A stretch of 64,000 nucleotides of DNA, taken from positions 62,001 to 126,000 of the forward strand of contig OW569387.1 in the NCBI GenBank assembly GCA_937625935.1, in the 5' to 3' direction. Positions 1 through 64,000 of this stretch are shown piece after piece; positions within the stretch are counted from its first letter, which is position 1, and the number at the start of each line of letters is the position of its first letter. The notes under the pieces are model-generated. The model made no database searches. It was not told the DNA's origin and saw only the letters and a list, made by a program, of their open reading frames with translations. Made by a program: the position numbers and the translations under genes. This stretch comes from Tetramitus jugosus (taxonomy: Eukaryota; Protista; Heterolobosea).

Positions 1-134
1 TGTATCTTTTTTGTTGAGCTCTGAACTCAATTTCCGCTGTATTCGAGCTCTATTTGGCGCCAAAACAATCGGAATAATTCTAACGCTCAATTTTGTGTAT
101 TTTGGCGCCACTTTATTGTATACGGAAAACACAG

Positions 135-783
135 TTTCAAGTTTGTAGCAATGCTACCTCCAAAGAAGGCCATACGGCCATCTGCTTACTGCCTATCAGC
201 AAAAGACATGAGTTCACCTCCTATTACTCTTGTGCTCGATTTGGATGAAACACTGGTCCACTGTAGTACAGATCCAATGCCTGGTGCTCACCACATCTTC
301 CCCGTTCTCTTCCACGGTGTTGAATATCAAGTCTACGTACGGAAAAGACCTTACTTTGAAGAGTTTTTAAAGTTTGCATCCTCCTTGTTCGAAGTAGTTG
401 TTTTCACTGCATCTCAAAAGGTGTATGCAGATAAGCTTTTGGACATTTTGGATCCAAAGAGACAATATGTCAAGCACAGAGTATTCAGAGACTCTTGTGT
501 CTATGTCGATGGCAACTATTTGAAGGATTTGGAGATTTTGGGAAGGGACGCACACCGTGTGGTCATTATTGACAACTCACCTCAAGCTTTTGGTTATCAA
601 GTTGACAATGGCATTCCTATTTTGAGCTGGTTTGACGATGAAAATGATCGTGAACTGCAAAAGGTGATACCATTCTTAAAGAAGCTGCACAAGGCAGAGG
701 ATGTGCGACCCATTATCCGACAAAAGTTTAAGTTTAAGCAATTGATTGATTCGTACAAGGACAAGATTTCTGTGCGATTCTAA
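135..783 (+). CDS. SCP/CTDSPL2-like CTD small phosphatase (HAD, FCP1 homology), last exon; 5' part upstream of window
   Basis: [11 protein letters not shown] (DxDxT), VRKRP, FTAS, KDL, IIDNSP motifs. Exon probably starts after ACAG at 131-134 (FKFVAMLPP); the upstream sequence is intron-like with CTAAC at 80-84. Confidence 0.9.
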
Positions 784-978
784 TCACGTGGAATGAGGTG
801 AAGGCTGTGCTCCTGCTTCTCTCATCTATCTCACACATATTCCCATGCTATCATTGACGTCCAATTTTGAATTGAAAATAACGAAAAGCAACAACTCGAT
901 CGAACAACTCAAAACACTTAACTTGTACAGAGAAAATAAAAACCACCACAAAATCGAATCATCAAAAACAGAGTCAAG

Positions 979-1281
979 ATGGTGAGCTTTATCGAAGTTC
1001 TGACCACACTTTCAATCGCATTCACGCTTTCCACACTTGGTATGAGACAATCACGTTTCTACTATGCTCTGATGCAAAAGTTTGTGGGTAATTACGCTCT
1101 TCCAGCCACGAGTCCGCTCGTGCAACAAAAACCAGGAACTGGAACAGTTTTCCACCAAGTGATCCACCAAACAAGCACACCATTGGCCATTCAATCCGCA
1201 GAAACAAGAAAGGAAATTGCAAGGGCATTTGATCCCGATTTTGATGAGAACAATCAAACCAAAGCGATGACGCCGACTTGA
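979..1281 (+). CDS. Small hypothetical protein with N-terminal hydrophobic segment
   Basis: 100-aa ATG ORF preceded by an A-rich leader, filling the space between two genes. Confidence 0.6.
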   Translation: MVSFIEVLTTLSIAFTLSTLGMRQSRFYYALMQKFVGNYALPATSPLVQQKPGTGTVFHQVIHQTSTPLAIQSAETRKEIARAFDPDFDENNQTKAMTPT

Positions 1282-1396
1282 GAATACAATGAATCACACA
1301 ACCGAACAATAATGGTATTGAGATTGGAAAAATCGATGCGTATGAACTATGTATGATACATTGAGTTTAATGCGAGAGTTCTTATGAGAACCTCTC

Positions 1397-2497
1397 TTAA
1401 GAACTTCGCTTCTTCAAAAACACTGGAAGCAATGCAAGCACAGCAATACCGAACAGTGTCAAAATATTTCCCAAATTAATAAATGGATTTCCAGCTTTTT
1501 CATCATCCACAAAATTGTAGATATTGGCACCAATGTTGACAGAGATGGCTGTTTGCGGAGCAATTCCAATCAGTGTAGCGCCAAAAAAGTACATGAATGG
1601 AACCTGTAGAATCGGAGAACAAACATTGATAAACCAGTTGGGCAGCATAGGACTAATTCTCAAAAACAACATGAAATAGAACAAGTTGCCCTTGTGCTTG
1701 TCAATCTGAGATCGGAAAAACGAGAGTCTATCGGAAAAATATGTGAGAAGTATTGTTCGACCAAAGATGTGACTCAACATAAAGGCGCATGAAGCTCCAG
1801 CAGTACCAGCCTATATAGAAGTAGCAATATATAACATGCAAAAATAATGAAATCAAAAATGCTAGTTAGCTCAGTTCTCATGCAACACAAAACACTGAAA
1901 AAGATATCGACAATAAATAAATACAACAAAAAAAGCAAAAAAACATACCAAAAGTGTCATCACAAAAGCAACCTTCAATCCAAACAGTGCGCCACACAGC
2001 ACATTGAGGAAAATGGTTCCAGGAACAGAAAACGTTTGTAAAAATATGTACAAACAGAAAATGGCACACAACACTCTATAGTATGAGTGTTCAGTGTACT
2101 GACTCAACAAATGAGCGAGATCTCTCACTTGACCAATACTCTTGGGTATCCTTAGCTTTGACAAATCATCCTTGTTCTTAAAGCTTGGAAGTGTGAAAAA
2201 AACAAGCAAAAGTAAGCAGAGACAAGCCACAACGACGATAGCTAACTGTACAAGTGGTGATGAGAGAGAAAGATTACTAAAGTTGGTAGTCACAAAATTA
2301 TTATTATTACTATTGTTGTTGTTGTTGTGCTTGTGTGTAGTAGTAGTGCCAGAAGAAGCTTTCATGTGTTGAGAGAATTGATTCTTGTTGTATTTACTAG
2401 GTGTTGTCGGAGATTCTTCGCCGTCGTCTTCTTGTTGGTGTTTTCGCATGGCTGTGTTAATAAAGTGGTGGTGATGATGCGCTGTCGTTTCTATCAT
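1397..2497 (-). CDS. TMEM41/VTT (DedA/SNARE-associated) membrane protein; 2 exons, intron 1811-1948
   Basis: YIFLQTFSVPGTIFLNVLCGALFG and FLRISPMLPNWFINVCSP motifs; the GTATGT...TAG intron joins the two ORFs in frame. Confidence 0.9.
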
Positions 2498-2871
2498 TAT
2501 GTGTGTGTGTTTGATTTGGGGTGTTCGTGTTTTGTTGTTGTTATTGGTGAAGCTATTATCTTGAAGAGAGAGCTTGTGTGGTAGGGGGTCAATCACAGTG
2601 GTGGTGAGGGTATTTGGTTGTGCGTGATTTGTTGTTGTTATTTTGTTTGTTGTTGGTGGTTCATTGATGCATGCTTTATAAACGTTCCACTCGGTGAACT
2701 TGTCTGAGGCTTTGTTTGCTGCATCGGACCTTCAAAAGCAGAAAGAGATTCTCAGCCCAATTCCAACGAACAACTCGAGTACGTGGCGCTATGAGAGCGA
2801 AAATAGATCGCGTAAGAACGGAGAAAAGGACTATTTTTGTGTTCGTGACACAAAAGATCCTTTGTGTGAAA

Positions 2872-4780
2872 ATGTTTTCCAAGGCCTTGTTGAGTTTGAG
2901 AAGCATGGGTCCTAGGACGACAAGAGGGAAAAAGCTCTTGTGGTTCCTTGGTACTGCTGCGATTGCAGGTTCTTATTCCTATATTGTTTACAAGGAAAAT
3001 ATGTTGCACAAGTTTTTAGCAGATCAATTGGATATTCCGAATGAAGGTGCAGTGCTAAGCTTTGAGGATGACAAGGTTGTTCATGTCATAGGGGATGAAC
3101 TCTTGGCCAGAATGAGGCAATATTTGCCATTGAAGAAAATTGCCGCCAAAAAAGGCGCGAAAGATACTGTACAGCGCACAGAAGAGGAAGAATGTTTGCA
3201 GTTGGTGACAGATTTGATACAACAAGCAGATGATAAGTTGTTGAGTCATAGATCGTATGATATGACACAGCCATTGAGTCATTACTTTATTAGTTCGTCT
3301 CACAATACCTATCTGTTAGGTAATCAATGGAATAGTGACTCTAGTCCATTGGCCTACAAGTATGCGCTTTTGAATAACTGCAGGTGCTTAGAAAGTATGT
3401 TTGAATTTGTGTTTCTTGTAAGACGGCTTTATTTTGTATCCTTGATTTTTTGTGTTTACAATGTAATATATCTGTATTGTTTGCACAGTTGATTGTTGGG
3501 ATGGACAAGGAGGAGAACCAATTGTCACTCACGGACACACTCAGTGCTCCAAAATTTCTTTTGAGAGTGTACTCAAGGGTATTAAGCAGTTTGCTTTCAC
3601 TACCACAGAGTATCCATTGATTTTGTCTTTGGAGGTGCATTGTTCAGTTCCACAGCAAGTTAAGATGGCCAGGTACTTGCGAGAAGTGTTCGGGGATCAG
3701 TTGATGTTCTACAAGGCAGATGTAGGTCATTCTTTGCCTTCGCCAGAAGAAGCGAAAGGAAAGGTGATACTTCAAGGTGAATTGGCAGCAACAGAGTACA
3801 AGATGAAACAGTTGTACTACGATATCTTGACTGATTTGTTTTCTGCTGAACAGGAGCTAACTGTTGATGCAGTTATGAAGCAAGCCGATAAGGTTTACGA
3901 CACTGTTGTTCAGACCATTGAGAGCACAGGTACTCAGCAGGAACCAAAGGACAAGATTGGTAAATGGTCCAAAGAACTGTATGACTTAATCATGTTCCGT
4001 GCAATACCGTATGACCAAAGAGAGAAGGAATTTTTTCATGAGCGAAAATACCTTTATAACAATTTTACCATGCTGAATATGTCTGAGGGTTACTTGCATG
4101 CGAAGATTAAATCACATCCAGAGCTGTTTGTTGATCAGAATGACCTTCGATTGACAAGAGTTTATCCAAAAGCAACTCGGTTACTATCAAGCAACTTTAA
4201 TCCACAATTCTACTGGTTGCATGGCTGTCAATTAGCCAGTTTAAATTATCAGTGTCACGATTCGGGCATGAGAGTGAACACGGGATTCTTTGCTGCGTAC
4301 CCAAAGCAAACTGGATATGTTCTCAAACCACAGTTCGATCGTGAACAAGGAGAGAATCGTTTGGACAGTACGAGAATCACTATATTAGAATTTATGCCCA
4401 ACTATCAATGCAAAAAGTGGAGAGAAATGAGCCAATTAAATAAGATGAGCTGTGCAGCAGAGATGACGTCAAACTCATCTCCATGGAAACTTGACAAGAT
4501 TTCAAAAAAGTTGTTACAGGGATTTGAAGATCAAACATTTGAAATCAAGCATAACCAGCAGATAAATCAAATCCCGATTGTATCTTTTGGATTATTTAAG
4601 AAGCGAGCACTTTTTTATCGCTTAATCCCAAGATCAGAGAACCAACAGTGCCTTGCCTACAACGCTGTTCCAGCACAGAATTTGCAAGAGGGCCTCAGAT
4701 ATATCCCCATCAAGGATAGAGACGGCGTTCATTATGGAGGATTTTTGGTTTACATTGAACAGAAATTGCAAAATCGATAA
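2872..4780 (+). CDS. Phosphoinositide-specific phospholipase C (X and Y boxes, degenerate C2), intron 3395-3488
   Basis: [15 protein letters not shown]; CLE-IDCWDG across the GTATGT...CAG intron; [39 protein letters not shown]. Confidence 0.92.
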
Positions 4781-4788
4781 TGGTGTTT

Positions 4789-7700
4789 TTATTCAAACAC
4801 CTCTTTGGGTTCGGTTGTGGGACAATCATCAGGAAACGACTTGGATTCTTTTTCTTGTCTCATCCTTATCCGCTGAAGGAGTTGCTCATCAGTTTGCTGT
4901 ATTTGTTCAAGAATAGATCTCGCTGGACAGAAGCATTGATAGATTGTTAGCAGGGTCATTCCAAATGCTGCTAAATTCACTGCTCCTCCCATTGCAGATA
5001 AGAAGTTGAAGAAGTTGTATGTGACTGTCTGAATCAGTCTTTTTTGGGATGATATAAATAAGCTATACTCTACAATTGCCATATGCCGTTGACTGGGCTT
5101 ACTGAACTCAGTCTGTACTGTAGCGAATTTCAGTATGAATTGAAAATTACTTGCGTCCATGAAGCCAACTGTACCTCTTGTTAAATTACAGAATAAATCC
5201 AAATGTGCAATAAAGTGATACTTGACACCAGGTTTTAGCACTACATGGTCTTTGAAGATGCTATGAATCTTGTCAAGATCGAATGTTATATTCAGGTTGC
5301 TCCACCTCTGCTTTAGGAAATTCTCTACACCCATGGTCTTGGCAGTCCTCCAAGTGCCATCATAGAGGTTGAACAAACGTTTCAGATTTTTCACATCGTT
5401 CACAGCAAACTTGGACAGCTCTATTGATACTTGGGTTTGAAGGAGAGGGTTGTTTGCAGGGCGGGGAGTGGTTCCTATTCCTACGTCAGCATAATGTTTA
5501 CGACCATAGGAGTAAACAGAGCCAGAAGTCTCACCCGGTTCAAAACGAAATAATTTGTCAACATTGTCAGCTCTCGTATCATGTTGGAACTCGTATTCGT
5601 GTCTGAATCTCACAGTGTATTCAGGCTCAGAATCAATACCATTCTTTTTCAAATAATCTTTCAAAGTTGGAGAGTAGTGCCACTTGTTATTGATGTGGGT
5701 AATATGCGAATATTCGATGACCTTGTGAGGGGGCATTTCATCGATACAGTTAAAAGTACGATTGTTCATGATAGAGTCATCTAGGGGTCGACACGAACTT
5801 CTATCAAAGTCATACATTTGGTAGCCTTCTACAAAGTGTCTTCGATCATCTGCTATACTAAGTTGACTATACCATGGATGATTCTTAAACTTTTGTTCAA
5901 CTGGAAGTTGGGGTTGTGATAGAGGAAGCAATGAGTAGTCACTATCAAACCTCTTCTTTTCGGGAACAACAAACAACGCATATTTGATATCGAGGTCTGG
6001 GGGGCTAGAATTTGGATCATACGCTTCATCCTGTACAATTCTGATTAAGATGTCATCCTGTACAATTGAAACCAGAGAGTTAGAGCCGTCGATATTCGTT
6101 TCAAAAATGTCAATTCCCTCTTCATACTCGTATTTCAAGGGTGATCTAACAGTGAAAATTGCCCTGTCTGTGTTTAGTGTAATATCCACAATGAAAATTT
6201 GTTCCACTTTTTTCTCAACACTCACACTTCTGACGATCCCGGTAGAAAGTTTGGACTGAAGGTTCACGAGTGTAGGATCAACAATACACTCAAAGTTCAA
6301 CCTATCTTGTGATACCTTAAGTAGAGTGTTTCGATATCCCAACGATATGGTATCAATCGGGTGTCTTAACACTAAACTTTGAAGCCCATTTTCAAGCTGA
6401 ACAACTGATTCGACATGAGCACCAGTGGTAAATGATTCTTTCTGAAGTTTCACTACTCTTACATCAGAGGAAAATGAACCGAAAATTGTGTTCCAATTTG
6501 CCCAGAATGCTCCTATTTTGTGAATTGTCGTTGGAGCGACAATCACAACATTGCTATTGTTGATACTGTTGAGAATAATTCCTGTTCCAATCGTTTGTTC
6601 ATTGAACAAAGGGGCAATACATAACAGTTGGCGTTTGAACATCGGATCATCATATTCACCATTTGATATGGAACCTACTTCCGAAAGAGTTGGTACGAAA
6701 GCACGAACAACATTTGCTTTCAATGATTTGGGTCCTAAATCGATCAATATTTCATAGTCGCTTGCTTGAGGAAAACCTGGACTGCGAACATCCAAGTACA
6801 CACTTATTAGTCCACAATTTTCGCTCGAATAAGGAGAGAATAGCAAGTCTAACTTGCTCACAATGGGTGGATTACACATATTTTGATGATGCCGCACAGA
6901 ATACGCGGGAGCGAAATTAAAGAGAGGAGATTTGGGACAAATAGGACAGCAGCCTAATCCACTGATGTATTTTGTCTCTTCTGCCATTGGCTTGATCACA
7001 TCGCAGAGAGGACCTGCCGATACTGTTGGCATCTCAAAATTGGTTCCTTTCCTAGAACATAGAAGTCCTTGGTCGGCTAGGAAAGATGAAACATATCGTC
7101 CGTACGATGGGATCAATTCGAAAAATCTGGGTAGCATTCTGAGACAATCCGGATCCACATCACCACAATCGCAATCACAAATAGTTCCATCATTCCATTT
7201 GTTGCTGGGACAACTCCAATTTAGAGGAGTGCTCGATTCATGTACAGTTGATGTATTCAACATATCATTGAACAATTTCGCGTTCGTCGAGGGGACATCA
7301 TCTCGAAAGTTAATTGGGTTTCGGCTTCTGATAACTGAAAAGCTACCCCACAATACTTTATCAACAGAATTCAGAATTGTACTCCCCGTTAGAGTGATTA
7401 TTTCAAACAGTCCATTTGCGCCTGAAATCAGGATTTTCTTTGGATACGTAATAGAATTCCATTTCTGAGTGAATAGCAAAGTATCCCCAGCGACACTGAA
7501 TAATAGAGTTGCATCGGTCATGAGTGGAGCTAATATTTTGATAGTAAAGTGACGGCTCCCTCCATCATTGAATATGGGATCGGTATCGAAAGCATGAAAG
7601 GGCACACCATCACAAATATGAGAGGTCTGAGTATGATTCAGATTCGAGGCATAGTTCGCAATTACTGTATATCTGTAAAACTGCATTGGATCTATGGAGG

Positions 7701-9526
7701 GATTACTCTGAATTAATTGGTTGTAGTCCTTCGCAGAGAGAGAGTTTGATATTGAGAATAAATTATTTTGTGAAGCATTAGAAAAATTCCAGGTCGAATC
7801 GTCCGTAATTAGGTTGTTTGATAGATTATGTTTTCCTGAAGAAACGAACCCAAGCTGAAGTTGACATGGAAGTAGTTGGGAAGATCGCGCCAGCTGAAAA
7901 AACATAACTGTGAAGTGAGGATAAAATGGTCTATTCCTTTGCTCGTTCAATGCTCGTAACTGATACAGTGCTGCCAATTCCTCTGGATAATTTGACGATT
8001 CTGTTGTTGCAACATTGTCAAATGTTTCCTCGAACGGTTCGATGAGCAATATGTGTTTGGGATTATCCCGTTTTGATTGAAGTCTAGGTTCTCCAAAATA
8101 AGCTCTTGTGATGGGAACCCTGTCCGGATCGGTTTGGTTTCGAAAAGATGACAAGGTATACTCATATCCATTGTTATCCACAATATTTAATCTTTGCAAG
8201 GATGACGCTTGCTTTTCAAACAAAAATAATTTTTGGTGAATTCTTACTTGACTCGATGGAATGTCGTAGTAATTGGCGAGTGGGTTTAAGGCAGAGTTTA
8301 GATAAGCATGATCTCCGAAAAACAAGTCTCTTTGTCCTCGAAATTATAAATATAAGTTGTATGCGATAACACCCAGCACTACACATCGGAACACAAGTGT
8401 TATTAGAACACCAGCCCACGTTTTTTCTCGAAATCCTGGACCTTCAAATGATGTAGGGTTAGATTAGTCCTGATTAATAATGAAAGTTCTAGGGTTACAT
8501 ACCTGCTAAGCTACCTCCATATGCGTCCAAGTAGTATTTAAGCCGGTCAATTAGTCTTATAGATGCCTTGGGTAATTCTTCTATGATCTCTTGTGGAGTT
8601 TTGGGTGTGGGAGGCATAGCTTCTTCTTCAATAATTTGAACATCGACAGAGTATTCATTATCCCTCCGTATTTTTTCAAGATCCAAAGTTAATGAAGAGC
8701 GATGAGATCGTCTTCGATTGAAAGGATTCAAGCCTTCCAGAGATAATGATCCAATTGATCGAAGCCTCTTCATCGAAGGGGGAGATACACTCCTAGACAT
8801 CGGAGACAAAGGAACCATATTGCTGGATCTATCAACTTTTGATGGCGATTTCAGAATTCCATGCAATGAAGAGGGTAACGTGTAACCAGCCCCGAAGAAA
8901 CTTGGAGAGGAAGGGGACTTTGTTCTCATGCTAAATCGACGGTTGGGTGTGAGATCTGGTTCAACAGCATTCTTGAATTGCCGATATCTGGATGGTGCGA
9001 GAGGTACATTATTTAAATCAATTGTGATTGTCGAACGATGCCTCGAAGATGGCTGGTCTTCATCAGAATCTGACAATAACAAAATATTACCGTGGTCATT
9101 CGATATGACATCTGCGGTATACCGAAAGCTAACTGAATTGGCTTCCAAAGTAGGCGAAAATCTTGCTGTTTTCTTCCCAGAAGGACTGGTTACTGTTGCT
9201 TTTAATTTAGGAGGTGTGGAAAGCATGCGAGGAGACACCACATTCATATGAGATACATTCTCATTGTCTTGAGCGCGATGAGCTGAGTAATTGGTATTCA
9301 CAGTGTACCCATGACCCGGAATCTCGTTCAAAACAATAGAATCAGGATCGATATGATCATTAATGGGAGATCGAGGCGATCTTAAACGATGATTACCTCC
9401 ACGAGCACTTCTTTGAGTCTCAACAATCTCGGAAAGTTGTTGAGCTACCTCTAAATCAAGATTTGGAACCTCAGGAAGCTCTAGAGTTGAGTTACTCTCT
9501 GGTTTCTCGTCATATGGTTCATTCAT
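4789..9526 (-). CDS. Large two-TM membrane protein (~1,560 codons): disordered cytosolic N-terminus, TM1, ~1,100-aa Cys-containing ectodomain, TM2; intron 8442-8502; one in-frame TAA at 8344-8346
   Basis: The GTATGT...AAG intron puts ORF 8495-9526 in frame with KTWAGVLITLVFRCVVLGVIAYNLYL*FRGQRD and then ORF 4789-8325. C-terminal TM context FFNFLSAMGGAVNL; WSC..DG..CDCDCG..DPDC Cys motif. Confidence 0.7.
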
Positions 9527-9744
9527 TTTTGTTTGGTCATGTCGTGTGCGTGTTTATCTTCCTGTAAAAACGACATCGGAGAGTTTGCACGGAAGGATGT
9601 TTTTATCTTCCGATTGTCCCGGCACTGGTACCAGCCATATGCCTGACTCGAAGTAGAGAGCAATCAGACGATTAAATGAGGCTACATGTGAGCTGAGGAA
9701 CTTCTTAAATGAACAGTGTTGTGAGATTTATCATGCTAACTCGT

Positions 9745-10818
9745 CTATTCGAACTCTTCCAGCAACTGTGAGCAAAAGTAGAGTATAATACCGCCAATGC
9801 AATGTGCGAGAATGACAGTTGTTATGCTGCAGAACTTCAAAGCTGATGGTATCAATTCCTTGAAGCAAATGTATAACATGACAGCAGAAACGCCTCCGAG
9901 CATGCAACAGACACCAAATTCGTCAATGTACTGACGGAAGAATAAACCAAAAGCCAGAGCACCAGCAGGCTCACACAATCCACTCACTAGACTCCATTTG
10001 ATGGCTGACCATCGGCTCTTGGTCGCAGCATAAATTGGAGCAGCAACTGCTAGTCCTTCAGGGAAGTTGTGTAATCTATTGTATTGTTAATAAAAACACT
10101 ATACAAAGAAGTGGACAATACTATGAAGAGAATGGAAGTAAAATACATACCCAATAGCAATAGCAATGGTGACTCCCAGTTTCCAACCATTCAAGGTGGA
10201 CAAGTAAACAGCCATACCCTCAGGAAAGTTGTGCAGTGAAATACCTGTAACAACAACCAAGCTCGTCACCAACAATTGAGGCTACAAGGGATAATGTCAA
10301 TACGATGCACAACGAGGGAGAGCGTCGCTCAAAGAGAACACATGCAGTCAATAAACGAAAGAAAAACTTACATCAATATCCGAACCTTGAATCAGTGTGG
10401 GGTCCGGTTCAGGAATGAATTGTACAATAATGTGCATAATTCCTGCTCCAATCAACAGCTAGGATAGTTGACAATGCGATTTTCATGTCAGTTTCACGAT
10501 ACTAGAAAGAAGCAAACATTACTAAAAAATGATTACTAACAAAAAAGCTTTGCTTGCAACCAGAAAAAAACATACTGAAGTAACGAGGGCAGAAGTTCCA
10601 ATCTTCTCATGAGACTCTGGTATCAGATCAAAAACAGACACATAAATCATGACACCTGAGGCGAAAGCTAACATGAAACCAGTGACTCTCTTCGACGGAG
10701 ATCCAAACAGTGCAATGAACAAGCCACCGAGCCCAGTCGATAGACCGCTGATCAGAGACAATAACAAGGCAGTCCTATTGTTCTCATCAGAAAAGAATTT
10801 TGTCAGCAAATCAATCAT
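9745..10818 (-). CDS. ZIP (ZupT/GufA-type) zinc/iron transporter; 4 exons (introns ~10459-10575, ~10282-10371, 10076-10150)
   Basis: SGLSTGLGG, FASGVMIYVS, two HNFPEG motifs, SGLCEP, ELIP; GT-AG introns restore the frame. Confidence 0.9.
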
Positions 10819-11204
10819 TTTTCTTCTTTTTTTTGCACTTTTTTGCTTCTTTCTGGTGTCGTGCACAACAGAGTGTTACCTAAAACGGGTTCAGAACTTT
10901 TGCATACTGCAAACACCTCTCCAACAACAGAAGCAAATACAATTGAGTTTTGGTATACGGGTGTTGTGAGTAAGATTTGAAGGATTTTGGGATAATTCGT
11001 CGATTTTCGTTCCGTTCTGATGAGTTGACCGAGCACAGGTATAAATAAGCGATTCATCTCATGTTTTTCACAAGCTCAAGATGAAACGAAAGAGGAAATC
11101 GAGTCGCGTTCTATTCTTGATCCTTTTTGAAACTCGATGATTCAAAACAAACTCTTGAGGAGCTCTTGATAGAAGTGAAAAATCAAACGTTTGATTGTAT
11201 AAGC

Positions 11205-13647
11205 ATGTCCCAAGAAGTAGAGGGGAATCACTCTGTGATCAGTAGTTCAGCTGAACATGTTCCTCCTTCACAAGCCAATTATCAGGCAATAGGAAGAGGC
11301 AAAAATACAATCGACTCTCCACAATCAGGAGATGCTATTTTTCCAAACACTCCTAAAGACGGCTCCAAAGCTCGTGGTCATCTATGGCGTAAGGTGTATG
11401 AACCAAGTATGAACAAGAAGAAAGGAAGACAAAGATTGGGTTACAACATGTTGAAGATTCTTCGATTCTCTTGGAGTTTCAGTGTTGTCTTCCTTGTGAT
11501 GCTATTGGCTTCTCTGGTGATTGTCGGTGTATCACTTTGGTTATTCAATTATTTTGTGATACGGAGGGGTGTTCGACAAGTGGCCAATATTCAACGAGAT
11601 TTACTGACACTCCGAGTGCTGAACCATTTGCAAGACTTTGTGGCCTCTGGACCTAATGTTGTCCAAACACTCATTAAGGAAATGGAATGGGGAGACCGGT
11701 CTGGTCTGAACTTCAGTGACTCGAGGAATGATAAGAGCCGAAAAATCCAACAGATTTTATTGTTTAGTCAACTGAAAAATCCCAAAATCACGACTGCATG
11801 GTACGGAACACGTTACGATTACTTCATCGTAGTCATGGTGAACGATACCATTAGCGTTCCTCCAGAGAAGTTTGTATTGGGACTATCGAATGGAGATGGG
11901 GTTGTATCAAATTACCCAATGAATAGTGTGCTGGACGTGCCTCCCAGGCCAGTTGATGTCCAATTCGGATTTTTCCCAACAAAACGTCCTTGGTACTTGA
12001 TTGCAGAGAAAACTCGTGCGATTCAATGGGCCCCAATTTTCTTCACATTATCGCTACCAGCATATCTGACAATCCCAGTGGCCGGGCCATACTTTGATGT
12101 GAATGATGGGAGTTTGTATGGTGTAGTAACTGCTTCCATTAACCTACAAACTCTCTCCGACTTCTTGAGATCACTTGTCGTTTTTCCAGAAACAAGAGTG
12201 TATGTTGTGCAGAGTGATATGATATTAGTTGCAGTGAACAAGGGCAAGGTTACAGACGATACTGATCCCGATAATCGAAAGGTGGTCGATGCAAGAAACA
12301 GCACAGATTTTGTGATTCGTGAATCAGCCGAGATTATCGTACGTACTTTAGGAGTACCTTTGGTCGTAGATGACAGAGAGTTCATTGGTTTGAAGTTTGT
12401 TGATTCCACAGGGAAGAAAAGGAATATTGCAATCATTGGATTTCGAGACAATTTTGGTCTCAGGTGGAACTTGATATCAGTGCTTTCCGAAGCTGTTGTT
12501 CTGAAGGTTGTGAACAAGTCGAACCGAGTCTTGGTCATTGTGACAATTTGCACGATCATTGGAGCACTTTTGATTGCCCTTGTCATCAGTGTAATGATAT
12601 CAGTCCCATTGTCAGAAATCGCGAGAGAGTTCGTGAAAATCACGAAGATGAACTTTAAGAATCATAAGAGCAAGATTCACTCTCTTCCATTCTTTGAGAT
12701 TGCAGTCATGACACAATCTATCAAACAATTGAAAAATGGACTGCGTTGCTTTGATGCTTATGTTCCTTCAGATGTTGTTCGGGTGTTGATGTCGAGAAAT
12801 ACAAGTGCGCGACTTGGAGTTGTGAGAAAACGAATAACAATCGTGTTTATCGAAACAAGATTAGAGGATACAAATGGGTATTCACCTAATCTTATCGTGG
12901 ACATGTTGCAAGTCATGCTCACTTCTTTCTCTCAAATTGTGACTGATGAAGGAGGAGTGGTTGACAAGTATATTCCTGAAGGAATCATGTGTCTCTTCAA
13001 TGCACCATTGAGCATTGATGATCACGAACTCAGATCAATTCGAGCATGCTTTAAGATACACCAGAGTGTTCGCGAATTGAATCAAGCGTGGACAAACAAG
13101 GGTCTTCCCAATATATCGATTCGAATTGGAGTAAACACAGATATGTGTTATGTTGGGAATGTAGGAAGTCGAACTAGAGTCAATTATACAGCATTGGGTG
13201 ATGCAGTCAACGTGGCCAGTCGATTAATGTCACTTAACAAACGATATGCAACATCGATAATGATTGGACCCAAGACAAAAGAAGGAGTTCAAGATCACTT
13301 TGTCTGTCGATGGATATCCTTTGTTTGTGTCAAGGGAAAATCTCAACCCAGTATGTATTGCTCTTTCATTCATTGCAACTTGTTCATCATGCACTGACAT
13401 CATTATTCATTCAGTTCACGTTTTTGAAGTTTTGTGCGAGAGAGAAAAGGCATCAGAAAAGCAAAAAGAACTGGAAAGTGCCACATCTCAAGTGAAGCAA
13501 CTCATTGAAGAAAACAATCTGAACTCTGCTCTCAATTTGGTTTTGAAATTGTTGTCAGAGTATCCCAGAGATGAAGCTTTGCTTGAATTGAGAGAAAGAC
13601 TTGAATCTCCAAACTTTTGTCCCCACATGGAAGTTGGTAGTAAATAG
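11205..13647 (+). CDS. Receptor-type class III nucleotidyl cyclase copy 1 (TM-Cache-TM-HAMP-like-cyclase), intron 13351-13414
   Basis: Two TM helices; Cache motif PTKRPWY; cyclase motifs GGVVDKY, RIGVNT, VGNVGSRTRVNYTALGDAVNVASRL, VKGK. Confidence 0.9.
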
Positions 13648-14289
13648 GAACTACCACAACAAAAGATATGGGGAACAAACATCTGTTCCTTTTACGTTCT
13701 ACAGTGGCAAAATAAATGGATGATGCCAGTTCAGCACTATTGATTTTTTACCAAGCGGCTGTACATAAGCGATCCATCATTCTTCCTTTGGCGTTTTTCG
13801 GCGAAATTTTTTTGTAGATTAAGGATGAGAAAAATCCTGTTCATCAGCCCAAAGACGTTTGCAGAGGAGGAAGAGTGGATTAATATCACCTACACTTATT
13901 CTACGAGGCACTGACAGCACGAAAAGAGGAAAGTTGCTAATCTTTTGCCAAGAAGCTCGATTTTGATGAGGAAGAAGTGACCATCAGGTTCCAGAAGAGA
14001 TGATGTGTGATGTGTATCTGTGATTTCTCCTAAAACTAAAATCATCGAGGTCAAGGTCAAATTAGAAGATAAAATTCAACATGCCTTAGTAATTCTCAAG
14101 AGTTTAGCTAGTTACATGAATCAAGTTTGAGTTATGTTATACATTTTGTATGAGGGGCTCTTCTTTGACGTGCATATCATAATTAGCATCACCAGGTTTA
14201 ATTTTTATCACAGAAATCAGTATTCTGTCAAGTTTTACTTACAAAAGAAACTACTCGTAAGTAATTTCTATGAGTATATTAATCAACTA

Positions 14290-15560
14290 GACCAATGATG
14301 ATTACCAATGACTGAAGGGCTTCGAAAAGATCCCAGACATATAAAAATGGTGGTATATCGTCTCTTCAAAGTTAATGTACATCACTAGTTTCGTTGAACT
14401 GGTGACATAACAACAAAAATTCGCACATCAGGACAATTGTTTTCGAGAAAAGATCGTTCGCATGGCTTTGTTTGAAGCATTTCTTCATATTGATATTCTG
14501 AATGATCAAGATGATCATTGGAAGCGTCTAGCCTTTCTATAACCTCTGATCATTTTCAACTTTGTTGTATAATCAAAGGGAAACAAAGTATACATTCTGA
14601 TTTATCTTGATCACAGTCTTGATTGGGGGAGTGCATCCGAACATGCCTTCAAATGCGATAAATATATTTTCGGGTGTCAAAAAACAGATAGGAACTCTAC
14701 TATATCACAATCAATTTGTTTTGAACGTTCAAAATCTGTGGTGTCTCCATCAACAACTTTTGTATCCAACAAATTGAGTTTTAGATGTTCAATTGATACG
14801 CTCCGCATAGTAATAGTAATTATCTGATTAGTTACGATGGATAACACTCGCAATTATTCTTTATTCTTCGCAACACGTTTCCATGGCTGTTCTTTGGTGT
14901 CACAGCTTTTTTTCTCATTCTTGGCATCTTCGCCCAAACAGAATATCTGAGAAATCCACTAGGGCAATATGTTGGCTTCTTTCTTCTCTTGACATACTCC
15001 AGACTGTTATGCACACCTTTTTCTATTCTGATGTTCTCGCGCCGCTTAAAAAGCTTCTTCGTGTCGTTGATAGTACACCAGCAGATGAGATGCTGGGCAA
15101 AGAATAGAATAAAATTCTTTTCTGAACCATTTTCTAATTCTTCAGAAGAAAAAAGAGATGATCAAACCGTTAGATCAAAGTATGTTCTTAAATTCTAATT
15201 CTATATCCATCTTCGATTTACCTCGCATAGAGTAAGTGTTGTACAAGTTTAATTCCTAGGACAATGTATTTCGTAATTTTTTTATGGACTTATGTAATAA
15301 ACAAAGTTAGTAGCATCATGATGTTAAGGAATAGAACGAAAAGATAAGTATTGGAAGGAAAAAATCAAGTTGTGATGAACATCAACGTGGATTCGAATAC
15401 CTATTCCATCATTCACCAAGTATAGATGCGTATAGATCGTCCATTTTATCCCACAAATTCAAATGATTCCACTTCACTCTCTCGCAGGAGTAAAGATTTG
15501 GATGTTGTTGAGCGTCCTCGTTTTAACCAGAGGTACACAACCTGAAATTTTTTTCACCAT
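14290..15560 (-). pseudogene. Possible decayed gene fragments
   Basis: Short protein-like stretches on the minus strand (e.g. RVPICFLTPENIFIAFEGMFGCTPP) broken by stops and frameshifts; no long ORF. Confidence 0.3.
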
Positions 15561-15797
15561 GCGACAGCTCATAACAAAAGCAACAAACAATAGAACTCAG
15601 CGGAGTGTGATTAAAAGAAGCTAAATACAACGGGAGGTAGATAGAAAAAATTGTAGAATAATGCCTTGCTATTTTGAAGACTGATGAGGCACTACAGAGC
15701 GCCCTATCGCATTTCTTTAACTGTAGTTTGTTCGTTTGTATTTGTTTGTTTTATTCTTTTGAAACTTCCGTTCGGATCCGTTCAACATCAACAAACA

Positions 15798-16900
15798 TGA
15801 CTTCAAAGCGCGCAACAAAGAAAACACACTAACAGGAATCATAAGAAGAACGGTAATCCATCAAGAGACGACGATCAGAAACATACGCGGAAGAAATACA
15901 GAGAATTACAGGAAGCGCAAGCACATGCCTTCCATAGAGTTCATAATGGTCGTCATGGCTTCATGTAGAAGGCATGGCTAGATGCGATTGTTCACAAGGA
16001 AATTATGATGCTCCTCAGCGCCCACGGTCATGATTACAATGCTATTGCCGGTGAATGCCAGTACTCAGTACCAGAATCTGGAATCAAACAGCAAGTGAAG
16101 GAGTGTCTCATTTATCTGCATATTACTGGGTACGAGCTCCCAATGAAGGCATATCCCCTTCACTTTCACTTTCGTGAGCTGTGTTAAGCATGAAGCTCAT
16201 GTGCAATTGTTGAACTCAGATGGTGCTATAGCTGAACAAATCAAAATTGGTGCTGTGAATTTTGTATGTCATCTTTGGGAAAGAATGTCAGAAATCATTT
16301 TGCAGGACATAAACATAATCGAACGTTGTTGATACCAATTCATACTATTTACATATTACAGAATACTACTAGTAGTTAGTTATTGAATACAAATGCAGGC
16401 AGGAACTTGTCCCAGTCGACATTGATGATACAACAGAGAAATTTGATTTACTCAGATGACTATACCCAGCCGATGTGGACGTGCAGTTTTGTTTGAGGGA
16501 ACGTTTTTTCAGACTCGTGATTCCTTAGTATGAGATATTTAACTAATAATTTTGATAGACTGTATGGAGGGACAGATGCCATATGATTCACTTGTATTAT
16601 GCTTTGCAGGTTGTAATCATCCGATAGATTTTATCGTGAAGCATCTGAGATATGATATCATTTAGCTCGAGACTACTACCACCAATCGACTCGAAGGTCT
16701 ATTTGGCAGGTGCAGATTGATGATGAGACGGTTCACTCAATTTCAGTTCCAAATGATTGTATCCAAGCTTGTCACCGAGTGTCTGCTGTGCTTGAATCCG
16801 GAACGAAAGCATAGTATGATATATGGAAAGAAGTCAGTGCTGAATGTTTATTCGAGAATGTAACAGCGTCATTGGGAATAAAAGGGGTGACCAGCACCTG
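15798..16900 (+). pseudogene. Probable decayed gene
   Basis: ATG after an AAAC leader, protein-like frames (AWLDAIVHKEIMMLLSAHG...) interrupted by stops and frameshifts, residual GTATGT donor near 16264. Confidence 0.35.
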
Positions 16901-18005
16901 AGCAGCGAGCTGACAGAGTGAGCTGGCAGTTTTGTTCGAAAGGAGGTAGGGAAATGAAAAATTGTGATGATAAGAGTGATTTCACTTCAACTACGGATTA
17001 ATAGAGAGGATTTTGGTGTTAAACTGGTTTTGTTTCGAATTTTGATGAAATTTTGGATTTTTTACGCCAAAGGGTTGGGTTTGGGTCTGTCTTGTTGTTA
17101 AGGAAAACCCGAGAATTTTGCTGTATTTGGTATCAGAGCGTTGAAATTTACAGTTTAGTGTAAAAAAATTGAGTTCGGTTGAGTTGTGGCTTATAGGTTG
17201 AGGGAGTAAAAAGAAGACATATAGGACAAGAGTTACATGGATTTTGGAGTCTAATATCAGATCGGAGATATTGAGGTTCAACGAACAGGGAGGTTCACGG
17301 TCCAGGACCGTGAAATGATTTCCAGTATTTCATCTCAGGTCATTTGTCAGTGGAGCTTTTTGGATCCAGCAAAGAATTTCGACCAATGAGGAAAGTGATT
17401 GACTTAGTGATCCATGTTCAGGGAACAATAAATCTTTAGGCGAAGTCTTAACAGTTACCGTGAGTCGTGTTTGAGGTGTAAAACTGGATCCTTTTCTGAC
17501 AGTAAATTTCTTCTTCAATTCTCTTGTGAATACTGCACAAATTGATCAGGCGGCAATTGAATCCGAACACTTGAAGTTTGTCCTTCTCTTTTTGTTTCCC
17601 TCCAAAAATCTTCACGCGAGCCAAAATTAAATTGATACGCTCAAATCAGGAGAAACCATGATCGAAAATAGTGTGACTTGAATGGAGGATGTGAACGCGG
17701 TGACAAAACATCGATCAGGACTGGTCAGGGGACGAGACATGTGTGGATATGAACTGAAGATGGGTCACGTATCTTACAAAAACAGGAAGAGGTCTGTTCA
17801 TAGACATTGTCTTTATTGAAATCTTGTGACAAGAGAATCAGGTCAGATGGCCAAGTAGGGAATTGGTCGACATAAAAGAACGGAACCAGACCAAATCAGG
17901 AAAAATCAGGGTACAGTATAAAAGTTCCCGACACAGGATCTGATCGTCACGATTAAACATTTACTCTTTTTGAGCGAGTGAAACAACAAAGAACGCTACA
18001 CACAC

Positions 18006-20465
18006 ATGTCTCGAGAACTAGAGAGGAATCATCACTCTGTGGTCAACACAGAGTATGCTCTTCTTTCACCCAACAATCATCAGACAGTAGGAAGTGAAGG
18101 AACAGAAAATAATACAATCAACTCTCCACAATCAGGAGAGGATGTTTCCTCGAACAATGTGAACAACGATTCCAAAAATCAAGATGGCCATCACCATCCA
18201 TGGTGTAAGATTTATGAACCAAATATGAACAAGAAGAAAGGTAGACGAAGATTGAGTTACATGATACTCAATATTTTTCGTTTCTCTTGGAGCTTTAGTA
18301 CTGTCTTCCTTGTAATGCTATTGACTTCCTTGATGACTGTCGGTGTATCACTTTGGTTATGCAATTACTTTCTGATACGGAGGGGTGTTCGACAAGTGGC
18401 CAATATTCAACGAGATTTACTGACTCTCCGAGTGCAGAGTCATTTGCAAGACTTTGTGGCCTCTGGACCTAATGTTGTCAAAACGCTCATTAAGGAAATG
18501 GAATGGGGAGACCGGTCTGGTCTGAACTTCAGTGACTCGAGGAATGCTCAGAGTCGAACAATCCAAAAGATTTTATTGTTTAGTCAACTGAAAAATCGAA
18601 AAATCACGACTGCATGGTACGGAACACGTGACGATTACTTCATCGTAGTCATGGTGAACGATACTGTGAACGATCCTCCCCAAAAATACCTGTTCGGACT
18701 ATCGAATGGAGATGGAACAGCATCAAATTATCCAATGAATAATATGTTGGACGTTTCTCCTAAGCCTGTTGATATCCCACTCGGATTTTACCCCACGAAA
18801 CGTCCTTGGTACTTGATTGCAGAGAAAACTCGTACGATTCGATGGGGTCCAATTTTCTTCACGGCATCGACACCAAAGCATCTGACTGCCCCAGTGGCCG
18901 GACCATACTTTGATGTGAATGATGGGAGTTTGTATGGTGTAGTAACTGCCTCCATTAACCTACAAACTCTCTCCGACTTCTTGAGATCACTTGTTGTTTT
19001 TCCAGAAACAAGAGTGTATGTTGTGCAGAGTGATATGATATTAGTTGCAGTGAACAAGGGCAAGGTTACAGACGATACTGATCCCGATAATCGAAAGGTG
19101 GTCGATGCAAGAAACAGCACAGATTTTGTGATTCGTGAATCAGCCGAGATTATCGTACGTACTTTAGGAGTACCTTTGGTCGTAGATGACAGAGAGTTCA
19201 TTGGTTTGAAGTTTGTTGATTCCACAGGGAAGAAAAGGAATATTGCAATCATTGGATTTCGAGACAATTTTGGTCTCAGGTGGAACTTGATATCAGTGCT
19301 TTCCGAAGCTGTTGTTCTGAAGGTTGTGAACAAGTCGAACCGAGTCTTGGCCATTGTGACAATTTGCACGATCATTGGAGCACTTTTGATTGCCCTTGTC
19401 ATCAGTGTAATGATATCAGTCCCATTGTCAGAAATCGCGAGAGAGTTCGCGAAAATCACGAAGATGAACTTTAAGAATCATAAGAGCAAGATTCACTCTC
19501 TTCCATTCTTTGAGATTGCAGTCATGACACAATCTATCAAACAATTGAAAAATGGACTTAGATGTTTTGATGCTTATGTTCCTTCAGATGTTGTTCGAGT
19601 GTTGATGTCAAGAAATGCGAGTGTTCAACTTGGAGTTGTGAGAAAACGAATGACAATCATGTTCATCGAAACGAGATTAGAGGATTCGGATGGATTTTCA
19701 CCAAATCTTCTTGTGGACATGTTGCAAGTCATGCTCACTTCTTTCTCTCAAATTGTGACTGATGAAGGAGGAGTGGTTGACAAGTATATTCCTGAAGGAA
19801 TCATGTGTCTCTTCAATGCACCATTGAGCATTGATGATCACGAAATCAGATCAATTCGAGCATGCTTTAAGATACACCAGAGTGTTCGCGAATTGAATCA
19901 AAAGTGGAAAAGCAAGGATCGTCCCACAATCTCCGTTCGAATTGGAGTAAACACAGATATGTGTTTTGTTGGGAATGTTGGAAGTCGAACTAGAGTCAGT
20001 TTTACAGTATTAGGTGATGCAGTCAATGTGGCCAGTCGATTAATGTCACTGAACAAACAATATGCAACATCAATAATGATTGGATCCGAGACAAAAGAAG
20101 GAGTTCAAGATCACTTTGTCTGTCGATGGATATCCTTTGTTTGCGTCAAGGGAAAATCTCAACCCAGTATGTATTGCTCTTTCATTCATTGCAACTTTGG
20201 TTGATCATGCACTGACATCATTATTCATTCAGTTCACGTTTTTGAAGTTTTGTGCGAGAGAGAAAAGGCATCAGAAAAGCAAAAAGAACTGGAAAGTGCC
20301 ACATCTCAAGTGAAGCAACTCATTGAAGAAAACAATCTGAACTCTGCTCTCAATTTGGTTTTGAAATTGTTGTCAGAGTATCCCAGAGATGAAGCTTTGC
20401 TTGAATTGAGAGAAAGACTTGAATCTCCAAACTTTTGTCCCCACATGGAAGTTGGTAGTAAATAG
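18006..20465 (+). CDS. Receptor-type class III nucleotidyl cyclase copy 2, intron 20167-20232
   Basis: Paralog of copy 1 with long near-identical stretches and the same intron position. Confidence 0.9.
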
Positions 20466-20735
20466 GAACTACCACAACAAAAGATATGGAGGAACAAACA
20501 TCTCCCTATGAAGTGAACTTTGATAATATTGGAATTAGGCCTTTTATCTTTGCAAAACTGGAGAAGGATTGCTGTAAAAACAGTACCAGCCAAAGGAAAT
20601 TCGGAATAAAAATACTCCGGTGTGCATTGTGGGACTTGCATGTGAGTTCAATCGAATTGCATTTTATGACCTTGCCTCGATTCAACAGAAGAAGTCCAAC
20701 ACAACAAACCACAACAACTACTATTATTGTAACAA

Positions 20736-22196
20736 ATGTCAAGCAAGGCAAAACTGGCTGATCCAAACACTCCATTCCAGGAGTTTGTGTATGAAGATAT
20801 TCCATTCCCTGTGATTACCCATATTGATCAAGTTCGGAACGCTGTAGGTGCGTTTCCAGAGTTTGCTTTCCGTGAGAGAGACGGCTTCATTTTTTGTTGC
20901 TACAAGCGGATCAGCTCAGAAACATTTCCGCTCGTGCCAAAATCAAAAGTTTTACGACAGAATTCTTCCGGCATTGTATCGTTAGAAGAAGAGGAATCCC
21001 AGGAGCAGAGAGAGCAGAAAATGTATCAAGATTTCATGTTTCGAAGAGAGGTGAGAGGCTTAGCTTTCGATATGACAACAGGTAGAATTGTCAGTCGGCA
21101 ATTGCACAAGTTTTTCAATGTGGGTGAACGTATTGACACCTCTGAAGCAGTCCTACAAAATCTCATTGAAAGTAACTTGAAAAAGGGTCGTTCCATTCAC
21201 ATGATGGAAAAGTTGGATGGATCACTCGTGTCTCCAGTAATTACACAAGAGAACAAGATGAGAATGAGAACAAAGATGGGCTTTAACAATGATACAAGCA
21301 ACGCTTGCGAGATGTTATTATACGGTACAAGAGATATAGATCAATGGCCACTTGTTGACTCGCAAATCTTGTCCGAGAGCTATGAGAAATCAGAGGATGA
21401 ACATCAACGGGTTCTCCACTTTTGTGCCAAATGGAGTAGAAAGGGTTACAGTTGCATGTTCGAGTTCTTTACCAACGAAACAATGATTGTCATCAAGTAC
21501 GAGAAGAGTTTCTTTACGTTGATTGCTATGAGGAACACAGAAACAGGAGAGTACGTGTCCTATGATGAAATGGTTCAATTGGCGACGCAAGCCAATATTT
21601 CAGTTGTGCCTGCCACTGTCATTTCTCATGAAGTTCGCGGACAAGAAAACTCACACAACATTAAGGAAGTCATCGCTCAGGTAAAGCAAATGAGTGGTAA
21701 GGAAGGATGTGTCATGAGATTTTACGACGGCCAAATGTTTAAATTGAAATCGGATTGGTATTGTGACCTTCATTATTTGAAAAGTAATGTGACTTACAAT
21801 CCTGTCAACGAAGGCAATATTTGGAACTTGGTATTTGATGAAAGGGTGGACGATTCATTGCCCCTGTTAGCGGAACGAGAACAAGATGCTCTCAGACGGT
21901 TTAATGACGATCTTTTGAAGGCAGTGACAGACACAGGAAAGAGAGCCATTGAATTCTCTGAGCAAAATAGAGATTTGAGTGCGAGAGATTTTGCTAGTGC
22001 CGTGAAGAAAGAAACGAGAAATACGACATGGGCAAGAATTCTTTACAAGGTTCAAAGGCTTGGACCAAGCGAAGCGACCGAACAAGTGATTGAAGCACTA
22101 CGTATTTTGTTGTTCAAGGATCTCAATGGTGCTCGGACAGTACTACAGGCACCTCATCTTGTTTTCTTTGAGAATTATTTGAAAGTCGAGAAATAA
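20736..22196 (+). CDS. T4 Rnl1-family ATP-dependent RNA ligase
   Basis: RREVRGLAFD, HKFFNVGE, motif I EKLDGS, MFEF, EGCV, FKLKSDWY (nucleotidyltransferase motifs of the Rnl1 type). Confidence 0.85.
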   Translation: MSSKAKLADPNTPFQEFVYEDIPFPVITHIDQVRNAVGAFPEFAFRERDGFIFCCYKRISSETFPLVPKSKVLRQNSSGIVSLEEEESQEQREQKMYQDFMFRREVRGLAFDMTTGRIVSRQLHKFFNVGERIDTSEAVLQNLIESNLKKGRSIHMMEKLDGSLVSPVITQENKMRMRTKMGFNNDTSNACEMLLYGTRDIDQWPLVDSQILSESYEKSEDEHQRVLHFCAKWSRKGYSCMFEFFTNETMIVIKYEKSFFTLIAMRNTETGEYVSYDEMVQLATQANISVVPATVISHEVRGQENSHNIKEVIAQVKQMSGKEGCVMRFYDGQMFKLKSDWYCDLHYLKSNVTYNPVNEGNIWNLVFDERVDDSLPLLAEREQDALRRFNDDLLKAVTDTGKRAIEFSEQNRDLSARDFASAVKKETRNTTWARILYKVQRLGPSEATEQVIEALRILLFKDLNGARTVLQAPHLVFFENYLKVEK

Positions 22197-22551
22197 TGTG
22201 TATAATATACGATTTCAATTGTTGTCACCTGTGGTAACAGATGAATTTTCTTTTTGGAATTCCTAGCTTCGTGAATTCTCATCAATCTTTGTAGATGATC
22301 AAGTGGCCGTTGCCTGATGTCTTCGGCAACCGAAGTTTGGGCAGTTTTCTCATTGGCGGCGGGTTGAGATCATCCTTCACATCGAGACTCGATTCCTGTG
22401 AGTTCCTTTTCTTTTTTTTCACTTCCGCGGAATATTTTTGAAAGTTGATGGCCACAATACAATGCTCAGGGACTTTATTGGAGGCCTATAAAAATGAAAT
22501 CTAAGATGGATCAAGGAGATGGAAACAAATACTAGAGAAGTTTTCGACAAC

Positions 22552-22953
22552 ATGAAGATCATCGTAGTTCTTGTCATATCGATAGTTGCCATTTTATTTA
22601 TTGCCAGTGCAATTTGCGCTACCCCATACCAGATAGGTATTTACTGTGGAGACCACTATTGCCCTAACGGTTACTTGTGTTGTCGCGACAATCTAATGGG
22701 CCTTCGCTACCAATGCTATCACCCACTATCCAAAGGTTGTTACGCTGACAAGTACAGATCCACTCGGAATTGTGTTTGTGGGAAGTATGATGGGTGTTGC
22801 AACGGTGTTTGTTTCAATATATGGAACTACATTTGTAACACTTCAACTGGTAAACTTGTCCAAAGAGAAAAGAAGACAGTCTCTGTTGATGAACAGACAG
22901 TGACAAAAAGCCAGAGGAATACAACAAAACCAAAACTACCTCGACGTATGTAA
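22552..22953 (+). CDS. Small secreted cysteine-rich protein
   Basis: Signal peptide MKIIVVLVISIVAILFIASA, more than 10 Cys in CG..YC...CC and CCNGVC patterns; TATAAAA at ~22487. Confidence 0.75.
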   Translation: MKIIVVLVISIVAILFIASAICATPYQIGIYCGDHYCPNGYLCCRDNLMGLRYQCYHPLSKGCYADKYRSTRNCVCGKYDGCCNGVCFNIWNYICNTSTGKLVQREKKTVSVDEQTVTKSQRNTTKPKLPRRM

Positions 22954-23242
22954 AAGTCTACATTGAGGTTCTAGTAGTCCCATGTATGAACGCAGACACG
23001 AGAGTGCACTTCTGGTTTTGAAGGTCCCACAGAATATAAAAAGTGAAACTGTACAGTTGTTTCTTCGACATCATTTTTGCACTGGACCGCTTGGCCGCTT
23101 ATGATTCTCGGCTTGGCGGTTACAATGTTACAATAGATTCTAGCAAAATTTGAAGGAGACCCCCTTCAAAGATCAAGGTTGGTGAGACATATCACTGAAT
23201 GAAGTAAATAGTTCTTCTAGACAAAAACAAAAAACAAGTTAC

Positions 23243-23899
23243 ATGGCAGAGATGAAGTATTTTGCAATTGATGTCGAATGCGCTGCGACTGGAAAGGCAC
23301 ATGATGCAAGAACACCTATCGCAGTTACAATGGTTGATCAACAATTGAAAGTTATTGTTGATGAAATTATCAAACCATCGCTGCCTATTGTAAACTACCT
23401 AACTCCGCTCACTGGCATCTCCGAGGGACATATGGCTCTGGCCAAGAGTTTCTCTGATGTTGTACAAATAATTCGTGAACACTTACCAAGAGATTCCATT
23501 ATTATTGGACAAGGAGTTGGTCGTGATCTAGCTTGGCTAGGATTAACACAAGGTGTGGATTATGATTCCATTGTTGATTTGTCAGATGAAATCAAGTATT
23601 ACAACCCCCGATACAGAAACTATTCCGTTTTCTCATTGAAACATGCTGTTTCTTGTGTATTGAATCAAGAAATTCAGGAAAACAACCATTCTTGTCGAGA
23701 GGATGCTATTGCCTCAATGGCATTCTTCAACAAGTGGTCCATGTTGACTGACAACCAAAAAACTGGTTTCAAACACAAAATGGGCAACACTAGACCAGCT
23801 CCATCCTTTCCTAAATTGAATAACTATCAGTATCAAGGGATCTGTCTCGCAGGATTTATGCCCAAGTTCTGCATTTGTGGCGCTCGCAACCTAACTTGA
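23243..23899 (+). CDS. DEDDh 3'-5' RNA exonuclease (REX4/ISG20-like)
   Basis: FAIDVEC, NYLTPLTGIS, D in GRDL, SLK, HSCREDA; C-terminal CLAGFMPKFCICG. Confidence 0.88.
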   Translation: MAEMKYFAIDVECAATGKAHDARTPIAVTMVDQQLKVIVDEIIKPSLPIVNYLTPLTGISEGHMALAKSFSDVVQIIREHLPRDSIIIGQGVGRDLAWLGLTQGVDYDSIVDLSDEIKYYNPRYRNYSVFSLKHAVSCVLNQEIQENNHSCREDAIASMAFFNKWSMLTDNQKTGFKHKMGNTRPAPSFPKLNNYQYQGICLAGFMPKFCICGARNLT

Positions 23900-24298
23900 C
23901 TAAAGTGTCCAGTCCTCAATTCCTTAATCATTGATCTGTAAATAGTACGTAGTAAACAAACAGGAATTATTTCAGTACGTGAAAGGTGTAATGTAATAGT
24001 GGCCCGTATCATGCCTCCTGTTGGTCTTGCTGATCCGAGAAAAGGGGTCACTTCGTCCGTTGTTTATTCATGGCCCAAAGCAAGCACTGTGACAAACAAT
24101 CCTGAGGTCAAGCCCACGGATCTCGTAAGTTCATTCTTTCGGGAAGTGAATCTAAGACCATTTGTGCAGGGCAATCACACTCTGGAGCAGTGTTGGGAAA
24201 TCATATGGAACAATCGAGTCCTGGGCTCCAGAACTCTTGTCACATCAAGAACATGATGAATCGTGTGACATTTACAGTTTTGGCATCATATCTTTATT

Positions 24299-25207
24299 TT
24301 ACAAGAAGAGCTCTTTGTTCTCTTCGATAAATTGAGACAAAGTTCTTGGAGTCTTGCCAGTCAAAATCTGATAGTCACCAACAACGATCGGTTGGTGAGC
24401 CTTTATCATCTGATAAAGCTTCACGAGACCGAATGCATAACTCTCTGGTGTGCCAACTTCAATGAGTAGCTTGTAGTAGGAGAAATCATCCAATGATGCG
24501 ATCTCAATTGGTTTTCCCACAATCTTTGTGAATAGATCAGCGATTTGCTGTGGGGTAAAAACTTCTGGACCTGTGAGCACATAGGTTCGATTTCTGGTCG
24601 TTTCGACTGGTTGAGTCAAAGCAGTAGCGACTGCTTCACCAATATCTCTAACATCAACAAAGTTGGATGGATAGTCCACCTTGTCAGGGAGTCCAGGCTT
24701 ATAAATCTTACCGGCATGCTTAATACTTTGAAGATCAACTGTAATGAAGTTTTGAATGAACATGGCTGGCCTCAGGAACACAAATGAAAATCCATGTGCT
24801 TTAGATAGTTCATTGATTGCAAACTCTGATTCAGAGTGACCTCTCAAGAGTCCTCCAAAATCATTGTCCAACGAAGCACCGATGGCACCAATCTTTACAA
24901 TTTGTTTGAGGGAAGAAGAATTCTTTTCCAAAGCCTTCTTGACAATGGAAACGTCGTATTGAGCCTCATTATTTACAATGAAAATTCTTTCGATATTCTC
25001 AAAGGCTTGGTCATTGAGGTTTGATTTGTAATCTCCAGCAAAGTACTGCAAAGCCTCGGTAGAGTTAGGATGGTTCTTGAACAAACTTCTGGCTTTTTCC
25101 TCACTTCGCACCAAAAGTTTAATGTCCTTAGCTCCGTGATCCAAGAGAGAAAGTACAGTCTGCTCCCCTACTTTACCAGTTCCTCCAATGATTAAAATAC
25201 TGCTCAT
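24299..25207 (-). CDS. NmrA-like atypical SDR NAD(P)-binding protein
   Basis: ILIIGGTGKVG, LRPAMFIQN, FVDVRDIG, TGPE, TGKTPRTL. Confidence 0.88.
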   Translation of the reverse strand: MSSILIIGGTGKVGEQTVLSLLDHGAKDIKLLVRSEEKARSLFKNHPNSTEALQYFAGDYKSNLNDQAFENIERIFIVNNEAQYDVSIVKKALEKNSSSLKQIVKIGAIGASLDNDFGGLLRGHSESEFAINELSKAHGFSFVFLRPAMFIQNFITVDLQSIKHAGKIYKPGLPDKVDYPSNFVDVRDIGEAVATALTQPVETTRNRTYVLTGPEVFTPQQIADLFTKIVGKPIEIASLDDFSYYKLLIEVGTPESYAFGLVKLYQMIKAHQPIVVGDYQILTGKTPRTLSQFIEENKELFL

Positions 25208-25664
25208 GATTTCTCTATCGTTGATACTATAATGCTTGTAGACCTTGTTTTGTTGTTGAAAAAGTAAATAGTTGAAGGTACAAGAACAGGTTTTAATATC
25301 GACCTGGGAATTGTGCGCTCGGATGAATTTCCTTTCGGATTATACATGAAAACGTCTCTGCGTGGATGCAATGGCGCATTGGTACAATAGCGCATTATTT
25401 TCACCATTGAAATTCAGAGCGGGAATAACTTTCTCAATAGTCGTAGCCTTTCCCAAGTAGTCCGAAACAACAGCTGTAGTGGAATAACTCGCGCCTGGAG
25501 AATTCAACATCAAGATTACCCCGAGCTTTGGCAGAAAAACGCGTTGTTCATTGAACCAAAAAACATCATGTGGCGCCACAAACAAAAAAAGCGGCGGCGA
25601 AAAAAAAAGCCAACAACACAAAAACATCAACAACACAAACCAACAGAAAACAAAAAAAAAGACA

Positions 25665-26201
25665 ATGGACTACGTTACATCATGGTGGAGCGGTGGTAGC
25701 TCTCAACAACAACAACCAGCAGCACAACAACAGAATGCCAACGCAGGAGGTGTCTCTGAAAAAATTCTTCTCCATGCAACCATTGAACAAGCCATGAAAG
25801 TCATTACAGATTATGCTCACTATGGTGATTTTCTCGAAGGATGCAATCGAACAGAAATTGTTCATCAATCACCAGACGGCAAAGTAGCCGATGTATTTTG
25901 GGACGTTTCCGTGTCCATTAAGACTGTCGAGTACACGCTGAGATTGACTGAGAACGAGGACGGAAGGGGAATCACATGGACGGTAGTCGACGGAAAAACT
26001 GGACCTTTTGTAAAGAATGTCGGAGGATGGTCATTGAAGGAGACTGAGACTCCAGGCATCATTGAAGCCACTTACTTTGTTGATATAGAGTTGAATGTAT
26101 GGGTGCCTGAATTCTTGAAGAATTGGGTGTTGAGCTCTGGTTTGCCTGCCACGTTGAGCTCGTTCAAGAAGCGTATTGAACAAGAAGCAGCTAAAAAGTA
26201 A
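25665..26201 (+). CDS. SRPBCC/START polyketide cyclase-like (COQ10/RatA-like) protein
   Basis: VITDYAHYGDFLEGC, GPFVKNVGGWSL, C-terminal helix TLSSFKKRIE. Confidence 0.8.
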   Translation: MDYVTSWWSGGSSQQQQPAAQQQNANAGGVSEKILLHATIEQAMKVITDYAHYGDFLEGCNRTEIVHQSPDGKVADVFWDVSVSIKTVEYTLRLTENEDGRGITWTVVDGKTGPFVKNVGGWSLKETETPGIIEATYFVDIELNVWVPEFLKNWVLSSGLPATLSSFKKRIEQEAAKK

Positions 26202-26312
26202 ATAAACCAACAACTGCTCTGTGTATGTGTGTAAGTAATTAAGGAATAAAAAAAAAGAATGGCATTTATTTGTTCATTTACAGTTTTGTTTGTTTTCGAG
26301 GCATGTGGTGTT

Positions 26313-27658
26313 TCACTTTTGAGCATGATGATCAATCAGTCTTAACGATTCTCGGTGATGCAAAGTGTTAGTGTTGTTGGAAGGAGAAGTGGCAACGTCA
26401 GCAGTTGCTGGTGGACAGCACCAATCATCGCTGCAATCTTTGGCACATATCATTTCACAAGATTGGCCCTTAAGTGCAGCAGACTTGTGACAGGAGGAGA
26501 CAGGCTCTGGTTGGATGGTTGTTGAATGAATTCCATGCCTAGGCCGGAGAAGTTGTAACAATCTGCAAGAGAGAGAGTACTCTTTCGTTACAATGTTTAT
26601 CTAGCGTACAAACCCAAGAAAGACATAGTCCCCAACCCTGCTAGGAACATGATAAAACTGGAAGAGTGCCAGATCGTCTTCTCTGGACGACCCTCCGAGT
26701 GTTTTTGATTGAGAATAGCTTCTCCTTCGTCCTCTTCCTCATGGTTGTGCCCGTCAGCCATCACTTCGAGCATTGTCACAAACATGAATGCACCACTGGC
26801 CACCGCAAGAGCGGCGCCAGAAATCAGATTGAACAGGTTCTCGTTCTTTTTGAATCCAGCACTGTCTGAAATGCCAATACCAAAACTGATTCCTACTGGA
26901 GCGACACAAGAGAAGGTTATCAGAACGAATCCAATGTATAATAAATGTTTCCAATTCAAACGAGCTGTCAAACTAAAGCCTCTTGCTATCGTACGGCCAA
27001 GAAGGAAAGCTTCAAAAATCTTGCTCGATAAATTTACAGCAAGTAGGACCCAAATCTGCTTCGTGTCCAATACAGCACCAAGACTTAGTGACTCAAACAG
27101 AGAAAAAGTACCGAGTGATAACCAAAGAATGATGGAGCTCAACAATGAAGTCTTTGTCAACTGAGAATACTTGACATGATCTATATCTTGTGCTTCATCA
27201 TCATGTGTTGTTACCTCCTCCATTTTCTCTTCAAGCTCTATGAAAGAGTCTTCCTCCTCCTTGTTCTTAGACACAGCTCTAAACGAAACACACCATCGGA
27301 TCCATATCGTTTCTAGAAAATAGACAAAGAACAATGAACAACTAGCCAGCAGTTCAACCCATGGAAAGTCAACGTACCAAGCTTGGTCATTACCTCTTGT
27401 CTTCAAAACCATGCTTCGAATGGTCGAGTTCATTCTTTCATCAGCTACAGGTATCCAATACAACGGTGCGGCACCAAAGAGAACACCACTGGATAGACCA
27501 GAGAAGAAATTTATGAACAATTTCACTGAGCTTGACTTGAAGTGTCGTTTGAAAAAGTTTACTCTACTCATAACGATAGGAACGACTGTTATGAGTAATG
27601 ATATACATGGGAGGCAGCATAGATATGCAATTTTTATCATTGGCAATGGGAAGGTCAT
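26313..27658 (-). CDS. Divergent ZIP subfamily I-like transporter; unspliced stop at 26597, or spliced form (intron 26563-26609) ending at 26313
   Basis: SSGVLFG, FPWVE, FESLSLG, KIFEAF, APVGISFG, VASGAFMFV; 8-TM layout. Confidence 0.8.
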
Positions 27659-27922
27659 GCTTGATGTTTTTCTTCTTATTGTGTGGAGGTGGGTTCACAA
27701 ACGTGCTTCGTTTTATGGTTTCAGATATAAGGTGTGTTTGACCTCTCTATTGATCAGAATTGAATCCTCCAGCTTCCAGAACATGAGTGAAGAGTCCCAA
27801 ATAACGCGAAAAAATAGGAGTTTTTGACAACGAAAGAGCCAAATTAGTTTGGATACCTTGCTTATCTAAGGAGGATGCTCAATTATCCGAACATGATGCA
27901 GCAACCTATTGTTCTTGAAGTG

Positions 27923-29458
27923 TCACACTCCCTTGTTTGCATCCTCGGTTAGAGACTGCTGACTCGCTTCGTCATTACTCGCGTAGGTGTGTGTCTCATT
28001 TGCTAGCTCAATATCTTGTTCAGTACTGAGTTCTGCACTGGACTCAACCTTCAAAATTGCCGTTGGATTCTTCTGTTGAACTTTACTTCGATCCAGTAAG
28101 AGGAAAGCAATACCAAAACCAATGAGGTAAAGTGTGGAGATTATGAGAGGCATTAGCCAGGGAAATTTGATTCGCTGTCCTATTCCGTACACGGTTCCAG
28201 CAACGATGGGGCCAAATGCCTTGGACAAATTGCCCAGTGTTTGAATAGAACCCTGCACCAGACCTTGATTATTGAGATCACTCAAATTACCAATCATACC
28301 GTTCAGGGCTGGGATCAAAATAGTTCTAGAAGCACTGGCCAGTAAGGCATTGCAACAAAGGATACACACAACAAACAACGTGGTCCACCACGTCTTATTG
28401 AAATGATTGAGCCAATAGGGGAAGGGAGCCAGCGAAAACATTGTCATATCAACGGTAGCACATAGCGAAGCAATCAGAAACATGGTATAGAGACCCAGCT
28501 TCTTCATTGCCGGTTTGTAGATAATGAGCTGAAATATGGCACAAGTTAAACCAAACACTCCAATATAGAGGCCAGTTCCCAAGACAGAAAAGCCCATGCC
28601 ATATTCAGCAATGGCTCCTCCGCTGATGATAGCCCACAGAGTAATGCTAGCAGAGTTCGAAAAGTAGCTCATGCAGAACAAAAGTGTAACAATGGATAGA
28701 GTACGATGCAAAAAGAGTGCCTCTAGACCTGAAAAGAAGGCACGACCATATCCGCAACGCATCCCTTGTACCCTTTTCTTCAAAATCATGGTCTTTTTGT
28801 TTGTTTCTCCCAGAAACAATGATATGACAATGCCAACGAGGCACACACCAGATGCCATAAAGCTGGCAAGCATATATGGATTACCACTGTATATCTTGCG
28901 AAGGAGACTGAGTAAGGAGACACCAACGAGGGAAGAGAAGGCACGAGCAATGGCATAAGTTGTAGCAATGTATGCCAACAGTAAACTACGATTGTGCTCT
29001 GAACTAATATCGGTCAATGTGGCCTTGGATGTCGCGTGAATACCACCAGCACATCCTTGCAAAAATCTGACAAGAGCTGCAAGCCACCAAACTCTGATCA
29101 GACCAAACACTGCCACACCCAGGAAACTGGCAACTTGCAACAGAACAATGAACCACTTTCTTCCATAGATATCACTCAAGTAACCAATAGGAGCCATGGA
29201 TATGCACTCACCAAAGAACAAGGCACTAGATATGATACCAACAATCAAGCTTGAATATTGGCTATCATGAGGTATACCCATCCTTTCTGCGACCATAAAA
29301 GGCAGAATAGGCTCAATTAGCGTTTGACTAATGGCACTGGAAGCAATGAGGACATAGATTGCAATTGCTTTTCTCTTGACTGGCCACGGAGTGGTCTCTT
29401 CTTTTTGCTCGCCACTTTCTTCAGAAGTGACAATTATTTTCTTATCTTCAGTTGACAT
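27923..29458 (-). CDS. MFS transporter (DHA1/ZIFL-like)
   Basis: Motif A GYLSDIYGRK, RFLQG, about 12 TM, QGLVQG...FGPIVAG. Confidence 0.9.
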   Translation of the reverse strand: MSTEDKKIIVTSEESGEQKEETTPWPVKRKAIAIYVLIASSAISQTLIEPILPFMVAERMGIPHDSQYSSLIVGIISSALFFGECISMAPIGYLSDIYGRKWFIVLLQVASFLGVAVFGLIRVWWLAALVRFLQGCAGGIHATSKATLTDISSEHNRSLLLAYIATTYAIARAFSSLVGVSLLSLLRKIYSGNPYMLASFMASGVCLVGIVISLFLGETNKKTMILKKRVQGMRCGYGRAFFSGLEALFLHRTLSIVTLLFCMSYFSNSASITLWAIISGGAIAEYGMGFSVLGTGLYIGVFGLTCAIFQLIIYKPAMKKLGLYTMFLIASLCATVDMTMFSLAPFPYWLNHFNKTWWTTLFVVCILCCNALLASASRTILIPALNGMIGNLSDLNNQGLVQGSIQTLGNLSKAFGPIVAGTVYGIGQRIKFPWLMPLIISTLYLIGFGIAFLLLDRSKVQQKNPTAILKVESSAELSTEQDIELANETHTYASNDEASQQSLTEDANKGV

Positions 29459-30053
29459 GATTTGTTTTCTAGCTCTCTGTTATGTGGCGATAGACAGTTA
29501 TTCACATCAATAAGCCACACTTTAAAAAGCAACCTAAATCTCTCTCTCAGCGACAAGGTCGCTGGCCAAATTGTTTTTGAAGTTGGAAATTGGAGATTCC
29601 AGAGTAATAGCGAAAGCTACATTAGGGAAACGCGATTCTTTTCGCAAGTTGCGAAGCGCGATAGATGGATATTGGCAGGTACATGGATCATTCCAACACA
29701 AGTAAATATCGGGACACTTTCCAACAAATGAGAAGAAGAGAGGTATTGACAAGATTCCTTCTCAACAGACGAAAACAACAGATCCTGACCAATGGTCGGA
29801 GTTTTTTTGGAGCAGAAACTTTTCCTACACTGCTGAAGAAACGTTTCTACCTTCACATCTCGAATTCAGCAAATGATCAAAACCACAACTTAACTCAGTA
29901 CCAGCACAGCAATCTTTTCCTGATTTTTCTTTTTGGCGGGCTTTTGTCAACAAGGGAACTTTGAGCGAACCATTCCGATTGAACATCGGCGTTTCTAGAA
30001 CATGGATGGGACACAAATCAAACTCAGACGCCAGGCAGAAACACACAAAAAAA

Positions 30054-31685
30054 ATGATCAACCCTACGGAAGGGCAGTTGCAACTCGTACCATATGAACT
30101 CTTGATCCACATGTTTGGTTATCTAGTCCAACCAAAGACTCCATATGACTACAGAGAGGTGTACAGGACGATTCTACGAGTTTGCAAGAGTTGGTACTGG
30201 GCGACCACTCGGTCTGAACTAGGCCGGAAACATTTCTATAGGGAACTACAGTTGGATTCAAAGCATGCAACAAGTGTGTTCATTCACAAAATGTTGAGTT
30301 GTTTAGCAGTGAATGCTGCGAGTCGGCATGGTGAATTGAGTGGAGGCCATGGGAGTGATGGTTCAGGCAGTGTTGCTCATCTGCAACGATCGTACTTTGC
30401 CGATTGTAAAAAATTGATCATTTTGAGAGAGAGTTCGGTGGCAGATAGACTTGATCCATTGTCATGCTCCAGTCTCGTTCAGTTACTGTCCTATGTGAGA
30501 GAGCTCACTAGTGTAAGTCTTCAGTTTGCGTGCGCACGATTTTGTGATATTGGTGAGTTGTTGGAGGCCATGTTTGCTCTGTGTGACTCTGTAGAGAAAC
30601 TTGCATTGTATGCTCCGGATTTGAGTGATGATCATGTGGCGATGATCAGTCAGAGAGTAAAGAAATTGAAGAAGATTGATTTCTGGGGAGCAAGAACAAC
30701 GGACAAGTCACTGTCCAGTGTTGCGATGGCTGGAAGTTCGTTGGAGAAGCTAGCGTTTGGTGGTTTCATGTACAGTACTGCTTCTCTTGCTTTTTGTGAG
30801 AGCATGGTAAAGTGCACCGCGTTGAAAACATTGAATATCTCACGATGTTACAGAGTTACGGAGAACGACTTATTGGCGTTGCCACAGACGATTGAAAAAT
30901 TGAACCTGAATTATTGTACAGGTATTAGGGATTGTGGCCCAATAGCGGAGCATTTTGTGAACCTTCGAGAACTTTCAATGGTTCAATCAAGCAAGGATTT
31001 CATTGCGTCGACAATTCCCAAGTTGGCTTCGTTATCTAACACACTACAACACTTGAATATTCGAGATATTCATGTCACTAACCAGGATTTCATTCTAGCC
31101 GTCTCTGCTCTGGTTAATTTACGCTCTCTAGACATTACTAATTGTAGTAGAATTTCGCCAGAGGCTATTCTTGAAACATTTGGAAACGGGAGCAGACATC
31201 CAAAGTTGACGTACTTGAAAATGGAAGAGTGCTATTGTATAGATGATCGTGTTTGCACTCAAGTATTAAGCAATATGTCTTTGAAAACACTGATCATTAC
31301 AATACCTAGGATATCAGACGAAACTGCAATTCAATGCTTTTGTGGCACAACAATTTCTAAGTCGCTGCGACACCTCGAGATCGCATACTCTAGGCAGTTG
31401 ACCAATCGTTTTGTTTGGAGTATATCCGCTAGTTTGATGCTGGAGCACTTTGATTTCTTTGGATTTAGTACCAAGAAGGTAACAGAGCACTGTTTGCTAG
31501 AGTTCCCAAGGTACCAGACAAGGCTCCAAACACTGATGATGGGTCCATTCAGAGAGTTCTCAGCTGATGCGTACGAAACGTACATTGCACCTCTCTCCCG
31601 TATCACGACTCTGAAGAGTTGTTCCATCTCGTCCGGAAACGCTTCATTCATATGGAACAAGAATGGAGAATCAAGTAAAAATTAG
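30054..31685 (+). CDS. F-box/LRR protein
   Basis: LVPYELLIHMFGYL...LRVCKSW F-box; Cys-containing LRRs (LxxLNISxCxxVT). Confidence 0.85.
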   Translation: MINPTEGQLQLVPYELLIHMFGYLVQPKTPYDYREVYRTILRVCKSWYWATTRSELGRKHFYRELQLDSKHATSVFIHKMLSCLAVNAASRHGELSGGHGSDGSGSVAHLQRSYFADCKKLIILRESSVADRLDPLSCSSLVQLLSYVRELTSVSLQFACARFCDIGELLEAMFALCDSVEKLALYAPDLSDDHVAMISQRVKKLKKIDFWGARTTDKSLSSVAMAGSSLEKLAFGGFMYSTASLAFCESMVKCTALKTLNISRCYRVTENDLLALPQTIEKLNLNYCTGIRDCGPIAEHFVNLRELSMVQSSKDFIASTIPKLASLSNTLQHLNIRDIHVTNQDFILAVSALVNLRSLDITNCSRISPEAILETFGNGSRHPKLTYLKMEECYCIDDRVCTQVLSNMSLKTLIITIPRISDETAIQCFCGTTISKSLRHLEIAYSRQLTNRFVWSISASLMLEHFDFFGFSTKKVTEHCLLEFPRYQTRLQTLMMGPFREFSADAYETYIAPLSRITTLKSCSISSGNASFIWNKNGESSKN

Positions 31686-31975
31686 ACAATACTAGCTACA
31701 ACGTTTTGGCACCAATTTTCCAATGCTCCGAAACTACAATTTCTCCACCGAAATCTTGCGTTTCGCGGCGCAGGGAATTCAAGCCGGTTCGAAATTTCCC
31801 AGGAATGCAGAACTTCTTCGATTCAAGGATGACAAACATTGACTGTTATCTGACAAAGCTCGCTCACTCACAAACCAAGAAGAAGAACTACTCCCAAAGA
31901 TATTGCTTGGCGGACAAGTTGGAAAAAGAAACCAACACAAAAAACAGGGTCAAAATTTGACGTTACAAAAATTCC

Positions 31976-32950
31976 ATGATGATCTCCTTGACACTTGAAC
32001 GTGAAACAATTGGAAGCCAAGGCCAACTGAATACTCCTTACTTTGTTGCCATTGATGACAAGAACAAGAGATTGTTTGTGAGTGATCCGTCCAATCATAG
32101 CATTCAAGTGTTTGACTCTGAAACGTTCGATTGGATCACTCAGATTGGTCGCTCCGGTTCAGAAAATGGTCAATTCTATCGACCTGGTGGAGTCGTTGTC
32201 AATTCAAAGTCTATTCTACTCGTGGTGGACAGTGGAGGCAATCGTGTGCAAATGTTTGATGAATCACTCGAGTTTATAAAAAGCTTTGGTAGCTTTGGCT
32301 TCAGTTCAGGTCAATTCTCAGGTGCAATTGGAATCGCGGTCAATAAGTACGATAACGATACCATTTATGTTGTTGATCAACTGAACCAGCGCGTTCAAGT
32401 GTTTCATTCGGATGGAACTTACAAGAGTTGTATAGGAAGGGGCCTGTACGGTTCAGGCGATGGAGAATTTGTAAGTGCTTGGGATGTGGCAGTGTCTCAA
32501 ACACCAATTACTAAGAAAACTAGAGTGTTCGTAACAGATGTCAATTCTCATCAAGTTCAAGTCTTTTCAGATCAAGGAGACTTTCTGTTTCGTTTCGGCT
32601 CAAAAGGCTGTGGACCAGGTCAATTCGTGTCACCTTGTGGAATCACAGTCTCAAACGATGGAGAACTTATCGTGTGTGATCGGTTCAATTGTAGAATACA
32701 GGTGTTTGACTCGGAGAATGGCAGTTTCTTGCACGAGTATGGTGGTCAACTGTCTCACCTTCACGGACCAATTGCAATTTCTTTTTCACAAAGTAGCCGG
32801 AGGATCATTGTTAGCTCTTCGGAATCCAGTTCTGTCCAAGCATTTCAATACAAGTCCCTCCGATGGCCTTGGAGAATGAACATGCAGCGGAATCAATTCC
32901 AATGGAGCAACAACCTTTCCGATGTCACGATACTATGTGACAACTCTTAA
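31976..32950 (+). CDS. NHL-repeat beta-propeller protein
   Basis: Repeated GQFxxPxGIAV...VxDxxNxRVQVF. Confidence 0.92.
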   Translation: MMISLTLERETIGSQGQLNTPYFVAIDDKNKRLFVSDPSNHSIQVFDSETFDWITQIGRSGSENGQFYRPGGVVVNSKSILLVVDSGGNRVQMFDESLEFIKSFGSFGFSSGQFSGAIGIAVNKYDNDTIYVVDQLNQRVQVFHSDGTYKSCIGRGLYGSGDGEFVSAWDVAVSQTPITKKTRVFVTDVNSHQVQVFSDQGDFLFRFGSKGCGPGQFVSPCGITVSNDGELIVCDRFNCRIQVFDSENGSFLHEYGGQLSHLHGPIAISFSQSSRRIIVSSSESSSVQAFQYKSLRWPWRMNMQRNQFQWSNNLSDVTILCDNS

Positions 32951-33225
32951 TTTATTCAAGTAAAATATGTATGATAACAACACACTTTTATGAACCCCTC
33001 AAACCACTTTTAAGAATATCCAACGACATAGACCAGGTATTCGATATGAGAAACAATTGTCCTCTCTGCAGAGACACAAGTATTCTCCGACTAATAGCTC
33101 AACGGAATTCGGACACAAACAAAAAAAAAGAGCTCCTCTGATACCTATTCACATACGGCACAAAAGAAAGTATTTTTTTTTCCTCATCATCCTACACCAA
33201 CCAACCAAGCAACAAGCCAACAACA

Positions 33226-34911
33226 ATGGGAGTGCCATCATCACATCCCTCCCTCTTCTTATTCATACTATTACAATGCTCCCTCACATTACTCCTTTTA
33301 TCGAGCATGATTCAACCATTGAATGGCGCCAAATTTCAATGGAAAAATTGTCATTATCACAAGAATATTACGACAGTGAGTTGTTCGTCAATGAAAAAAA
33401 TTAGAGATGGTGCACCCGTTTCCTTCAAGGTCTCTCCAACGAGAACCACAGTGTCATACTATTGGGACGCACCTGAACAAGAGATTTGTGATGAACAACG
33501 AGTGTTGAGCTTGATGAAGCAAAAGCTTTCATCAGAAACAGCATCGTACAATTGTGAACAATATTTTTGTGAGGCAAAAATTTCAGTTTTGCCCAATGAT
33601 ACTCAACAAGTGATTGATGATCATTTTTCAATCATGAATTATTGTCAGTACTGTAAGAGAAGTGATTTTCAATCGTTTCATGCACGTGTCAAGAGCAAGT
33701 CATGTGGTGGTAGTAGTGATGCTCAAGCATTTGTGTTTCCACAGTATGACAAGTGTTCATCATCGAAACATGATGGTTATCCAGTCATGTTTCGGCCCAT
33801 GTTTCAAAGAAAGGAATCTCGAGATAGGCCATACTTGTGTCATTGTCCATATCTCACGGGAAATGGTGCCAAGTTTGCTGCACAGTGTGACCTATTCTCA
33901 TTTGTGATGATTCCGCTGTATCATGACGTTTATCCGATTTTTATGTTACTGTGTATCAGTTGCCTGCTGATCATTAGTGTCGTGTTCTATTTGATTCCAT
34001 TTTTGGTGGTTCGAATCAAGTCGTTGTTCCGCAGTGGAGGTGATTGGAAGCGAGAGATTGGCGAGTTTTTTGATACCTATGTGTTGATTACGTTGTTTAT
34101 CGAGGCTCATTTTGTACTGCAGATTGTAGAATATGTATTTTCGTTGCCTGTGACAAGGTTGGGAATAACACGGCAAGAGTTTGGCGCAGGATTCTTTCAA
34201 TCCTTGGGCTTTATTCTGTTCTTGTACGCCATGTTTACATTGGTTGTTCTGTGGGTCAATGTACTGTACAAGGCCAAGAGCAAGGACAATAATGCTGGCT
34301 TGATCCTGCCTCTAAAGATTGTCTTATTGGCAATTTATTTGTTGTTGGGATCATTGTCCGTTGTACCATTTGTATCATTATCGAAAAAGTTGAAAATGAA
34401 CGGAAACAAGCTCATTAACAACATTTTCTTCCCATTGTCGATCGTAATGAGTGTCCTGTTGGGGTTCGGCTTTGCTGTGTATGGAATTAGACTATATTTG
34501 AAGATTAGAGAGACGACAAAGTTAAGCATGTTCCAATTGAAGTTCAATCGGTTCATGTTTGTTGCTACAGCGCTCCACCTGGCATTCGCATTTCAAATGA
34601 TGTTCACAACGATTGAAAATTCAGTACCTGGTGGTGCTTTTGGAGCCACGTATCGATATTTGAACATTCCACTCTTATTTATTACATTGATGCTGCTGGA
34701 TATCGCGTTCATGTATCAGACATTTAGACACAATTTGGTGATCGAAGCCTATCCGTGCACCAAGAGCCTGTTTGCCAAGTTCAATCTATCACGGTGTTTC
34801 CACTGGATCAAGAAAAAGTTCCAGCCAGAAGACGACGCAGAGTCCTACTATTACTCGATGGATGCATCCACCACCGATGTCGACAGCTCCACCGTTTCCA
34901 ATGTCAACTAA
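33226..34911 (+). CDS. Putative GPCR-like multi-pass receptor with signal peptide and Cys-rich ectodomain
   Basis: Signal peptide, ~200-aa Cys-rich region, about 7 hydrophobic helices, acidic/Ser-rich tail. Confidence 0.7.
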   Translation: MGVPSSHPSLFLFILLQCSLTLLLLSSMIQPLNGAKFQWKNCHYHKNITTVSCSSMKKIRDGAPVSFKVSPTRTTVSYYWDAPEQEICDEQRVLSLMKQKLSSETASYNCEQYFCEAKISVLPNDTQQVIDDHFSIMNYCQYCKRSDFQSFHARVKSKSCGGSSDAQAFVFPQYDKCSSSKHDGYPVMFRPMFQRKESRDRPYLCHCPYLTGNGAKFAAQCDLFSFVMIPLYHDVYPIFMLLCISCLLIISVVFYLIPFLVVRIKSLFRSGGDWKREIGEFFDTYVLITLFIEAHFVLQIVEYVFSLPVTRLGITRQEFGAGFFQSLGFILFLYAMFTLVVLWVNVLYKAKSKDNNAGLILPLKIVLLAIYLLLGSLSVVPFVSLSKKLKMNGNKLINNIFFPLSIVMSVLLGFGFAVYGIRLYLKIRETTKLSMFQLKFNRFMFVATALHLAFAFQMMFTTIENSVPGGAFGATYRYLNIPLLFITLMLLDIAFMYQTFRHNLVIEAYPCTKSLFAKFNLSRCFHWIKKKFQPEDDAESYYYSMDASTTDVDSSTVSNVN

Positions 34912-35015
34912 ACAATACAACCTCAATTTTTCCGCTCCTTTCCCCGCTTTGTTTTCGCGCTCCTCCAACAAACACTCGAACTGTACATGTTTGAACATTG
35001 ACAATTGAAAGCATC

Positions 35016-35906
35016 ATGTTGATCAAAAGGTACACATGGCTCAAAATGATTGTGCCATCAGTCATTGGCTTCGTCATTGTAAACTCTCTCCATACACCCT
35101 CCTTTTTCAACCCACAAACCATTCATCGATCTCAATTTGATCGAAGCAAAGCTGTTCCTCTCACATCACTCATCGATGGAGATGATGAAGAAAATGAGGT
35201 GTGGCGTCATGATAAACCCCTGTTTGAGCACTACCAAAAACAGTATATTCGTTATGGTAGCTTAAACCATTTGCTCATGGACAGTGAAGACTGTTTACAA
35301 AGTCGGTTGACTGCTCTTGCGGAGAAGGCATCTCCAAGTAGTGAGAATGAAAAGGGTGAAAGCTCTTCTTCTTCTTCTTCGAGTCTAGAACAACAACACA
35401 AGTACCACATTGATCAATCCATGGTGATTGTTCGTGAGGGAACGTGTGGCTTTCCGATTCAATTCATTTCAATGCGCTCAGACTATGCTCAGGTAGTGTT
35501 GTCTGGCGTGTTGAGAGTTGAACAATCAAGCTCTAGCTCGCTCTCTCCATCTTCATTGTCATCGTCCTCGTTGGATGGCAGGGAAATTTGTGTCCTGGGC
35601 ACATCGGTCAATAATAAACCATTTACAATCGATCATTTGATGATTGTGGAGGACAATGGCGAATTGAGACATGTATTTGATAACCCAATCCCACAATTGG
35701 ACTTTTTGAATCGGTTCTTTAGATCAAGGAAGGTAATTCAAACAGAATTTGTGAACGGAGGTTTGATATCTTCAGCAGTGCAGGACGAAAATGAGTTTAA
35801 GTGCTTGGATAACAAGACAGGTGTACTATTGAACGAAATGAAACCTTACTTTGAATATGAACGGAAGAAAACCTTTTGGCAAAAGGCTCTTTCATTGGTC
35901 ATCTAG
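35016..35906 (+). CDS. Hypothetical protein with N-terminal hydrophobic anchor and poly-Ser linkers
   Basis: ~296-aa ORF, no recognised motif. Confidence 0.65.
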   Translation: MLIKRYTWLKMIVPSVIGFVIVNSLHTPSFFNPQTIHRSQFDRSKAVPLTSLIDGDDEENEVWRHDKPLFEHYQKQYIRYGSLNHLLMDSEDCLQSRLTALAEKASPSSENEKGESSSSSSSSLEQQHKYHIDQSMVIVREGTCGFPIQFISMRSDYAQVVLSGVLRVEQSSSSSLSPSSLSSSSLDGREICVLGTSVNNKPFTIDHLMIVEDNGELRHVFDNPIPQLDFLNRFFRSRKVIQTEFVNGGLISSAVQDENEFKCLDNKTGVLLNEMKPYFEYERKKTFWQKALSLVI

Positions 35907-35998
35907 ATAACCCCGGGTTCATTCCCTTCAGGAACCCAAACATAAATCGGGATGATTACAAACAAGAAAAAACATTTCCAAGGTAACACAATACAGCA

Positions 35999-37747
35999 AT
36001 GATGAGAAAGATCATTCGGTTGGGATGTCCCATTCATAATAAACACGGGATGAACACGGTTAGGGGTTTCTTTTCTTCTGCTGTATTTATGAGAGAAACA
36101 ACCACCTTTGAAGAAGAGGAATATCTCTATGAATGGTCATTGCGATGTGATGCAGTCTCCAAGCCATATGCTGAATCACTGAAAGCCTTCAATACCTTGT
36201 TGGAGATGAAGCCTAATGATACCAATCTCCGATTCAAAAAGGGTCGCATGCTCCTTCAGAATGGTCACCTGGATGATGCGATTAACACATTTCAGTCATC
36301 GTTGGGAATTGATGAAAATTTCAAGTTGGCTCATGTAGCTCTGGGATCAGCGTATCAGTTGAAGCATTGTTACGATTTAGCAATGGAACACTATGTCAAG
36401 GCATTGGAGATTGATCCAAATTATAGTGTGGCTCACTTTGGAATAGCTGTACTGTATTCCAAGCTGCACAAGGATCAAGAATCGTTGGACCATTTCCAGA
36501 AAGCACTGAGATTGGACTATGAGCGAAAAGTGTCTTTCAATACTGAGAGAATGGAGGGTCAATATAGGGATCTCCTCTATAAAATGTATCAAGATGCAGT
36601 GACGGATCCAAGTCTGACTTTGTCAATTGTTTACGATGAGGATCAAGCGCATGTGGACCCAAAAAGGGACGATCTGACAGTAATTTTTCCAGAGGAGGAA
36701 GGTAGATACAACGACTCAAATCGGTTGTTTGCGCACAACAAGTTTAAAGTTGGAGATATTATCGCACCAGGAGTTGAGATAGCAACAGTTGAGATGGACA
36801 AGGTGTGCCTTAGCTTGTCTGCGCCAGAAGCGGCTCTCATTACAGATGTGTGGGAAACATCTGAAAGCTCAAAAATCCATCCAGGAACAACACCTGTTGT
36901 AAAGTACATACCGCTGCGAGTCCAAAAGCTGAAGCCTAGTGACTTGTTACCAACAATACAGGATATATATCCAAAAGAAGCTGCGAGCATTATTAAAAAA
37001 GCCAACAATGTAGTGGTACTGAGTGGATCTGGCTTATCCAAAGAGAGTGGACTGAAAACAAGAAAAGAAATGTGGACTACCTTGTCGAGAGAGAAGTATG
37101 TCGGTAATTGGAATTTCACTCAGGAGCCTGAAAGATTGTGGGAGTTGGTGAAGGACTTTCTGGGTGAAGTTAATTTTGATCCTAAACCCAATGCAGCACA
37201 TTATGCTGTCGCTGATCTGGAAAAGCTGGGATTTGTGAAGGGAGTCATAACTCAGAATGTGGATAATTTGCACCAAGTCTCGGGTAGCATGAATGTAATT
37301 GAAATGCATGGGACTTTGTCTGAGACAATATGTACTTCCTGTGATGTTGTCCATGGAAATTGTGTGGATTATCTGAATAGGGATTTCCCTCCCAGATGTC
37401 CATCATTCCACCAAAAGGAATGTTGTATAAATATGTCCAACACACCAGGCATACTCAAGCCAAATGTTGTTTTGTTTGGCGATCTCATTGATCCAGACAA
37501 GCTTAAGAATGCTTATGAACTTGTGATGAATTGTGATGTATTGTTGGTTGTAGGAACGGCTGCCGATGTAACACCTTGCTCGGAACTGCCAGCAATCGTC
37601 AGTAAGAATGGAGGAACAATCATTGAAGTGAAGAGAAACCATTCAAGACTGGCCAACCATCAACTCGAGAACCATATGTTTGTTTCGGGAGAAGCTGCCA
37701 CAATTTTACCTGCGATTGTTGATTATATCGCGAAAGATCAAGACTAA
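35999..37747 (+). CDS. TPR + lipoyl/biotinyl-attachment-like domain + Sir2 sirtuin fusion protein
   Basis: TPRs (AHVALGSAY...ALEIDPNYSVAHFGIA); VGDII..GVEIATVEMDKV..LSAP; sirtuin SGSGLSKESG, PNAAH, ITQNVDNLH, EMHG, CxxC, KPNVVLFG, VGT. Confidence 0.88.
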   Translation: MMRKIIRLGCPIHNKHGMNTVRGFFSSAVFMRETTTFEEEEYLYEWSLRCDAVSKPYAESLKAFNTLLEMKPNDTNLRFKKGRMLLQNGHLDDAINTFQSSLGIDENFKLAHVALGSAYQLKHCYDLAMEHYVKALEIDPNYSVAHFGIAVLYSKLHKDQESLDHFQKALRLDYERKVSFNTERMEGQYRDLLYKMYQDAVTDPSLTLSIVYDEDQAHVDPKRDDLTVIFPEEEGRYNDSNRLFAHNKFKVGDIIAPGVEIATVEMDKVCLSLSAPEAALITDVWETSESSKIHPGTTPVVKYIPLRVQKLKPSDLLPTIQDIYPKEAASIIKKANNVVVLSGSGLSKESGLKTRKEMWTTLSREKYVGNWNFTQEPERLWELVKDFLGEVNFDPKPNAAHYAVADLEKLGFVKGVITQNVDNLHQVSGSMNVIEMHGTLSETICTSCDVVHGNCVDYLNRDFPPRCPSFHQKECCINMSNTPGILKPNVVLFGDLIDPDKLKNAYELVMNCDVLLVVGTAADVTPCSELPAIVSKNGGTIIEVKRNHSRLANHQLENHMFVSGEAATILPAIVDYIAKDQD

Positions 37748-38041
37748 AGTCTTGCGAACACACAGTACAGGGATGTTGCTGGTGCCGTTGTCCTGTCCAC
37801 TTGTGTGTGCAACTACTCAGCCCCTAGTAATTTGAGTGAACAATTTAGAGTATGTTTGATAAACAACCTATTCCAAATGGAATGCGGTTGAGTATCTTGA
37901 GATAATAAAGTATTCTTCACACAATCATTCTCATGTTGTTCATGTTCCGTGCACTTAGATTGGAAGATCAGAAGGTTTTTCCATGTCTATTGGCCCATTT
38001 TTGATCCACTCACTATAAAGAGTAATGACGTATGGTAGTTC

Positions 38042-40486
38042 CTACTTACTACCAACTTCCACGGAGGGACAAAAGTTTGAAGATTCAAATCTTTCTCTCA
38101 ATTCAATCAAAGCTTCGTCTCTGGGACACTGTGACAACAATTTCGAAACTAAAGTGCGAGCAGAGCTGAGATTGTTCTCTTCAATGAGTTGTTTCACTTG
38201 AGATGTGGCACTTTCCAGTTCTTTTTGCTTTTCTGATGCCTTTTCTCTCTCACACAGGACTTCAAAAACGTGAACTGAATGAATAATGATGTCAGGGCAT
38301 GATCAACCAAAGTTGCAATGAATGAAAGAGCAATACATACTGGGTTGAGATTTTCCTTTGACACAAACAAAGGATATCCATCGACAGATAAAGTGATCTT
38401 GGACTTCTTCTTTTGTCTTGGGTCCAATCATTATTGATGTTTCATATCGTTTGTTCAGTGACATTAATCGACTGGCCACATTGACTGCATCACCCAATGC
38501 TGTATAATTGACTCTAGTTCGACTTCCAACATTCCCAACAAAACACATATCTGTGTTTACTCCAATTCGAACGGAGATTGTGGGACGATCCTTGCTTTTC
38601 CACTCTTGATTCAATTCGCGAACACTCTGGTGTATCTTAAAGCATGCTCGAATAGATCTGATTTCGTGATCATCAATGCTCAATGGTGCATTGAAGAGAC
38701 ACATGATTCCTTCAGGAATATACTTGTCAACCACTCCTCCTTCATCAGTCACAATTTGAGAGAAAGAAGTGAGCATGACTTGCAACATGTCCACAAGAAG
38801 ATTTGGTGAAAATCCATCCGTATCCTCCAATCTAGTTTCAATGAACATTATTGTTATTCTCTTTCTCACAACTCCAAGTTGAACACTCGTATTTCTTGAC
38901 ATCAACACTCGAACAACATCTGAAGGAACATAAGCATCAAAACATCTAAGTCCATTTTTCAATTGTCTGATAGATTGTGTCATGACTGCAATCTCAAAGA
39001 GAGGAAGTGAGTGAATCTTGCTCTTCTGCTTCCTAAAGTTCATCTCTGTAATTGTCACGAATTCTCTTGCTATTTCATACAATGGAACTGATATCATTAC
39101 ACTTACGATAAGGGCAATCAGAAGTGCCCCAATGATCGTGCAAATTGTCACAATGGCCAAGACTCGGTTCGATTTGTTCACAACCTTCAAAATAACAGCT
39201 TCAGAAAGCACAGATATCAAGTTCCACCTGAGACCAAAATTGTCTCGGAATCCAATGACTGTAATCTTCCATTTCTTGCCTGTAGAATCAACAAGATTCA
39301 AACCAACAAACTCGTTAGTATCTGCTGTCAAAGGTACTCCAAAGGAACTCTCGATAACCTCAGCTGATTCACGAATCACCAAATCTGTGCTGTTTTTCGC
39401 GTTGACTACTTTTCGATTCCCAGGCTCTGAATCATCTGTGATATGACCCTTGTTAACTGCCACTAATGTCATATCACTCTGCACAACATACACTCTTGTT
39501 TCCGGGAAAACGACAAGAGATCTCAAGAAGTCAGAGAGAGTTTCTAGGTTAATTGAAGCAGTTACTACGCCATACAAACTTCCATCATTCACATCAAAGT
39601 ATGGTCCGGCCACTGGGGCTGTCAGATGCTGCGGTATCGATGCAGTGAAGAAAATCGGTCCCCATTGAATCGCACGAGCTTTCTCTGCAATCACGTACCA
39701 AGGACGTTTGGTTGGGAAGAATCCTGGTTGGATATCAACAGGTTTTGGTGCAACGTCAAGCATATTGTTCATGGCATAGTTTGACACTGTTCCCTCTGCA
39801 GTCGATAATCCCAACTGATATTCCCGTGGAGGATCGTTCACAGTATCGTTCACCATGACTACGATGAAGTAATCGTAACGAGTACCGTACCATACTGTTG
39901 TAATTTTTCGATTTTTCAGTTGACTAAACGATAAAATCTTTTGGATGGTTAGGCTCCTCTCACTCCTCAAGTCACTGAAGTTCAGACCGGACCGGTCTCC
40001 CCATTCCATCTCCTTTATGAGGGTCTGGACAACACTCGGTCCCGAGGCCACAAAGTCTTGCAAATGATTCAGCACTCGGAGAGTCAGAAAATCTCGTTGA
40101 GTATTGGCCACTTGTCTAACACCCCTCCGTATCAGAAAATAATTGGACAACCAAAGTGATATGCCAACAATCACCAAAGAAGTCAATAGCATCACAAGGA
40201 AGACAGTACTGAAGCTCCATGAGAATCGAAGAATCTTGAGTATCATGCGACTCAATCTTTGTTGTCCATCCTTTTTGTTCATACTAGGTTTGAATATCCT
40301 GCACCACGGATGGCGAGTTTTGGTCACTTCTCTCAGATTGGATTGAAAAATATCATCTCCCGATTCGGGAGAATTGGTTGTATTGGTCATTCCTTGATTT
40401 CCTCTTGTATTGTGATGATGAGTTTGTGTAGGAAGGGCAATTTCTGTGGGGATCACAGATTGATTCCTCTCTATTTCTCTAGACAT
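38042..40486 (-). CDS. Receptor-type class III nucleotidyl cyclase copy 3 (inverted), intron 38275-38340
   Basis: Paralog of copies 1 and 2 with the same motifs and intron. Confidence 0.9.
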
Positions 40487-40967
40487 ACACGCGCTTGTTG
40501 TTTCACTTTGTGACGTTCGTTGTCTCCAATGGAAGGTCACAGGGAATAATACAATTTTTCCTCCTTCTTCACGGTTTGATATTTGATTCTCACATACCCA
40601 AGAAGCTCCACAAATTTTCCGGTAAAATTGTTGAATGAAAAAAGGTGGAACCACCATTGAAACAGTGGTAGGATCGCCGAATTAGGTCAATGTGGCTCCC
40701 AATGGACATATAATAACATGAGGAGCCACATGACCACATCTGTGGATATCCAGTCCGGAACTGAAACTATTTAAAGCCTCTGCATCAAGTAAGTCAACTC
40801 TCATTTTTAAACAATTTTTTGTTTCGACCGGTTGTACTTCATGATTTCGTTGACGGAGCTTCAACTTGACCGTCCGCTGTTAGAACTTGAACGAACTTCT
40901 CCTTAAGACAAAAAATCACATGTGGATGAGGCAAGATAAAAGGCACGAGTGAACAACGACTGGTGCT

Positions 40968-41873
40968 TTGCATCTTTACTATCAAGAACAGACCAGAATA
41001 TTGAAGTGTCAGTTGGACGATAAAAATCGAGTGATCGCAATGCTAGTTCAGAAAGCCGCAGAACCATTGTCTCTGCCTATGAGTGAGATCCAAAGGTTGA
41101 GAACAGAACTTAGGGTGCGTGATAAGATGCAACATATCGTTCAAGGCACTTTTCAGTTATCGGAGCAACAAGAACAAGAACGTGAACATGGGGGCGCAGG
41201 TGCATCAGAGAGTGATCACGCCCTCTTTCTTCATAGTGACATCTTGCTCCACATGATGTTCTATGTCGATGCAATTGAATTGCTCATGACTATTCAACTT
41301 GTTTCCAAGCCATTTTGCATTTCTGTTCGCAATTTACTGGACTGGGGCTCCTTAAGTTATGATCAAGCCAAACTGAGAAGTACTCTTGTGTTTCATGATC
41401 GCCTGATGATTACGACGATTGGTGATGGTTATGAGAAGAACAACAATACCAGTCCTGTTAAGCTCGATTCGACGACATTGAAATATGAGCAGTATATTAG
41501 TCTTAAGAAACAGGCTAGTTATTGGGAAGCTGCGTGTTCTCGAGTCGGTGTGCTCCACGGAGGTTTCAATCCCAGAGAGACATTAATGAAAGTGGTCAAA
41601 CTGAGAAAGACAGAGCAGGAGAAGGTTTTGCGATGTAGTCGATGTCATCACTGGTTCAGCTTGGATGACATTGAATCGAGGAGGAGAGATCTTTGTGACC
41701 AGTATGCCACCTCAAAGGAGTTGGGACATGATTTTCACGATGCAATCAAGAAGATTGATATGAAGAATCGTGCTCAAAAGTTCACCGCCCAACTCGGAAG
41801 TCTGGAACCTCCTCCACCGCCTCGCTTCGAATTCATAGCGCCGGAGCCGAACGAACCGACAAGTGAAAACTAA
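40968..41873 (+). CDS. Coiled-coil + F-box-like protein (start uncertain, first in-frame ATG at 41040)
   Basis: LHSDILLHMMFYVDAIELLMTIQLVSKPF resembles an F-box; C-terminal CxxC. Confidence 0.6.
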   Translation: MHLYYQEQTRILKCQLDDKNRVIAMLVQKAAEPLSLPMSEIQRLRTELRVRDKMQHIVQGTFQLSEQQEQEREHGGAGASESDHALFLHSDILLHMMFYVDAIELLMTIQLVSKPFCISVRNLLDWGSLSYDQAKLRSTLVFHDRLMITTIGDGYEKNNNTSPVKLDSTTLKYEQYISLKKQASYWEAACSRVGVLHGGFNPRETLMKVVKLRKTEQEKVLRCSRCHHWFSLDDIESRRRDLCDQYATSKELGHDFHDAIKKIDMKNRAQKFTAQLGSLEPPPPPRFEFIAPEPNEPTSEN

Positions 41874-42229
41874 TCCTAGGTTCGCAACCTCCTTCATCTC
41901 AAGGTCTATGCATCATGAAATAAACCAAAAACGCAGTTGCTCATTTTATTGTTTATCGTCCTTTCTTGTAGTTTCTCATATTCTCGCTGTGACATCCGAA
42001 GAGCTCTTTCCTTTCAGGCTCGAAGAGCATTTGGTGTGAATGCCAGTAGAACCCATGCTCTCCACAACTCACTTGGCTTAGAGCCTTTACGTGCAGTGGT
42101 CCACACTTCATAACGGCTGTTGCCGTATTCCTTCACCAAATTTGTTGAATCACCAGACATGGGATTCCGTTTTTCTGCGTTTTTGCCCAAAAATTCACGA
42201 GAAATTGGCATTTTTATTGTTAACAACGA

Positions 42230-42300
42230 TCGGGCATGGTATAGGGGTAGCATTCCAGACTGTCACTCTGGCGACCCGGGTTCGATTCCCGGTGCTCGAG
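42230..42300 (+). tRNA. tRNA-Asp(GTC)
   Basis: Acceptor TCGGGCA/TGCTCGA, anticodon arm CCAGA-CTGTCAC-TCTGG, T arm CCGGG-TTCGATT-CCCGG, G73, downstream TTTT. Confidence 0.95.
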
Positions 42301-42550
42301 ATCATTTTGTATTTCTGCTCGTTGGGTACACCTGATCACACAATGGAGCACAAATCACGTGAATGCACGACAAGCTCGCGGACCCAAATCGGATGTGAAG
42401 AATCTTACCATGAATCTCACCTAGATCTCATTTGCTCGTAATTTTGATCAACCAACCCACAGGCAAGGAGAAGATTCATTTGGGACTTATTCCTCCGTTA
42501 GATTGTAGTTGGGCCGTCGGCGCCAAAAATACTGAGGAAACATCATGAAT

Positions 42551-42670
42551 GTCTACGTTCATACAATGGTGGAACCACCTCTTCCCATTTCGAATAGAGA
42601 AGTTAAGCACCATCTGGCTGAGTTAGTATTGAGATAGGAGACTACTCGAGAACCCTCAGTAATGTAGGCT
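42551..42670 (+). rRNA. 5S rRNA
   Basis: 120 nt; GTCTAC/GTAGGC terminal helix; CATAC, CCCAT..CGAA, GAAGTTAAGC and TTAGTA 5S signatures; T-run terminator. Confidence 0.92.
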
Positions 42671-42809
42671 TTTATCTATTCGCTTATGCATGATTTCCCT
42701 ACCAAAACCAAAAAAACCCAGGAACATTCTGTGCTTTGTCACGATGTATGAGATGCAACTTAGAGTCATGACTATTGACTTTCAAGAATGGTTAGATGAG
42801 ATTTGAGAT

Positions 42810-43950
42810 TTTTACTTCTGTTTTATTGGAAGAAAATGGATCAGAAACTCGGAATAGAGTTCTGATCCACCAGTGGCTTTGCCACCGTGTACCATGAGGT
42901 CTTCAAACTGGTGTGTTATCTGAGTTGGATTGGTGCTCAAACCCTATTGGTACCTCCATCGCTTGCAGATTAAAACGCAAAAGCAGTCTGACCGAGACGA
43001 CCAGATCAATGTGGTTCCTCTGACACTTTCAACACTAAAAAAAGTTCATAATTGTTTCATTTCCATTTGATGCAGATCGAGGAACTTAGGCAGAGGAATT
43101 TTTTTTAGTGTTATCACTTAATGAAAGAGTTATGTCGGCCAACTTCATTCACAACAAGAAAAACATCCTTAATAACAACCAGTTAACAACAAGAACCAAC
43201 AAAACTCAATCTCACAAAATGTAACACAATGGCCAGCTCAAATACCTCCTCAAGAAGAACCATGATCAAGAAGTGCTTTCAAGGAACCAAGTGCCCTTTC
43301 ACCAAAGAACATCATTGCAAAAGGAACAAGAACGCGAAAAATTATCAATCTATCTGGTGTGATGAGCAAGAACGAAGGGAAGAAACCACTCGAAGAATAC
43401 TCTCGAAAAAAGAACTAACTGCTTCTCATTAAACATTTTAACAGCACTTGGGATCCAAAAGTCAATCTGAGATGTTTCAAATGATTTCTAACTTCTGTTG
43501 TTTGGAAAGAAAATGGGATCACAACTCGGAATAGAGCGTAATCCCACGAGCCACTTTGTAACTCTGAACTGTGAGGCAGTTACGAAGAAATAATCAGTAA
43601 ATTGGTGCTTTGGTTGTTTGAAAAGAAGGGATAGTCATTCTTGCTGCTCATTTATCTTCTTGGTTTTCTCTAACAGGAATGGTTTCAATGTGGGATGAAG
43701 GTTCCTTCTTGTCAGAAAATTAAGTTCCACCCGACAGTCAATGATCAACCCAATAATTGGAAGCACACGCCATACCTTTGCTGAGAACCAAGGCCATCGT
43801 GAGAGGTGAAGAAAGACCAGTTCTGATTGCAACAGATGAGTTGCAACTGTTGAATTTTGCGTTTTAAGCACCAATCCAACTCTTCCTTGAAGACTCATAG
43901 GGCATTAATCCACTGGAATTCTGATCCTTTTTCTTACCAATAAAACAAAC
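42810..43950. repeat. Three diverged copies of a local ~100-170 bp sequence (two direct, one inverted)
   Basis: ACTTCTGTT...GAAAATGG.ATCA.AACTCGGAATAGAG at ~42814 and ~43491; TTTTGCGTTTTAA...GCACCAATCCAACTC...CTGATCC...CCAATAAAACA at 43855-43948 matches the reverse complement of 42819-42982. Confidence 0.65.
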
Positions 43951-43959
43951 ATGATGCAT

Positions 43960-45084
43960 TCAGAAGGCGTGCAGGTTTGCTCTCTTTATTTTCTTTGTTT
44001 TTTTGGTCTTGGGTTTCTTCTTGGTCAGTAGGTACACGTACACTGAGTCATCATCACTATATCGACCTATTTGGATGTCCATATGGTACTCAGGACTAGT
44101 TGCATTGAATACCAAGTCATTGAATGTGGAAAAGATGATCCATGCGCCCTTATCGGCCAATACCTTATGCACTTGTTCCTGGACATCCGCTAGATTCTGT
44201 TCACCCTTGTCCAACTTGTTTTCTTCCATTGGAACTGTTTGTGTCTCGTCATAAGCATCTTCAAGCCATAGTGAGTCGCACGTAGCCTTATCAACTACAA
44301 GCTTGAATGACTTGGGAGGAAAGATCTGATCCAGCCTGCGAACATCAGCCTGATAAAAATTTATGCCTCTCAGATCAGCCATACGATCCTCTGGATCGTA
44401 GTTACTCACTGGAACATTGATCTCATCTGCTACCTGTCTCATCATTGTGACAACGGTTGGCGATATGTCCACACTGACTACATTGGTCACTTGATGAGCT
44501 CGATAGAGCTCAATAGGAAACAACGATAATCCATTTCCGAGAAACAAGACGCGATCGTTTGGTCCACTCATGTGATCCAGTATCACCTCCTTCACTTGCT
44601 CAAAACCATAGTACCACTCCTTCATTATATCCTTTCGTTCTTCTAGATATCTGAACAATAATGTTCCCTTCTCTTGACGCTGGTAGTCACTCCATACACT
44701 TGCATAAAACTTTTCCCAGTAGTCTGGATCATGAGTCTCGATTAATTGACCTGAAGACATGGCAGACACTCTTTGAATATAGTTTTCAGCTTGTTCTTGT
44801 GCATCAGACAGTATTGCATCAATCTCGGGTGACATCCAATGCTCATCCTGAGTCTTGTTTTGAGCTAAATTTCGTTCTTGAATTGAAGTCTTGACTTGAT
44901 CCATCAGATGCTGGTTCAATTGAGCATGCTGTTGGGCAACTTGGGCCGATACTTGATAAATCTTGCTTTTCACAGTTTGATTGGTTTCTGGCAACTGTGA
45001 AATTTTATATTCTCTTTCATTCACTCTCAGCAATCTCCTGTACAATTGAAATGCATGAAAGCCATTTTTGATTGAAGTGGTCAT
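43960..45084 (-). CDS. Class I SAM-dependent methyltransferase (METTL12/EEF1AKMT4/METTL13-N-like) with N-terminal LYR-like motif
   Basis: YWEKFY, EWY, VLFLGNGLS, VDIS, ADV, VVDKATCDSL; N-terminal QLYRRLLR. Confidence 0.85.
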   Translation of the reverse strand: MTTSIKNGFHAFQLYRRLLRVNEREYKISQLPETNQTVKSKIYQVSAQVAQQHAQLNQHLMDQVKTSIQERNLAQNKTQDEHWMSPEIDAILSDAQEQAENYIQRVSAMSSGQLIETHDPDYWEKFYASVWSDYQRQEKGTLLFRYLEERKDIMKEWYYGFEQVKEVILDHMSGPNDRVLFLGNGLSLFPIELYRAHQVTNVVSVDISPTVVTMMRQVADEINVPVSNYDPEDRMADLRGINFYQADVRRLDQIFPPKSFKLVVDKATCDSLWLEDAYDETQTVPMEENKLDKGEQNLADVQEQVHKVLADKGAWIIFSTFNDLVFNATSPEYHMDIQIGRYSDDDSVYVYLLTKKKPKTKKTKKIKRANLHAF

Positions 45085-45382
45085 TTTGCTCTTGTTTTTT
45101 GGTGTGAAATTTTTGTGAATCTTACAACGGCATGCCATTGAGAAGTATTCCTGTTTTTTCTTGTTAGGTGACATTATTCGTTCCTAGTTATCTCCTTCCA
45201 TTGTATTCTCGTCAGGACAAGAACCACTCACCTCCATCCAACCGTAGATGGACGAAATTTCACCCATTGAAGGAGAAAAACAATCAACATTGACTCCAAA
45301 CAGAATCTGAAAAATATTTATCCGGTCAATGAAAAAAAACAAAAGAAACAAAATTCGACATCGAAGAAGAAGATAAAAAATC

Positions 45383-47710
45383 ATGTTGCGATCAACCAGT
45401 CAACACCTGAGCCGCACCATCGCCTCCAAGCAACATGATGCACAAATTGCTCTCTCCTCACTCGTTCTCTCCTCCTCTGCTAGCAAGAGAACCATTTGTT
45501 ACAACAGCCACCACAACTTGCAACAAGTGACATCCAAGAGAGGCGCAACAAGGGTCATGATGATCAATAGCAACAACACACAATTGAACAACTCTACTCG
45601 AAGCTTTCACTCAATTGGCTTGACTCAATCATCATCTGCTGCTGCTGTTGCTAAAGAAGAATCATTGTTGTCTCATGAGAATAAACCACTGTTTGACAAG
45701 ATTTTGATTGCCAACAGAGGAGAAATTGCATGCAGAGTGATGAGAACTTGTCAGAAGCTTGGTATTAAGACTGTGGCAGTGTACAGTGAGGCTGATGCCA
45801 AATCGATGCACGTTGCCATGGCTGATGAAGCTTTTTTGATTGGTCCTGCAGAATCGCAAAAGAGTTATCTTCGTGGAGAAAAAATTTTGGAGGTTGCCAA
45901 AAAAACGGGCGCTCAAGCCATTCATCCTGGCTACGGATTTTTGTCGGAGAATGCAAATTTTGCGCGCGAATGTGAAAACGCGGGAATTGTATTTATTGGT
46001 CCACCTGCTACGGCTATCATATCTATGGGATCCAAGAGTGAATCCAAGAAGATTATGGAGGGTGCTAAGGTTCCTGTTGTTCCTGGTTATCACGGTGATG
46101 ATCAAGCAGAGGATAAGCTTTTGGCTGAAGCTAAGAAGATTGGTTTCCCTGTTTTGATCAAGGCTGTCATGGGTGGAGGAGGCAAAGGCATGAGAATTGT
46201 CGCTGCTGAAAAGGAATTTATTGAGCAGTTGCACTCCGCCAAGAGAGAAGCTCTCAATTCATTTGCTGATGATCGTGTGCTCGTTGAGAGATACATTGGC
46301 AAGCCAAGACACGTTGAAATTCAAGTGTTTGCCGACACGTTGGGCAACTGTGTCTACTTGTTTGAGAGAGATTGCAGCGTCCAAAGAAGACATCAAAAGA
46401 TTATTGAAGAAGCTCCTGCTCCAGGTTTGTCCGATGAGGTGAGACGCGCCATGGGTGAATCCGCTGTAGCTGCAGCAAAGGCTGTTGGCTATGTCGGTGC
46501 AGGTACTGTGGAGTTCATTATGGACAACACAGATCAAAAGTATTACTTTATGGAGATGAACACTCGTTTGCAAGTTGAGCACCCTGTAACAGAAATGATT
46601 ACTGGACAGGATTTGGTCGATTGGCAAGTGAGAGTGGCCAGTGGTCACAGATTGCCAAAGTTGCAGAGTGAATTGAAGCCAAACGGTCACTCTTTTGAAG
46701 CTAGAATCTATGCTGAAAATCCTGATAAAGGATTCTTGCCTGGAACTGGAAAGTTAAAGTATTTGAGCCCTCCTGAAGAGTCTGAACATGTCCGTGTTGA
46801 AACAGGTGTGAGACAAGGTGATGAAGTCTCCATTTACTACGATCCAATGATTGCAAAGCTTGTTGTGTGGGGTGAAGACCGTGAAATTGCATTGAAGAAG
46901 CTGAAGAACTGTTTGGACAAGTATCACATTTCTGGTGTGACCACAAACATTGAATTCTTGAAGAGATTGGCCACAAATCAAAAGTTTAGAGAAATTGACT
47001 TGGACACTCATTTCATTGAGAGACACAGAAGTGATTTATTCCCTGAGCGAAAGACTAGCGATGAAATTTATGTTTTGGGAGCCATATCATTGGTCATGAA
47101 CCAACAAGCTGAACTTGAAGTCACACCAAAGACTACTGTGTTCTCCACATTGTCTGGTGTGCACATTAATCACCACAACTCAAAGACCATTGTCTTCCAT
47201 GATGAACACGACGAAGATGTAACTGTTCCAGTTGAGATCACATACTTGTTCGATGGTAACAAGAACAAGAATGTCTTCTCTGTCAAGACCAATGACAAGA
47301 CATTTGAAGTTAAGGCAAGCTACTCACCAGCAACCAACGAGTTAACTACATTCATCAATGGCTCCAAGTATCAGGCTGCATCTGTTGTCAGTGACAACGA
47401 AGTTAATTTATTCACTCGTCAAGGAACTAACCACAAGTTGAAGCCTGTTGTTGTATCAATTGGTGAGTCTGTTGCTGCAGGAAAGGGTTCACTCAAGAGT
47501 CCTATGCCTGGAAAGATTGTCAACGTGAACGTCCAGGTTGGTCATGAAGTCAAGCAAGGAGATACCCTTCTCGAGATGGAAGCCATGAAGATGGTTCACA
47601 AGATTATTGCACCAAAGGACGGAATTGTCAAGAGCCTACCATACAAGAAGGACGACCTCGTGGAAGGTGATGCTGTTCTTGTCGAACTTGATGATTTGCC
47701 AAGCGAGTAA
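45383..47710 (+). CDS. MCCC1: Mitochondrial 3-methylcrotonyl-CoA carboxylase alpha (biotin-containing) subunit
   Basis: KILIANRGEIA, HPGYGFLSEN, GGGGKGMR, ERDCSVQRRHQKIIEEAPAP, EMNTRLQVEHPVTE, biotin motif EAMKM; PVVPGYHG and RIYAE typical of MCC; presequence-like N-terminus. Confidence 0.88.
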   Translation: MLRSTSQHLSRTIASKQHDAQIALSSLVLSSSASKRTICYNSHHNLQQVTSKRGATRVMMINSNNTQLNNSTRSFHSIGLTQSSSAAAVAKEESLLSHENKPLFDKILIANRGEIACRVMRTCQKLGIKTVAVYSEADAKSMHVAMADEAFLIGPAESQKSYLRGEKILEVAKKTGAQAIHPGYGFLSENANFARECENAGIVFIGPPATAIISMGSKSESKKIMEGAKVPVVPGYHGDDQAEDKLLAEAKKIGFPVLIKAVMGGGGKGMRIVAAEKEFIEQLHSAKREALNSFADDRVLVERYIGKPRHVEIQVFADTLGNCVYLFERDCSVQRRHQKIIEEAPAPGLSDEVRRAMGESAVAAAKAVGYVGAGTVEFIMDNTDQKYYFMEMNTRLQVEHPVTEMITGQDLVDWQVRVASGHRLPKLQSELKPNGHSFEARIYAENPDKGFLPGTGKLKYLSPPEESEHVRVETGVRQGDEVSIYYDPMIAKLVVWGEDREIALKKLKNCLDKYHISGVTTNIEFLKRLATNQKFREIDLDTHFIERHRSDLFPERKTSDEIYVLGAISLVMNQQAELEVTPKTTVFSTLSGVHINHHNSKTIVFHDEHDEDVTVPVEITYLFDGNKNKNVFSVKTNDKTFEVKASYSPATNELTTFINGSKYQAASVVSDNEVNLFTRQGTNHKLKPVVVSIGESVAAGKGSLKSPMPGKIVNVNVQVGHEVKQGDTLLEMEAMKMVHKIIAPKDGIVKSLPYKKDDLVEGDAVLVELDDLPSE

Positions 47711-47767
47711 ACTGGATTGTACTAACAAAAGAATAAATGACAAAATTTTCTCGATATTTTACATGAT

Positions 47768-49923
47768 CTAAATCATTAGATCGGCAATGAGAGGTCTGTG
47801 AGATGAAGGTCTTCTTCCATTTTCGCACACCTCATCAAGGACAACAACCTTTTCAACTTTAATCTCGGATGATACCAAAATATAGTCAACTGTTGTTGGT
47901 TTACCAGTTCTTGGCCCAGTTCTCGTACACTGATCAGTCAATCCAACAAAGGTTGCAGCAGAAACAGACTTTTCTGAATCCTCTTCAAAACAAACATCCT
48001 TCTGTTCCACCTGCTCTGCGCTGTTTAACAATTGGAACGATTCATCATCGTCTTCATCGTCTTCGTCATCTTCATCACTGTCTTCTCCATTCTCTTCATC
48101 ACTCTCACCACCACGACGACGATGGCGATTCTTCTTATCCGAGTCATCATCATCCATATCTTCATTATCACTCTCATCAGACTCATCCGCATTCAAATCT
48201 ACACCTCTGGTCAACACAGAGAAACAATTGGACTTTTCAGAACAGTTCAAATCACCCATGACAATCGTGTGTGTCAATGAGGAACTAGAGAAGCCAACAG
48301 CCAAGTTTTCAATGTGTTCTCTCACAACAAAGCTACTGTTTCTTCTTGCAGCAATTCCCTGATCAAACTGAGTGTTAAAAACGAGGAATTCAATCTTTTC
48401 AGACTCAAAAATGGTGTGGAATTTGGCCCAATTGCACAATCTTGGACAAATGGCGTCCCATGATTTGGATCCTGGCTCAGATGGTTCAGAGCTCAACCAG
48501 AAATGACCCTTTTCCAACAACTCAAGCTTCTTCTTGTTGTAAAATATTGGATTGTAACAGCCAAGCCACTCGTTGCGTCCCTTGTCAAACGACTCGGATG
48601 CACCTTGAACACATTCGTACTCTGGACGCTCTGTTGTTGCATCACCTTCCTCAGACTGTGTCAATAGCTGCTTGAGATCGTCGACTTGAGAGGAGAGAGC
48701 TTCTTGAATGGCCACAACATCACAAGCTTGCTTCAACACAATGGAAGCAACCGATCTGCAAAACAAAAAAATTGTAAATGAACAAAAAAAAATGGCGGGT
48801 TAGAATTTTTTGTTTCCTTTTTGGCGCCAACAAACAAAGCGACGCAAAAAAGGCGCCAAAAGCTCACATACTGTTTGCGATGTTTCCATGCATCCAATCC
48901 ATCAAATACAGAGTCCATCCTTATATGAAACGACATGCATCGCAAAGGCTGAATACAAATTCGAACATTCTTGTCCTTTTCTCTCCTCTTTTTCTTTGCT
49001 TTTTGTGGTTGATTCTTTAATGTTGACTGCTGCTGTTGTTGTTGTTGTTCTTGTTGTTGAGCCTGTGGTTGGTTCTGTCTTGGTGATGGAGAGCTATTGT
49101 TCATTCTTGAGGGATTTTGTTGATTGCCAACCAATGATTCATCAAATGCCGTTTCTGATTGTGAAATATTTCCCATGTTATTAGCGTCGTCGTTGTTGTG
49201 GTTGTTGTTGCTACTACTGCTGCTGCTGCCTGATGTGTTTTGAGCTTGTGCAGTAGCTTCTTGATTCAATGAAGCACCAGTCTTCTTTTTGTTCAGAGTG
49301 GATTTACGGTTGCCAATGGTTGCTAGTGGTGTTGTTGTTGTTGTTGTTGTTGTAAAATTGTTTTCGTTGTTAATGTTTGATTGTGTTGTTGATGGAGGAG
49401 ATAATTGTTCTTGTGTCTGTTGTGGTTGTTCTTCTTCTTCTTGTCGATTGAATAAAACTTCTTCTGCTCTCACACTGTGTCAAAAAAACAGAGTGATGAT
49501 TTGACAATAGTAAGAAATAGAGAGATGAGTTGATGTTGTTGTTGTTGTTGATGGTTTGTTTTTCAAATATGATGAAAAAAGTCGCGAGATAATGGTTTCA
49601 AGTTCATGCACAACACAACACAAGTTGTTTAGATAAAAAAACTTCCTTGTTAGCAAACATTGAACACAATATGCAAATTTAGGCAAGTAGAAGAGGTGAA
49701 AATGAGTGGGAAAAGTTGCTCCGGCGTAGTCATTGTTGAGCAACAACTGTTGGGGAGAAATAATTTTTTTGTTGTAAATGGTCGTTTTTGGCGGTTCGAG
49801 GTGTGGAGGTGGAGAACGTGTGCAGTTGCATGTGCTTGTGAGATCTTACCTGTCTTCAAATGATGAAAAATTTTTATCTTCTTTTGTTGTGGTTGTGAAT
49901 GAGTGATGATCCAACGTGTCCAT
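47768..49923 (-). CDS. EEP (endonuclease/exonuclease/phosphatase) family protein with low-complexity N-terminus; intron 48756-48871 and probably 49475-49849
   Basis: DVVAIQE, FWLS, WDAICPR, MGDLN, VDYI, PSSHRP; the GTATGT...CAG intron joins WKHRKQ-SVASIV. The 5' exon is inferred; an internal MGNISQS start is an alternative. Confidence 0.8.
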
Positions 49924-50268
49924 AAGCAATGAGAGTATTCTTTTTCTTCAAGCAAGACGTCGAAGAAATTGAGGTGCCATCATCATGCTCAGAAGAATGA
50001 ATCCGATGTCAAAAACTATTTACAAAAAATTGTGACGTGAGATGCCGAAGGAGAAATACCGAAAAAAACAAAAAAGTTACCGTTAGGTGGACAAAAAACT
50101 TATGAATGTAACGTAACGTTCACCACCGTGTTTCCCTTGGCTTGCGAGGTCAGATGGCACTACGTTGAAGATTGGCAAGTGTCAAGCAATTTCGCTTTTT
50201 GTCACAAAACAAAGTCAGATCACACAAACACATCATATTGTCACTACATCAATCAATTGTTTATATAG

Positions 50269-51135
50269 ATGCCAAAGTTCACTCCGACCAAGGATCAAGA
50301 AAACCAAGCTCCATCATCTCCAGTTGGGTCACCATTGCAGACCTTTAAGAGTCCATCTGCTGTTTTGGCATGTCCAGTCAAAGATATTTCTCCTGCTTCA
50401 ATGCAGAGACTGAAATCAAGCTTGGACAAGAGAGCATCCACTTCACCCAGTGGAATTTCCAAGAGATCTAGCATCGATAAGAGAGCAACACAATCCTCGC
50501 CATCTGTGAGAAAACTCATCAAGATGGTGATGAAGTCGACTCCTTCTTCTGAGAAGAAGTCCGAGTCATCCTTTGTTCAGCCAAAGAGCCCTTATGTGCC
50601 AAGACTTGACACCACAGCATCTCTATGTACAACTTCAACCACCCCAAAGAAGAGAAACATATTCTCGCGCAAGTTGTTCAACCGAAGGAGGAAGAGCACT
50701 GCTCAAACAGAAAATGATTTAACAACTGATATGAGAACAGATCGGAGCTATCTTCCATCAGAGTACTTTGAGACTGAGGACGATGACTTTACTGGCAAGT
50801 CTTACCTGGACTATTCTTCCGGTGAAGAAGAAGGAATGGATGATTTGGTCGATGTGTACGGCATTGACACACCAACTAGATTTACACCAAGAAAGTTGAG
50901 GTTGACTCAAGATTTGTCAAGAAAGCCATCGACACCTCACTTGGACTCAATAAGTAGAAAGGATTCCAAGTTGCATTCATTTTTGAAGAATAGACTCCCA
51001 TCTTTCAGGCTGCCTGAGGAAGCGGAACATGACGTCTCGTCTGTGATACCAGTTTATGACAACTCCGAAATGAGTCTCACTGATGCCATCTTCAAAAATT
51101 ATGAGAGAAGCAAACAAGAGTCCATCACTGATTAA
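50269..51135 (+). CDS. Ser/Pro-rich disordered hypothetical protein with basic NLS-like patches
   Basis: 288-aa ATG ORF, many SP/TP sites, KKRN and RRRK. Confidence 0.7.
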   Translation: MPKFTPTKDQENQAPSSPVGSPLQTFKSPSAVLACPVKDISPASMQRLKSSLDKRASTSPSGISKRSSIDKRATQSSPSVRKLIKMVMKSTPSSEKKSESSFVQPKSPYVPRLDTTASLCTTSTTPKKRNIFSRKLFNRRRKSTAQTENDLTTDMRTDRSYLPSEYFETEDDDFTGKSYLDYSSGEEEGMDDLVDVYGIDTPTRFTPRKLRLTQDLSRKPSTPHLDSISRKDSKLHSFLKNRLPSFRLPEEAEHDVSSVIPVYDNSEMSLTDAIFKNYERSKQESITD

Positions 51136-51254
51136 CAACAAGAATCTTCAACGAGCGTGCCACAGATATGTGGTTTAATGTTTCGCGGCTCTATGTAAGA
51201 ACCGCTTCACTTTTCCTTCCATTAAAATTAGCCTAATTCATAAACTACGGTTTC

Positions 51255-51878
51255 TCATGCGTCAGAGTCATCATCCTCTTCTAACATCTTCTGTTGCTGA
51301 AGTAGTTTTAGTTGAGCAAGAACGTCGCCGCTGAGACTGGAATGCCGAGGAAGATCGGCCACAACTAAAACCGGTCCTCTCTGGTCAGCTTCAGAGTTCA
51401 CAGGTTCTTCGGGGATTACAACCACGTTCGGATTCTCTACAGGAGGTTGAACAAACTGTCTAGACTTTGGTTTCTTTCCTTGCTGACTAGGTTTCCTCTT
51501 GACTGCCATTGAAAGTCGTTTTACCGACCTGCTGTCTTCATTTTCACCTGATTTAGGGCTATGCTCTTCTTCTGTTGTACAAGTGATTTTGTTAATGTCA
51601 ATACTAACATCAGCACCAGATTGCTCGCTCTGTTCGTTTCCACCAATAATTTCTTTCTTATTTTCCTCATTGGCTGTCGAAATCTTCTCTGCCTTTTCAA
51701 CGAATTCCATTTCCTTTTCTTGTTTGGCGTTGGAGTTGTTGATTTGAACATCAGGGGATTGTTTGGTTGTTGCTGAGGGCTTTTCTTTCCTTGACAAAGC
51801 CATCTCGTGGAGGTCTTCAGACTCATCACTAGAAAAACAACAACACAAGCAACAAAATAATCTTGAAACTTTTCCCAT
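51255..51878 (-). CDS. Probably myristoylated/palmitoylated small disordered protein
   Basis: MGKVSRLFCCLCCCFS N-terminus; 207 aa. Confidence 0.7.
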   Translation of the reverse strand: MGKVSRLFCCLCCCFSSDESEDLHEMALSRKEKPSATTKQSPDVQINNSNAKQEKEMEFVEKAEKISTANEENKKEIIGGNEQSEQSGADVSIDINKITCTTEEEHSPKSGENEDSRSVKRLSMAVKRKPSQQGKKPKSRQFVQPPVENPNVVVIPEEPVNSEADQRGPVLVVADLPRHSSLSGDVLAQLKLLQQQKMLEEDDDSDA

Positions 51879-52209
51879 CGTTGTGGATCACTTGCGAATT
51901 GTTTTTCTTTTTGGTCCCAAAATTGTAGAAGATGCAGCAACAGTTCTTTACGGATCTAAGACGGACAAATGCGATGGTTAGATTGCTTTTAGAAGTGTCA
52001 ATCAAGAGATGTCTACAGATGTCTCAACATGAATTAACAAAATGATCAGCAACTGAAATCGAAGCAATTCGAACGTTCGTCTCTTTCTGTGCAAACCATT
52101 CATCAATGTTCCGAAACTCAATTGTATTCAAGGGCATTTCGGCGAATACATTTGGCGCTCTTTTCTGCCAAAGAAAAAACCAGGTATTGAACAACAACAT
52201 ACAAAGCTA

Positions 52210-53406
52210 ATGATCAGATTATCAGAGAGTCAACAGCAGACCAGAGCCTACAAGATCGCTTCTCTTTTGAGTGAATATCAAGAAAATGAGCTAGAGCTAC
52301 AAGAAGAAGAAGACTACAACCAGGAGGAAGCTCCAATAGCCCAAATAAGGGAGATTCCTCATAAACACTGGATCGAGGAGCAGCTCTTTGGCTCTGAACT
52401 CCAGAACAAAGTTAAGTGTATTCTGTTGTATGGACTGAGAGGGAGTGGGAAAGTGTTTTTAACGAAACAGATCGCAGAGGCCCGTTCAACAACAGCTATT
52501 GTTGTGAATCCATACGATGATTGGTTTATGAACAGTGATACCATTGTTCAAGAGCTAACAAGGAGATTGGATGAAATCAAAAAGAAAGCAAGATATCAAG
52601 ATCATACTGTTCTGGTGTTCACAAACTGTGAAGTAGTGTTTAACATGGAAAGATGGGGAGGTTCTCTGATTCATGTAGTCATGAACTTTATCAAAAAAAG
52701 TACTCCCAACCCGTTGTATTGCATCTTCACTTCGAAAGCTCCAGGAATGATCCCAGAGGAAATTATGGACATTTGTGGAGTTCCAGTGTTTGTTCCACCT
52801 CCGAGCGAGCTTGAGAGAAAGGAGTTCTTTCGAAACAAGATCCAAGAGTTGAAAGACAAGTACCACGACGAACTTCTTGATAAGAAAGACACCCAAATTG
52901 TCACCACTGGAGAGGATGATATCTTAGACGATGAATTTCTTACCCATCTGACACACTCAAGTACACGAAGCTCTTTCTTCAGATTATCAACTTATGTTGA
53001 AAAAGTGTTTGATATCGGAGTGAAAACAAGAGGATCCAAGTTGACCTTACCTCGTAGGTGTGATTTTATTAGGGTTGCCAGCTTCATGTTACAAAGAGAA
53101 CCATCGTATTCCAACGAAGAAATCGCCGAAATGATATCATTTGCCCAGAAACACGGACTAGGTACAGATGTATTTAACCTCTTGTACAAGGAAAAGTTAT
53201 CCACTATCTCTCATCGATGGTATCCATCAATTGATACTTACCTTGCAAGAAGACAGGATAGTAAGGGACAATGGCAGGTGTTATGTTCTTGGAGACCCCA
53301 TTGGTTTCCAATACAGGAAATAACTGGACTACCAAAGAGCCTCTTCAAATCACTTCCAGGTATTTCGAAGTTAGTTTTTCGTTTCAAACCGGTGAATATT
53401 CTCTAA
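52210..53406 (+). CDS. Divergent AAA+ domain protein with possible C-terminal chromo-like segment
   Basis: ILLYGLRGSGKVFL Walker A; AAA-like VFVPPPSELERKEFF; degenerate Walker B. Confidence 0.7.
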   Translation: MIRLSESQQQTRAYKIASLLSEYQENELELQEEEDYNQEEAPIAQIREIPHKHWIEEQLFGSELQNKVKCILLYGLRGSGKVFLTKQIAEARSTTAIVVNPYDDWFMNSDTIVQELTRRLDEIKKKARYQDHTVLVFTNCEVVFNMERWGGSLIHVVMNFIKKSTPNPLYCIFTSKAPGMIPEEIMDICGVPVFVPPPSELERKEFFRNKIQELKDKYHDELLDKKDTQIVTTGEDDILDDEFLTHLTHSSTRSSFFRLSTYVEKVFDIGVKTRGSKLTLPRRCDFIRVASFMLQREPSYSNEEIAEMISFAQKHGLGTDVFNLLYKEKLSTISHRWYPSIDTYLARRQDSKGQWQVLCSWRPHWFPIQEITGLPKSLFKSLPGISKLVFRFKPVNIL

Positions 53407-53432
53407 CCACATATTGATCAGATACAACGAGA

Positions 53433-54368
53433 ATGGAGTACAAAGAAAGAGAAGTTGTTCAATTGCTGAACTACTTGCAAAAGTCCCAATTACATTCAGA
53501 TGTAAAGACAGCAGATACAAGTGAAGCACTCTCCAGTGGATCAAAAGTTCCTGAGCCATCAACACCCAATCAAAAATCAGACTGTTCGACTCCGGATAAT
53601 AGTCCTGAATCAGGCACTGAAAATGTTGACAGGAGTCCAGAGGACAACAACCGAAAGAGAAAGAATGACCAGGAGGAAGATCGTCAGATAAAAAGAGGAA
53701 AGTCAGATAGCAACTCGAGATTAAAGAAGAGATGGTACGATACTTACTTTGGATCATTAGCATTCGCGTTGTTCAAAGTGAAGACCTGGATGATAAAAGG
53801 AGATGGTCGAATGCAAGTTTCACTGGAACAAAAGAAGTATGGAGGCTCCGTTTATGATTGGGACATCATCTATTTAGGAATGAAACTCATCTATGATGAA
53901 GTTGTAAACTATACGTGCGGGATTCATGCAGCAAGAAAAGTGATCAAGGTACAAACCATTGAAACGAATTTTTCATGTTGAGTAACTCACTAACTATCAT
54001 GAGAACAGAATCATCCCTTGGTTGGTCCCAAGATTGCAGAATGGAGAAGGACCAGAACTTATGTTGACGATCAACTAAAGAAGTTGTTCCGTGTCACATC
54101 TGTTAAACCACAAGAGGAGTTGGATCAATTTATTGAGGATCATCGAGAATGGAAAATTGAAGAGGAGAATGAACAGATGGAGCTCATCAAATCAAAATTA
54201 AACCAACCTCATACCACCAATAGTCCTACAGTGAACCAGAGCAGTAAGCAGGTTATGGCAGGAATGTGCATCATCAACCCAGTGAAACATACAACAAGAA
54301 GCAATTCAACAGCTAGTACAAGCAGCCAAAACATAGAAGACTTGAACATTTTGTTTGACGAGGAGTAG
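53433..54368 (+). CDS. Hypothetical protein, 2 exons (intron 53949-54008)
   Basis: GTACAA...CACTAAC...CAG intron joins KVIK to NHPLVGPK in frame. Confidence 0.65.
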
Positions 54369-54413
54369 ATGTAGATTACACAAATATTTTTTATACATCA
54401 TCCGTAAACACAC

Positions 54414-57400
54414 TTATTCAATTCCTTGTCTCTTCAACTTGTTTTGACGCAAAAGAGCACCAGATTTCAAGTCCTTAGCCTTTCTATCCAAGACACCTCT
54501 GCCACCACTGTCATCACTGACCTTCTTCTTAGTGTCAGCTGCCTTCTCAAGCAATGCCTTCTCCTTCTCCAATCTGAGTTGTTCCTTCTTAACCTTGGCT
54601 TCCTCAGCCTTCTTCTTCTTCTCTTCCATTTCTTGGATTTGCTTATTCTTCTGATCGGCTTGGACGTACAATTGAATGAATGAGTCAACCTCGAGGAAGA
54701 ACTTATCAGGTTCCTTGAGCATGTCAGTTTCAGGCACGTCAAACAAACCAGCAGTTTCCTTCAAAATCTTAACCATTTCATCCATCCATTCATCAACCTT
54801 GACCATTTGTTCCATTCCCTTGTCATAGAATGGTTGCATGACTTCGACATAGCGATCATCAGGAATTACATCCTTTGTTCTCTTTGCAATGTGTAGCTTA
54901 ATGTTGTTCAGTCCTTCCTTGCAATTCTTGATATCATCTTGAAGAGAACCAACGAGGACTCTGCTAGCAGGCTTACAACTCATCATATCCTCATGGAACG
55001 TATTCACATCAGGATACTTTTCTGCAATAAATGTAGCAATGAACTGCAACAATGATGTCTTACCATCAGCAGACTTTGTATCGTTCAACTTGGCCAATGA
55101 TTGAAGCTTGAAACCATGTTGAATCTTTCTCTTGTTTTGACCGTTCAAGAAATTACCCATGGTCAACACAACAGCCAAGAACTTGTGGAACTTTGCACTC
55201 TTCTTCATCTCCTTGCATGCCATAATCACAGATTGAATATCAGGCGTAATGTTTGACACGAGTGAGTTGAATTTAAGCTTGAATGACCATGTTTGCAATC
55301 TTTCAACCAATCCGTTCATTCCGAACATTGTCTGGAAGAAGATATCAGGCTCTTGAAGCTCATCATCTCCCTCATATTCGTGCACGAGCTGAATTTCTTC
55401 ATCTGTTGGCACAATTTGTTCCAATGTAAGAATATTACCGTCATTGATGGTTGTTTCATCCATGGAGTGAATGGCTTTCTTCAATTGTTCATAGGTGAAG
55501 CCTCTGATGGAACCAATTTGCAGAGAAATCGTATGTGCTCTCTTTGCATCCAACAATGTAATCTTTTCCTTCTTTGGAGGAGCGGCGTCGACTGCTGATG
55601 ATGCGACAACAGCCTTCTTGGTCGTAAACATTTGTTCCACGAATTCAAGATCGATATCATTAATAATCTCATTTGTTTGCTTGGCAATGTTTGCGGTAAT
55701 GAAAATGGACTTGTTCACTGCTTGTTTGTTAATGGCATCAAAATGAATGTTTCTCGTAGGTCCCTTTGGTGCCTTTTGAGGCAATGGAGGCAATCCACCT
55801 CCCATCATACCCATACCCATGCCCATCATACCCATCATTGGAGGACCAGGAGGACCTCCCATACCAGGTGGTGGAGGTGGTCCTCCGCCCATCATTGGAG
55901 GAGGTGGTGGTCCACCCATCATTCCAGGAGGTGGAGGTGGACCGCCCATCATACCTGGTGGTGGAGGTGGACCGCCCATCATTCCAGGAGGTGGAGGAGG
56001 TCCACCCATCATACCTGGTGGAGGTGGAGGACCGCCCATCATCATTGGTGGTGGAGGAGGAGGCGGTCCACCGCCCATCATCATTGGCGGTGGTGGAGGT
56101 GGAGGAGGACCGCCACCCATCATTGGAGGAGGACCGCCACCCATCATTGGAGGAGGAGGTGGAGGAGGACCACCGCCCATCATTGGTGGAGGAGGTGGAG
56201 GTGGAGCAACTGCTGTAGGTGCTGGAGGAGCAGAAGATGGAGCACTGCTGGTTGCAGCAGTAGCGGCCTTACTCTTTAGCTCTTCAATTTCCTTGCTCAA
56301 CTTAGCCTTGTCAGTCTCTAGAAGCTTGACTTGTTGTTCCAGCTTGGTTTTTGCAGCTTCGACTTCGTTCATGCGATCCTTGACCGACTTTACTTCCTTT
56401 TGCAGAGTCAATACTCGCTCAGAGTCATCTGCTGCGGTAGGTGTCGTTGGAGTGTTCGACGACGTGACTGGAGAGGCGTCAACAGATGGGGAAGAAGGCA
56501 CAGAGACGCCACCATTCTTTCTCACATCGTCCAAATCCTTCTTGACCTTCTTCAAATCCGAGGATGCCTTCTTGTACTTGTCCTGCAACTTCTTATTCAC
56601 AACTTCCAACGTCTTGTTCATCTCTTCGATTGTTTCAGACTCGGATTGAATGCCCTTTAGTTTTTTCTCCAACAGTTCCATGAGTTCATCCTTGTCCAAC
56701 ACGACACGCTTCAAATTATCAATCTCAATAATGTGTTGCTTGTGTGTGTCGATACTGGCCTGTCTCTGATTCACCATCTCTCGATTCAACTTGTCAATTG
56801 TCTCTTCCATGTCAGATATCATGGATTGTTGAGTGAGGACACGATCACGCAACTTTAGTTCATTCATTTGGTCATTGCCCTTACCATTCAACACACTATC
56901 AATCAAATTTTCAATCACTCTCCACAAGTGCTCCGAATCAGGCTTGTTGGTCAACATGACCAACTGATTCAAAATGCGCAAAAAGTTGTTCAATTCCACG
57001 TGACCACCCAACTTTGTCATGACATATTTTGTAATGTCCAACGGATCCGTCATATCCACATTCTCATCCACCACAGAGTCATTAATCGACTGCTCATTCA
57101 TCTCTTCTTCGAGAATGTTGAGCTGCGTGATTAAATCTTCGTCCAACTTTGGCAAATTCTTCATGTCACGAATAATTTGCAACAGACCGAGACTGGAGAA
57201 TTGCTGGTGGATAATCGAACGAGTTCCCTCATCGGGACACGATGTCATGAACGCATTGATCAACATGAGCGCATTGGATCGATAATCATCGTCCTTGACT
57301 GCTCTCAACGATTGCACCAAATCAGAAAATCTCAATCGTTCACGCTTCACTAGCTTGTAATGATTCATGGCATCGATCGCAAGCATGAAACCTTCGTCAC

Positions 57401-58118
57401 TGTCCAACGAACACACGACAGCCATCAAGAACAAGACTTGTGACTTTGTAGGTATGTGTTCCGTGTCCATGACGAGTGCCAAATTCTTGAGTGCATCTTT
57501 CTCTTCCAAGAATGCCTCCAGTCCATAATCCGTGTTCAATATGGCTCTCAAACAGTTGACACAATCGTTTTGAACAGCGTGGTCCACAGCGTCCTTTGAC
57601 GATGTTTTTATGAGATTGGTCGAAGCCAAGATTTGTGAAATGGTTTTGATGCCGTCATAGTTGACAAATGTTTGAACCCAGGTCACTGGCTTAGTTTTGA
57701 GTGAGATGAGCACGTCTTGCAGAGTCTTCTTGTCGAATCCTTCATTGAGTCGTGAGATTAGCTCAGGTACACCGTGATCCATGTCGTTGGCAGCCCTTGA
57801 TGCGTCTTCATAGTTTTTTGCGAGACGAAACTTGTTTTCGAGAGAGTAGTTGGCATATGTTTCTCTGACTTCATTGTTAGCTCCAATGCTGTCCAGCATG
57901 CGCTCAAATCTCTCTTCAATTTCGTCCGCTGGTGGCATCGTAAACGACGATTGCGCGTGCGACGGGTTGGAGGAAAAGGCGGACATTTGTGTCGGGGAGG
58001 ATAAATGTTTTTTGGAGGAGGAAAGTTTGAGCCATTTTTTTTGTTCTTTGCGTTTGGCTTCTTCCTCCTTCTTCTTTTGCTTTTCGAGCTTTTGTTCTTC
58101 CTTGCTCAATTTTGCCAT
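54414..58118 (-). CDS. Diaphanous-related formin (GBD/FH3, coiled coil, FH1, FH2, DAD-like tail)
   Basis: FERMLD, SLKTKPVTWV..F, poly-Pro FH1, FH2 motifs LLDAKRAH.ISLQ, GNFLN, GFKLQSL.KL.DTKS. Confidence 0.95.
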   Translation of the reverse strand: MAKLSKEEQKLEKQKKKEEEAKRKEQKKWLKLSSSKKHLSSPTQMSAFSSNPSHAQSSFTMPPADEIEERFERMLDSIGANNEVRETYANYSLENKFRLAKNYEDASRAANDMDHGVPELISRLNEGFDKKTLQDVLISLKTKPVTWVQTFVNYDGIKTISQILASTNLIKTSSKDAVDHAVQNDCVNCLRAILNTDYGLEAFLEEKDALKNLALVMDTEHIPTKSQVLFLMAVVCSLDSDEGFMLAIDAMNHYKLVKRERLRFSDLVQSLRAVKDDDYRSNALMLINAFMTSCPDEGTRSIIHQQFSSLGLLQIIRDMKNLPKLDEDLITQLNILEEEMNEQSINDSVVDENVDMTDPLDITKYVMTKLGGHVELNNFLRILNQLVMLTNKPDSEHLWRVIENLIDSVLNGKGNDQMNELKLRDRVLTQQSMISDMEETIDKLNREMVNQRQASIDTHKQHIIEIDNLKRVVLDKDELMELLEKKLKGIQSESETIEEMNKTLEVVNKKLQDKYKKASSDLKKVKKDLDDVRKNGGVSVPSSPSVDASPVTSSNTPTTPTAADDSERVLTLQKEVKSVKDRMNEVEAAKTKLEQQVKLLETDKAKLSKEIEELKSKAATAATSSAPSSAPPAPTAVAPPPPPPPMMGGGPPPPPPPMMGGGPPPMMGGGPPPPPPPPMMMGGGPPPPPPPMMMGGPPPPPGMMGGPPPPPGMMGGPPPPPGMMGGPPPPPGMMGGPPPPPMMGGGPPPPPGMGGPPGPPMMGMMGMGMGMMGGGLPPLPQKAPKGPTRNIHFDAINKQAVNKSIFITANIAKQTNEIINDIDLEFVEQMFTTKKAVVASSAVDAAPPKKEKITLLDAKRAHTISLQIGSIRGFTYEQLKKAIHSMDETTINDGNILTLEQIVPTDEEIQLVHEYEGDDELQEPDIFFQTMFGMNGLVERLQTWSFKLKFNSLVSNITPDIQSVIMACKEMKKSAKFHKFLAVVLTMGNFLNGQNKRKIQHGFKLQSLAKLNDTKSADGKTSLLQFIATFIAEKYPDVNTFHEDMMSCKPASRVLVGSLQDDIKNCKEGLNNIKLHIAKRTKDVIPDDRYVEVMQPFYDKGMEQMVKVDEWMDEMVKILKETAGLFDVPETDMLKEPDKFFLEVDSFIQLYVQADQKNKQIQEMEEKKKKAEEAKVKKEQLRLEKEKALLEKAADTKKKVSDDSGGRGVLDRKAKDLKSGALLRQNKLKRQGIE
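55800..56205 (-). repeat. Coding tandem repeat (~30-nt unit, GGPPPPPGMM) of the formin FH1 domain
   Basis: Repeated ccacc/cccatcat units. Confidence 0.9.
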
Positions 58119-58911
58119 TCTTATTACTTGTTATTACTTGGTGGTATTATAGTTATAGTTGTTGTATTTTACTAATATATTGATGGATGGTGGAATATAT
58201 AGAGAGAGAGTGAAGAGGAGGGGTGGTGATGGGGAAGCAACTTGATGTTGTTGTTGTTCGTTGTTTGTTGTGGCTGTTTTGTTTTGCGACAACACGAGTG
58301 TCTTTGTGCTATTGGAGAATCAATCCGGTTTCGGTGATTGGTGACAAGTGACGTTTATGTTGAACGCTCAAAGTTTGTTCTTTCGGGTGTTCCAAGGAAA
58401 AAATAGGGCAAGATGACGCTGTGTGGAATTGGCGCCAAAAAAGAATTACAAGGCGATGGCATGAGTTGAGTGACAACCTGTCCTTCAGTTTCAAGAACAT
58501 CTGATTGAATATTGAGAAAGTAAGCAAATAATGTCAGATAAACTTTATGAACTCCAAGGAGTGGCTGCATTGAGGTCTTGAGGTTCACAATGAGCCTAGA
58601 TGGAGAGGTTAGACCTAGATTAAACTATGATGTTAAAGGGCAGATGTTGGGCGAAGAATAGCTCGTCCGGCATGCTCGACGGCAAGATCATCTCTCAGTC
58701 CGAGTAACAGGTATGATTTCTCATTCCTTCTCCGAGTTTTTAAGTATTTTCGGTTTTCAAGTACTTCATCGAAATTCTAGAAATTGAAAATCACAACGAT
58801 TAAAACGCAAGAAACAGCACCAATAACACCACAACGCACAAACAACCACCAATGATAACTCATGAGGCGCCACAACGCGCGACAAATTGCGATTTCTCTG
58901 AGAAATATCAA

Positions 58912-58982
58912 TCGGGCATGGTATAGGGGTAGCATTCCAGACTGTCACTCTGGCGACCCGGGTTAGATTCCCGGTGCTCGAG
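58912..58982 (+). tRNA. tRNA-Asp(GTC), second copy with T-loop C56A substitution (possible pseudogene)
   Basis: Identical to 42230-42300 except GGTTAGA for GGTTCGA at 58965; downstream TTTT. Confidence 0.85.
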
Positions 58983-59102
58983 ACCTTTTGTGAAAGCATT
59001 CTCTAGTGTGTTTTTTAGTGTTTTCCTTTGCTTGTGGTTTTTGAGTATTTTCCGCTCCGCCCTTTTCGCTCAGTTGTGCCAAGTTAAAATTCAAGTGAAC
59101 GA

Positions 59103-61373
59103 ATGGTATCCACAAGGTCATCATCCACCAATGATCAATCTCTGACCAGTGGGCCTCAGAAGAATGACAACAAGAATCATACTCGACAATCAAAGAGATC
59201 CATCAACAAAATCACTCCCAGTGAGAGCTCCCACTCCAACCACAGCTCTCGTGTCAAACGTTCAAAAAGCTCTCACTCAAATTCAACTACTGATCCACAA
59301 TCATCATCATTATTGAAAAAATCAAAAAAAGCGGACAATGACAACAAGGAAGAAACAACAGATCCAATCACAACGTTCACAAAAACACCAAGTTATTTTC
59401 GTGGTTATGTCGACACATTTTTCGAATGGTCACCTGACTCTACACTGATCAAACGAATTTTACCAAAATCGTCCTTGTCACGAAAACGTCGACGACAATT
59501 ACAATTACTCCATGGTGATGATGCATCATCATTATCATCAACTTGTGAGCAGACAACAACAAGTGCACGTCAAAGCTCTGTTGTAACAATAGCTCCAATA
59601 GCTACTACTACTAGTACAACAAGAGAAAGAAACAATGCTATTCCAAGCTATGCCATCTCTGATTCGAGAGCTTGGTGGAAACAAGTTCATTTGGGAGGAA
59701 CGAACGCAAAGAACATGCAGGATGCTCGTGCGTACAATTGGGATTTTTTGCACTTGTGCGAAGTGTTTGGTTATGGAAATGATCCGTTGAGTATTCAACA
59801 AAAGAATGTATTTATTTTTGGAATGATTGAGAATGAACGAGTGAAGATTAAGGGTGTTTTGAGATGTGTTCCTGCGTTTGTTGTAGTGGTAACAGATTTG
59901 GAAGAACCGTCGATTGTGGTCAAACATGCAAATTCAAAGAATGGTGCGACTGTGGAGGAGCATTTCGAGCTAAGAAAGGAAAAGTTGGAGTGGAAACAGA
60001 TGAATCGTGTCAATGGAGCAAACAAAATTTGTATCTTGTACAGTAATCAACGAAGATTGAAATCGAACGAGTTGGAGAGTGAGAGTGCGAGTCCATTGTT
60101 CCTGCGGCCGAGTGAGTTATTGGAAGAGACGACCGTGCATTTGAATTTCAATGAAATCAATATGACTTTTGATCGAGTGAAGGATAAGGTGGATCAGTGG
60201 ACGAAACAACAAGCAAAGTTGCACAAATTGAAAAAGAGTGATTTGAAGGCTCTTGTGGACAGTGTGAAGGAGAAGATTCATTCTATTGATCATCGTCAAA
60301 AGTTGCGCAAAATTCTGATTGATGCTATGTCTGAAGATCAGAGGCGGTCTGCAGATAATGCACGGTATTACAAGTTTTATCCTCGAATGGAGCAAGAGTT
60401 AGAAGAAGGTGCAGAGGATGTCAAGTCGTTTCCTCGTACCACTAATATTACAGGCCTAGGCAAAGCTCATCAAATTTTCGACAATATGAACTGGGAGCCC
60501 ATTGATGCTCTCTTTTGTCGTCAATCTCGATTCAACACGAGAGTAGTTGTTCTGAATACGCAATTGGATAATGAGACAGTATGGCGTGAATTGCAGTTTG
60601 GGTACAAGCAATATGTCCAAGGACGAATACGGTTGAAGAAGAATTTGGATTTGGATCATTCTGGTCGTTGTGGATACATTGATTCAATGGCTACTGCTGG
60701 TATGGCCTTCCTAAAAGCATTCAAGAGTCCTAGTGCCAAGAAGGTGTTTCCAAAGTCGTCTCACGCTCGGTTGTTATTTGCTGGGCTAGGTGTCGGTGCT
60801 CTACCCAATATCTTTATACGACTGTTCCCTCATGTGATAATTGATGTAGTAGAAATTGACCCAGTTGTGGCAGAAGCAGCTGAAGAGCTCTTTGGTTTCG
60901 ACACTGAGAAAGCAAACTTATTTATTGAAGACATTAATGACTTCTTGGTGAACAGTGTGGATCAAAACACAAAGTATGATGCCATCTTCATGGATGTGGC
61001 CGATGAGAATGGACTGCCAAAGGAGTTAGTAACACCACAATTCCTCGAGAAGCTTTCATCGATTATGACTCCTCAATCTGCAATGATCACCAATGTATTT
61101 CTTCATCGGAAACGCGACTTCCACAGTGTCTTGCACATATTTGAGGAGTCGTTCCAATCTGTTCACTGGCTTGCATGCAGCGAATGTGTGAACAATCACA
61201 TTGTCGTGTCTTACAACGCGGAGGCCATACCTGAGGATGACGTCATTACGAAGAACCTGAATGTTTCCGAAGATTTCGATTACAATTACTGGGATGTGCT
61301 AGACTATGGCATCAAGAAAGGTAAGCTTGCCTCAATTGAGGATGAAGAGGATCAATCGGAATCAGCAAACTAG
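59103..61373 (+). CDS. HIT4-like domain + spermidine synthase-like/METTL13-C-type methyltransferase fusion
   Basis: HIT4-like: GGT...YNWDF...VFIFG..E...VPAFVVV...MSE...RYYKFYP...GKAHQIF. MTase: AGLGVGAL, VVEIDPVV..A...FG, YDAIFMDV. Confidence 0.8.
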   Translation: MVSTRSSSTNDQSLTSGPQKNDNKNHTRQSKRSINKITPSESSHSNHSSRVKRSKSSHSNSTTDPQSSSLLKKSKKADNDNKEETTDPITTFTKTPSYFRGYVDTFFEWSPDSTLIKRILPKSSLSRKRRRQLQLLHGDDASSLSSTCEQTTTSARQSSVVTIAPIATTTSTTRERNNAIPSYAISDSRAWWKQVHLGGTNAKNMQDARAYNWDFLHLCEVFGYGNDPLSIQQKNVFIFGMIENERVKIKGVLRCVPAFVVVVTDLEEPSIVVKHANSKNGATVEEHFELRKEKLEWKQMNRVNGANKICILYSNQRRLKSNELESESASPLFLRPSELLEETTVHLNFNEINMTFDRVKDKVDQWTKQQAKLHKLKKSDLKALVDSVKEKIHSIDHRQKLRKILIDAMSEDQRRSADNARYYKFYPRMEQELEEGAEDVKSFPRTTNITGLGKAHQIFDNMNWEPIDALFCRQSRFNTRVVVLNTQLDNETVWRELQFGYKQYVQGRIRLKKNLDLDHSGRCGYIDSMATAGMAFLKAFKSPSAKKVFPKSSHARLLFAGLGVGALPNIFIRLFPHVIIDVVEIDPVVAEAAEELFGFDTEKANLFIEDINDFLVNSVDQNTKYDAIFMDVADENGLPKELVTPQFLEKLSSIMTPQSAMITNVFLHRKRDFHSVLHIFEESFQSVHWLACSECVNNHIVVSYNAEAIPEDDVITKNLNVSEDFDYNYWDVLDYGIKKGKLASIEDEEDQSESAN

Positions 61374-61752
61374 AATGCCTGGTCATCACATGACTCAATA
61401 AACCTGCTGACAGGCTCAAATGAGGATCATTGACAAGAAATTTGGTGAAATTATCGGAACGACATTCACATGTGCTGATCCACAATCCTTCAAGTGTAGT
61501 TGCAAACAGTCAAGCTGTCACCAGACATTTTCTCGCCACGCCCCAAAAAAAGCGCGAAGACCGGGGTATTCAGTGACAGTAGACGCCTGCAACCACCACA
61601 AAAGTCATCGTTGCACCAAATCCCCAAAAATCATGAAGACGAAAGAAAAAAAACTGGGTGCAGAACATCTCAAAGAACAACAATTCCCCAACAACGAAAC
61701 GAAGCCAATTTTACCATTCGGTTTTTTTCACAGTCAACATAAAAAACACATA

Positions 61753-62763
61753 ATGGATGATATTGTTCGTCAAATGAAATCAATCGCCAAAACACTAGGA
61801 ACGATACGAGACAATACTCTGTCGGTCAGCACAACACTAGGCTCAGCAAACGATTCTTCCATATCATCAGCTCACCGGTCACCAAACACAACTCCCCAGT
61901 TTCTAGACGATGTCAAAGGTCTCTTTGCACCACCATTGCCCACAGAGACCAATTTGAGCCCAATTCGGAGTAGCTTGAAGCTTCCCGCAACGGCTCTCCA
62001 AGCGCTAAAAAATCAAGGGTCCCCCCGAATGACCAACGGTCGACCAAGCTCAGAACGACTACGATCCTCCAGCAACGGAAGTAGTAGTTCCACGACTGGA
62101 GAAGACGGAGATTATAGCTATCAGGACTCTGTTGTATTTAAAGAAGCTCTGCACCAGCAGGAAAAAATTCATTTGGATCAGTGTTTATTACCGTATCATG
62201 TGTTGAAGAACGTGTGGCGCGGAACAGTGAACACTACGATCGCAAAGCTCACAAAAACGGAGCGCTTGCCTGCAGGCGACTATTTTTTCCATTTTTTCAA
62301 TAGAGACATGAGAACTTCGATACGGTTGTATGCTTGCTGTACGGTTTCTGCGCTCAATGACAGTACAAACAAGAAGCAATTGTGGCAAGTGGAGGGCAAG
62401 CACGTAAGAGTGTTGCCTCAAACGAGCTACACTTGGACCTTTTCCAGTCAAATTGATTTTTCATTGGCGATGTCGCTTCATTTGGTCGGAAAATTTATCA
62501 AGGCTGCTCAATTCGAGTTCAACATTTACAAGGAAAGTTGTCGGCGGCGGACGATATCAAATGGCGCCAAAGGCACCATACGAGAAGTGGTGGATTTGAA
62601 TCCGAATACTCCTTCTTCTGCGGTAGATCTGCATGAGGATGACGAATCGTTGTATGAGGACACGGATTCAAGTCCGACACAGAAAAGTGAGGATGAAGTG
62701 CTATTGAGTCGTCACGGTTCTACTTCTACGAGTCGAAGCTATCGAAAAAAGAAGGAGAGCTAA
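61753..62763 (+). CDS. Hypothetical protein (Ser-rich N-terminal half, globular C-terminal half); start uncertain
   Basis: Long ORF from 61420; the ATG at 61753 follows an A/C-rich leader. Confidence 0.65.
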   Translation: MDDIVRQMKSIAKTLGTIRDNTLSVSTTLGSANDSSISSAHRSPNTTPQFLDDVKGLFAPPLPTETNLSPIRSSLKLPATALQALKNQGSPRMTNGRPSSERLRSSSNGSSSSTTGEDGDYSYQDSVVFKEALHQQEKIHLDQCLLPYHVLKNVWRGTVNTTIAKLTKTERLPAGDYFFHFFNRDMRTSIRLYACCTVSALNDSTNKKQLWQVEGKHVRVLPQTSYTWTFSSQIDFSLAMSLHLVGKFIKAAQFEFNIYKESCRRRTISNGAKGTIREVVDLNPNTPSSAVDLHEDDESLYEDTDSSPTQKSEDEVLLSRHGSTSTSRSYRKKKES

Positions 62764-63085
62764 AATATTATTTACAAAAAACATTGTAAATATTTGGCAG
62801 TTGTCAGACCAACTTACGAATCACATTTTTTGTGCCGAGCTAAAAAAAGTTCCGGCTCTTGTTCGGAGTTCTTGCTTCCTGAGGAACTGTCTCAAATAGA
62901 ATTCTGTTCCACAAAGTGATATTTTCTCCAGGTATGATCCATACTTTGTTGATCCAGAGGTTTGGTTTATGATCCAGGTGCGCCAACAGAAACACAAGAA
63001 CTTGATCCAGTAAGGTGAACCACCATTTCATAAAAAGCTTAAGCCCGGTATTAAAGAATAAACACCATAAATTCAAAAATTCAAA

Positions 63086-63650
63086 ATGCAGTTGAAACCA
63101 TTGGATTCATATGATAAAAAGGCCACCAAGACCTTCCGACAAGTGTTTGATATGTTTGATTTCAATGGAGATGGAACGATCGATGCTCACGAACTGGGAA
63201 AAGTCATGAAGGGTATTGGTGTCTATCCATCAGAGACAGAGTTACAAGATCTGATGCAGGAGTTCGATATTGATGGAAATGGAAGCATAGATTTTTTGGA
63301 ATTTGTAAATTTAATGACGAGTTGCAATGAATACAACAAGACAGCTCAAATACGAGAAGCAGAAGCGGAAGATTTGAGTGCCGAAGAAGAAATTAAAGCA
63401 GCTTTCAAAGTGTTTGACATTGACGGCAATGGTTTTATATCACAGGAAGAATTGAAAATAACATTGGATAATCTGGGAGAGCATTTGTCTGATCGGGAGT
63501 TGAGAGCAATGATGAGACAAGCAGACTTGAACAATGACGGTCAAATCGACTACAACGAATTTGCAAAGGTAAGATCAAATTTAAACTTGTGTTCCTAGTG
63601 TATTGAGTTAACGTCCCTCTTTTGTCTTTCAGATGATGTATCAGCGCTAG
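63086..63650 (+). CDS. Calmodulin-like four-EF-hand protein, intron 63569-63632
   Basis: EF loops DFNGDGTID, DIDGNGSID, DIDGNGFIS, DLNNDGQID; GTAAGA...CAG intron gives a FAK-MMYQR* end. Confidence 0.92.
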
Positions 63651-63690
63651 ATTTCGGTTTCAGAGAATTTAAAATAAACTTCGTAAGATT

Positions 63691-64000
63691 TCATTCTATA
63701 GGTTCTTTATTGAACATTTTGTAGTATCTTTTTCGAGGGGTCTTGAACCACTTCTTTTGTCTGAGTTCGAGAAATTGCTCTCCGGTCAACATTGGATGCT
63801 TCATTGAATTCTTAAATGAATGAAGTATCTTGCTTGAACCCATGTGTCTTATCCTACTCAGGAAGACAGGAAGGTTGTTAGATTGTTGAATTGGTCGATC
63901 TTCGATGGTGGAAGTCAGCAGAATTGTTGGACGATCATTCTGGTTCGTGCTAAATTGGTTGTTGGTTATTGGACTGCTTGGAGTTCTTGGTCGATCGTTC
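63691..64000 (-). CDS. 3' end of a hypothetical protein running off the window
   Basis: Open frame from the window edge (NDRPRTPSSP...KWFKTPRKRYYKMFNKEPIE) to TGA at 63691-63693. Confidence 0.6.
   Translation of the reverse strand, partial: NDRPRTPSSPITNNQFSTNQNDRPTILLTSTIEDRPIQQSNNLPVFLSRIRHMGSSKILHSFKNSMKHPMLTGEQFLELRQKKWFKTPRKRYYKMFNKEPIE

Follow-up and report, generated by a model that had tools for sequence, protein, structure and literature searches.

A sirtuin fused to TPR repeats and a diverged lipoyl domain in the amoeba Tetramitus jugosus

Gene and domain layout

The window, a stretch of 64,000 nucleotides of Tetramitus jugosus DNA, contains an intronless open reading frame of 582 amino acids, taken from the list of open reading frames, preceded by an in-frame stop codon four codons ahead of the first ATG. 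The host is a soil amoeba. Contigs of four soil RNA libraries, including an oligo-dT library, tile positions 35500–37881 without joints. These contigs derive from near-identical soil relatives, and their coverage of the reading frame suggests that the gene is transcribed. From the N terminus, the encoded protein consists of a basic segment, approximately four TPRs, a lipoyl-type domain, and a sirtuin domain (Table 1). This TPR/lipoyl-type/SIR2 architecture had been proposed in an earlier note made from the sequence, and the Pfam, profile, and fold evidence described below confirms it.

Table 1. Features of the sirtuin fusion gene, with coordinates in the window
Feature	Residues	Coordinates	Strand	Description
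Whole gene	1–582	35999..37747	+	Single exon, 582 aa plus stop codon
N-terminal segment	1–33	35999..36097	+	Basic, acid-poor, predicted disordered, presequence-like
TPR domain	37–202	36107..36604	+	Nine helices, about four TPR repeats and a capping helix
Lipoyl-type (barrel-sandwich hybrid) carrier	∼223–306	36665..36916	+	Profile matches, hhalign, domain model
Hairpin tip E265-M-D-K268	265–268	36791..36802	+	K268 is the candidate acyl/lipoyl-lysine
Sirtuin catalytic domain	∼325–582	36971..37744	+	Rossmann fold plus Zn module
Shortened cofactor-binding loop GSGLSKESGLKTRKEMW	343–359	37025..37075	+	Group signature
Catalytic QNVD and His437 of HG	419–422, 437	37253..37309	+	Positions checked
Zn-binding cysteines	C445, C448, C467, C475/C476	37331..37426	+	Positions checked

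The N-terminal segment, described as acid-free in the earlier note, has five Lys/Arg and no Asp/Glu in residues 1–30 and a pLDDT under 40 in the AF2 model (aa 1–33). The segment RRIIR-LGYPIHNKH is kept in the paralogue found in the same genome, and of five relatives that share this layout, four have similarly basic N termini. In the exception, P0002, the 35-residue N-terminal window is acidic, but the gene call begins at an internal Met. Judged solely from this basic, acid-poor, and disordered N terminus kept between the paralogues, the fusion is probably mitochondrial, with aa 1–33 as a possible targeting peptide. The following TPR domain is modeled as nine helices with a pLDDT of 88–98 across aa 41–200, apart from one block at 79, and in the Pfam scan aa 57–175 were matched by TPR_1 (62.4 bits), TPR_2 (57.5 bits), TPR_11, and others, placing the region within the TPR family.

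The sirtuin domain

The Pfam SIR2 profile (PF02146) matched aa 343–526 over its entire length (positions 1–180 of 180) with an E-value of 3.1e-32, scoring 112.4 bits where the cut-off is 24. In a search of known structures the top hits were PfSir2A (E 6e-41), Sir2Af (2e-38), and SIRT5 (8e-29), and the nearest solved relatives as a whole (PfSir2A, Sir2Af1/2, SIRT5, Sir2Tm, and CobB) range from E 6e-41 down to 6e-20. The model superimposes on PfSir2A (3u31) with an r.m.s. deviation of 2.2 Å and a target-normalized TM score of 0.86 (Foldseek). The sirtuin motifs GxGxS (G343-S-G-L-S), HG, and QNxD are present, as is a four-Cys Zn site. Gln419, Asn420, Asp422, and His437 are invariant or nearly so across 62 relatives, in which Cys467 is invariant and Cys445 and Cys448 nearly invariant. 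The QNVD motif, catalytic His, and Zn-binding Cys residues listed in the earlier note are therefore all located and conserved, and the catalytic residues of the enzyme are intact.

With regard to classification, the NCBIfam models of CobB type gave scores of 186–196 bits, with NF040867 at 195.9 (cut-off 320) and NF001753 at 186.4 (cut-off 243); the CobB-type, or class III, families are the nearest, yet the protein is not a member of them by the NCBIfam cut-offs. The comparison originally drawn with SIRT4 and the SirTM enzymes does not extend to kinship. SIRT4 (5oj7) was a far weaker match than PfSir2A, Sir2Af, or SIRT5, with an E-value of 3e-17 over aa 11–132 only, i.e. half of the domain, which rules out a SIRT4-like (class II) identity. 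Membership of class M is likewise ruled out because the HG motif is kept where SirTM has QG, and no macrodomain was found in the Pfam scan.

The cofactor-binding loop of the domain, GSGLSKESGLKTRKEMW, comprises 17 residues compared with 20–21 in canonical relatives and leaves a four-residue gap in the alignment with PfSir2A. The canonical GIPxFR...GLW loop is absent, with GLKTRKEMW in its place, so that Arg-Lys is found where the canonical loop has Phe-Arg. The shortening had been spotted in the single protein, and this short form proved to be conserved across a whole group of sirtuins.

The lipoyl-type domain and Lys268

The region between the TPRs and the sirtuin had originally been singled out for its resemblance to the lipoyl-attachment pattern of E2 subunits. 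When scored as a single protein it falls short of the Pfam Biotin_lipoyl cut-off (PF00364; 22.1 bits), with 17.3 bits for the whole protein and 20.5 bits both for the excised region and in a scan of the genome. The resemblance exceeds what chance would give. A profile built from four orthologues identified E2 lipoyl domains in the PDB with E-values of 5.7e-8 and 8.6e-8, and a profile of 14 relatives did so at 3.5e-16, with all of its 27 matches being lipoyl, biotinyl, or GcvH-type domains. Alignment with the genome's own E2 lipoyl domains by hhalign gave probabilities of 95–97% (E 2e-8 and 1e-10) and placed MDK opposite TDK. Furthermore, the domain at the same position in the relative P0121 scores above the Pfam cut-off (34.3 bits), and the lipoyl domains of other group members reach 45–65 bits, with a maximum of 64.9.

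As Foldseek matched the full-length model to sirtuin structures only, the middle domain was modeled alone, with a mean pLDDT of 72.8. The isolated model could be superimposed on a solved lipoyl domain (1ghj) over 79 of 79 residues, with a Z score of 8.8 and an r.m.s. deviation of 2.2 Å, and the top matches in a wide structure search, independent of Foldseek, were all of the lipoyl-type fold. At this model confidence, the structure prediction called for at the outset yields a barrel-sandwich hybrid with a lysine at the tip of a β-hairpin. The N-terminal half of the domain is poorly conserved and of low model confidence, the loop between strands 1 and 2 is also poorly conserved, and low-confidence segments flank the domain on both sides (aa 211–240 and 306–312). 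Taken together, the family-profile, hhalign, and predicted-fold evidence shows that the middle domain is a diverged lipoyl domain. Biotinylation in place of lipoylation was considered and rejected, given that the local sequence is E-M-D-K-V, that the biotinylation motif MKM is absent, and that E2 lipoyl domains lead the profile matches.

The peptide quoted in the earlier note is present in the protein. Lys268 is encoded by AAG at 36800–36802, exactly where that note had placed it, and sits in the turn between strands 260–265 and 270–274 of the model. In the hhalign and profile alignments it coincides with the lipoyl-lysine of E2 domains. Both Lys268 and Glu265 are invariant in all 14 relatives of the same layout, at sequence identities of about 20–30%, so the conservation on which the significance of this lysine had been made to depend does exist. 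The D-K-A consensus at this position is loose within the family, with EK, SK, AK, KK, and LK variants.

It could be argued from the sub-threshold Pfam score of the single protein, and from the moderate confidence of the domain model, that the lipoyl-like segment is a degenerate spacer that is never modified, in a protein that works as an ordinary deacetylase tethered by its TPRs. Set against this are the two invariant residues and the nearly invariant APEAG across the 14 distant relatives, the full-strength lipoyl domains found elsewhere in the group, and the retention of the domain by both paralogues, and we judge this explanation to be very improbable. Lys268 is thus a candidate for lipoylation. 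The genome encodes genuine lipoyl proteins and two LplA-type ligases; lipoyl synthase was not found in the genome of this amoeba, which therefore seems to depend on scavenged lipoate.

The short-loop group, possible roles, and known systems

The GLxTR[K/Q]xxW form of the loop was found in 65 relatives and the GIPxFR form in 82, and the two are split by a branch with an SH-aLRT support of 100. The short loop is present in all 31 of the lipoyl-bearing relatives, whereas none of the 82 canonical-loop sirtuins has a lipoyl domain. We are highly confident of the architecture, the lipoyl homology, and the assignment of the protein to a distinct group of sirtuins defined by this loop, taken jointly; the group is apparently new to description. 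Almost all of its members have TPRs, and a lipoyl-type carrier was detected in about half of cases, located N-terminally, centrally, or C-terminally. In the C-terminal form the carrier is preceded by a Pro/Ala-rich linker resembling those of the swinging arms of E2 subunits. Far from being a one-off, the layout recurs in dozens of metagenomic proteins with three domain orders, as well as in the paralogue (76% identity), which retains its lipoyl-type domain. One group member lies on a giant-virus contig.

The impression that no characterized protein has this architecture held up: no description of a sirtuin-lipoyl fusion, including in combination with TPR, Biotin_lipoyl, or giant virus, was found in the openly accessible literature. 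A feature search of the ESM Atlas returned only unrelated bacterial TPR/SIR2_2 clusters, with scores of 0.77 or less. Among the matches listed in a search of genome contigs with an alignment of the C-terminal-carrier form, there were only stand-alone sirtuins (residues ∼166–500); the search patterns were those of a generic sirtuin and are uninformative as to which organisms carry that form. Across 301 sampled genomes from the phylum of a Haliangium metagenome-assembled genome, only sirtuin-domain matches were seen, with no short-loop sirtuin or carrier fusion, and three sirtuins from this phylum that were inspected closely have the canonical FR loop.

On balance, we give roughly even chances to the overall proposal that the protein is a catalytically complete short-loop sirtuin acting as an NAD+-gated switch on its own lipoyl carrier. 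Lys268 would bear an acyl group, most likely lipoyl attached by either of the two LplA-type ligases, and would be carried on a flexibly tethered swinging arm able to reach the pocket of its own sirtuin. The sirtuin would then strip the acyl group with NAD+, or otherwise modify the arm, so that a single protein would contain both the lipoyl carrier and its NAD+-gated switch, and the TPRs may dock to partners, such as components of 2-oxoacid dehydrogenases or of the glycine-cleavage system, to tune protein lipoylation. The tether is kept while the geometry of the domains changes, in keeping with a mobile arm that serves as substrate or cofactor, the low-confidence segments on either side of the domain in this protein would be flexible, and action on the carrier is favored because of the strict association between short loop and carrier. 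That the sirtuin acts in cis on its own carrier is a tentative proposition, which we put a little short of even. In the earlier note, such a protein was pictured as a lipoylation sensor or an autoregulated delipoylase.

TPRs are protein-protein interaction modules, and their presence in almost all members also fits a different role, in which the TPRs and the lipoyl-type domain would target the sirtuin to lipoyl-recognizing enzymes (E1, E3, ligases, and glycine-cleavage proteins), with Lys268 kept for recognition, not turnover, and the substrates, e.g. lipoyl-E2 or GcvH, modified in trans. No carrier is detectable in 35 short-loop relatives, some of which are fragments or have degenerate hairpins, so the sirtuin can evidently work without a fused carrier, and the poor conservation of the N-terminal half and strand 1–2 loop of the domain points in the same direction. 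An invariant Lys and Glu at a hairpin tip are, however, what would be expected of a modified residue at such low identity, and a shuffled domain order with flexible linkers is easier to reconcile with a swinging arm than with a docking surface of fixed position. Moreover, we know of no lipoyl domain that serves purely as a targeting tag. Although CobB, SrtN, and SIRT4 do work in trans on E2 and GcvH (PMC5596343), we regard such a docking or decoy role as rather unlikely.

The chemistry of the reaction may also differ. The altered loop, with Arg-Lys for Phe-Arg, may affect NAD+ chemistry, so deacylation is not assured, and a loop changed throughout the group could alter the fate of the reaction intermediate. 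The enzyme might then catalyze a lipoylation-dependent ADP-ribosylation of its own carrier or of a partner, and gate access to the lipoyl group in redox stress. SirTM, which is paired with GcvH-L and LplA2, ADP-ribosylates its carrier beside the lipoyl site (PMC4518038), and the invariant Glu265 lies beside Lys268. Ordinary E2 lipoyl domains, however, normally have Glu at this position (K−3) as well, so it provides no special evidence. Class M is, in addition, defined by QG in place of HG and by linkage or fusion to a macrodomain (PMC4518038), whereas His437-Gly is present here and a macrodomain is not, and we consider this alternative quite improbable.

A bolder and unlikely reading is that the short-loop, carrier-fused sirtuins form a dedicated new class running a lipoyl cycle on their own swinging arm. 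A salvage ligase would attach lipoate to Lys268, and an NAD+-dependent step would then remove the group or hand it on, letting the protein meter or relay scarce lipoate. Amoeba-infecting giant viruses may have acquired the module as a means of retuning mitochondrial metabolism in their hosts. The giant-virus occurrence and a host seemingly lacking lipoyl synthase hint at lipoate economy and virus-host metabolic conflict. How sirtuins recognize lipoyl carriers and what purpose the removal of lipoate serves in cells are questions of the field, and an apparently undescribed group that is often fused to a carrier makes the link between sirtuins and lipoylation directly testable. The natural combination of enzyme and carrier in a single chain, with three domain orders and a loop signature of its own, lends itself directly to structural and kinetic studies of how sirtuins recognize lipoyl. 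The group has no name in current classifications.

To our knowledge, control of lipoylation by sirtuins is known only from the trans-acting enzymes SIRT4, CobB, and SrtN and from the SirTM/GcvH-L operon. In the latter, which resembles the present protein in coupling a sirtuin to a dedicated lipoyl carrier of the same fold, with a lipoate ligase included (SirTM/GcvH-L/LplA2/macrodomain), SirTM modifies GcvH-L only once it is lipoylated (Rack et al. 2015, PMC4518038). The domain model also matches the structure of GcvH-L itself (5a35; Z score 6.8). The carrier there is a separate GcvH-like protein encoded in the operon, whereas the present protein contains its carrier within its own chain, as a lipoyl domain of E2 type; and SirTM is a macrodomain-linked ADP-ribosyltransferase with QG, in contrast to the HG, TPRs, and lack of a macrodomain in this protein.

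CobB and SrtN have NAD+-dependent lipoamidase activity (Rowland et al. 2017, PMC5596343), and, together with SIRT4, remove lipoyl from the lysines of E2 and GcvH; it is the NCBIfam models of CobB type that score best for the present sirtuin, although it remains below their cut-off (195.9 versus 320 bits), and SIRT4 is a distant match. All three are stand-alone, trans-acting enzymes with a canonical GIPxFR loop, whereas this protein has a short TR[K/Q] loop, TPRs, and its own carrier. The closest solved structure is that of PfSir2A (PDB codes 3jwp and 3u31; ∼30% identity), which, according to the title of the PDB entry, prefers medium and long fatty-acyl lysines, groups that are hydrophobic, as lipoyl is. 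PfSir2A has little beyond its catalytic domain and possesses the FRG residues that are missing from the loop of the present protein. Finally, the profile of 14 relatives matches the N-terminal lipoyl domain of a dihydrolipoamide dehydrogenase (E3; PDB entry 5u25), the flavoprotein oxidoreductase of 2-oxoacid dehydrogenase complexes that acts on lipoyl-lysine. This enzyme is not a sirtuin, and the analogy is one of design only, in that it too carries its own lipoyl domain in one chain.

Layout and probable transcription of the gene

The open reading frame runs in a single frame with an in-frame stop four codons upstream of its first ATG, and contains the peptide that the earlier note had quoted between the TPRs and the Sir2 domain, with the K268 codon as claimed. 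The proposed TPR-lipoyl-SIR2 architecture was recovered, the SIR2 and TPR parts by Pfam and the middle region by relatives, profiles, and fold. In the full-length model (mean pLDDT 83.2, pTM 0.76) the sirtuin fold is confidently predicted and a beta domain sits between two linkers.

Features of the window protein and its gene
Feature	Position	Strand	Remark
Whole ORF	35999-37747	+	single frame, 582 aa
N-terminus	aa 1-33		disordered in full-length model
TPR-type helices, nine	aa 37-202		full-length model
TPR repeats	aa 57-175		several Pfam TPR families
Linker before beta domain	aa 211-240		disordered in full-length model
Beta domain	between linkers aa 211-240 and aa 306-312		full-length model
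K268	codon 36800-36802		candidate lipoyl-lysine
Short linker after beta domain	aa 306-312		low confidence in full-length model
SIR2 domain	aa 343-526		Pfam E 3.1e-32

Four soil metatranscriptome runs (one oligo-dT) supplied contigs that cover 35500-37881 end to end, are 90-99% identical to it and show no splice joints. This suggests that the gene is transcribed in near-identical environmental relatives, with the proviso that an origin from DNA cannot be entirely dismissed for RNA-library contigs. An upstream ORF (window 34998-35906, forward strand) ends 92 bases before the start codon and, since RNA contigs (35500-36056) span the gap (35907-35998), either the 5' UTR is very short or the transcripts overlap. 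A neighbouring ORF of 784 aa (window 38303-40657, reverse strand) looks from its translation like a membrane receptor-type adenylyl/guanylyl cyclase whose sensor region would be large and extracellular.

A paralogue in the same genome (contig C14:495823-497583; L097:1381-3264), 76% identical to the window protein, has the same TPR, carrier, and sirtuin layout, and keeps the basic N-terminal segment; its hairpin reads V-E-M-E-K. The metagenomic protein P0002 matches this paralogue almost exactly.

The lipoyl-type domain

The Pfam Biotin_lipoyl model (PF00364), suggested earlier as a check, gave 17.3 bits on the whole protein (aa 244-286) and 20.5 bits both on the excised middle region and in the six-frame genome scan, in each case under the 22.1-bit cut-off, and a single-sequence search with the middle region reached E2 lipoyl domains only marginally (E 1e-3 to 4e-3). 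A word-based search returned three proteins of the same layout (97%, 74%, and 35% identity) and an exhaustive profile search many more. One relative, P0003 (L013:3312-5477; 35% identical), has about 145 extra C-terminal residues (aa ~575-721), absent from the window protein; they are vaguely protein-kinase-like by eye, with no Pfam hit on record.

Among 14 proteins of the TPR, carrier, and SIR2 order, E265 and K268 are invariant, as the earlier reading required of K268, and the following A-P-E-A-G is almost so, with carrier-region identity of 16-32% overall for distant members. A less likely alternative is that the domain is a relic spacer. In P0121 the domain at the equivalent position scores 34.3 bits, above the Pfam cut-off. 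A profile of four carrier sequences matched E2 lipoyl domains in the PDB (E 5.7e-8), and with 14 sequences the best E was 3.5e-16 and all 27 matches were of lipoyl, biotinyl, or GcvH type. When five lipoyl domains from the amoeba's own E2-type proteins were compared by hhalign, the probability was 95.3% and 97.0% and M-D-K fell over T-D-K; the biotinyl-type M-K-M is absent from the K268 motif.

An AF2 model of aa 222-322 (mean pLDDT 72.8), built from the 14 relatives only and with canonical lipoyl domains left out, was predicted to have the lipoyl/biotinyl fold. Its top Foldseek matches, at E of only about 1e-2, were all lipoyl, biotinyl, or GcvH-type; by VIA-align the best was the Azotobacter OGDH lipoyl domain 1ghj (Z 8.8, rmsd 2.2 Å, 79 of 79 residues). 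In a Foldseek-independent search of 48,161 chains the leading ranks (Z 8.3-8.0) again went exclusively to domains with the barrel-sandwich hybrid fold, and although a Z near 8 is indecisive alone, it agrees here with the sequence evidence. In the AF2 models K268 lies in the turn joining two strands, the position of the lipoyl-lysine in lipoyl domains. Relatives, profiles, and fold together make a firm case for a diverged lipoyl-type domain in the middle region, and the protein is a complete sirtuin with a tethered lipoyl-type domain whose hairpin lysine is invariant.

The sirtuin and the short-loop group

The QNVD motif, the catalytic His437, and the zinc cysteines are all present, as had been claimed. 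The sirtuin model superposes on PfSir2A with a target-normalised TM of 0.86 (rmsd 2.2 Å). By sequence the closest solved relatives are, in order, PfSir2A (6e-41), Sir2Af1/2, SIRT5, Sir2Tm, and CobB, whereas SIRT4 matches far more weakly and partially (3e-17); the sirtuin is thus class III/U-like by sequence and a SIRT4-like identity is out. CobB-type models score highest in the NCBIfam scan, yet under their own cut-offs. Class M (SirTM) is also out because HG is retained; SirTM-like ADP-ribosylation is a rival proposal for the activity. The cofactor loop, GSGLSKESGLKTRKEMW, is indeed shortened, by four residues relative to PfSir2A, with Arg-Lys in place of the usual Phe-Arg; shortening of the loop marks the whole short-loop group (GLxTR[K/Q]xxW).

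In 162 sequences (159 retrieved proteins, the window protein, the paralogue, and a viral ORF), a lipoyl domain was detectable in 30 of 65 short-loop proteins, in none of 82 with the canonical FR loop and in one of 15 unclassified, P0146, whose loop GLHSRKSLW is a near-variant. All 31 detectable carriers therefore sit on a sirtuin with the short loop or this near-variant. In a maximum-likelihood tree of catalytic domains (quick search without bootstrap, midpoint root, loop columns in the alignment), a branch with SH-aLRT 100 separates the 64 short-loop rows from the canonical ones. The carrier takes three positions: central, as in the window protein; N-terminal (P0127, P0130, P0155, and others); or C-terminal (P0136, P0143, P0151, and others; lipoyl 48-65 bits). 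In the C-terminal form it comes after a linker rich in Pro and Ala, and a conserved domain that has no Pfam match comes next. The association of such carriers with a single sirtuin group is strict; the domain order is shuffled and the linkers are flexible. The sole annotation among cluster members is 'NAD-dependent deacetylase'.

The Pfam-less domain (about 250 residues; alignment A8 columns ~650-1000 in P0136, P0151, P0135, and others) has an invariant-looking C-P-W...R-G-A-W-P-F-A stretch. The P0127 contig is eukaryote-like, with eIF-5A and a fused PurK-PurE gene as neighbours. An IMG/VR contig of 171,931 bases, presumably a giant virus, encodes an N-terminal-type short-loop sirtuin (L109:3999-5396; loop GLPTRQHLW) with a lipoyl-like domain; its frame is open to 5396 and the ORF may continue in another frame. 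At L132:3-2695 in genome G093, from the phylum to which a Haliangium MAG belongs, a carboxylase gene whose product ends in a biotinyl (E-A-M-K-M) domain is directly followed by a gene for a sirtuin with the canonical loop; sirtuin and swinging-arm carrier are adjoining genes there, as opposed to one chain in the window protein. A sample of 301 genomes of that phylum gave sirtuin-domain matches only, with neither a short loop nor a fused carrier among those seen; the three inspected closely had the canonical FR loop.

Lipoate supply and possible mechanism

The genome encodes ordinary lipoyl and biotinyl proteins and two LplA-type ligase genes (C1:190840-191424 and C6:627485-628108), one with the ligase C-terminal domain. 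Six-frame scans of the single assembly gave no lipoyl synthase match (PF16881, TIGR00510, NF004019), nor did a LipB-type match turn up. Five radical-SAM genes were detected, which on reading their translations look like MiaB/CDK5RAP1-, HemN-, RlmN- (two), and Elp3-type. With ligases and no synthase match in these scans, the amoeba appears to rely on salvaged lipoate.

Both CobB and SrtN act as lipoamidases that depend on NAD+ (PMC5596343), and SirTM modifies its lipoyl carrier only in the lipoylated state (PMC4518038). In the mechanism we consider likeliest, K268 would be lipoylated and, swinging on its tether, would reach the sirtuin pocket of its own chain or of another subunit; NAD+ would drive deacylation of K268, and the TPRs would tie partner proteins to the switch. 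Alternatively, the lipoyl-type domain may be a docking or decoy module, with the sirtuin acting on substrates in trans. The domains singly and sirtuin-lipoyl crosstalk are already known; in agreement with the earlier note, no paper on this layout was found in the literature, and neither the single-chain sirtuin-carrier design nor the short-loop group seems to have been described.
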